A stretch of DNA of 58,137 nt, filler included, from Mustelus asterias (lineage: Eukaryota), in NCBI RefSeq assembly GCF_964213995.1. It is 3 parts of 3 records of this genome, joined end to end, with 100 filler letters (N's around TTAATTAATTAA, not from the genome) between each part and the next. Parts side by side here need not be neighbours in the genome. Positions count along the whole stretch, not along the records: positions 43,896 to 58,137 come from NC_135823.1; 2 more parts are not named here. The stretch is one strand, 5' to 3'. Numbering within the stretch: position 1 is the stretch's first letter; each line of letters opens with the position of its first letter. Shown in pieces: positions 1 through 58,137 of this stretch. A program made the translations under genes and the position numbers. Below the pieces are notes generated by a model. That model did no database searches and was not told where the DNA came from. It saw nothing but the letters and a program-made list of their open reading frames with translations.

Positions 1-1133
1 CCCACACAAATGAAAGCAGTGAGGTACTGATCAGGACTTCTTGTAAATCAAGCATGGCAGTGTAACCATGTGAAGCTTGGGATGTAATGTACCAGCAGGG
101 AGGTTATATCTGTGGATAAATACTTTCAATCTGTCACCCCCCCCCCCCCCCTGCTGACAACTATATGCTCTGACCAGCTGAGTTAAGTAAAGCTGTACCT
201 GGGATGTGCTTGATGTTATAATGTTCACTTAACAGGATCCTGAGTTCTTGGCGGTTGGTGTTGAGCTCGGCTAAATTTCCTATTTACTAATAAATGTCAG
301 TACAGGCGTGAATGAAAAGGATTAGTGTATGCAGTTGCAATCTAGAGTAATAACCTATTAATAATAGCGCGGTGCCTCCTAAAATGGTAAGTATGTAAAC
401 CTTATAATAAGAAAAGGTTCAGGAGAACCATGCAAAAGGAATAACAAAAATAAATGTATTTTCTTGCATTATTGCGTCTCATAAAACAGGTAAAGAGCCC
501 AAACTAAAGATTTTTCAATTAAACAGTTTCAACCCTGAGAAATGTTCAAAATATTACCAAGCGCTTGGATTTATAAATGTTGGGGCCCATACGTTGGTGC
601 ACATATGAAGAAAACACGCCCTCATCAACACACTGCCGATACCGTTCAGTGTCTGATAGTATAGTCTCCAGTTACTCACGCAACCACGACACACACAGTC
701 CAGAAGGGTCTGCGAGCGGGAAGATTATGCAGCAGGAAAAGAAAATGCAGCAAGCTGTCCGTGTAGTGACGCAGGTCCAGTGCGCTGAAGTCTGTCCTCC
801 TCGGCAGTGCGACTTAGCAAGTTAGCTTCAGCTAATCCTCACTCTCTCCGTCTTCTCAGTGAAAACTACGCCCAGCAGTTTCTAGCCGAAACGTCCACAC
901 TTGAGAGTACAAGACAATGCGCTTCACACTTTTTCTCAGCAGTAATGAAAATAACAAACAGGACTAAACCTTGCTGCCTTTCACTTCAAACTGGAAAAAA
1001 ACGAGTTACTAAACTGCGACAAACACGAGCTTTAACTGCACAGTAATATTTGTGCCCGTACTGTGAAGTATGTTAGACGACAAATATTATTTGCCTCGAT
1101 GTTAAAACTGGGTTTTTACCGCATGGAAACAGC

Positions 1134-3015
1134 TTCTCTTCCCCACGCGTGTCTCCCCACTGCAGCTTCCTCTCCCCCCACGTGTCTCTCCCCACTGCAG
1201 CTTCCTCTTCCCCCACGTGTGTCTCCCCACTGCAGCTTCCTCTTCCCCACGTGTGTCCCCCCTGCAGCTTCCTCTCCCCCCACGTGTGTCTCCCCACTGC
1301 AGCTTCCTCTCCCCCACGTGTCTCTCCCCACTGCAGCTTCCTCTCCCCCACGTGTGTCTCCCCACTGCAGCTTCCTCTCCCCACGCGTCTCTCCCACTGC
1401 AGTTTCCTCTCCCCCACGTGTCTCTCCCCACTGCAGCTTCCTCTCCCCACGTGAGTCTCCCCACTGCAGTATCCTCTCCCCCACGTGTCCCCCCCCACTG
1501 CAGCTTCCTCTTCCCCACATGTCTTCCCCCCCCCCCCACTGCAGCTTCCTCTCCCCCACGTGTGTCTCCCCACTGCAGCTTCCTCTCCCCACGTGTGTCT
1601 CCCCCACTGCAGTATCCTCTCCCCCACGTGTGTCTCCCCACTGCAGTATCCTCTCCCCCACGTGTGTCTCCCCACTGCAGTATCCTCTCCCCCACGTGTG
1701 TCTCCCCACTGCAGCTTCCTCTTCCCCACGTGTGTCTCCCCACTGCAGCTTCCTCTCCCCCACGTGTGTCTCCCCACTGCAGCTTCCTCTCCCCACGTGT
1801 GTCTCCCCACTGCAGCTTCCTCTCCCCCACGTGTGTCTCCCCACTGCAGCTTCCTCTCCCCCACGTGTGTCTCCCCACTGCAGCTTCCTCTCCCCCACGT
1901 GCCCCCCCCCATTGCAGCTTCCTCTCCCCCACGTGTCCCCCCCCACTGCAGCTTCCTCTCCCCCACGTGTGTCTCCCCACTGCAGCTTCCTCTCCCCCAC
2001 GTGTGTCTCCCCACTGCAGCTTCCTCTTCCCCACGCGTGTCTCCCCACTGCAGCTTCCTCTCCCCCACGTGTGTCTCCCCACTGCAGCTTCCTCTTCCCC
2101 ACGTGTGTCTCCCCACTGCAGCTTCCTCTCCCCCACGTGTCCCCCCCCACTGCAGCTTCCTCTCCCCACGTGTGTCTCCCCCACTGCAGCTTCCTCTCCC
2201 CACGTGTGTCTCCCCCACTGCAGCTTCCTCTTCCCCACGTGTCTCCCCACTGCAGCTTCCTCTTCCCCAAGTGTGTCTCCCCACTGCAGCTTCCTCTCCC
2301 CCACGTGTGTCTCCCCACTGCAGCTTCCTCTCGCCACGTGTCCCCCCCCACTGCAGCTTCCTCTTCCCCACGCGTGTCTCCCCACTGCAGCTTCCTCTCC
2401 CCCACGTGTGTCTCCCCACTGCAGCTTCCTCTTCCCCACGTGTGTCTCCCCACTGCAGCTTCCTCTCCCCCACGTGTCCCCCCCCACTGCAGCTTCCTCT
2501 CCCCACGTGTGTCTCCCCCACTGCAGCTTCCTCTCCCCACGTGTGTCTCCCCCACTGCAGCTTCCTCTTCCCCACGTGTCTCCCCACTGCAGCTTCCTCT
2601 TCCCCAAGTGTGTCTCCCCACTGCAGCTTCCTCTTCCCCACGTGTGTCTCCCCACTGCAGCTTCCTCTCCCCCACGTGTGTCTCCCCACTGCAGCTTCCT
2701 CTCCCCCACGTGTGTCTCCCCCACTGCAGCTTCCTCTTCCCCACGTGTGTCTCCCCACTGCAGCTTCCTCTCCCCCACTGCAGCTTCCTCTCCCCCACGT
2801 GTGTCTCCCCACTGCAGCTTCCTCTCCCCCACGTGTGTCTCCCCACTGCAGCTTCCTCTCCCCCACGTGTGTCTCCCCACTGCAGCTTCCTCTCCCCCAC
2901 GTGTGTCTCCCCACTGCAGCTTCCTCTCCCCCACTGCAGCTTCCTCTCCCCCACGTGTGTCTCCCCACTGCAGCTTCCTCTCCCCCACGTGTGTCTCCCC
3001 ACTGCAGCTTCCTCT
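1134..3015. repeat. Minisatellite, ~32-34 bp unit (CCCCACGTGTGTCTCCCCACTGCAGCTTCCTCTC)
   Basis: Direct tandem repetition over ~1.9 kb with unit variants. The unit has no stop codons, which explains the long low-complexity ORFs in all six frames. Confidence 0.97.
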
Positions 3016-3266
3016 GCCTCCCGCCGTTTTTCTTTTTCCCTCCCCCTAAGTAATCTGATTGGATTAAAGTGCAGCTCTCTAGAAAACGGATTGGCTTAGC
3101 TGACATCACTCAAACAGTATCTGTTCACGGTATTGGGCCCAGTAAACAGGATATTGAAACTCACAAGGAAACAAAGAACAATAGTAAATGTCTTTTTCAT
3201 TAAATTTACCCATATTTCAAGAAAACACACTTTTCATTTTTCTTTCATTTATCCTTATTTTTTCAG

Positions 3267-3632
3267 ACCCCTACAAATCTTTTCCAGGTGACTCGCCTGT
3301 CCCAGTTTCTGGGTTCCTTGGGGAGCAGGTTGTGCTGTCCTGTACCTACACAGGGAATGTTACCATCTCAGATTTACTGGTAATCTGGGGGACACCCAAA
3401 CGTGAATTTTTACACAAGTTTGTCAATGGGAAAGATGATTTGACAGAACAAAATCCACGGTTCAGAAACAGAACAAAGCTGTTCAGAGATCAACTGGAAC
3501 AAGGAAACTGGTCAGTTCTGCTCTCGGACCTCAGGGAGTCAGACCAGAACCAGTATCAGTGTCAGATTTACAAGAGGATGAGTGCAGGATTTTATTGGGT
3601 GCAAACTGATCGCGTCCTTCTCTCTGTAACAG
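3267..3632 (+). CDS. Ig V-set exon of a B7/butyrophilin-family-like membrane protein (CD276/HHLA2/VTCN1-like)
   Basis: Polypyrimidine tract + AG acceptor (3265-3266) and G|GTGAGA donor, phase 1-1. Translation PVSGFLGEQVVLSC..LLVIW..DLTEQNPRFRNRTKLFRDQLEQGNWSVLLSDLRESDQNQYQC matches the B7-family V pattern (Q..F.NRT.LF..QL..GN.SL.L..L...D...Y.C). The leader exon was not found in the window. Confidence 0.9.
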
Positions 3633-3744
3633 GTGAGAGGTTTCTGTTTCAGGAATTCTGTATTTAATCCCTGATTTTATGGGTTCAGTCATGCAGTGGT
3701 TATGTTATGAAACAAATAATCCCGAGAATGTGGGAGAATCCCGA

Positions 3745-4092
3745 GGGCGGCACGGTAGCACAGTGGTTAGCACTGCTGCTTCACAGCTCCAGGGTCCTGG
3801 GTTCGATTCCCGGCTCGGGTCACTGTCTGTGTGGAGTTTGCACATTCTCCTCGTGTCTGCGTGGGTTTCCTCCGGGTGCTCCGGTTTCCTCCCACAGTCC
3901 AAAGATGTGCGGGTTAGGTTGATTGGCCAGGTTAAAAAAAAATTGCCCCTTAGTGTCCTGAGATGCATAGGTTAGAGGGATTAGTGAGTACAATATATGG
4001 GGGTAGGGCCTGGGTGGGATTGTGGTCGGTGCAGACTCGATGGGCCGAATGGCCTCTTTCTGTACTGTAGGGTTTCTATTCTATTCTATTCT
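3745..4092 (+). mobile_element. Shark tRNA-derived SINE (HE1-like), full length with (TTCTA)n tail
   Basis: tRNA-like head GGGCGGCACGGTAGCACAGTGGTTAGCAC..GGTTCGATTCCC, a body shared with copies at 14239, 40990, 5670(-) and 51765(-), and a CR1-like 3' tail. Confidence 0.9.
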
Positions 4093-4259
4093 AATGTGAG
4101 TTCAAATCCCACCATGGCACTTTCAGAATTTAAATTCAGTTTATGAAATAAAAATCTGGAAATATAAAGTTGGTCCTAATAAAAGTGACCAGGAAACTGT
4201 TGGATTATAAAACCCCGACTGGTTCACTAATGTCCCTTTAGGGAAGGAAACCTGCCATC

Positions 4260-4995
4260 GTGCAGAGGGATCTGGGTGTTCTAGTGCTTGAATCACAAAA
4301 GGCTGATATACAGGTACAACAAGTAATTAGCAATACTAATGGACCGTTATTGTTTGCTGTGAGGGGACTTGGATAAAGTAATGAGGTTATGTTTCAATTG
4401 TACGGGGCATTGGTGAGACCACATCGAGAGTATTGTGTACAGTATTGGTCTCCTTATTTAAGGAAATATGTAACAGTGTTTGAAGCGGTTCAGAGAAGGT
4501 TTACCAGACTAATCCCAGGAAGGGGCTGGGTGTCTTATGAGGAAAGTTTGGAGAGGTTAGGTCTGTATCCACCAGAGTTCAGAAGAGTAAGAGGCGACTT
4601 GATGGAAACCTTTAAGATCCTGAGGGGTATCGACAGGGTGGATGTGGAGAGGATGTTCCCTCTTGTAGGAGAATCTAGAACCAGGGATCACTGATTAAAA
4701 ATTAGGGCTCTCACTTAACATGGAGGTGAGGATAATTTCTTCTCTCTTGGTAGGTTGTGAGTTTCTGGAACTCTCTGCCTCAAATGGCAGTGGATACAGT
4801 GTCTTTGAATATATTTAAGGCAGAGTGAGATAGATTCTTGATTAACGAGGGTGAAAGGTTAATAAGGGGATGGGGGGGTGAAAGGTTATCAGGGGTCGGC
4901 GGGAATGTGTGGTTGAAGTTAGTCAGGTGAGCCATGATCTTATTGAATGGTGGAGCAGGCTCGAGTGGCCGCCTCCTGCTCCCAATTCATATGTT
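4260..4995 (+). mobile_element. 5'-truncated CR1 LINE 3' fragment
   Basis: LYGALVRPHREYCVQYWSPYLRK..VQRRFTRLIPG is the CR1 ORF2 C-terminus, followed by a CR1-type 3'UTR. It interrupts an older SINE (4095-4260, 5025-5170). Confidence 0.88.
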
Positions 4996-5535
4996 TGTAT
5001 CGATGTACGTGTGTACCCAGTCTGGTCTATATGTGACTCCAGTCCCACATTAACCTGGGTGACTTTTAACTGCCCTCTGACTTGCTCAAACACTTCAATC
5101 AGTTTGTATCAAACCACTGGACAGAGAAACCAGAATAAAACTGAAGGGATCACTGGCTGTGACCCAGGTATTGAGTCAGAATGTTGGGGTGCAGGAGGTG
5201 GGGTCTGTAACACCTCTCAGGCAGCCTTGACAAGACCCAGTGCACTTACCTTGTTCCCAGTAGGCCCAGGATCCTGTGGGGATTCTCTCCACGGGGATGT
5301 AGGCTGCTGGGAATGATCCTGCTCAGGGGAACTCTGGAAAACTTCCATTCTACCCATCACAGTTAATGCAATCCTGTTGGACTTTTCACTCTGCCGACCC
5401 TGTTCCTGATCCTTCCTGATCAGTTTGAGTCGAGTCTCGTTGCTCCCTGGATGTTTTTCCCTAAAGCCCGATAGTCTTTGACCATTTCTGTAGTTTGTGT
5501 CACACACAATACTAAACACATGATGTTTTCTTTAG

Positions 5536-5574
5536 AGCGACTTCCTACACCTGGACCGAACACACCTGTACCAG
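5536..5574 (+). CDS. Short Pro/Thr-rich stalk exon of the B7-like gene (ERLPTPGPNTPVP)
   Basis: ttttctttag acceptor and CCAG|gtaaat donor. 39 nt, phase 1-1, in frame between the V and TM exons. Confidence 0.75.
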
Positions 5575-5669
5575 GTAAATCTGTTTCTAAACTACTGCAT
5601 GTGTTTTCAGCGTGTTGCATCATTCTGGATAGACAGCGAGTAACACTGGAAGGTTTGAAAGTAAAGTTT

Positions 5670-5965
5670 ATTAGTTTATTTATTAAAAGTTATTTATTAG
5701 TCACAGGTAAGGCTTACATTAACACTGCAATGAAGTTACTGAGAAATTCCCCAAGTCGCCACACTCCAGTGCAAGTTCGGGTCAATGCACCCTAACCAGC
5801 ACGTCTTCCAGACTGTGGGAGGAAACCGGAGCACCCGGAGGAAACCCACACAGACACAGGGAGAACTTGCAAACTCCACACAGACAGTGACCCAAGCCAG
5901 GGATCGAACCTGGGACCCAGGCGCTGTGAGGCAGCAGAGCTAATCACTGTGCTACTATGCCACCC
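5670..5965 (-). mobile_element. tRNA-derived SINE
   Basis: Reverse complement of the SINE head/body seen at 3745, with an AATAAAC-type tail. Confidence 0.85.
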
Positions 5966-6601
5966 AAGAATGATTGTGAGAGAGTGAGTGATGTGAGTCA
6001 CTGTTACCTGTAACTGGTCCTGCAACCACTGGGATTTGTTATTTCTGTTTCTGAGTCTCACCTTCCTGTCCCTCAGATACAGAACTGTGAGGATTCCTGC
6101 TTCCCACGAGCATTCGTGTTTCTGGAATTCTGTGTGGAAAGTCTCGGTACAATTTTACCCAAACCCACCTGTTGGGAAACTGATGGGATTGGATGTAACA
6201 CTGGGTGAAGTCAGTGGAGAGAAATATTTACCCGGGTGTAATCCGGCATTCCACACAATCCCGTGGCCTTTTCCGATTGGTAAATTATTTTAAAATCTCC
6301 TGTTAGTTCAGCGTGCTGTTGGGTTGAATTGAAGGGAGGCTGCTGCTGCTCAGTGTCCAGTTATCTCTATTGGAAAGCATGTATCGATCACATTGTGGGG
6401 CAGTGTGTGTGTGCAAGGAGCTGTGGGGTGACCTGGTGTGTGTGTGATTATCGGTGTCTAACCTCCCACATCCCTCCAGGACTAGAATTAACCAGGGATC
6501 TGTCTGTACTGGGGATGGTTCTGAAACACTCGGTGCTGAAGGTCTCTGCTGTTAGTTTGTGAGTGTGTCCCAGTCTGTTAATGGCTTCATTCTGTCTCTA
6601 G

Positions 6602-6713
6602 GACCTGGACTCCCGGATAGAGCAAGAGTTGGATTGGGAATCGGAATTCTTGTTGCTGTTGTTTTTGTTGTTGCTGGAATTGGGATTTACATATTCCGAA
6701 AGCGACAAAGACG
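6602..6713 (+). CDS. Transmembrane exon of the B7-like gene (GPGLPDRARVGLGIGILVAVVFVVAGIGIYIFRKRQRR)
   Basis: ctgtctctag acceptor (phase 1), ~23 hydrophobic residues followed by a basic stop-transfer RKRQR, then a CG|gtgagt donor (phase 2). Confidence 0.85.
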
Positions 6714-6949
6714 GTGAGTTCCAGAATGTTCCACTGTTTCCATTGGGATCCTGTTTTTGGTTTATAATGTTTGTTCAATGTTGCTGAACGCCAGAACTGT
6801 CCATTTACTGAGCTGTGAGGATGCTTCAATCCACCCTATCATTGAGCAGCGTTAACCAGTCACTTCCAGCTTGTCATCCTCTTGCTGCTGAACAGTCCCC
6901 GTGGATTGGAAAGGAGCGAATATTATCCCACTGGGAGAACCAGTGGATG

Positions 6950-7470
6950 AGGAATGTATCTGGGATTTCAGAAGGTATTTGATAAGGTGCCACACAATAG
7001 GTTGTTCCACAAGACATGGGCTCAGGGGATTGGGGGTAATGTAGCATGGATTGAGGATTGGTGAGTGGACAGAAACAGAGGAGGGACAATGGGTGATTTT
7101 TGGTTGGCAGGATGTAACTGGTGCTGCCGGGATCAGTGCTGGAGCCTCAGCTAATCACAATCCATGTCAGTGACTTATTACACTCCATCCCTTCATATAT
7201 GTCGAAGTTTGCTGAAGATGTAACCCTGGATGGGAAAGTAAGCTGTGTGGAGGACACAAAGACACAAAGAGGACACAAAGCTATAATATGGGCAGTCTGA
7301 ATTTTCCACTTTGCTGGGAAGAATGGAAAAACAGATTAGCTGGCAGACTGGAAAATGTTGGTATTCTGAAGGATTTTAGTTTCCTTGTGCGTGAATCACA
7401 GTCTCCCTGCAGGGCAAGCAGGCAATTGGGATGTTGGCACACAGACTCAAGGGGCCGAATGGCCACCTCC
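6950..7470 (+). mobile_element. Degenerate CR1 RT fragment
   Basis: GATTTCAGAAGGTATTTGATAAGGTGCCACAC ([11 protein letters not shown]) and AAGTTTGCTGAAGAT (KFADD-like) remnants. Confidence 0.7.
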
Positions 7471-8421
7471 TGATTTTATCGTTTATTTTCTATTTTTACC
7501 AAATTTTGAATGATGTTGTTTTCCCATCTCTCACAGAATCCTATGAATGGATTATCCGACAACTCTTGCGATCTCTGAAAATCTGTGCTCTCACACGTCC
7601 CTCGATTTCTACCGCTCCACCATTGCTGATCATGCCTCCAAAAGCCTGGGCTCTAATCTCGGAAAATCCCTTCCTAAACCTTGGACTCTCTCTCCCTCCT
7701 CCACTATAATGCTCCTTTAAAACTTATCCTTCTGCCTGAATTTCTCCCTCAGTAACTCAATGTTAAATATTGTTTATCTTTCCGTGAAGTATTTCTGGGT
7801 GTTCTATAAAGGTGCTATATAAATTCAAGTTGTTGTTAGTCAATCACCTCCTGCACTTTTAAAACATCCCCCTTAACCCGGACATCAGAGGATTCAGTCG
7901 CTGGGAAAGCCATCTCGGATTTCCTCGTCTCACTCAATATCCACATCTCCGTGCTCACCGCCTATCCCCACACACACCCCTCACAGTGGCAGCAGGAACT
8001 ATTGCAGGGTTCTCTAACTCTATCCTCTGACCCTCCCTCTGTGGGTCAGCACATCTCCTGTGGACTGTCCAGCTCTTGCCCGTTGCCTCCCCGATAAGCC
8101 TCCTCTCCTCTACACTCTGTGCTCCATCACCGTGCAGCTCCTGTGACCCATTTTCCAGCTGCCATTGGTACCCAGGATGTTGCGTGGAATTTAATGGGTC
8201 TGTGCTCCTGAACGGCTCCTTTATTCACCTGACCAAAGTGTTGGATTCTTTTCATGTAACCTGAACTCTGCTGTTTTTTTCCTCTCCTGGGCAACCAACC
8301 AGATACAGCATGAATCAAAATGAAACCTCTAATGATGTCCCTTTGACAGGGGAGACCTGTTAACGTGAAGCATGGGGCCTTGTGACAACAGCAGCTGAGC
8401 ATCAGGATGGAGCGTCTGGAG

Positions 8422-9397
8422 ATCTGGACGATCTGGAGGAGGGGACTGAGTGTAGGGTAACAAAGTTTGCAGACAACACAAAGATAAGTGGAAAAGTGAA
8501 TCGTGTGGAGGGCGTAGAAGGTCTGCAGAGAGATTTGGACAGGCTGAGTGAGTGGGCGAGGATCTGGCAGATGGAGTATAACGTTAACAAATGCGAGGTT
8601 ATTCACTTTGGAAGAAATAATCGCAAATTGGATGATTATCTAAATGGAAAGAAATTACAACATGCTGCTGTGCAGAGGGACCTGGGGGTCCTTGTGCATG
8701 AGACGCAAAAACCCAGTCTGCAGGTGCAACAGGTAATCAAGAAGGCAAATGGGATGTTGGCCTATATCGCAAGGGGGATAGAATATAAAAGCAGAGATGT
8801 CTTGCTGCATCTGTACAGGGGATTGGTGAGGCCGCAGCTGGAATACTGTGTGCAGTATTGGTCCCCTTATTTGCGGAAGGATATATTGGCCTTGGAGGGA
8901 GTGCAGAGAAGGTTCACCAGGTTGATACCAGAGATGAGGGGTGTTGATTATGAGGAGAGACTGAGCAGATTGGGTTTGTATTTGTTGGAATTTAGAAGGC
9001 TGAGGGGGGATCTTATAGAGACCTATAAGATAATGAAGGGGCTGGATAGGGTAGAGATGGAGAGATTCTTTCCACTTAGAAAGGAAACTAGAACTAGAGG
9101 GCACAGCCTCAAAATAAAGGGGGGTCAGTTTAGGACAGAGTTGAGGAGGAACTTCTTCTCTCAGAGGGTGGTGAATCTCTGGAATTCTCTGCCCACTGAA
9201 GTGGTGGAGGCTACCTCGTTGAATATGTTTAAATCACGGATAGATGGATTCCTGATCGGTAATGGAATTATGGGTTATAGGGATCAGGCGGGTAAGTGGA
9301 ACTGATCCACTTCAGATCAGCCATGATCTTATTGAATGGCAGGGCAGGCTCGAGGGGCTAGATGGCCTACTCCTGCTCCTATTTCTTATGTTCTTAT
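8422..9397 (+). mobile_element. 5'-truncated young CR1 LINE (RT C-terminus + 3'UTR)
   Basis: Open frame [38 protein letters not shown] and a TTCTTATG tail. Same subfamily as 19243-22734. Confidence 0.93.
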
Positions 9398-10066
9398 ATT
9401 CCACTGTGCCACCGTGCCGTGATAACCTTCAGGAAGAACCATTGTGGAAGGGAGCCTCAAGCTTTCAGCTTCAAGAGGGAGTTTGGTCTCCATTCATGCC
9501 TGGCCAGTACGATTAGGCAATGACATCTCCACAACTTCACTGGAAGTCACTCGATTAGTATTGTTTGTTTAAACCTATGCTGAGGAATTTGTAGTGGTAG
9601 CAGAGGAAGGTAGAATCATTTGTGTGTTTTAAACAGGGTGTAGTCGTGATTTTATATTTAATTAAGAAGTGATTTGATTCAATGGGGTTGTGTCTTGTCA
9701 TTCGAGGATCTCGGTCAACATGGATTACTTCTTCCACCCTCCAATCTGTAGGAACTGTTCCAGAGTTCATCGAATTTTCACAGGTGACCACCAATGCATC
9801 CAGTATTTCGAGGGCCACTTCCTTTAATACTCTGGGATGTAGATCATCAGGCCCTGGTGATTGTCAGGCTTGAACCCCATTAATTTAGCCATTTTCTTAC
9901 CAATACTGATTTCCTTCAATTCCACCCTCTTGGTTCCCTAACGTCTCTGGGAGGTTATTTGTGCATTCTTTTGTGAAGAGTGAACCAAAGTATGTGTTCA
10001 ATTTGTGACGATACTGTGCCTTTAAGAAATGTATTTGTATCATGGTTCTTGTGGAAGGGTATGATT

Positions 10067-13000
10067 AGAACATAGAACATAGAACATAGAACATTACAGC
10101 GCAGAACAGGCCCTTCGGCCCACGATGTTGCACCGACCAGTTAAAAAAAAAACTGTGACCCTCCAACCTAAACCAATTTCTTTTCGTCCATGAACCTATC
10201 TACGGATCTCTTAAACGCCCCCAAACTAGGCGCATTTACTACTGATGCTGGCAGGGCATTCCAATCCCTCACCACCCTCTGGGTAAAGAACCTACCCCTG
10301 ACATCGGTTCTATAACTACCCCCCCTCAATTTAAAGCCATGCCCCCTCGTGCTGGATTTCTCCATCAGAGGAAAAAGGCTATCACTATCCACCCTATCTA
10401 AACCTCTAATCATCTTATATGTTTCAATAAGATCCCCTCTTAGCCGCCGCCTTTCCAGCGAAAACAATCCCAAATCCCTCAGCCTCTCCTCATAGGATCT
10501 CCCCTCCATACCAGGCAACATCCTGGTAAACCTCCTCTGCACCCTCTCCAAAGCCTCCACATCCTTCCTGTAATGTGGGGACCAGAACTGCACACAGTAC
10601 TCCAAGTGCGGCCGCACCAGAGTTGTGTACAGTTGCAACATAACGCTACGACTCCTAAATTCAATCCCCCTACCAATAAACGCCAAGACACCATATGCCT
10701 TCTTAACAACCTTATCTACTTGATTCCCAACTTTCAGGGATCTATGCACACATACACCTAGATCCCTCTGCTCCTCCACACTATTCAAAGTCCTCCCGTT
10801 AGCCCTATACTCAACACATCTGTTATTCCTACCAAAGTGAATTACCTCACACTTCTCCGCATTAAACTCCATCCGCCACCTCTCGGCCCAACTTTGCAAC
10901 CTGTCTAAGTCTTCCTGCAAACTACGACACCCTTCCTCACTGTCTACCACACCACCGACTTTGGTGTCATCAGCAAATTTGCTAATCCACCCAACTATAC
11001 CCTCATCCAGATCATTAATAAATATTACAAACAGCAGTGGCCCCAAAACAGATCCCTGAGGTACACCACTTGTAACCGCACTCCATGATGAATATTTACT
11101 ATCAACCACCACCCTCTGTTTCCTATCCGCTAGCCAATTCCTGATCCAATTTCCTAGATCACCCCCAATCCCATACATCTGCATTTTCTGCAGAAGCCTA
11201 CCATGGTGAACCTTATCAAACGCCTTACTAAAATCCATATATACCACGTCCACTGCCTTGCCCCCATCCACCTCCTTGGTCACTTTCTCAAAAAACTCAA
11301 TAAGGTTAGTAAGGCACGACCTACCTGCCACAAAACCATGCTGACTATCACCTATCAATTCATTACTCTCCAAATAACTATAAATCCTATCCCTTATAAT
11401 TTTTTCCAACATCTTGCCGACAACAGAAGTGAGACTCACCGGTCTATAATTCCCGGGGAAGTCTCTGTTCCCCTTCTTAAACAATGGGACAACATTCGCT
11501 AACCTCCAATCTTCTGGTACTATACCAGAGGCCAACGACGACCTGAAGATCAGAGCCAGAGGCTCTGCAATCACTTCTCTTGCCTCCCAGAGAATCCTTG
11601 GATAAATCCCATCCGGACCAGGGGATTTATCTATTTTCAGACCCTCCAGAATATCCTGCACATCCTCCTTATCAACTGTAATACTGTCTATTCTACTCCC
11701 TTGCAACCCAGTGTCCTCCTCAGCTATATTCATGTCCCCTTGCGTGAACACCGAAGAGAAATATTGGTTCAATGCTTCACCAATCTCCTCCGGTTCCACA
11801 CATAACTTCCCTCTGCCATCTATAACTGGCCCTAAACTTGCCCTAACCAACCTTCTGTTCTTGACATACCTATAGAACGCCTTAGGATTCTCTTTAACCC
11901 TATCCGCCAAAGTCTTCTCATGTCCTCTTTTAGCCCTTCTAAGCTCGCTCTTCAACTCCCTCTTAGCCAATCTAAAGCTTTCTAGTGCACTACCCGAGTG
12001 CTCACGTCTCATCCGAACATAAGCCTCCTTTTTCTTTTTAACCAACAAAGAAACTTTTTTGGTGCACCACGGTTCCCTAGCCCTACCAATTCCTCCTTGC
12101 CTGACAGGGACATACCTATCACAGACTCGCAGTAGCTGCTCCTTGAAAAAACTCCACATGTCGGACGTTCCCAGTCCCTGTAATCTCCTAGTCCAACCTA
12201 TGTTTCCTAATTCTCTCCTAATAGCCTCATAATTACCCTTCCCCCAGCTAAAACCACTGGCCCGAGGTTCATGCCTATCCCTTTCCATCACTAAGGTGAA
12301 CGTAACCGAATTGTGGTCACTATCACCAAAATGCACACCAACTTCCAAGTCTAGCACCTGGTCTGGCTCATTTCCCAGCACCAGATCCAATATAGCCTCA
12401 CCTCTAGTTGGCCTGTCTACATACTGAGTCAAAAAACCTTCCTGCACGCTTTGAACAAAAACTGACCCCTCTAACGAGCTAGAGCTATAACAATTCCAGT
12501 CAATATTAGTCAAGTTAAAATCCCCCATAACAATTGCCCTATTACTTTCACTCCTAAGCAGGATTGACTCCGCAATCCTTTCCTCAACCTCTCTAGAACT
12601 TTTAGGAGGTCTATAAAAGACTCCCAACAGGGTGACCTCTCCTCTCCTATTTCTAATCTCCGCCCATACTACCTCAACAGATAAGTCCTCATCAAACCTC
12701 CTCTCTCACACTGTGATACAATCTCTGACCAATAATGCTACCCCTCCCCCTCTTCTACCTCCTTCCCTACTTCGACTAAAACATTTGAACCCCGGGACCT
12801 GCGGCATCCATTCCTGCCCCTGCTCTATCCATGTCTCTGAAATAGCCACAACATCGAAGTCCCAGGTACTGATCCACGCTGCAAGTTCACCCACTTTATT
12901 GCGAATACTCCTGGCATTGAAGTATACACATTTCAAACCCTGCTCCACCCCACCTCTGCAATGCCGTGCATTGCAGTCCCCATCCATGCATCCCTCACTT

Positions 13001-13152
13001 TCAGCCCCACTACTCAGGATCCCTCCCCCCCCCCGAATCAGTTTAAACCTCCCTGCATGGCCTTAGCAAATTTACCCCCCAGGATATTGGTCCCCTTCTG
13101 ATTAAGGTGTAGACCATCCTTCTCATAGAGGTCACACCTTCCCCAGTACGAG
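10067..13152 (-). mobile_element. CR1 LINE: end of ORF1 plus near-intact ORF2 (APE endonuclease + RT) with a single in-frame TGA at 12706-12708
   Basis: ORFs 12706-12987 ([16 protein letters not shown]) and 10168-12627 ([21 protein letters not shown]) are in the same frame. (TATGTTC)n tail at 10067-10093. Confidence 0.96.
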
Positions 13153-13574
13153 CCGATTAAGACCTACTTTGTTGAATCAGTATCAATCTGTCTGTTCCAG
13201 ACAGTCCACATGCTGGGAATGTAGAAGGATAATTGATCCTAGATATTTGGGGATATGTTTTAGCTGAGCTGATACAATTCGGTTGATTTTTTGGGTTGTC
13301 CCCAGGGGTTTTAGAGTAGGGTTTGATTAGGTTGATTGACAGGCTGAGTCATGAGTTAATGGGAGGAGCTACACTTACACTTGGGTCTGCAAGGAGACTC
13401 TCCCTCTCTGGTGACTATAGTTTGAGACCTGCTAGAAAATAGGTATCTCTCCCCAGAGGTGTTCTGGAGGCTTGAAGTCTGGCAGCCCATGCACCAGAAC
13501 ATAGGCCTATTGTTTGCGAACTGATTTTGAAGAGGGGTTTGTGCCTCTGAGGAATATTGCTTAAATTTCAAAAG

Positions 13575-14152
13575 TTCATAAGATATAGGAGTAGACTTAA
13601 GCCATTCGGCCCATTGCATCTGCTCTGCCATTCGATCATGGCTGCTATGCTCCTCGTCCCCATTTTCCTGCCTTCTCCCCATAACCCTTCAACCCATTAC
13701 CAATTAAAAATCTGTCTAACTCCTCCTCAAATTTTGCTCACTGTCCCAGATCTACTGCACGTTGGGGTGGTAAGTTCCACAGATTCACAACCCTTTGGGA
13801 GAAATAGTTTCTCCTCAACTCTGTTTTAAATTTGCTGCCCCTTATCCTAAGACGATGACCTCTTGTCCTAGAATGCCCCACAAGAGGAAGCATCTGCTCG
13901 ACGTCTACTTTATCCATACCTTTTATCATCTTGTAAACCTCAATTTGATCTCCCCTCATTCTTCTAAATTCCAGAGAGTACAGGCCTAAACTGTTCAATC
14001 TCACTTCATACGACAAATCCCTCATCTCTGGAATCAATCTGGTGAAGCTCCTCTGAACTGCTTCCAATGCCACGTCTTTCCTCAAATAAGGGGACCACAA
14101 CTGTGCACAGTACTCCAGGTGCAGTCTCACCAAGGCCTTGTATAGTTGCAAC
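13575..14152 (-). mobile_element. CR1 LINE 3' fragment
   Basis: LYKALVRLHLEYCAQLWSP..RRNYFSQRVVNLWN plus 3'UTR. Confidence 0.9.
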
Positions 14153-14238
14153 AGTACTTAAAAATATGAACTAATAAAGCTAAGTTAGCAGTTAAGAATT
14201 GTATCTTGTCATGATTAAGTATTTTCATTTGGTAATAT

Positions 14239-14580
14239 GGGCGGCACAGTAGCACAGTGGTTAGCACTGCTGCTTCACAGCTCCAGGGACCTGGGTTCGA
14301 TTCCCGGCTTGGGTCACTGTCTGTGTGGAGTTTGCACATTCTCCTCATGTCTGCGTGGGTTTCCTCCCAGTGCTCCGGTTTCCTTCCACAGTCCAAAGAT
14401 GTGCGAGTTAGGTTGATTGGCCATGCTAAAATTGTCCCTTCGTGTCTTGAGATGCGTAGGTTAGAGGGATCAGCGGGTAAATATGTAGGGATATGGGGCT
14501 AAGGCCTGGGTGGGATTGTGGTCGGTGCAGACTCGATGGGCCAAATGGCCTCTTTCTGCACTGTAGGGTTTCTATGTTTC
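14239..14580 (+). mobile_element. Shark tRNA-derived SINE (HE1-like)
   Basis: Near-identical to 3745-4092. Confidence 0.9.
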
Positions 14581-15638
14581 CAATAGTGAAGCTAATTCTT
14601 TTTGTTATATTTAAAATGTATTGTTAAAATAAAATTTGTTTCAATAAAAGCTTCCTCGTGTCTCAGTTGAATCACACCTGAAGTGAAACACTGGATTCTG
14701 ATAGGCTGCCGAGTCAGCTGTGTAACCTATTGGTCACTTGCTGTGTGAGATGGTAACTTCCAAAATATCCCATTGATGAGTGGGAACCTCAGGTAGTTTC
14801 CGATAAATTTATTAACTTGTTCTCAGTGTGGGTGATGCTGCCGGAGCTCCATTCGCTGTCAACCTTTACGTACCCTCTATTAGACACTGGAGGATGAGGT
14901 GGAAAGTGTACAAAGTTATCATTTTAAAAGTTGAGAACATATTTCTGCTCCTTTCTTTAATAAAAGGATAATTATAATAGCTGAATAATAATATGGTCGG
15001 ATTGTTAATCAGCAACATAAAGCCCAAGAGTAAAAACTGAACTATTACGGTCTTCTGTCTGCTAGTGTTTGTTTTTGGGGTGGGGAAAGTCTGTGCCACC
15101 TGAGTTTACACTGAAATTTACTAAAAAAAAGTAACTTGAAAATATTGTGTTCAGACAAATGACATGGTTTAAATTGAATCAGACCAAAATATTCAAACTC
15201 ACTACAGTATTTTTGAGAAATATATTCCTGCCAAAGACTGCCATTACTTTATGTACAACAAATGAAATAATCTACTAGTGATTCTCTAAATCATATTTTG
15301 TGTTGTATAAAGTTTGTATTAAGGTTATCTGCTTTTCATGATCTTTCCTTTCATTAGTAAAAGGGTTAATAATCACTCAAGTTTAAAAATCACATAAGCT
15401 GCTATAAGAGAAACAGAAATCTTTATAGAAGCCAACACAGATAAACGTGAAGGACTTGAGTCTGAGAGAATTCATTAAATCAGACATCTGGACATGGGAG
15501 GAGGGAGTGATATCCATAAACACAGACACAAACTCGGACATCAATGATAACTTGGCATCAATGATGAGTTCGGTCAGCTAACGTGATTTAAGTCTTCACA
15601 CTGATTGGATATTATAATTAAGCAGGAATGCAATGATT

Positions 15639-16807
15639 GGGCCTGATTTTACCAAACGGGCGCAAAATCACGGTAAAGTTGGGCGTCGGGCCTTTAACGC
15701 GATCTGCACCTGAATACGAGCAGATCGCACCTTTACCGACACCCGATTCGGGCATGGGTCCGGCCCACGCCCAAATCGGGCGGCCCGACGATTTAAATGT
15801 ATTTGCGTGTATTTAAATCGACTTAATGAACCACGCGCCCAACTCTACCGCCAAATCCCACTTTACCGTCTTCTGGCCCGATCCGTGTCCGCGCTGCAAC
15901 CGACCTGCAAAATAAAAGTCTGAAGTCGCCGCTGCAGCTTCCGAAGAGCGGGGTCAGAGACTGCAACGGCTCTCTGACCCAGGTCATCCTCTGGTCGTGG
16001 GGGGCGGGGGGGGTGGGAGGAGGAGAGGGGGGTGGGAGGAGGAGAGGGGGTGTGACATCTCATCCCCTGGAAGGGGGGGGGGGGGGGGGAGGAGAGGGTG
16101 TGACGTCTCATCCCCTGGTCGGAGTGGGCGGGGGAAGGAGAGGGGGTGTGACGTATCACCCCCTGGGGGGGGGGGGGGGGGGGAGAGAGGGGGTGTGATG
16201 GACCATCCCCTGGGGGGGGGAGGAGAGGGGGTGTGATGGACCATCCCCTGGGGGGGAGGAGAGGGGGTGTGACATATCACCCCCTGGGGGTGGGGGGGAG
16301 AGGGGGTGTGACGTATCACCCCCTGGGGGTGGGGGGGAGAGGGGGTGTGACGTATCACCCCCTGGGGGTAGGGAGGGGGTGGGGGGGAGAGGGGGTGTGA
16401 TGTATCATCCTCTGGTGGGGGGCGGGCGGTGGGGGTTGGCTGCCAGTCTGTGGCCGATGCCTCCTGGCACCATCACTGGTACACTACCAGCCACAGATTA
16501 CTCTTCCCTGCAGGGGCAAGAGAGCGGGAGAGATGGCTGTGGCTGGTAGTGTACCAGTGATGGTGTCTCACTTTACACTGTGGAATCGGCCGGTTCTGCT
16601 TCATCTTCTTCACGAGGAATTGCTTCATCCTGAAGGTTTCGTGGGATCGCATGGCCGCACGTCCACTCCGGCAGGAGGGATCGGCCACAGACTGGCAGCC
16701 GACACCCCCCTCCCGACCAGAGGATGAGACATCACACCCCCTCTCCCCCTCCCCTCCCCTCCCCCCAGGGAATGATCGGTCACACCCCCTCCCCTCCCAC
16801 TTCCCCC
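15639..16807. mobile_element. Foldback / non-autonomous DNA transposon-like element with internal GC-rich minisatellite arms (right arm runs into a gap)
   Basis: Abrupt switch to GC/CpG-rich sequence at GGGCCTGATTTTACC. The G-rich unit GGAGAGGGGGTGTGACGTATCACCCCCT (15990-16420) reappears inverted at 16705-16807. Perfect 21-bp inverted pair 16438-16458/16680-16700. Superfamily not determined. Confidence 0.6.
16576..16652 (-). pseudogene. RPL39: 60S ribosomal protein L39 processed fragment
   Basis: [25 protein letters not shown] versus eL39 [26 protein letters not shown]. Truncated or rearranged after PQ. Confidence 0.85.
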
Positions 16808-16907
16808 NNNNNNNNNNNNNNNNNNNNNNNNNNNNNNNNNNNNNNNNNNNNTTAATTAATTAANNNNNNNNNNNNNNNNNNNNNNNNNNNNNNNNNNNNN
16901 NNNNNNN
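16808..16907. other. Assembly gap (100-nt N spacer with TTAATTAATTAA linker)
   Basis: N-run with a central synthetic linker; the same structure occurs at 43796-43895. Confidence 0.95.
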
Positions 16908-17169
16908 GACCGTCTCCAATGGAAGGGTAGCCTTTTGTAAAAAAAAAAAGCATTGTGGATATCAGAACTGCACCGAATATTTCACACTTGCTCCCAACAA
17001 AATCCTGCACAAATGTAAATTGGTGTTTTTATTCTTATTCAGCAATCTGCTGGCAATAAAGACCAAAATGTCATTTCCCTTCCTATTGTTTGCTGCACCA
17101 CCATGCTATCTTCCTGCGTTCCTTATACAAACACACCCAAATCTCCTTCAACATAAACGCTTATATTAG

Positions 17170-17510
17170 GAAAGACGATGGCCTAGTGGTATTATAGCGA
17201 GACTATTAATCCAGAAACTCATCCAATGTTATGGGGTCCCGGGTTTGAATCCTGCCAAGGCACGTTGTGGAATTTGTATTCAATAAAAAACTATCTGGAA
17301 TTAAGAATCTACTGATGACCATGAAAACCATTGTCGATTGTCGGAAAAAAACCATGGAGTTCGGTAATGTGCTTTAGGGAAGGAAATCTGCCGTCCCTTA
17401 TCCGGCCTGGCCTACATTGATTCCAGAGCTGCAGCAAAGTGTTTGACCCTAACTGTCCCAGGGCAACCAGGATGGGCAATAAATGCTGGCCAGCCAGCGA
17501 CGCCCATTTC
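17170..17510 (+). mobile_element. tRNA-derived SINE with conserved central core (DeuSINE/SacSINE1-like)
   Basis: Head GGCCTAGTGGTATT..GGGTTTGAATCC, core TTTAGGGAAGGAAATCTGCCGTCC and tail GGGCAATAAATGCTGGCC. Related copies at 47990 and 48520(-). Confidence 0.75.
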
Positions 17511-17589
17511 TAATTAATTACAGAAGAACTAGGTCATCTTTCCAAACATTGTCTGCTCTTTCTCAGTTTATGAACAAGAGAATATCTTT

Positions 17590-17885
17590 TTGGGCAACAT
17601 GGTGGCACTGATGCCTCACAGCGCCAGGGGCCCGGTTTCAATTCCCGGCATTGGTTACTGTCTGTGCAGAGTCTGCATGCTTTCCCCGTGTTGCGTGGGT
17701 TTCCTGCGCGTGCTCCTTCTTACTCCCACAGAGTGAAAGATGTGCTGGTTAGGTACATTGGCCATGCTAAATTAGCTGTCAATTTACCCGAGAAGGTGCC
17801 GGTTCTGCCGACGACGTAATTGTCACAGAACTTCATTGCGGTGTTAATGTAAGCTCAATTGTGGCACTAATAAATAAACTTTAAA
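17590..17885 (+). mobile_element. tRNA-derived SINE
   Basis: Diverged SINE head/body with an AATAAATAAACTTT tail. Confidence 0.8.
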
Positions 17886-18255
17886 CTGTCCAACCTTACA
17901 CCCGATCTGCTGCCAACACTGAGCTATGGAGCCAATTCCTGCGCCCAGCGCGGAATTGGTGTATCATTATCGGTGGAGCGAAAAGGGGGTTGAATATTCA
18001 GGTGCGTGATATTTGGTGGATGTGGAAATATCCGAGGTGGAGAACAAGGAGTTAATCGAGGAGACTTGAAAGAGGAAGAATTTGACATGAGTGTCAGTGG
18101 CTTTTGTGATAAATGTCTGCCGTCTTATTCTTCTTCAGAGTTTATTGTTATTGTTACATCTCTGATTTTTCCAGCTCTGATAAAATTTATCCAGCTGCGG
18201 ATTAATCTTGTTTCTCCCTCAACAGACACTGTGAGGCGTGTTTTCGTTTAATACT

Positions 18256-18312
18256 TGCCTCGGACTCTAACGCGGAACATGGCGCCGAAACCTGACCACG
18301 GCACGCCAGGAA
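18256..18312 (-). pseudogene. tRNA-Glu-like remnant
   Basis: TTCCTGGCGTGCCGTGGTCAGGTTTCGGCGC resembles the tRNA-Glu 5' half TCCCTGGTGGTCTAGTGGTTAGGATTCGGCGC. Paralogous to the remnant at 35750. Confidence 0.4.
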
Positions 18313-18821
18313 AGCTAATATCAGAGATTTGAAATTCGTTAATAACCATCTCTGTCTCCACCGCTTCATTTCAGGTCACTTTCGCTACTGACATTGTCAC
18401 ACAGTCATTCCAACATTTTATAACCAACTGAAACAAATTATGTCTTCTTCCTTCATGTTCAAATACTTTCGACTCGAGAAACTCGGTACGTGCTGAGCAA
18501 AGTGCCGTTTAGTTAACAGTTTATCATCAATTCCGGGCTATAGCGGTGGAAACATTGACTATGAACCACTAGGCCACACAGGCTCCACTATCACTGGCTC
18601 AGTGTTTCCTTGTCCACCATTCCTGGTGTCATGTAATCCATCCTCCCTTGTGCTCGATCACAGAAATTCTTTTTTTTTAATTTCACTGAGTGATTCCTGA
18701 CTTTTCAATCAGAAAATACTCGGAATACTCAGCAGGTCAGTTCATGTTTAGTGACAAACACGCAAATAATTCCACTAATCGAATCCCTCTGAAATTAAAA
18801 CCGTTTGGATTTTTTTCTGTG

Positions 18822-19010
18822 AAGGCAAAATACTGCAGATGCTGGAACCGGAAACAAAAATAGAAAAATGCTGGAAAATCTCAGCAGGTCTGACAGCATC
18901 TTGGAGAGAGAGAATAGAGCCAACGTTTCGAGTCTGGAGCTCTGACGAAGGGTCATCCAGGCTTGAAACGTTGGCTCTATTCTCTCTCCACAGATGCGGT
19001 CAGGTCTGTT
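18822..19010. repeat. Penelope-like inverted-repeat element with a minimal type I hammerhead ribozyme motif (18936-18978, +)
   Basis: Hairpin arms GAGAGAATAGAGCCAACGTTTC / GAAACGTTGGCTCTATTCTCTC. Core CTGACGA-A-GGGTC(ATCCA)GGCTT-GAAA-CG-TT, with stem I GGAGCT/GGCTCT. Confidence 0.6.
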
Positions 19011-19044
19011 TCGATCGTCCAACCGTTTCTCTTTATGATGAAAG

Positions 19045-19116
19045 TGTTTCTGCAGGGATAAAACTGGGGACCTTTCGCGTGTGAGGCGAATGTGACAATC
19101 ACAACACCACAGAAAC
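19045..19116 (-). pseudogene. tRNA-Val(CAC) pseudogene
   Basis: GTTTCTGTGGTGTTGTGATTGTCACATTCGCCTCACACGCGAAAGGTCCCCAGTTTTATCCCTGCAGAAACA: the anticodon arm is intact but the A and B boxes are mutated. Confidence 0.8.
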
Positions 19117-19242
19117 ATTGCGAAGCAATGATTCAAGGAAACTGGTTCCAAAACCCGTCAATTGCCAACAATAATTTACATTTGAGTTGCATGGAATTCG
19201 TGAGACAACAAAGGTATTTCGTAAATTTAATTAACTGGACAT

Positions 19243-22200
19243 ATAAGAACATAAGAACATAAGAAATAGGAGCAGGAGTAGGCCATCTAGCCCCTCGAGC
19301 CTGCCCCGCCATTCAATAAGATCATGGCTGATCTGACGTGGATCAGTACCACTTACCCGCCTGATCCCCATAACCCTTAATTCCCTTACCGATCAGGAAT
19401 CCATCCATCCGCGCTTTAAACATATTCAGCGAGGTAGCCTCCACCACCTCAGTGGGCAGAGAATTCCAGAGATTCACCACCCTCTGGGAGAAGAAGTTCC
19501 TCCTCAACTCTGTCTTAAACCGACCCCCCTTTATTTTGAGGCTGTGTCCTCTAGTTTTAACTTCCTTACTAAGTGGAAAGAATCTCTCCGCCTCCACCCT
19601 ATCCAGCCCCCGCATTATCTTATAAGTCTCCATAAGATCCCCCCTCATCCTTCTAAACTCCAACGAGTACAAACCCAATCTCCTCAGCCTCTCCTCATAA
19701 TCCAAACCCCTCATCTCCGGTATCAACCTGGTGAACCTTCTCTGCACTCCCTCCAATGCCAATATATCCTTCCTCATATAAGGGGACCAATACTGCACAC
19801 AGTATTCCAGCTGCGGCCTCACCAATGCCCTGTACAGATGCATCAAGACATCCCTGCTTTTATATTCTATCCCCCTTGCAATATAGGCCAACATCCCATT
19901 TGCCTTCTTGATCACCTGTTGTACCTGCAGACTGGGCTTTTGCGTCTCATGCACAAGGACCCCCAGGTCCCTTTGCACGGTAGCATGTTTTAATTTGTTT
20001 CCATTGAGATAGTAATCCCATTTGTTATTATTTCCTCCAAAGTGTATAACCTCGCATTTATCAACGTTATACTCCATTTGCCATATCCTCGCCCACTCAC
20101 TCAGCCTGTCCAAATCTCTGCAGATCTTCTCCGTCCTCCACACGATTGACTTTTCCACTTATCTTTGTGTCGTCTGCAAACTTCGTTACCCTACACTCCG
20201 TCCCCTCCTCCAGATCATCTATATAAATGGTAAACAGTTGCGGCCCGAGTACCGATCCCTGCGGCACGCCACTAGTTACCTTCCTCCAACCGGAAAAACA
20301 CCCATTTATCCCGACTCTTTGCTTCCTGTCGGATAGCCAGTCCCCAATCCACTTTAACACACTACCCCCAACTCCGTGTGCCCTAATCTTCTTCAGCAGC
20401 CTTTTATGGGGCACCTTATCAAACGCCTTTTGGAAATCCAAAAACACCGCATCCACCGGTTCTCCTCCATCAACCGCCCTAGTCACATCTTCATAAAAAT
20501 CCAACATGTTCGTCAAGCACGACTTTCCCCTCATGAATCCATGCTGCGTCTGATTGATCGAACCATTTCTATCCAGATGCCCTGCTATCTCCTCTTTAAT
20601 AATGGATTCCAGCATTTTCCCTACTACAGACGTTAAGCTGACCGGCCTATAGTTACCCGCCTTTTGTCTCCTTCCTTTTTTAAACAGCGGCGTAACATTA
20701 GCCGTTTTCCAATCAACCGGCACTACCCCAGAATGCAACGAGTTTTGATAAATAATCACTAACGCATCCACTATTACCTCTGACATTTCTTTCAATACCC
20801 TGGGATGCATTCCATCCGGACCCGGGGACTTGTCCACCTTCAGTCCCATTAGTTTACCCAGCACTGCCTCTCTGGTAACATTAATTGTATTAAGTATTTC
20901 TCCTGCTGCCAACCCTCTATCGTTAATATTTGGCAAACTATTTGTGTCCTCCACCGTGAAGACCGACACAAAAAACTTATTTAAAGACTCAGCCATATCC
21001 TCATTTCCCACTATTAACTCCCCCCTCTCGTCCTCCAAGGGTCCAACATTCACTCTAGCCACTCTATTCCTTTTTATATATTTATAAAAACTTTTACTAT
21101 CATTTTTTATATTAATTGCTAGCCTAGCTTCATAGTCTATCCTTCCTTTCTTTATCGCTTTCTTAGTCTCTCTTTGTTGTTTCTTAAATTTTTCCCAATC
21201 ACTTGTTTCTCCACTGTTTTTGGCCACTCTGTACGCAGCTGTTTTTATTTTAATACTCTCCTTTATTTCCTTCGTTATCCACGGCTGGTTCTCCCTTTTC
21301 TTACAATCCTTGTTTTTTGCTGGAATATATTTTTGCTGAGAACTGAAAAGGATCTCCTTAAAAATCCTCCACTGTTCCTCAGCTATCCTACCTGCCAGCC
21401 TGCTCTCCCAGTCTACCTTAGCCAATTCATCCCTCATCCTATCATATTTCCCTCTGTTCAAACAGAGGACACTGGTTTGGGACCAAACTTTCTCCTCTTC
21501 CATCTGAATCAGAAATTCGACCATATTGTGGTCACTAGACCCAAGAGGGTCCTTCACAATAAGATCCTTAATTCTACCTCCCTCGTTACACAATACCAGA
21601 TCCAAAATAGCTCGTTCCCTCGTCGGTTCCGTAACATGCTGTTCAAGGAAACTATCCCGACAGCATTCTAAGAACTCTTCCTCCATTCCACCCTTACCGA
21701 CTTGAGTCTGCCAGTCAATGTGCATGTTGAAGTCCCCCATGATTATTGCCGTTCCGTTTTTACACGCATCCCTTATCTGCTTGTTTATAGCCCTCCCTAC
21801 CTCAACATTATTATTTGGGGGCCTATATACCACACCTACTAGTGTCTTTCTCCCTCTACTATTCCTCATCTCTACCCATAATGATTCCACGTTTTGTTCC
21901 TCAGAGCCTATGTCATCCCTCAGTACTACCCTGATATTATCTCTTATTAATAGCGCGACCCCACCACCTTTTCCTTCCTGTCTATTCTTCCTAAACGCCT
22001 GATACCCCTGGATATTCATCTCCCAGTCCTGGTCACCTTTCAGCCACGTTTCTGTAATGGCCACTAGATCGTACCCACTTGTGCTGATTTGCACCATCAA
22101 CTCATTTACCTTGTTCCGAATGCTTCGTGCATTCAGGCAAAGTGTCCTTATTCCAGCTTTTATCTGGACCCGCTTTGATGAGTCGCGAACACCCTCTCCC

Positions 22201-22734
22201 TCTACTCCCTTATCTAAATTACCGCCTTCATTCACTTGCACCCTCTCCTCTACCATTAATTTTGTAATTCCCCTTACCCCTGCATCCTCCCCCCCATCAA
22301 TTAGTTCCTTGATCCTAGTCAACTCTTCTAGCTCCCCTCCCTCCAACCTATCTAGTTTAAATTCTCCCCAGTAGCCTTAGCCAACCTACCGGCCAGGATA
22401 TTGGTCCCCGTGTGATTCAAGTTCCACCCGTTTTTTGTATACAGATCACCCCTGCCCCTAAAGAGGTCCCAATGGTCCAGGAACCTGAATCCCTGCGCCC
22501 TGCACCAGTCCCTCAGCCACACATTCATCCTCCACCTCACTCCATTCCTGCCCTCACCTTCCCGTGGCACAGGCAGTAATCCTGAGATTACTACCTTTGC
22601 TTTCCTCTTTCTCAGCTGTCTCCCTAATTCCCTGTACTCCCTTTTCATGACCCCTTCTCCCTTCCTACCCACATCAGCGGTACCAATATGTACCGCTACC
22701 TCAGGCTCCTCTCCCTCCCACCTCCCTCCCACCT
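19243..22734 (-). mobile_element. CR1 LINE: C-terminal part of SGNH-esterase ORF1 (22352-22734) plus ORF2 (APE+RT) with one frameshift near 20120
   Basis: ORF1 VAVHIGTADVG..FLDHWDLF. ORF2 runs 20097-22346 and continues in 19343-20158; a 2-nt AG loss is visible relative to the copy at 8520. (TTCTTATG)n tail. Confidence 0.96.
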
Positions 22735-22857
22735 CGCCCATTTCTAATTAATTACAGAAGAACTAGGTCATCTTTCCAAACATTGTCTGCTCTTTCTCAG
22801 TTTATGAACAAGAGAATATCTTTTTGGGCAACATGGTGGCACTGATGCCTCACAGCG

Positions 22858-23256
22858 CCAGGGGCCCGGTTTGAATTTGATGATACATTGATAGCACTGG
22901 AGGCAGTGGTGACAGTCATCGTGCTGTGGTGTGGGACTAATATTATGTAAGGGTGAATGTTGAAAAAAGTACTATATGTAACTAAGTATGCACTAAAATA
23001 AGTATGTATACATGTTATAGCATGACAATAAACTCTTTGTTTCATTTATTTTGTATTTATTTGCATGTAGCACAAGTCCGGGGGTGAAGCTCCTCTATTT
23101 ATAGGTATTTGTTAGATTAATTCACCCACGGGGTCTAGTTATGAAAATTTGTTCACCCTTAAAAGGGTTAAACCAATTTTTTTTTGTTTTCGGGCCCCCC
23201 TCCCTTCCGGGCCCCTGGGTTTAAGCCTACTCAGCCTAATGGTTAATCCGCTACTG
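22858..23256. mobile_element. Putative hAT-like MITE (right terminus intact, left terminus disrupted)
   Basis: The minus-strand end CAGTAGCGGATTAACCATTAGGCT..CCCAGGGGCCCGG resembles hAT-type termini. 12-bp inverted match 22858-22869/23207-23218 around an AT-rich interior. Confidence 0.4.
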
Positions 23257-24225
23257 GGAGTGAACACATTTTTAAAACCGTCACACAGTCTGTTTACTTA
23301 CTTTATAAATCTACATGATAAATGTACAGAAGATGGTAAAGGCTTAAAGTTGCGAGATGAAATTGACCCTTTCTGTTATTTGTGAGTGGAGACAGCTTAT
23401 TGTCTGAGCTTCCGTACGTTCCAATGTGGAAGATGATCAAGTATTTTCTTTGATCAACATTTAACGAGACAGCGGATTCACTCAATGGTGGGTTCCAGTT
23501 CTATATCTGCGATCACAACATCAATTCAGGTCACTTCTTGTGAACCCAATATTTCTAATAGGTTGGACATTTAATCTAATTTACTTCATTTTACATTTCA
23601 TTATTTTCATGTCAGATCTATTTCCACCAGAGGCAAGTCTCTCTTTCAAAATGTTCTGTTCAGGTAGAACATAAGTGATTTCTTCATCCAATGGCAACAA
23701 CGATTACTGTTCGCTGCAGTATGAAAGCGGCAATGAGGTGAAACAGTCACACAAGCTGCTCATGTGTTACTCTCAATTACCAAAATTTATCAAACTCATC
23801 ACTGCGGCTCCTGTGTCATCACTATACAGTACACCCACCTGTTCCCTATTATCCACAGCTCACGTGACTGCTTCAAAGATCTTGTGAATGGTCTCATTCT
23901 GTGGTATAAATATTATGTGATATTCTGCTTTCCTCACGCTCAGGCCGTGGACCGCAAAGTGCAGGCTCATTTATCTCTCCTGAATTGTACGCGATCACAG
24001 CCCTTTCCTGTTGTCATGTTTCCCAGCTCCTGGATTTCACCTATTTAAAACTTCCGACATTTCCAAACATTATCCGTTTAAATGAAAGGTTATGGAGGTG
24101 TAAAAAGAGAATCCTTTCCCTGTGCGCACATGCTGCCTGGCTTCCTGAGTGTTTCCAGCGCTTTCAGACTGATCAGATTTAGATGACAATATAAGTATCT
24201 GTATTTGAACAGCTTTCGCATCCGC

Positions 24226-24315
24226 AGCTCGTTGGTCTTGGGGTATGATTCTCGCTTTATTTGTCGCGATTCGCAAGGCTGCGAGAAATCCCGGGTTCCA
24301 ATTCCGGGCGAGCCC
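24226..24315 (+). pseudogene. Degenerate intron-containing tRNA-Pro (anticodon position now reads TAT)
   Basis: Pro body AGCTCGTTGGTCTTGGGGTATGATTCTCGC..TGCGAGAAATCCCGGGTTCCAATTCCGGGCGAGCCC with an 18-nt insert TGTCGCGATTCGCAAGGC homologous to the intron of the copy at 39067. Confidence 0.8.
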
Positions 24316-25743
24316 CGTTGTTGTTTGCGATGGCCAAGTTTTGTTCATTTCTTTGCCGTGCACACGGCAGGATGCGTTTACCCGCAGTTTGGTTTGAGAA
24401 CCTGACAATGCAGGCAATCCAACAACCCAACGCACTCACAACTAATTCAAGACGTTTTCAAAAGTTCGCTATTCTTGTGGACATTCTCTTTATTCCTAGT
24501 CAACGATTCAGAGGACCCAATGCTTGTGGGTTCCGGCCCCTGGTTGTTCATTCGTGTGTTATGGCTGACTACTCAACTCTCTGTCTTTTTATGTTTCCCC
24601 TTGCTTCTGTGTATCGACCTCAGTCTCTTTCACTCTCTTCAGCTCTCTGAGCCTCCATCTCCTTTCCCTATTTTGCTCTTATTTCTCTCTAAGCTCTCGC
24701 TGTCTGTGTAACCAAAGTTCACTGGATTGATTGCTGTGATGAGGCAGTTGCCCTTGGAGGAGGGATTCAGTGGGATGACTCTGTTCTCTCTAGGGTTTGG
24801 AATAATGAGAAGTGATCTCATTGAAAAGTCTGGAACTGCGAGTGAGTTTGACAGTGTACATGCTGAGAGATTGCACACCCCCCCCCCGCCTCCCCCCCCC
24901 CGCCTCCCCCCCCCCCCCCACCGCCCCCCCCCCCCCCCCCCCGCCCGCCTCTCTCCCCCGCCCCCCAACCACCGGTTTCCCGGGTGGAGTGTCGAGAACA
25001 GGACTTACATTTTCCGAATGGTGTGTCAGACATTTAGGACCGAGGTGAGGAGCCAATTCTGCGCTCCAAGGCTTGTGAATCATTGGAATTCTGTTGCCCA
25101 GGGGTTTGTGGATCCTCAACCAATGAGAATGTTGAAGGCCTAGATGGCGAGATTTTTGAACTCTCAGGGAATAAAATGAAGTCGGGACGAGGTGGGAAAT
25201 TGGTGTTGAGCTGGCGATCCAACATGAGGTTATTATGTGATAGAGGAGGCGCAAAGGGAAATATGACTCACTCCAACTCCATCGTTTCTGTTCACTGCCA
25301 AAAGCAACCGAATGTCTTTCCCTACTGGTAAAGTTGAGGAGTTGTCCGAGGCAATGAATTGAGGTTTTGTGGAGGCTTGGGATCCAATCTCATTGCTGTA
25401 GAAATTTCAATTGTTTTAGTTTAAACGTCATGAAATACCTTCGCTCGATCATATCATGGCTCAGATTTAATGTATAGAATGCATCATTATTCATTTTGAC
25501 AACAGGAACCAGCAGAGACAATGGAAATATAAATTGTTGGAGGTAATTGATAGGATTGTGGAACGAGGCGGATATTTGATCCTTGTTTTGCAAACCGGCA
25601 TGAGTACCACTCATGATTTCGATCAGGAAGTAGAGACGTAATTCCAGATAGTGTGGATAGTATGTCCAGATATGCGCATCTGTATCTGGAAGTAATTCCA
25701 GCTGCTGTTCATTCATGTGCTGCACGAGAACAATGGAGCTGCA

Positions 25744-25792
25744 TCCCGGACTGGGGATTGAACGCGGGCCGTGGCAGTGGAAGCACCGAATC
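25744..25792 (-). pseudogene. tRNA-Glu-like 3' remnant
   Basis: ATTCGGTGCTTCCACTGCCACGGCCCGCGTTCAATCCCCAGTCCGGGA versus tRNA-Glu ATTCGGCGCTCTCACCGCCGCGGCCCGGGTTCGATTCCCGGTCAGGGA. Confidence 0.55.
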
Positions 25793-26444
25793 AGGGACGG
25801 CGTCTGTCTGCACTTTAATCTCACCGATCTGTGCTGGTTTTGCGCTTCAGCTCCATTTCAGTATTGTTTAATACCAGAGACGGACAAAATTGCCATGTTT
25901 CGATGGAACAGGAGTGGCTCCTTCTGCCAGTAACAGCGGTTGCAGTTACCTGGTACATGAAATGGACAGCGAGGTGAAACAATCCCATAAGTTGCTCATG
26001 TGTATCTTCCAAATTCCAAAATCCTCCAAACTCATCACTCTCGCTCCAGTGAAACATACAAGGCAACACAGAGCAGACAGGGCATTTAAATGGTCATCGG
26101 ATAAACATATGGATGATGTTGGAATAGTATAGGTTAGATGGGCTTTAGATTGGTTTCACAGTTCGGCGCAACATCGAGGGCCGAAGGGCCTGTGCTGCGC
26201 TGTCATGTTCTATGTTCTATGGCAGTGAAAGGAACTGACGCACGATTAGTTTAAATTCACTACTTTCTATCTCAGAATTTTACGGTGCTAAATATGTCAG
26301 TCTGGTGAATGTTTAACCCTGTCCTCAATCTACTGATCATTGCCGACTTGCTGTGTGTGATATGTAACAAAAAAACCGAGAACAAAAATATAAACAGCAG
26401 ATGTTGTAAGTTCTCAGTCGGTTTGGCACCATCTGTGCTCACAT

Positions 26445-27010
26445 CACTGTGCGCTTCTATCTCCGATGATGTCCCTGTATCGCTGTGTGCGTCCCTGAAT
26501 CTGTGTAAGCCCCTGTATCCGTGTAAGCCCCACTATCTTTGTGTGCATGCCCCTGATTGTTTGTATGCCCCAGTGTCTATGTATGCTCCAGCATCTCTGT
26601 GCGTATGCCCCTGATTCTGTTTGTGCCCTTGTATCTGTGCAAGCCTCAGTATCTCTGTGTGTATGCCCCAGTATCTCTGTGTGTATGCCCTTGATTCTGT
26701 GTGCGCCCTTGTATCTGTGTATGCCCCAGTATCTCTGTGTGTATGTCCTGATTCTGTATGTGCCCTTGTATCTGTGTATGCCCCAGTATCTGTGTGCGTG
26801 CGCCTGCACCTGCATGTGCCCTGAGTCTGTGTTTGCCCCACTTACGCTGTGCATGCCCCTGAATCTGTGTGTGCCCCCTGTATCTCTGTATGCCCCAGTA
26901 TCTGAGTCTGTGTGTGTGTGCTCCTGTATCTGTGTGTGCCGCTCTATCCGGGAGTGCCCCTGAAACTGTGTGTGCCCCTGTATCTGTACGGACCACGTTA
27001 TCTTTGTGTG

Positions 27011-27043
<33 letters not shown>

Positions 27044-27468
27044 ATGCGATTGTGTGCATTTCTGTGTGTGGGATTGTGTGCGTGTACGCGTGTGTGTGTG
27101 TGTGTGTGATTGTGTGTGTGTATGTGTGTCTGTGTGATAGTTCGTGTGATTGTGTGCGTGTATGTGTGTCCGTGTGTTTGTATGTGTGATTGTGTGCTTG
27201 TGTGTGTTTGCGATTGAGTGCGTGTATGTGTGTCTGTGTGTGATTGTGTGCGTGTGTGTGCGATTGTGTGCATGTGTGTGTGATTGTGTGCGTGATTTTG
27301 TGTGTGTGTGTGTGATTGTGTGTGTGTGTGTGATTGTGTGTGTGTGTGTGAATGTGTGTGTGATTGTGTGTGTGTGATTGTGCATGTGTGATTGTGTGCG
27401 TGTGTGATGGTGTGAGCGCGCGCACGCACGCGCACCTGAGAGAGTGTATGTGTGTGTGTGTGTGTGTG
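26445..27468. repeat. Compound satellite: ~20-22-bp GTATGCCCCAGTATCTCTGT-type minisatellite grading into degenerate (TG)n/(TGTGAT)n
   Basis: Visible tandem repeats; source of the spurious His/Thr-rich ORFs. Confidence 0.9.
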
Positions 27469-27867
27469 TTTTGGGAGAAAGTCCTCGTGCCTTCGGCAGA
27501 GTCCTGTCAGTTTCATGTTATAAAGTTTACTCTGGGCATTGAATTCAGCAATGTGAGTTGGAATTTCAGAGGAGCGACTATTCTCATCGTCCCACCTCTT
27601 GTTTGAATTGGGACAGATGAGTGAGTGAGTGACACCTACAGGTGGACCCTCTGCCCATTGTGGCGTCTCTGCCTGTGAGAGCATTGCTTTCTTGTGCAGT
27701 CGTTCGATGGGTATGATGCAATGACACCAGGAGAGGCATTCGCTGCATCATCTGCAATGTGATTTCGGTGGGATTTGCTGAGATTTCCTCAGTGTTTAAA
27801 ATTCCACTTTCTGAGAATTTTATATAAAATGTCCTTCAGCAAACCAATCGCCGGCTTTAGCAAAACA

Positions 27868-27940
27868 AATTTCCACCGAGATTTGAACTCGGCACGCTGG
27901 ATTCGAAGTCCAGAGTGCTCATCATTACACCAGTGAAGCC
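27868..27940 (-). pseudogene. tRNA-Gln pseudogene (anticodon position reads TCG)
   Basis: GGCTTCACTGGTGTAATGATGAGCACTCTGGACTTCGAATCCAGCGTGCCGAGTTCAAATCTCGGTGGAAATT aligns to vertebrate tRNA-Gln; the acceptor stem is damaged. Confidence 0.8.
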
Positions 27941-28798
27941 AGAACCCAGACGCCCGCTGCAAATGGTCACTCACAGCATTTGACGTTTTTCATTCAATGT
28001 GGCAGCTACGGCAAGTGTGACAACAATGTGTTGTTATGCGCTGACATTATTATGCTAAAAACTCAGAAGACACTGCCCCCAAATCAACAGCATTTCATTA
28101 CATCCAAAACCGTATGAGCAGAAATAGTCATGTTTCACGGGGGCAAGTAGCCCGTCATAGTGACACAGAAACGGCTGTTCAGCCGGTCGCGTATTTTGAC
28201 TTTGCTGAGCTGTCAGTTACGGCGTTCATATAATCATAGTAGGCAGACAGAGCAAAGGGAGGGCACTGGTCCCATTGAGGCTGCACCGACTTTGACAGAG
28301 CACCTTTTCAATGCAACAACTCCCTGACAGAGCCCTCGCCCCGCCGTAACCCAGAAACCGCACACATGGTAAATCTTGTGACAATGGGGTCCAATTTACC
28401 ATGGCTAATCCACCAAGCGTGTACGTCTCTGTGTGAGGAAACCGGAGCACCCGGAGGAAACCCATGCAGAGACGGGGAGAACGTGCAAGCTTACTGCTGT
28501 AACATTACTGTCCAATGAAACAACCAGCCAACCAGGAAATCTGACCGCGAGTGAGCTGAACTTCCATAACCGCCTGGAAATGCTTCCAACTTATTGGGAG
28601 GTTGCTCACGCAGTCTTGGCTTAATCGAAGAAACGTCATTATGCATTGAAACATATATAAAATCAACCGCTCCCTAAGATTAAAAAATAATAATTTTTAG
28701 TATTTCCCTTGATTTCGTGCCCAATATCCATTAATATTCCACTCATTGTGAGTCTGCCCAGCCGCACGTAGAGCTCAGCTCCATGTCACATACCCTCC

Positions 28799-28837
28799 AG
28801 TTATTGTACGAGTGTTGAACAGGCTGTTATAGCTGTG
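28799..28837 (-). promoter_or_regulatory. Recombination signal sequence, 23-bp spacer (V segment 1)
   Basis: CACAGCT - ATAACAGCCTGTTCAACACTCGT (23 nt) - ACAATAACT, directly 3' of the V coding end. Confidence 0.92.
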
Positions 28838-29144
28838 AGAGTCAGTGCGCAGGAGTATATGGCTGTATCAGAGAGCCGCAGTTTGGAGACGGTTAAGGTA
28901 AAGATTCCACTCGAACTGTCCAGCCCAGAGGAGAATCGGCTTCGAGCAAAATCCGCTTTAATTTCGTAACCAGCCGAAAATCTGCGAAGTAGCATTTGTG
29001 GTTCTCTCCCAAGGAATTGTCGGACCCAGAATAAACTGAAGGAATTTTCTGTTGTAACGTAGATGCAGTTTAAAGTTGTAATGTCTCCTTCTGTCCTAAG
29101 CACTGTTGGACGGCGTTGGGTAACAGAGAATTCTTGACTAAAAC
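28838..29144 (-). CDS. T-cell receptor alpha/delta-type V gene segment, V exon (open frame)
   Basis: catccag acceptor. FSQEFSVTQRRPTVLRTEGDITTLNC..LFWVRQFLGREPQMLL..RFSSGLDSSSGIFTLTVSKLRLSDTAIYSCAL retains the canonical Cys, Trp and Cys, and is followed by a 23-RSS. Confidence 0.92.
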
Positions 29145-29238
29145 CTGGATGAAATGGGAAACAAAGTCAAACATTAAACCGTTACTACATATCAAGTGCT
29201 GTTCACGTTTAGTTCAAAATTGCACCCAAATTAATTAC

Positions 29239-29284
29239 CTGTAATAAACGCTCCAAACATGGCACAGATACCGAATAACCGCAT
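29239..29284 (-). CDS. Leader exon of TCR V segment 1 (MRLFGICAMFGAFIT-G)
   Basis: ATG, hydrophobic signal peptide, ACAG|gtaatt donor (phase 1) and a 94-bp intron to the V exon. Confidence 0.88.
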
Positions 29285-31065
29285 TGCTGTTTGTCTTTAC
29301 GTGTATTTACTGAGAAACCTGCAGACACTGGCAATATGTCACCGCTGGTTATCCCCGTAGTGAGGCTCGGTGTCTCCTCCTGTTCCCGCTCATATGTCAT
29401 AACATTCAGTGTTTTTCGTCGGGGACGGCCGCCAGTCTCCTGACAATCGGACAGTAACTGATCCAATCGCACAAACTGCAAAGATTGAAATTTCAAACGG
29501 GATAATGATATTCAGAAGGAAGTAACATTTATCATTCAATGGCATCAATGTACAATGCCGCGATTCACACACTGAGTGTGTGTGAACGCACAGTCATCAC
29601 GGACACTGCTGAAGATTCGAATTGCTTTAATTTAACAGCAATATATTAGAATTCACATGTACGACATAGCGAACACAGAATGTGACACACATTGATAAAG
29701 TGCAGGGAATATGTTATAAATAACGGATCTTTTATGAATGTTCCGTTCATGCAGGATTTTTAGAATCCGGGATTAATATTTTACAAATTCAAAGGGATTT
29801 ATAAGTTTACAGTTTCACTTATGGACAATTCTGCTAAACTTTCAGTTAGCACTGATTCAGCAGCTTTTTTTTTTACCTTACGTCCTCGCTGTGACCATAA
29901 CTTGCAAAATCAGTCGTCCAATTAATGAAATGCTTACTTTGTCACCTTTACCCGAATGAAGACTCCTTGAGAAAAGAAAGTGCACCGTTGTCAGTTTAAC
30001 CGCTAACGTAATTATAAAGCGAGCTCGGGAGGTGGAGCTTCTCGCTGCTGCCATCACCTGAGATTGGCAGTTGCGGTCCCAGTTACCTCAGTCAGATACA
30101 GGTGCACATCCGGTTCTAACGGCATTTTCTCATCTACATGTAACTCCTGATAGAAACAGTGACCGAATGTAAGGATGTGTAATTCTCTGTTGAAGATGAT
30201 TCATAGAAAAATGTTCAGCTCCTGCAAATCCTACTGAGACCACAGATTTCCGCTCCAAGTTCATTCTGATGATCAAATTATTTAATTCAATTTGAAGCAA
30301 TTGAAAAATAAAGTGGAGTAATGAAGATCAGAACAGAGAAGGGGAAATGTTTTAATAGGGCATATGAAACACCAACACGTTGTGTAACGTCAGAGTTAGA
30401 GACTAAGAAAAGCTTTCAGCGCTTTATAGTGTTCAATATCAGCAGCAAATTCCTCAGATAAATCATTGAAAGTTTAGCCATTTTGGAGAATTGGAAACTG
30501 GAAACAAATAAATTTCAGCACCACCAGTTATCCTAAAGCATGTGACAGCCAATGCGGCACTTTCGCAATGCAGTCATTGTTGCAATGTCTGGAAAATAAC
30601 ATCCCTTACAGAGGAAACAGTGGGTACGTGACAATGTCACCGCTAATTAGTCAGAGGGCCATGTTAATCTTCCACACCAATTGATTCAATTCTAACATTT
30701 GAAACTGGTAAACGTTATATTAACAAAGTCAGTGATTTAAAATTAATATCAATAATGGTGATCGTGAATTTTCATCGTTTGACATGGAAAATTAATTTAC
30801 TCAGCAATGTCCTTCAGGGCGTCAGGGGAGGACATCGCCATCTCCCCTTAACCTGACCGACATGCGACTCCAGATTGACTCTTAACTACTCTCTGAACCC
30901 AGCAGCAAGCCATTTACTTTCAGGACAATTAGGGATCCATGGAATGCATGCGATCCCTGCAGTGCAGATGGTGGCCACTTGGCCCATCGCGTCTGCGCAC
31001 ATTCTCCGAAAGAGCGTGTTAACAAATCCACCACGCGGTCATGCCACAGACCACCTCGAATTGTT

Positions 31066-31104
31066 AGCTTTTGTACGAGTGTTAAGGCTCGATGTAACGT
31101 GGTG
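31066..31104 (-). promoter_or_regulatory. Recombination signal sequence, 23-bp spacer (V segment 2)
   Basis: CACCACG - TTACATCGAGCCTTAACACTCGT (23 nt) - ACAAAAGCT. Confidence 0.85.
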
Positions 31105-31412
31105 CTTCATCGCCGCGCAGTAATACATGGCTGAGTCAGAAAGCTGAGTGTCTGTGATGTTCAAAGGGATGTTTGTGTTCATTTCATCCTATACAGCACA
31201 AAACCGCTTTCCAAATGCCGGCGCGTTCTCTTCATTACCAGCAGTATGTCTGAACAGCATCTACTGAAGGCCCTGTCCCGAGTACTGTACGTACCAATAT
31301 AGGTAAGCTGCTGTGTATGTGGCGAGGTAGTGACAGGACAACACCACAGTACCCCCTTCACTCACTGCTACTACTGTGGGCTTTAGGAAAAGTTCATCCA
31401 GCTGGCTGTGCG
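31105..31412 (-). pseudogene. TCR alpha/delta-type V pseudogene (two in-frame TAG stops)
   Basis: ttttccag acceptor. HSQLDELFLKPTVVAVSEGGTVVLSCHYLATYTAAYLYWYVQYSGQGLQ*MLFRH..KRFCAV*DEMNTNIPLNITDTQLSDSAMYYCAAMK, followed by a 23-RSS. No clean leader exon was found. Confidence 0.9.
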
Positions 31413-32679
31413 CTGGAAAAAAATAACAGAATGTGATAAACATAATTTTTAGATGTGTTTTTGATTAAAATGAAACACGTTTTGAGCACAATTTCTCTCT
31501 CTCTCAAACGCATACACTCTTACAGACAAAAATACGCGCATTATCTGTCTCTCTCACTTCCAACACAATCACAAAAACATATTCTCTCTTTCGCCACATA
31601 GGTTCTCTATTACAGATAAAATTAGGTACAGTTATACACAGACACACACAGAAACTCACAATACACAGGGACACAAACACAGGGACACAAACAAAGACAC
31701 ACAGACATCCACACACAGTCAGGCACACGCAGACACACAGTCAAACACATAGATACAGACAGACACACGCGCACACACACACACATACACAGAAAAGACA
31801 CACATACGGAAAACACACTGACACAGATATATGAATAAAAACGCGGGTTCTTATTCATTTATCTACTGAAATTTAGCGATGGACTCCATTCTGAGTAGAA
31901 TTAAAATGGGGGAATGTCCAGATATGTATTTCCTGAGTTAACTGGCCCCAGGCTATGAACATTGCAATTGTCTTCTGATTATATTCATCAACCAAGGCTA
32001 CTCTGCTGGGGGAAACAACCGCCCCCCCCCCCCCCCACAAGCCGCCGCACCGCCCCCCCCCCCCCCCCCCCACCCCCCGCCAATCCAGGCCTGCCGTTCT
32101 GACAGAAACAGTTCAGTTTTGATTTTCCATTAAATGGAATCGGGGCATTCATTGGTCCAAGAGCACAACGTGAGGAGCCAGGCGTCACAAATGAGGGGAA
32201 TAAATATTAGAGAAAAATCGAAAAAAAACATCAATGAAATAAAACGGTGATAATCGCCGGAAATGCTCATTCGTTTGAAGAACCATGAGCAAAAGCAATA
32301 GATTGGCGGATATCTTTCTAGGCCAGCAATCAAAGTGAAGATCAGAAGGCATGTTTGTGCTCAATATTGCGTCCAAATACCATACTGTACGGAAATGTGC
32401 GCTGCACATTCAATCAATTTGATACATCCTATTACCGTATTTACCAACACATGACCATGAATCCCATACACAACATGCAAACTGCGATTGCCAGCTAACT
32501 TTTCTGACGTGTCCAGGCAGCCAATTGGTGCGTTGTTGCGGCTTTGTGTGTGTGTTCTGTGTGTGTGTGTGTGTGTGTATGATTGGGCGGGAGGTGGAGC
32601 TGTGATGGCGGGGCGGGAGGTGGAGGTGTGATGGGGTGGGGGAGAGCGTGGAGCGGTTGGGGGCTAGACGGGTGGGGTT

Positions 32680-33720
32680 AAGGGTAGTCATGGCAGGAGA
32701 GCTTGCACCTCTCCTATGCTTCGATTGTTCGATATGGCAACAGTGCAAGTTTCAGGTGTCACGAGTGACCACGTGGTCAGGAGGCGTGTCCAAATGTAGC
32801 TACTGGCTAACCACATTTCGAAGCTGAGGCTGAGGAGTTTCAGTGTGGAGCATTCGCATAACTGAGCAAGTCGTCGATAACATGTTCCGAATGTGATCAC
32901 ACCGCAGGTGAAGGTTGAAAAGGCAGAAAGCCCATGGGTGACCGCTAGGCGGAGTAGAGGAAGGAAGGTAGTTCAGGAGTCGCCTGTGGGCATCTAGCAG
33001 ATATAACGTTTTGGCTACTGTTTCTTTCGTGGTGTGGGGGAGGGGGTGCTCTGCTGTTTACTTCGTGGTGGAGCGGGGGTGGGGGGCTTACTGCGCCGGG
33101 GAAAGCAGTGACAGTCAACGTCGCGGCAACATGCATGGGTCTGCTGCACAATAGGGGAGTAGGAAAATGACATTGCTATAGAGGAAGGGATTCAATTCTA
33201 AGGGGAAAAGACTTACATTTCTGGGATGGTGTGCTGCCTCCCTCGTACTAGGGTCAGAATGTCACTAAAGGACTGCAACTTTTTCTGAAGGTGGAGGGGT
33301 TAAGGGGGGGGATTGGCGGGGGGAGGGGGGAGAGGGGGGATCACGGGGGGGGGGGGGGTGCGAGGGGGGGGAAGGAGGGGGCTGAAGGTGGTATACAAAA
33401 ATCGTAATGAGTATTGAATTGAACAAAATAAGATAACAAGCGAGGAAATCCTGCAAACAGTGCTCATGGAGCCAAGAAGTAGATCAAACAAAAAAAAGAA
33501 GTTAGCCATCTCAGCCTTACGTGTTAGTGAGTTTAGAAATAGGCGGTTAGTTGAGAAGAATGTGTGTCTGGAGAATAGATGCAGAATTGAGGACTTCAGA
33601 CTTCTAGGACACTCGGACTGTTTTCGGAGACTGTGGGACCTGTGCAAGAAATTCGGTTTGCAACTGAACCGAAATTGGAATGGCTACCAATATATTGGCT
33701 TCAATAGTGTAAAATTCCCT
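32680..33720 (+). mobile_element. Highly degenerate CR1 ORF1-region fragment
   Basis: GGATGGTGTGCTGCCTCCCTCGTACTAGGGTC near 33225 matches the MVCCLPGARV segment of CR1 ORF1 seen at 53976. Boundaries are approximate. Confidence 0.5.
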
Positions 33721-34324
33721 CGATGCAGGAATAGTTCTGGTGGATTGAAAATATGCAAATACAACGTCCTAACTCTTTAAACTCGGTTTGACTGACATCA
33801 TCAAATCTGAAAATGTTTATCTCACTCACGAGTGCAGCTTATTTTGTTTCAAGTCAGAACCCAAATGCATTTATTTTTCTCAATTAAAGGAGCTTCTCAT
33901 TATCAATCCACACCAGACTGGAATGTAAAACTGTGAATGCCATGTCCTCAGCAGATCAGACTCGGCTCTGTGAAGAGAGAAACAGATGATCAGATGACAG
34001 CTCTCTGACCTTTCATCTGAACTGAAATATAAATGTAATACGTTATTATCAAATGAAAAGGGGACACGATAAAGCCAGGATAAATCAAAATTGAGTTCAA
34101 CATTTGATATATTAATCTCTGTCTTATTTTCTTTCGCTCTTTTTCCCCCATTTATTTCTCTCATTCTTTATGTTACTTGAATCCCTTCCCGCAATCCCCG
34201 CATTATCACGGTTTCTCCTCAGTTTGGTTGTGCCTTTTGTTTCCTTGATAGGTCGGATTATCAGCAGAGGCGTTGGTCACTGACAGAGGACATGTTGCAT
34301 TTCTCCCCACTGTGAACTGTGCTT

Positions 34325-35475
34325 AGTCATAGAGTCGTACAGCGCAGTAGGGACGGTTTGGCCCATCGAGTGTGCAACGACAATAACTGCCACAAACATC
34401 GCGCTAATCCCATTTTCTAGCACGTGTCCCATATCCTTGAATGCTATTATTTTTCAAGTGTTCATTCCGATACTTTTTAAAGTTTGTAACTTTTCTGGCC
34501 TCCAATAATACCTTCGCAGGCGCTGTACTGCACATGCCCAACAACCTCTTCGTGAAAACAATACCTGCCGAATCTCGAGCCCCTTAGCTTAAAACTATGC
34601 CCCCTCGTGATTAACATCTCAACAAAGGGGAAGAGCCGCTTTCCCTTCACCCTGTTCATGAACCTCAAACTTATATGCCACAATCAGCCCCCGCACTCCT
34701 TCAGCTTTCTCTGCTCAAAGGAAAACAATCCAACCCTCTCCACTTCCCCCTTTTCGCTCAAATGCTCCGTCCCAGGAAAAATCTTGGTGAATCTGCTCTG
34801 TCCCCCTGTTAGTGCAATCATATCCTTCCTATAGTGAGCTGGCCAGAACTGCGCACAGTACTCCAGCACTGGCCTAACCACCGCTCTGTACAACACCAAC
34901 GTTAATTCCTTGCCCTTATATTCTGTGCCACGACTGATAAAAACAAGTGTCCCTTATGCCGTCGTAGCTATCCTATTCAACTGCTCTGCCACCTTCAGGG
35001 ATCTGTTTATAAGTATTCCTAATCCACATGTTCCTCTGAACTCCCTAATGTCCTGCGATTCATTAAATAGTCACCTGTGTTATTATTTCTTCCAAAGTGC
35101 ATCACCTCGCACTTATCTGGTTAATACACCATCTGTCACTGTTCGTTCCATCTGACCAACCTATCGAGATCTTCTTTTAACATAGGGTTTTCGTCTTCAA
35201 TATTAACCACGCCAACAATCTTTGTACCAGCTGCAAACTTCTTATAATTCCCCTCAAATTATTATCTGTATTATTTATGCATGTAACAAACAAAAAGCGT
35301 CTCAGCACTGAAACCTCTCGTAGGCCACTGTGCTCTAACCTCCATTCATTCGAACGGACTTCTACCACTACACTATGTGTCCTGTTATGAAGACATTTTC
35401 CGATCCATCTCGCCCAGTTTCCTGAATTCCAAGTGCTTCTATATTCTCAATCAGTCTCCCTTGTGGGACCTTCTC
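34325..35475 (-). mobile_element. Degenerate CR1 3' fragment
   Basis: LYRAVVRPVLEYCAQFWPAHYRKD motif plus 3'UTR remnants. Confidence 0.8.
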
Positions 35476-35749
35476 AGTGCTTTGCTAAAACAAAACAAAC
35501 TACGTCAACTGCACTTCCCTCAGTCACAGGGGAAGCAAGTTAAAAGACGCAACTTGAAAGTGGCAAGATTTGACATGTGCGTCGTATGTATCATCTGACT
35601 CTTCTTCAGAGTTTATTGTTAATGTTACACCTTTGATTTTTCCAGCTCTGATACAAGTTCATCCAGCTGGAAGATTAACCTTGTTTCTCCCTTCACAGGC
35701 GCTGTGAGTCGTGTTTTCATTAAATGAAGAATTGAACAAAAGATGATGG

Positions 35750-35814
35750 ACTCCATGACTGGAAATTGAACGTGGGGCCACTGCGCCGAATCCTGGTCAC
35801 TATGCTCTCAGGGA
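35750..35814 (-). pseudogene. tRNA-Glu-like remnant
   Basis: TTCCCTGAGAGCATAGTGACCAGGATTCGGCGCAGTGGCCCCACGTTCAATTTCCAGTCATGGA; the anticodon loop is deleted. Confidence 0.5.
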
Positions 35815-36364
35815 AGCTGATGTGACGCATTGGTAATGAGATGATCATCTCCGTACCCATTGCTTTAATTCAAATAACTTTCCCTAAAAACATAGTCACA
35901 ATGAGGAATGATGAGAAGCGTACATGACAGGATTTGAACTTCACTTGGAAAATCTAAATTCATCACATTTCTCCCTGGAACCAAATGAGAAAATGTTGGA
36001 AAACCTCAGCAGGTCAGGTCGCATCTGTAAGGAGAGAAAAGAGCTGTAGCTTCGAATCCAGATGACTCCTTTTCAGAGATTCCAGCATCCGCAGTAATTT
36101 GCTTTTATCCAGAACTTAACCCCTGGGCCGGGAATACAGACTCACTGTTGCTTATATCGGCAGCCAGTCATTCAGCCGGTGTATCCGTATGTTCCCCCTA
36201 TAGGAGCAACTACACTCCTTGCACACATTCTCCATTACCCCAGCAACTGTTTAATTGGCACTGTTCCTCCTCTTTTTTCCTACCAGGAACGACACCGCCC
36301 ACACTGCTACATTCAATCTGAGCTGTTTATCTTCAGCTGCAAGGGCCAAAGCAAACAACAATTC

Positions 36365-36447
36365 TGTCAACGATGGGATTCGAAGGAACTTTTCTGCAGA
36401 AACTAGAGTATTATGTCCAGCGCCGTAGACCACTCGGCCACGCTAAA
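36365..36447 (-). pseudogene. tRNA-Leu pseudogene
   Basis: TAGCGTGGCCGAGTGGTCTACGGCGCTGGA..TTCGAATCCCATCGTTGACA aligns to tRNA-Leu GGTAGCGTGGCCGAGCGGTCTAAGGCGCTGGA..TTCGAATCCCACCGCTGCCA. Confidence 0.75.
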
Positions 36448-48335: not shown

Positions 48336-50214
48336 AAAAAACTTTTGGTCGTTTCATTTTACTTTTACACAATACAATGTGTTTTATTTGAACCCTACAT
48401 GCCAGATCCTTTGGTTCACTGCACTGTGCTTTCGAAGAGATCATATTTTTGAAGAGTCAACTTTTCCCAAAGCTTTCGCTCCTTTTCTTAATTTTCCTCC
48501 CCAGCTTCCCTCTAATTCAGAGGGCAGTTGAGAGTCAGCCACGTGGCTTTGGGTGTGGAATCTAATGTAGGCCAAACCAGGTGAGGACGGCAGATTTCCT
48601 TCCCGAAACCAGTTGGATTTTACAGCAATCCGCAATGGTTCAATGGTTATCATTAGACTTTTAACCACAGACTTTTATTGAATTGAAATTTCACTAACTG
48701 CCTTGGTGGGATTCGAGCCCGTGTCCGCTCAGCATTTTCCTGGACCTCTGGATTAATCGTCCAGTGATAATCCCACTGTGCCACTCTCCCTCATAACCAT
48801 GTTGGGGATGGAGATGGCGGCGTTGGACTGAGCTGGGCACAGTCAGAAGTGTTAAAGGATAAGTTCCAACAGGTTTATTTGGAATCACGAGCTTTCGGGG
48901 CGTTGCTCATTCCTGAGGTGAGTGGAGAGCAAGGTTCACATTCACGGTCCATATAGAGAGAGACATAATTGCAAGATAATGGTTGGAATGCGAGTCTTTT
49001 CAGGTGATCCAGTCTTTACAGGTGCAGACCACCTTCTTTCGTCAGAAGAAAACATACAAAAGTCTGAGATCATGTACCAACCGACTCAAGAACAGCTTCA
49101 TCCCTGCTGCCGTCAGACTTTTGAATGGACCTACCATAAATTAAGCTGATCTTTCTCTACACTCTTGCTATGACTGTGACAGTACATTCTGCGTCCTCTA
49201 TTTTCCTGCTCCCGTATGTACTCTCTGAAATTTATGTTTTGTCTGCAAGTTTCAATAGTTTTCACTGTATCCCAATCCATGTGACAATAATAAATCAAAT
49301 CAAATCAAACATCTCCAACAAACAATGTTCAAACGCTGCCCATGTTTTCTTCATTATGAAGTATACAATTATTTCCAGAACAACAGGCCACTGTCACGGT
49401 GTTTGTAATCTACGCCAACCTCCTCCCACCCACACCCTACGAACCTCCTCCCCCGACCCCGCCCCCCCCCCCCCCGCAAACATGTTCTGTTATTATCTCC
49501 CTCCTGTGTTGACCCAATTTCCCCCTAAATTAGTATCTGATTTTCAACTCAACCAAGCCCTGTTGTATTGAGTTCCACATTCGACGCAATGTCTGGGAAA
49601 GACCTTTCTCCTGAACTCACCATTGGATATAGTAGGGAATATCTGGTGCTGGTGGTCCAATGTTCTTGTCTCCACTCATTTTGTATACCTCCATCCAATG
49701 GAATCTTTCATAACTTCCAAGACCTATTTTAGGTCATCCCACAGTCCAATAGTTTTACTGCAAAGAGCCTGTTCAATTTTAACTGATATCATAACATTAT
49801 ATTACTGGTAGCAATCTATTAAAATTGTTGCCCACAGTTAAACGTCACCCATCAGTTCTATACAAATGTCCTGTTACCTGACAGTCCAGATTCACTGAAC
49901 ACGTTTGGACTGATGTATCAGACAGTTTGAACTCTCACACACACAATGCTTGAGTTTGGAAGCATGCTGTAAAGTGATGGTTCTTTGGATATTCTCCTTC
50001 CTGCTCAAGCCCAAATGAAAGTATACAATTTTTTTTTAAAAAATCATTCACACAAGAAAGGGAAATATGTTGATCCTGTGCAGTAAGCAGATAGGCCCAA
50101 ATGTCAGCGTGCTCTTGACATGGGGCATGTTCCATTAGGCCTTAAGAATGTCCAACAGGTGATAAACAGTTGTCCTTTATTCTTTGTTGTTGATAATTCG
50201 GCCAGAAGAAGAAT

Positions 50215-50740
50215 GCGAGGTGGCAGTCGCTTGGACAGACTCAACCAACATTTCTTCTTTCTCAGGAGGCTACGAAAATTCAGCATGTCCACTCCGACGC
50301 TCGCCAACTTTTACCGATGGGGCATCGAAACCATTCTGAAAGGATGTGTCGCAGCTTGGTATGGCTCCTGCTCCAACCAAAACACAAAACATTACCAAGG
50401 GTGATGAATAAAGCCCAATCGATCACTCAAAACAGCCTCTCATAAATTGACAGTGTCTACACTCCCCGCTGCCTCGCAAAAGCAACGAGCATAATCAAGG
50501 ATCCTGCACACTCTGGACATATTCTCTTCCACCTACTTCCATCGGAAAAAGATATAAAATCCTGACGTCACGTTCCAATCGAGCAAGAACAGATTATTCT
50601 CTGCTGATGTCAAACTTTTGAATGAACCAACCTGGCATTAAGTTAATCTTTCTCTACACCGTAGCTACGAATGTAGCGTTATAATGTGTATTCTCCTTTC
50701 CTTCTCTATGAGTGGTATGCACGCAGGAAACAACTGCTTT
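50215..50740 (+). mobile_element. Rex1/Babar-like LINE 3' fragment
   Basis: HFFFLRRLRKFSMSTPTLANFYRWGIETILKGCVAAWYGSC resembles the Rex1/Babar RT C-terminal region. Confidence 0.75.
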
Positions 50741-50825
50741 CTTCCAATGACGAGAAAACAAACGAAACATTCTTCAGTACGTCATATCCCGGAAGCAGAA
50801 TATGAGCTCTCAGTTCCGTTAGCCG

Positions 50826-50870
50826 TTAGAGTCTGGGTTCTTCATTGAACGCCAGCCGGGCAGAAATAGT
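50826..50870 (-). pseudogene. Terminal cytoplasmic exon of the VJ-C1 gene (TISARLAFNEEPRL*)
   Basis: ttccattctattacag acceptor, phase 0 matching the previous exon, TAA stop. TISARL is one substitution (TCT/TAT) from TIYARL. Confidence 0.65.
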
Positions 50871-51248
50871 CTGTAATAGAATGGAAACACCATGATCATA
50901 AACCAGCCCATCTTCAGGGCGACGGGAAGGGGTACTTTATCCCTTCATGTCGTCCCCGGACATTTAGATAGGCAATCTCAACCCCATCTAACAATGTCAC
51001 TTCCACAAACGGTAAACCCGTTTACCCAACGTAAAACTATGAAACTAAGTTTCGATATTGTCACTTGATGTCCCATTCATAATGTAATTTATTGCTGGAA
51101 TGTTATAGGAATGGTTTATATTGTTATATGTGAGTATACACCATGCAAAGTTACATACGCTCATTTTACAGCAAGTATGATTCTTCCAAGTTAAATTGAA
51201 AATCCGGGAACCATATCTACAAATGATAAGAAGCAATTCTATACCTAC

Positions 51249-51307
51249 CGCCATTTCTTCTGGACGTGCTCTGTAGTTCGTCTGTTCCCCATCAATGTTC
51301 CTGTTAG
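51249..51307 (-). pseudogene. Cytoplasmic exon of the VJ-C1 gene (ANRNIDGEQTNYRARPEEMA)
   Basis: gtttttttttacag acceptor and GCG|gtaggt donor, phase 1 to 0. Confidence 0.7.
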
Positions 51308-51434
51308 CTGTAAAAAAAACAATTACAACTGATTGCAAATTGTCCCATTTCATACTGAACCGTCTGAAAGTGAAAGTGATCAATAAATTGATTGGGAGTC
51401 CCGCGCATATCGAAAGTCTCCCTGCAATCTGTAC

Positions 51435-51554
51435 CTTTCTGCCGGTTCGTGTAGATCCTTCTCCGGGACAGAAGGATTATTCCCAGAAGGAGAAGCGCCA
51501 CCATTGACGAACACCCAGAAAGCGGAAGAATGCAAAGGGGAAGTGACAGCGAAT
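51435..51554 (-). pseudogene. Transmembrane exon of the VJ-C1 gene (DSLSLPLCILPLSGCSSMVALLLLGIILLSRRRIYTNRQK)
   Basis: ttttgctctgcag acceptor and AAAG|gtacag donor, 120 nt, phase 1-1. A hydrophobic stretch is followed by RRR. Confidence 0.78.
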
Positions 51555-51764
51555 CTGCAGAGCAAAATAAACATTGTATTTAAGAAAAAAATCCGTAAAT
51601 CAAGCTGTTGGCCTCATATCGGGATTCAGTAAGACGGAATGTTCCTGTCCCGCCCGACACCGGAATCGTAGCGGGCGGGGGCTGACCATTGATCTCGGGC
51701 GGGGATTTCCGGCCTTGGGGCGAGAGCGGCCAGAAAATCCCAGTCAGTCAAAAGTACAGCTAAA

Positions 51765-52062
51765 ATATATTCATTAGTCACAAATAGGCTTTCCTTAACA
51801 CTGCAAACAAGTTACTGTGAAAATCGCCTAGTCACCACACTCCGGCGTCTGTTCGGGTGCACTGAAGGAGAATTTGGCACGGCCAATTCACCTAACCTGC
51901 ATGCCTTTGGACTGTGGGAGGAAACCGGAGCACCCGGAGGAAACCCACGCGGACGCGGGGAGAATGTGCAAACGCCACACAGACAGTGACCCAAGCCGAG
52001 AATCGTACACGGTTCCATGGCGCTGTCAGGCAGCAGTGCTAACCACAGTGCCAGCGTGCCAT
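51765..52062 (-). mobile_element. tRNA-derived SINE
   Basis: Reverse complement of the SINE head/body seen elsewhere in the window. Confidence 0.85.
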
Positions 52063-53711
52063 CCCAGTGACGGTAATCAATGCCAATCTTGTTCGTGTCA
52101 CCAACATTACCAGGGACAATTCGAAAATGGACAAACCTTGCATAAGGGAAGTGAATTTACCAAGTAAAAGCAGATGGATGCATGGGGGAAGAGATAGAGA
52201 GAGGGAAACAGAGTGAGAGAGGGAACGAAATAGAGAAGGATGTATCGAAATGAAGAAAGACAGATAAATATGTAGAGGAAAGGTTATACAGATGCATGGA
52301 GATGGATGCAGATGGATGGATGGATGGATTGATTGGTTCATGGACAGATGGACGGACGGACAGCTGGACGGATAGATGGAATGGTGGATAATGAACAGCA
52401 GACGGTAGGGTATAGAATGAGGAAATGAGGACCTCAATGTTTCTGAGCGCTTATTCGCAAATTAATTTGAAGTTAATCTCATTACCAAATTCCCTCTCGA
52501 GATTCTCGAACCCATCAGAAAATTACCCAAATTCGAATCTGCAATGCAACAGGTTCACCTCCACCCCCACAGCCCGTCAATCTGAGGAATACACCTCTCT
52601 CCCTGCATGTATTTGGCTTTCTATCCATCTTCCCACGTGTCTTTCACGCTTCGCCCTTTATTATTCCTAACAGCTATCTTACGAGATACATAGAAATCCA
52701 TGCACGTTATACCTAATGCATTCTCGTTTATTGTCCATTCGGATACTTCTTCCAAAATAACCTCCATTATACTTGTTAAACATGATTGCATTTTTACAAT
52801 TCGCTGCTGACTGTCCTAAGATGAAGCATCAGATCAATCCCAAGATGGGGTGCAATGCCTTCTCCTGTCAGCTTGGATCTTGTTTGTCTCCCTTGTGGGG
52901 ATCTTGAAATGGATTCAATCAGATTTTGAATTTGGCTTTTGAACCAAGCAAGGAATGGTTATCCGGTTCCTTCTGAATATTGGATTTGTAACTATAAGAT
53001 GAAGAAAAAAATTAAAATAAAAAAACCGATTAATTTTGGAATAGTCATAAATTTCACGTCGAATAATAGATGATAGACGCGTGTCCTCCACTCACTGCAT
53101 ACTTAATTCTTCATAATTACCCAACTGACTTCCAGTTGGATGCAACTTTCAAGGTACAGCGTTTCGTTAGGAAGGATCGAATTAGTGTTGATTTCCTCGT
53201 TCGGGCAGGTGATATGGATCGGATGAAAATATGTTTTTTTCTTTAGTGTTAGGGTTAGTGGGTGGTTTCTTGCAAGGGATAGCGTTCAGGTTAATATTAG
53301 CATTAGCCTTAGGTTAGGGAGAAGATGAGTGTTGAGGTTATTTTCGGGCATTACACTCAGAAAAAATAGTGTTTAAAACGGATAGATGGGGGAAATTGAT
53401 ATAGGATCCAGATACACACATAATTGATACAAAGGTTAATATAACCGTAAGCACAAGCAACAGGATGTGTGAGTGACGCACAAGTAAATCGAATTGAAAA
53501 GCTGAAGGGCTATGTTGAATTATCATCACCGTTAGTTAGGAGAACACTTGTACTCCTGTGAATGACTCTGGTGTTTACATTATTGAATGAATATAGAGGG
53601 ATGGGGAATCTGGGACAAGGAAACTGTATTCGGATTGTACCGAAACAGAGAGTTTATAATTATTTGGAAAGGTGGAATAGGTTGAGTCTCTTTAGCTTGG
53701 ACCTGACATAG

Positions 53712-56700
53712 ATGGGTGACGTTGAGAGGGGCTGGGAGGAAGCAGTCAGTGCAGGGATCCCCTGTGGTCGTTCCCCTTTGCAACAAGTATTCCGCTTTGG
53801 ATACGGTTAAGGGGGACGACATACCAGTGGTGAGCAGCAGTGAGAGGATCTCCAGCACTTTGTCCGTCTGTGTGGCTCAGGAGGGTAAGGGGGAGAGCGG
53901 GAGGACAATAGTTATTGGGGACTCGTTAATTAGAGGGATGGATAGGAGGTTCTGTGGCAGGAAAAGATCTTGAGGATGGTATGTTGCCTACCAGATGCCA
54001 GGGTCCGTGACGTCTCGGACCGTGTCTTACGGATTCTTAAGGGGGAGGGAAAACAGTCACAAGTCGTGGTACACATTGGTACCAACGACATAGGTAAGAG
54101 AAGGGACGGGGATTTAAAACAGGAATTTCGGGAACTGGGCTGGAAGCTGAGAGCCAAGACAAAACATGTGGTCATCTCTGGTACGTTACCGGTGCCACGT
54201 GATCGCGAGTTGAGGAACAGGGAGAGAGTGCAGTTAAACATGTGGTTGCAGGGATGGTGTAGGAGGGAGGGTTTCAGATACGTGGATAATTGGAACACAT
54301 TCTGGGGAAGGTGGGACCTGTACAAACAGGAAAGGGTGCACCTGAACCAGAGGGGCACCAATATCCTGGGAGGGAAATTTGCTACGGCTCTTCAGGGGGG
54401 TTTAAACTAATTTGTCAGGGGAGTGGGAAAAGGAGTTGTAGTCCAGAAGTCAGTGTTGAGGGTGGTGAGGTATTGGGGAAGGTATCAAGGTCAGGGGTGG
54501 GTACCGGTAGACAGGAAGGTGGGTTGAAGTGTGTCTACTTCAATGCAAGGAGCATCCGGAACAAAGTAGATGAACTTGGGGCGTGGATTGGTACTTGGGA
54601 CTACGATGTTGTGGCCATTACGGAGACGTGGGTAGAACAAGGACAGGAATGGTTCTTGGACGTTCCGGGGTATAGATGCTTCAGTAAGTGTAGGGAAGCT
54701 GGTAAAAGAGGTGGAGGAGTGGCATTGTTAATCAAGGATAGTAAAACGGCTGCGGAAAGACACTTCGAGGGGGATCTGCACACTGAGGTAATATGGGCTG
54801 AAGTTAGAAATAGGAAAGGAACGGTCACGTTGTTAGGAGTTTACTATAGGCACCCAAATAGTAATAGAGAATGTGAAGGAAGAAATTGCCAAGCAGATTA
54901 TGGATAGGTGTGGGGGTCACATGGTAGTTGTCATGGGGGACTTTAACTTTCCAAATATTGATTGGAACCTTTGTAGGTCAGATAGTTCGTATGGGGCAGT
55001 TTTTGTGCAGTGTGTGCAGGAGGGTTTCCTGGCACAATATGTGGATAGGCCGACAAGAGGTGAGGCCACATTGGATTTGGTACTGGGAAATGAACCGGGC
55101 CAAGTGTTAGATTTGGTTGTGGGAGAGCACTTTGGAGATAGTGACCACAATTCGGTGTCTTTTGTTATTGCAATGGAGAGGGAAAGGGCCGTACGGCAGG
55201 GAAAGGTTTACAATTGGGGCAGAGATAATTATGATGCGATTAGGCCAGAATTAGGGGGCATAAGATGGGAACAGAAACTGTCAGGGAAAGGCACTAATGA
55301 AAAGTGGAACCATTTCAAGGAAGAAATACTGGGTGTCCTTGATAGGTATGTCCCTGTCCGAGGAACTGGCCGAGTGAGGGAACCATGGTTCACGAAAGAG
55401 GTGGAATGTCTTGTGAAAAGGAAGAGGGAAGCTTATGTTAGGGATGAGGAAACAAGGTTCAGATGGCTCGATTGAGGGTTACAAGTTAGCAAAGAATGAG
55501 TTGAAAAAGGGGCTTCGGAGAGCTTGCAGGGGACATGAGGAGTCCTTGGCGGGTCAGATCAAGGAAAACCCCAAGGCTTTTTACTCTTATGTGAGGAATA
55601 AAAGAATGACCAGGGTGAGGTTAGGGCCGGTCAAGGACAGTAGTGGGAACTTGTGTATGGAGTCAGTAGAGATAGGCGAGATGATGAATGAATACTTTTC
55701 TTCAGTGTTCACCAAGGAGAGGGGCCATGTTTTTGAGGAAGAGAAGGTGTTACAGGCTAATAGGCTGGAGGAAATAGTTGGTCGGAGGGAGGATGTACTG
55801 GCAGTTTTGAATAAACTGAAGGTCTATAAGTCCCCTGGGCCTGATGAAATATATCCTAGGATTCTTTGGGAGGCAACGGTTGAGATTGCAGAGCCTTTGG
55901 CTTTGATCTTTGGGTCCTCACTGTCCATGGGGATGGTGCCAGAGGAGTGGAGTATGGCGAATGTTGTTCCTCTGTTTAAGAAAGGGAATAGAAATGACCC
56001 TGGTAATTATAGACCGGTTAGTTTTACTTCGGTGGTTGGTAAATTGATGGAAAAGGTCCTTAGGGATGGGATTTACGACCATTTAGAAAGATGCGGATTA
56101 ATCCGGGATAGTCAGCACGGATTCGTGAAGGGCAAGTCGTGCCTCACAAATTTGATAGAATTTTTTGAGGAGGTTACTAAGTTTGTTGATGAAGGTAGGG
56201 CAGTTGATGTCATATACATGGATTTTAGTAAGGTGTTTGATACGGTCCCCCATGGTCGGCCTATGATGAAAGTAAGGAGCTGTGGGATAGAGGGAAAGTT
56301 GGCAGATTGGATAGGTAATTGGCTATCTGATGGAAGGCAGAGGGTGGTGGTGGATGGAAAATGTTCTGACTGGAGGCAGGTTGCTGGCGGAGTGCCACAT
56401 GGATCAGTGCTTGGTCCTCTGCTCTTTGTGATTTTTATTAATGACTTAGAGGAGGGGGCTGAAGGGTGGATCAGTAAATTTGTTGATGACACCAAGGTTG
56501 GTGGAGTAGTGGATGAGGTGGAGGGCTGTTGTAGGCTGCAAAGAGACATAGATAGGATGCAAAGCTGGGCTGAAAAATGGCAAATGGAGTTTAAGACTGA
56601 TAAATGTGAGGTGATTCATTTTGGTAGGAATAATTTTAATGTGGATTTCACGTTCAAAGGTAGGGTTCTGAAGACTGTGGAGGAACAGAGAGATCTTGGG

Positions 56701-57378
56701 GTCCATATGCACAGATCTCTAAAGGTTGCCACTCAAGTGGATAGAGCTGTGAAGAAGGCCTATCGTGTGTTAGCTTTTATTAACAGGGGGTTGGAGTTTA
56801 AGAGCCGTGGGGTTATGCTGCAACTGTACAGGACCTGGTGAGACCACATTTGGAATATTGTGTGCAGTTCTGGTCACCTCACTATAAGAAGGATGTGGAA
56901 GCGCTGGAAAGAGTGCAGAGGAGATTTACCAGGATGCTGCCTGGTTTGGAGGGTAGGTTTTATGAGGAAAGGTTGAGGGAGGTAGGGCTGTTCTCTCTGG
57001 AGCGGAGGAGGCTGAGGGGAGACTTAATAGAGGTTTATAAAATGATGAAGGGGATAGATAGAGTGAACGTTCAAAGACTATTTCCTCCGGTGGATGGAGC
57101 TATTATAAGGGGGCATACTATAGGGTTCATGGTGGGAGATATAGGAAGGACATCAGAGGTAGGTTCTTTACGCAGAGAGTGGTTGGGGTGTGGAATGGAC
57201 TGCCTGCAGTGATAGTGGAGTCAGACACTTTAGGAACATTTCAGCGGTTATTCGATAGGCACATGGAGCACACCAGGATGATATGGAGTGGGATATCTTG
57301 ATCGTGGTTTCAGATAAAGCTCGGCACAACATTGTGGGCCGAAGGGCCTGTTCTGTGCTGTACTGTTCTATGTTCTAT
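53712..57378 (+). mobile_element. Long CR1 LINE (SGNH-esterase ORF1 + APE/RT ORF2, several stops/frameshifts) in the C1-TM intron of the VJ-C1 gene, antisense
   Basis: IVIGDSLIRG and VVHIGTNDIG (SGNH esterase); [19 protein letters not shown] (APE); PHGSVLGP, KFVDD (RT); (TTCTATG)n tail. Confidence 0.95.
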
Positions 57379-57584
57379 GACACAGAGACTGTTAAGTTGT
57401 TGACGCATAACTAACGAATGCAGAGACTGTGCAATTAACAATCACAAGAAGTTTATTATTTATTAGTGCCACAAGTAGGCTTGCATTAACACTGCAACGA
57501 AGAATAAATAAACGTGAAAGGTTCAAGCAAAAATAAACGTTGCTAACAAATTACTAAAAATATGAGGAAAATGTTGGTATCTCC

Positions 57585-57915
57585 CTCTCTCAGATGAGAC
57601 ACTTCCACTGACAAGATGTTGACTGGAGTTGATCTGAACGGCGCAGTTCCACCGAGCTCCACTGTTCATCGATCCCGCCTGGAGAATTATGTAACGGCTG
57701 GATGTATAATTTCCATCTGGATCGATGGCACCAGAATCAATCCTGCGTCCATAACCGGCCAGAAACATCCCAGTGGATGGCAAAGTGATCTTGATCCACA
57801 CTCTTCACCGCACACACCAAAGGGACCACTTCCATCCAGCGAACTTCAACCAGTGGTAGAGTTAAGAGGTAGATGATTGGAGTTCCGGGAGTGATAGATG
57901 GATAATACTGAGGCA
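57585..57915 (-). pseudogene. Ig C1-set exon of the VJ-C1 gene, frameshifted
   Basis: TPIIYLLTLP..VPLVCAVKSVDQDHFAIHWDVSG, then a frame change near 57740-57765, then DSGAIDPDGNYTSSRYIIL..NSGARWNCAV..LVSGSVS. This shows the C1 hallmarks PxIY, LVC, W, DGxY and WxC. The acceptor position is uncertain and the donor reads GG rather than GT. Confidence 0.8.
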
Positions 57916-57977
57916 CTATTGGACATTCATTTCCTGGTTATTCATGATACGATGGCGCAAATGATCGTTTTCTTTAC

Positions 57978-58137
57978 CTGTAATGAGCAATGCAGAACTG
58001 TTTGCAAACATAAAACGCATCCCACTGAACTGGCTCGCTGCACAGTAATACAGCCGCGAATCAATGGCCCGGACCCCCGCGATGCTTAGGGAATAGAGGG
58101 GCAATTTGTCATTACGTTGTCAGGAATTCAGGAAGCT
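57978..58137 (-). pseudogene. 3' part of a germline-joined VJ exon (continues beyond the window)
   Basis: YSLSIAGVRAIDSRLYYCAASQFSGMRFMFANSSALLIT-G|gtaaag: the V F-strand DSxLYYC is contiguous with a J-like FxNxSxLLIT strand, with no RSS between them. There is an in-frame TGA at 58120-58122. Confidence 0.82.

Follow-up and report, generated by a model that had tools for sequence, protein, structure and literature searches.

A probable pseudogene in Mustelus asterias from a conserved family of non-rearranging VJ-C1 receptors

Exon structure of the locus

The locus lies on the minus strand of the last piece (positions 43896-58137) of the window, by which we mean the whole 58,137-nt stretch of Mustelus asterias DNA that was analyzed. 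The sequence supports a model of a germline-joined gene in which VJ, C1, transmembrane (TM) and cytoplasmic exons would be spliced together. Five minus-strand exons with compatible phases were found at or near the places where an earlier note on this DNA had put them. All six exon pieces were collinear in an alignment with 13 members of a family of elasmobranch genes, the VJ-C1-TM family described below, and each piece also aligned separately by BLASTP, the window exons having been searched one by one. The collinear family match rules out a chance juxtaposition of exons, and the presence of introns rules out a processed retro-copy. Six runs that contain the stretch were listed, none of which was recorded as RNA.

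The VJ exon is represented by its 3' part (57978-58137, minus strand), truncated at the edge of the piece. It encodes FR3 (LYSLSIAGVRAIDSRLYYC), with YYC at 58050-58042, a CDR3-like loop of 11 aa and the J-like strand FANSSALLIT (57979-58008, minus strand), and it ends in a phase-1 G at the donor (G|gt). Neither heptamer nor nonamer was found between YYC and the J-like strand, and V and J are contiguous in the DNA, as the earlier note had read them. The spacing of 11 aa between Cys and J is shared by the family in 35 of 42 instances. The family J motif, FGNGS (FGNG[ST] in 30 of the 42 motif instances), is degraded to FANSS in the window, but some annotated family members vary there too (FANGS, FAKGS or FGNAS), so that the J change alone is no proof of decay. 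The V piece matched residues 83-127 of P0009, the family member from Scyliorhinus torazame, and gave a sub-threshold V-set match in Pfam (E 0.019). Its best matches in the PDB were Ig lambda chains, with an alignment that runs across V and J and includes FGGGTKL.

The VJ-C1 intron (57886-57977, minus strand) is 92 nt long, which bears out the very short intron claimed earlier; it has an intact GT donor at 57977-57976 and a pyrimidine tract. The C1-type Ig exon that follows (57585-57885, minus strand; 301 nt) has borders placed by alignment with family proteins. Its first piece, searched alone in a library of 1.84 billion proteins, retrieved family members from S. torazame, Mustelus, Cetorhinus and Mobula at E values from 2.8e-8 to 3.2e-4. 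Both C1 pieces of the window align to the family C1 domain, with at most about 56% identity between the window C1 and any member retrieved. Pfam searches of the window pieces gave nothing for C1 or TM. A 93-aa open reading frame over the second C1 half returned no homologous protein, a blank explained by the length and word limits of the search, and the acetylcholine-binding protein and lipase chaperone that the PDB offered for the second C1 piece were dismissed as chance-level matches (E 0.3-1.1).

The TM exon (51435-51554, minus strand; phase 1/1) encodes SLSLPLC ILPLSGCSSMVALLLLGIILLS RRRIYTNRQK and has splice sites at both ends (ctgcag| and |gtacag). Its best local match was to P0062 (E 1.5e-6); the stalk Cys and the RRR are kept, and the TM core is uncharged. 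Cytoplasmic exon 1 (ANRNIDGEQTNYRARPEEMA; 51249-51307, minus strand; phase 1 in, 0 out) has weak sequence similarity by itself (BLASTP E 2.6) and was placed in the model because of its position, phases and splice sites. Cytoplasmic exon 2 (50826-50870, minus strand) encodes TISARLAFNEEPRL* with a TAA stop and is homologous to the C-terminal end of the family, ..TLYARLAFNEDPTL*, with 71% identity over 14 aa to P0016, P0012 and P0019; the C-terminal pattern ..ARLAFNE.P.L is common to the window copy and the family, and the tail spans some 45 aa. A decayed LINE lies on the plus strand in the C1-TM intron, antisense to the gene, at approximately 53700-57400; its GDSL-esterase ORF1, APE endonuclease and reverse transcriptase were recognized.

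Defects of the window copy

The V domain carries an in-frame TGA (58120-58122, minus strand) inside an exact contig of run X1. The exact Logan contig of this run covers 57755-58137 with 0 differences, and this corroboration of the TGA comes from one sample, possibly the assembly's own. The acceptor position of intron 1 (57887-57886) reads CG, and the base at 57887 gives AG in three X1 contigs and in contigs of X3, X4 and X5. Use of an alternative in-phase AG at 57917-57916 would leave an intron of 62 nt and add 10 residues that are absent from the family. The C1 exon lacks 2 nt within 57747-57758, its 301 nt comparing with the 303 needed for phase 1-1, and because of this loss the upstream C1 frame runs into a TGA at 57739-57737. 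Two paralogue contigs each carry 2 more nt at this gap; exact X1 contigs meet at 57755-57757, where the 2-nt gap is unbridged under the 31-letter rule. The expected phase-1 C1 donor, at a boundary set by the family alignment, is GG (57583-57584, minus strand), and a cryptic in-phase GT lies near it at 57554-57553.

Residues have been lost as well as reading frame and splice sites. In the C1 exon neither the conserved '..ETW..' Trp nor the first CxC Cys survives, and the Tyr of the ITIM/ITSM-like tail motif is replaced by Ser at 50864-50862 (TISARL); since the homologous exon itself is still there, this replacement points to a decayed member of the family and not to a non-member. Of 20 columns that are invariant in the family, 5 are broken in the window, and real members, left out in turn, break 0-4 among 17-24 invariant columns. 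In the C1 tree the window copy is sister to P0009 (support 99/96) on an end branch of 0.57, the sister's branch being 0.28 and the median 0.088. The copy probably arose by duplication within the family, with the S. torazame gene as its nearest relative, and then decayed.

The TGA in V, the 2-nt loss from C1 and the altered splice positions (CG and GG) mark the copy as a pseudogene member of the family. The earlier note had called it dead on the strength of the TGA, the C1 frameshift and the GG donor, all of which were recovered; the CG acceptor and the Tyr-to-Ser change are new. That the copy is functional and its defects are assembly errors is scarcely credible: long-read assemblies do contain single-base errors and the 2-nt gap sits where exact Logan contigs end, but the defects are at least six, independent and different in kind, the TGA and the CG acceptor both fall within an exact 409-nt contig, substitutions have hit invariant residues, and the C1 branch is long. 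The locus very probably represents a pseudogene from a conserved family of non-rearranging VJ-C1 receptors, a family of cartilaginous fish with amphibian and reptile relatives.

The VJ-C1-TM family

The window copy shares with the elasmobranch family its exon order, phases, 11-aa VJ loop, C1 domain, stalk Cys and uncharged TM; it differs in being broken at several points, with Ser for the tail Tyr. At least 40 elasmobranch models in RefSeq belong to the family, whose relatives occur in turtles, alligator, lizard, frog and Callorhinchus. The matches listed numbered 24 proteins with P0009 as query and 50 with a family profile, the latter including proteins of Alligator (7e-60), Chelonoidis (5.5e-46), Ascaphus (6.4e-30) and Callorhinchus (3e-28). 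The names that the sources give to members are automatic only ("Ig lambda-like", "Mem5-like"), as in XP_072346820 of S. torazame ('immunoglobulin lambda-1 light chain-like') and a Heterodontus model ('Ig heavy chain Mem5-like'), and no description of an elasmobranch VJ-C1-TM family was found in the searchable literature. The earlier note had suggested that intact paralogues may lie nearby; at least four related contigs of about 83-92% identity occur in the same sample as the window copy, and many elasmobranchs have intact homologues.

An intact member is a type I membrane protein of about 300 aa, built of a leader, a germline VJ domain (FGNGS), one C1-set domain, a stalk Cys, an uncharged TM and a tail of about 45 aa. 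The germline-encoded J strand, FGNG[S/T]xL, doubles as an N-glycosylation sequon. The TM after the membrane-proximal Cys is uncharged and is followed by a basic stop-transfer sequence, and the tail ends in [S/T/I]xYAx[L/V] in 38 of 46 family rows. Among the aligned members, Pfam matches at E <= 0.001 were obtained to V-set in 11 of 11 and to C1-set in 9 of 11; P0009, the only member tabulated, scored above both curated Pfam cut-offs (V-set and C1-set). The same architecture was found in the turtle and frog relatives, whose second domain also lies above the Pfam C1-set cut-off.

The family is multigene, conserved and like Ig light chains and TCR chains in its fold. An AF2 model of P0009, with a moderate mean pLDDT of 62, had its best fold matches among Ig lambda light chains and TCR beta chains. 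When the PDB was searched with the family profile and with the P0009 C1 domain, multi-domain antibodies crowded the results, and TCR, IgL and UrIg did not separate; none of the 60 matches listed in those searches was a UrIg entry. Feature-based Atlas neighbours included SIRP and TAPBPL clusters.

TCR and Ig light chains share with the family a V-J-C1 ectodomain, and the best fold and sequence matches are to Ig lambda and TCR beta; TCR chains share in addition a phase-1 J-C splice and a membrane-proximal extracellular Cys. TCR chains have one or more charged TM residues and a very short tail, whereas in the family the TM is uncharged and the tail, about 45 aa long, bears a Tyr motif. The window departs further from TCR and Ig light-chain genes in having V and J undivided and free of RSS and in its very short J-C intron, and whereas Ig light chains are secreted and have no TM exon, the window has TM and cytoplasmic exons that are homologous to those of the family and would be spliced to the exons upstream. 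Since its TM is uncharged, its tail is about 45 aa long and it has no RSS, the gene is not that of a TCR or an Ig light chain, in agreement with the earlier note, which had set its TM core and tail apart from those of TCR.

Another reading takes the locus for a TCR or Ig light-chain gene of the rearranging kind, germline-joined by RAG or otherwise captured as a copy, that has since decayed. Apart from the Ig lambda V-J matches of the V piece in the PDB, the window V reads 'YYCAAS', and this together with a J-like strand and a phase-1 donor resembles a rearranged TCR-alpha or IgL VJ; germline-joined Ig genes also occur in sharks. Such an origin is nevertheless very improbable, as the TM and tail exons find their homologues in a family whose uncharged TM, long tail and Tyr motif are absent from TCR and IgL, the loop length is constant over paralogues and species, turtle and frog have the same architecture, and the introns are still present.

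Linkage and relation to other VJ receptors

The earlier note had described a VJC1-type receptor in the same orientation as RSS-bearing TCR V segments some 20 kb away. The VJ-C1 architecture stands, but the linkage fails because the window joins unrelated pieces end to end. Neither a neighbouring gene nor a further V segment turned up when the locus's own 14-kb piece (43896-58137) was searched, and RSS-like V ends and additional family exons were likewise absent from it. The TCR V segments seem adjacent because separate pieces were joined, and a false lead is thereby removed.

A pre-RAG-type VJ-C1 relic in physical linkage with TCR V segments that bear RSS, the arrangement expected if rearranging receptors originated by RSS insertion into such a gene, is a quite improbable description of the locus. 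The gene is of the non-rearranging VJ-C1 type, and PMC12227049 places UrIg2, another non-rearranging shark gene, in linkage with the TCR-alpha/delta-IgH complex, so that linkage of a VJ-C1 gene is possible in principle. Against it stand the concatenation of the window and the content of the piece. In Chiloscyllium punctatum and Mobula birostris, moreover, the family lies on contigs of 84.1 and 250.7 Mb and proteins with V and nine C1 domains lie on contigs of 76.2 and 148.7 Mb, a comparison that is indirect because the latter proteins fit the published architecture of UrIg2 and are assigned to it on that basis.

UrIg and UrIg2 (Flajnik and colleagues, 2023 and 2025) resemble the family in having a non-rearranging single-exon VJ followed by C1-type domains, and in occurring in elasmobranchs. 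According to PMC12227049, UrIg, a 'nonrearranging shark antibody', is linked to the MHC, elasmobranchs alone have kept the UrIg genes, and UrIg2, which has nine C1 domains in nurse shark, also has a TM/cytoplasmic end. The family differs from both in its one C1 domain, stalk Cys, Tyr-motif tail, multigene organization and tetrapod relatives. The window likewise lacks the several C1 domains of UrIg2, its one C1 exon being followed by a TM exon; P0002, a protein with V and nine C1 domains, was the next-best match of the window C1 piece after P0001.

With one V-J, one C1, a stalk Cys and a TM, the chain plan of the family resembles a TCR or Ig light chain more closely than that of UrIg or UrIg2 does, and a family common to sharks, amphibians and reptiles would date back at least to the jawed-vertebrate crown groups. 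Non-rearranging VJ-C1 genes are the sought relatives of the gene that was split by the RAG transposon to give antibodies and TCRs. That the family is a third, so far undescribed non-rearranging VJ-C1 lineage of cartilaginous fish beside UrIg and UrIg2 is conceivable, though we regard it as doubtful; if it were true, it would point to an inhibitory germline receptor as the ancestral state. Placement of the family on chromosomes and in V and C1 trees would bear on the model of a proto-MHC/antigen-receptor complex.

The tetrapod relatives invite comparison with PRARP, reportedly described in chicken by Fu and colleagues in 2019, and with tetrapod 'VJ-C1', reportedly described by Ohta and colleagues in the same year, both said to be non-rearranging VJ members of the IgSF with an ITIM-like tail. 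PRARP is said to form disulfide-linked dimers and to have orthologues in fish, amphibians and reptiles. The family has a VJ, a Tyr motif and a stalk Cys, and its turtle, alligator and frog relatives could be PRARP or tetrapod VJ-C1 genes. The VJC1/PRARP-type label of the earlier note stays at the level of a resemblance. The orthologues are, however, reportedly V-C2 and the chicken PRARP genes V only, whereas the second domain of the shark family matches the Pfam C1-set (E <= 0.001 in the 9 of 11 members noted above). PRARP is listed among joined-VJ genes in PMC10751288 and PMC11599192.

The dead locus by itself says little on function, and the window copy cannot perform the receptor functions proposed here for intact members; it leads to a conserved multigene family of sharks and rays with a single-chain V-J-C1-TM plan and tetrapod relatives. 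NITR, SIRP, CD8 and NKp30 resemble the family in having a germline VJ-type V, in being multigene and fast-evolving, and in a Tyr-based tail motif. SIRPs are V-C1-C1, NKp30 and CD8 have V only, and NITRs are not known to have a C1, on which ground an NITR identity was rejected; none of the four was among the sequence homologues retrieved. In function the family may be likened to NITR, SIRP-alpha and KIR-type paired receptors, and not to clonal antigen receptors. The germline-diversified V domains of intact members would bind ligands, and the stalk Cys, to judge from the motif, may join two chains by a disulfide bond in the manner of TCR and Ig chains. The tail motif suggests that its Tyr, once phosphorylated, could recruit SH2 phosphatases or adaptors for inhibitory or modulating signalling. 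The form TxYxxL is not that of a textbook ITIM.

Exon structure and decay of the window copy

All five exons listed in the earlier note were recovered when the minus strand of the NC_135823.1 piece (43896-58137, with a single N gap at 45972-46148) was re-read. The 3' part of the V exon, which extends to the edge of the piece at 58137, runs uninterrupted past YYC (58050-58042) and across a loop of 11 residues into a J-like strand, FANSSALLIT (58008-57979), and ends at a phase-1 donor (G/gtaaag; GT at 57977-57976). A heptamer was looked for between YYC and J and none was found; the four CACAGTG/CACTGTG matches in the whole piece all lie within repeats elsewhere. An intron of 92 nt separates the VJ exon from the C1-type exon (57885-57585), and an intron of about 6 kb separates the latter from the TM exon (51554-51435, phase 1/1). 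Two cytoplasmic exons follow (51307-51249 and 50870-50826), the second terminating in TAA. The TM and cytoplasmic exons have good splice sites.

The window copy is dead, as judged from its sequence, and the pseudogene call in the earlier note holds. The V exon contains a TGA at 58122-58120, Arg stands in place of an invariant Gly in DSGxYYC, and FANSS replaces the family's FGNGS in the J motif. Where the family has its exon border, the acceptor is CG (57887-57886). The C1 exon is 301 nt long, where a phase 1-1 exon requires 303, its upstream frame runs into a TGA (57739-57737), and it has lost both a conserved Trp and the leading Cys of CxC. The expected C1 donor is GG (57584-57583), with an in-phase GT 30 nt further on, and the tail Tyr is replaced by Ser. 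In the alignment, the window copy broke 5 of 20 invariant family columns, compared to 0-4 among 17-24 columns for real members left out one at a time. A 44-row tree of C1 placed the window copy as sister to the Scyliorhinus torazame family member P0009 (99/96), and the pair fell within a starred clade comprising 10 rows of carcharhiniform and lamniform genes. The window copy was flagged as a long branch (end branch of 0.57, compared to 0.28 in its sister and 0.088 as the median), so the support overstates the certainty of its exact position. On this tree, the source would be a galeomorph shark, probably a carcharhiniform one.

Logan contigs of four sequencing runs were compared with 57400-58137 at a likeness of at least 80%. 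Run X1, possibly a sample of the assembly itself, covered 57617-57757 and 57755-58137 with exact contigs (0 differences), confirming the TGA in V and the CG acceptor, and a second sample (X3) gave an exact piece at 57900-58051. Four further X1 contigs across the V-C1 region had about 83-92% identity and similar depth, so the X1 genome contains at least four copies related to this one. Three of these four contigs have the base at 57887 that yields AG, as do contigs from X3, X4 and from the relative X5, and two of the four (records 3 and 4) have two additional bases apiece within 57747-57758 that restore the frame precisely. A 2-nt deletion in the C1 exon of the window copy thus appears well supported, short of proof because the exact X1 contigs do not bridge the spot under the 31-letter rule. 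Just downstream of the C1 exon, 57450-57524 is an extremely high-copy repeat with a summed contig depth of 10^5-10^6 in all four runs, related organism included; its loose ends resemble a SINE/LINE tail junction.

The receptor family: domain plan, conservation, copy number and fold

The match between the window exons and an elasmobranch receptor family exceeds chance. Each window piece was searched alone, exon by exon, and the first half of the C1 exon (58 aa) by itself detected eight of 1.84 billion representative proteins at E <= 0.001. Four of the eight were elasmobranch proteins of about 265-412 aa (S. torazame, Mustelus asterias, Cetorhinus maximus and Mobula hypostoma) with the order leader, V, FGNGSKLxIT, C1, stalk Cys and TM, except that the Cetorhinus model P0005 ends after the C1 domain; the three complete models have a tail with xYAxL near the C terminus. 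The V, two C1, TM and both cytoplasmic pieces of the window aligned in the correct order along 13 family proteins. In BLASTP searches, each piece found the matching part of the family except the short first cytoplasmic exon, whose similarity was weak (E 2.6). The gene type proposed in the earlier note, VJ-C1-TM-cytoplasmic with no heptamer between V and J, was thereby upheld.

A search with P0009 detected 24 proteins and a profile built from 11 members detected 50. Pooled with the C1-piece search, elasmobranch matches came from 17 species, including Heterodontus, Cetorhinus, Carcharodon, Rhincodon, Stegostoma, Hemiscyllium, two Chiloscyllium, two Scyliorhinus, Mustelus, two Mobula, Hypanus, Pristis and Leucoraja. 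The profile also detected relatives of the same plan in Alligator (7e-60), Chelonoidis (5.5e-46), Trachemys, Lacerta and Ascaphus (6.4e-30), and a partial relative in Callorhinchus (3e-28). One contig often carries several paralogs, with at least eight clusters on a 22-Mb contig of Heterodontus and eight on an 8-Mb scaffold of Cetorhinus. The models P0012 (Cetorhinus, 524 aa), P0062 (S. canicula, 548 aa) and P0070 (Alligator, 481 aa) apparently join two units, which is consistent with tandem arrays and hints at tight spacing together with annotation errors. Source names were all automatic and mutually inconsistent (e.g., "Ig lambda-1 light chain-like", "Ig heavy chain Mem5-like", "TCR beta chain-like" and "uncharacterized").

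Among the aligned members, Pfam detected V-set in 11 of 11 and C1-set in 9 of 11 at E <= 0.001. P0009, the sole member tabulated, was above both curated cut-offs, and the turtle and frog relatives were likewise above that for C1-set. Of 46 rows, 38 carried the C-terminal motif [S/T/I]xYAx[L/V], and the other eight were truncated or alternative models. The AlphaFold2 model of P0009 was of moderate quality (mean pLDDT 62; about 70-85 in the Ig domains); its best fold matches were Ig lambda light chains, with TCR beta chains within the top 50, and the best match of the family sequence profile was a lambda V-J-C stretch. In 35 of 42 instances of the motif, Cys and J were spaced by 11 residues, exactly what a germline-encoded loop would give. 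Since V and J are contiguous in annotated genome models, we infer a non-rearranging family. The J motif, FGNGS or FGNGT from sharks to alligator and one turtle (Trachemys), doubles as an N-glycosylation sequon, which is retained in the frog FANGT and the window FANSS. The N-G-[S/T] sequon suggests a glycan on the surface through which antibody V domains pair.

In intact members, germline-diversified V domains would bind ligand, the membrane-proximal Cys may form disulfide-linked homo- or heterodimers, and the conserved tail Tyr, once phosphorylated, could recruit SH2-domain phosphatases or adaptors and so damp or tune leukocyte activation. The window copy performs none of these proposed functions.

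Relation to known joined VJ genes and to TCR V segments

PRARP, in the 2019 work of Fu and colleagues, reportedly has a J-like V, an ITIM-like tail and disulfide-linked dimers and extends from fish to birds, which would fit the tetrapod relatives of the family. Its second domain is reportedly called C2. Two papers count PRARP among the joined-VJ genes (PMC10751288; PMC11599192). UrIg is described in PMC12227049 as an MHC-linked nonrearranging shark antibody, and the UrIg genes are said there to persist in elasmobranchs only. UrIg, UrIg2 and the family all have non-rearranging VJ and C1-type domains, but a single C1 domain, a multigene nature and relatives in tetrapods rule out that the family is UrIg or UrIg2. 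No description of the shark family was found in open-access papers and bioRxiv, and it is apparently an undescribed shark branch of non-rearranging VJ-C1 receptors, to which the dead window locus is a pointer.

Gene type and pseudogene status thus stand from the earlier interpretation, whereas the claimed adjacency to RSS-bearing TCR V segments does not, because the window is stitched from unrelated pieces. Within 43896-58137, no second V, RSS-type V end or further family exon was found. According to the same paper (PMC12227049), UrIg2 is linked to the IgH/TCR-alpha-delta complex and has VJ and nine C1 domains in nurse shark. P0002 (Chiloscyllium punctatum) had one V-set and nine C1-set domains in a domain scan, and six stretches of P0003 (Mobula birostris, 1,428 aa) match the window C1 piece; both are candidate UrIg2 proteins, P0002 by its domain architecture. 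Both proteins (1159-1428 aa) are encoded on contigs other than those of family members of the same species, an indirect hint against TCR linkage if they are indeed UrIg2. Neither has a RefSeq name, and a Mobula hypostoma relative is labelled "titin-like".

Repeats and other elements in the piece

From 43896 to 50826, no gene-like ORF with a Pfam match was detected save one 29-aa ALKBH8_N-like match (50120-50401, E 2e-5), taken for repeat-derived. Simple repeats surround the assembly gap (44200-44330, 46220-46530 and 47900-48000) and include (TA)n-like, (CA/TG)n-rich sequence that reads as His/Thr ORFs, and a poly-Pro-coding run. The C1-TM intron contains a LINE on the plus strand, antisense to the gene (53700-57400), with a GDSL-esterase-type ORF1 (53970-54410), a split APE endonuclease (54290-55475) and a reverse-transcriptase ORF of 468 aa (55435-56841); its ORFs are broken into overlapping frames, so the element is decayed. 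The same intron contains a SINE-like element on the minus strand (51880-52080) that has 60% identity to residues 197-241 of the Hemiscyllium RefSeq isoform P0072, which probably contains an exonised or mis-annotated SINE.
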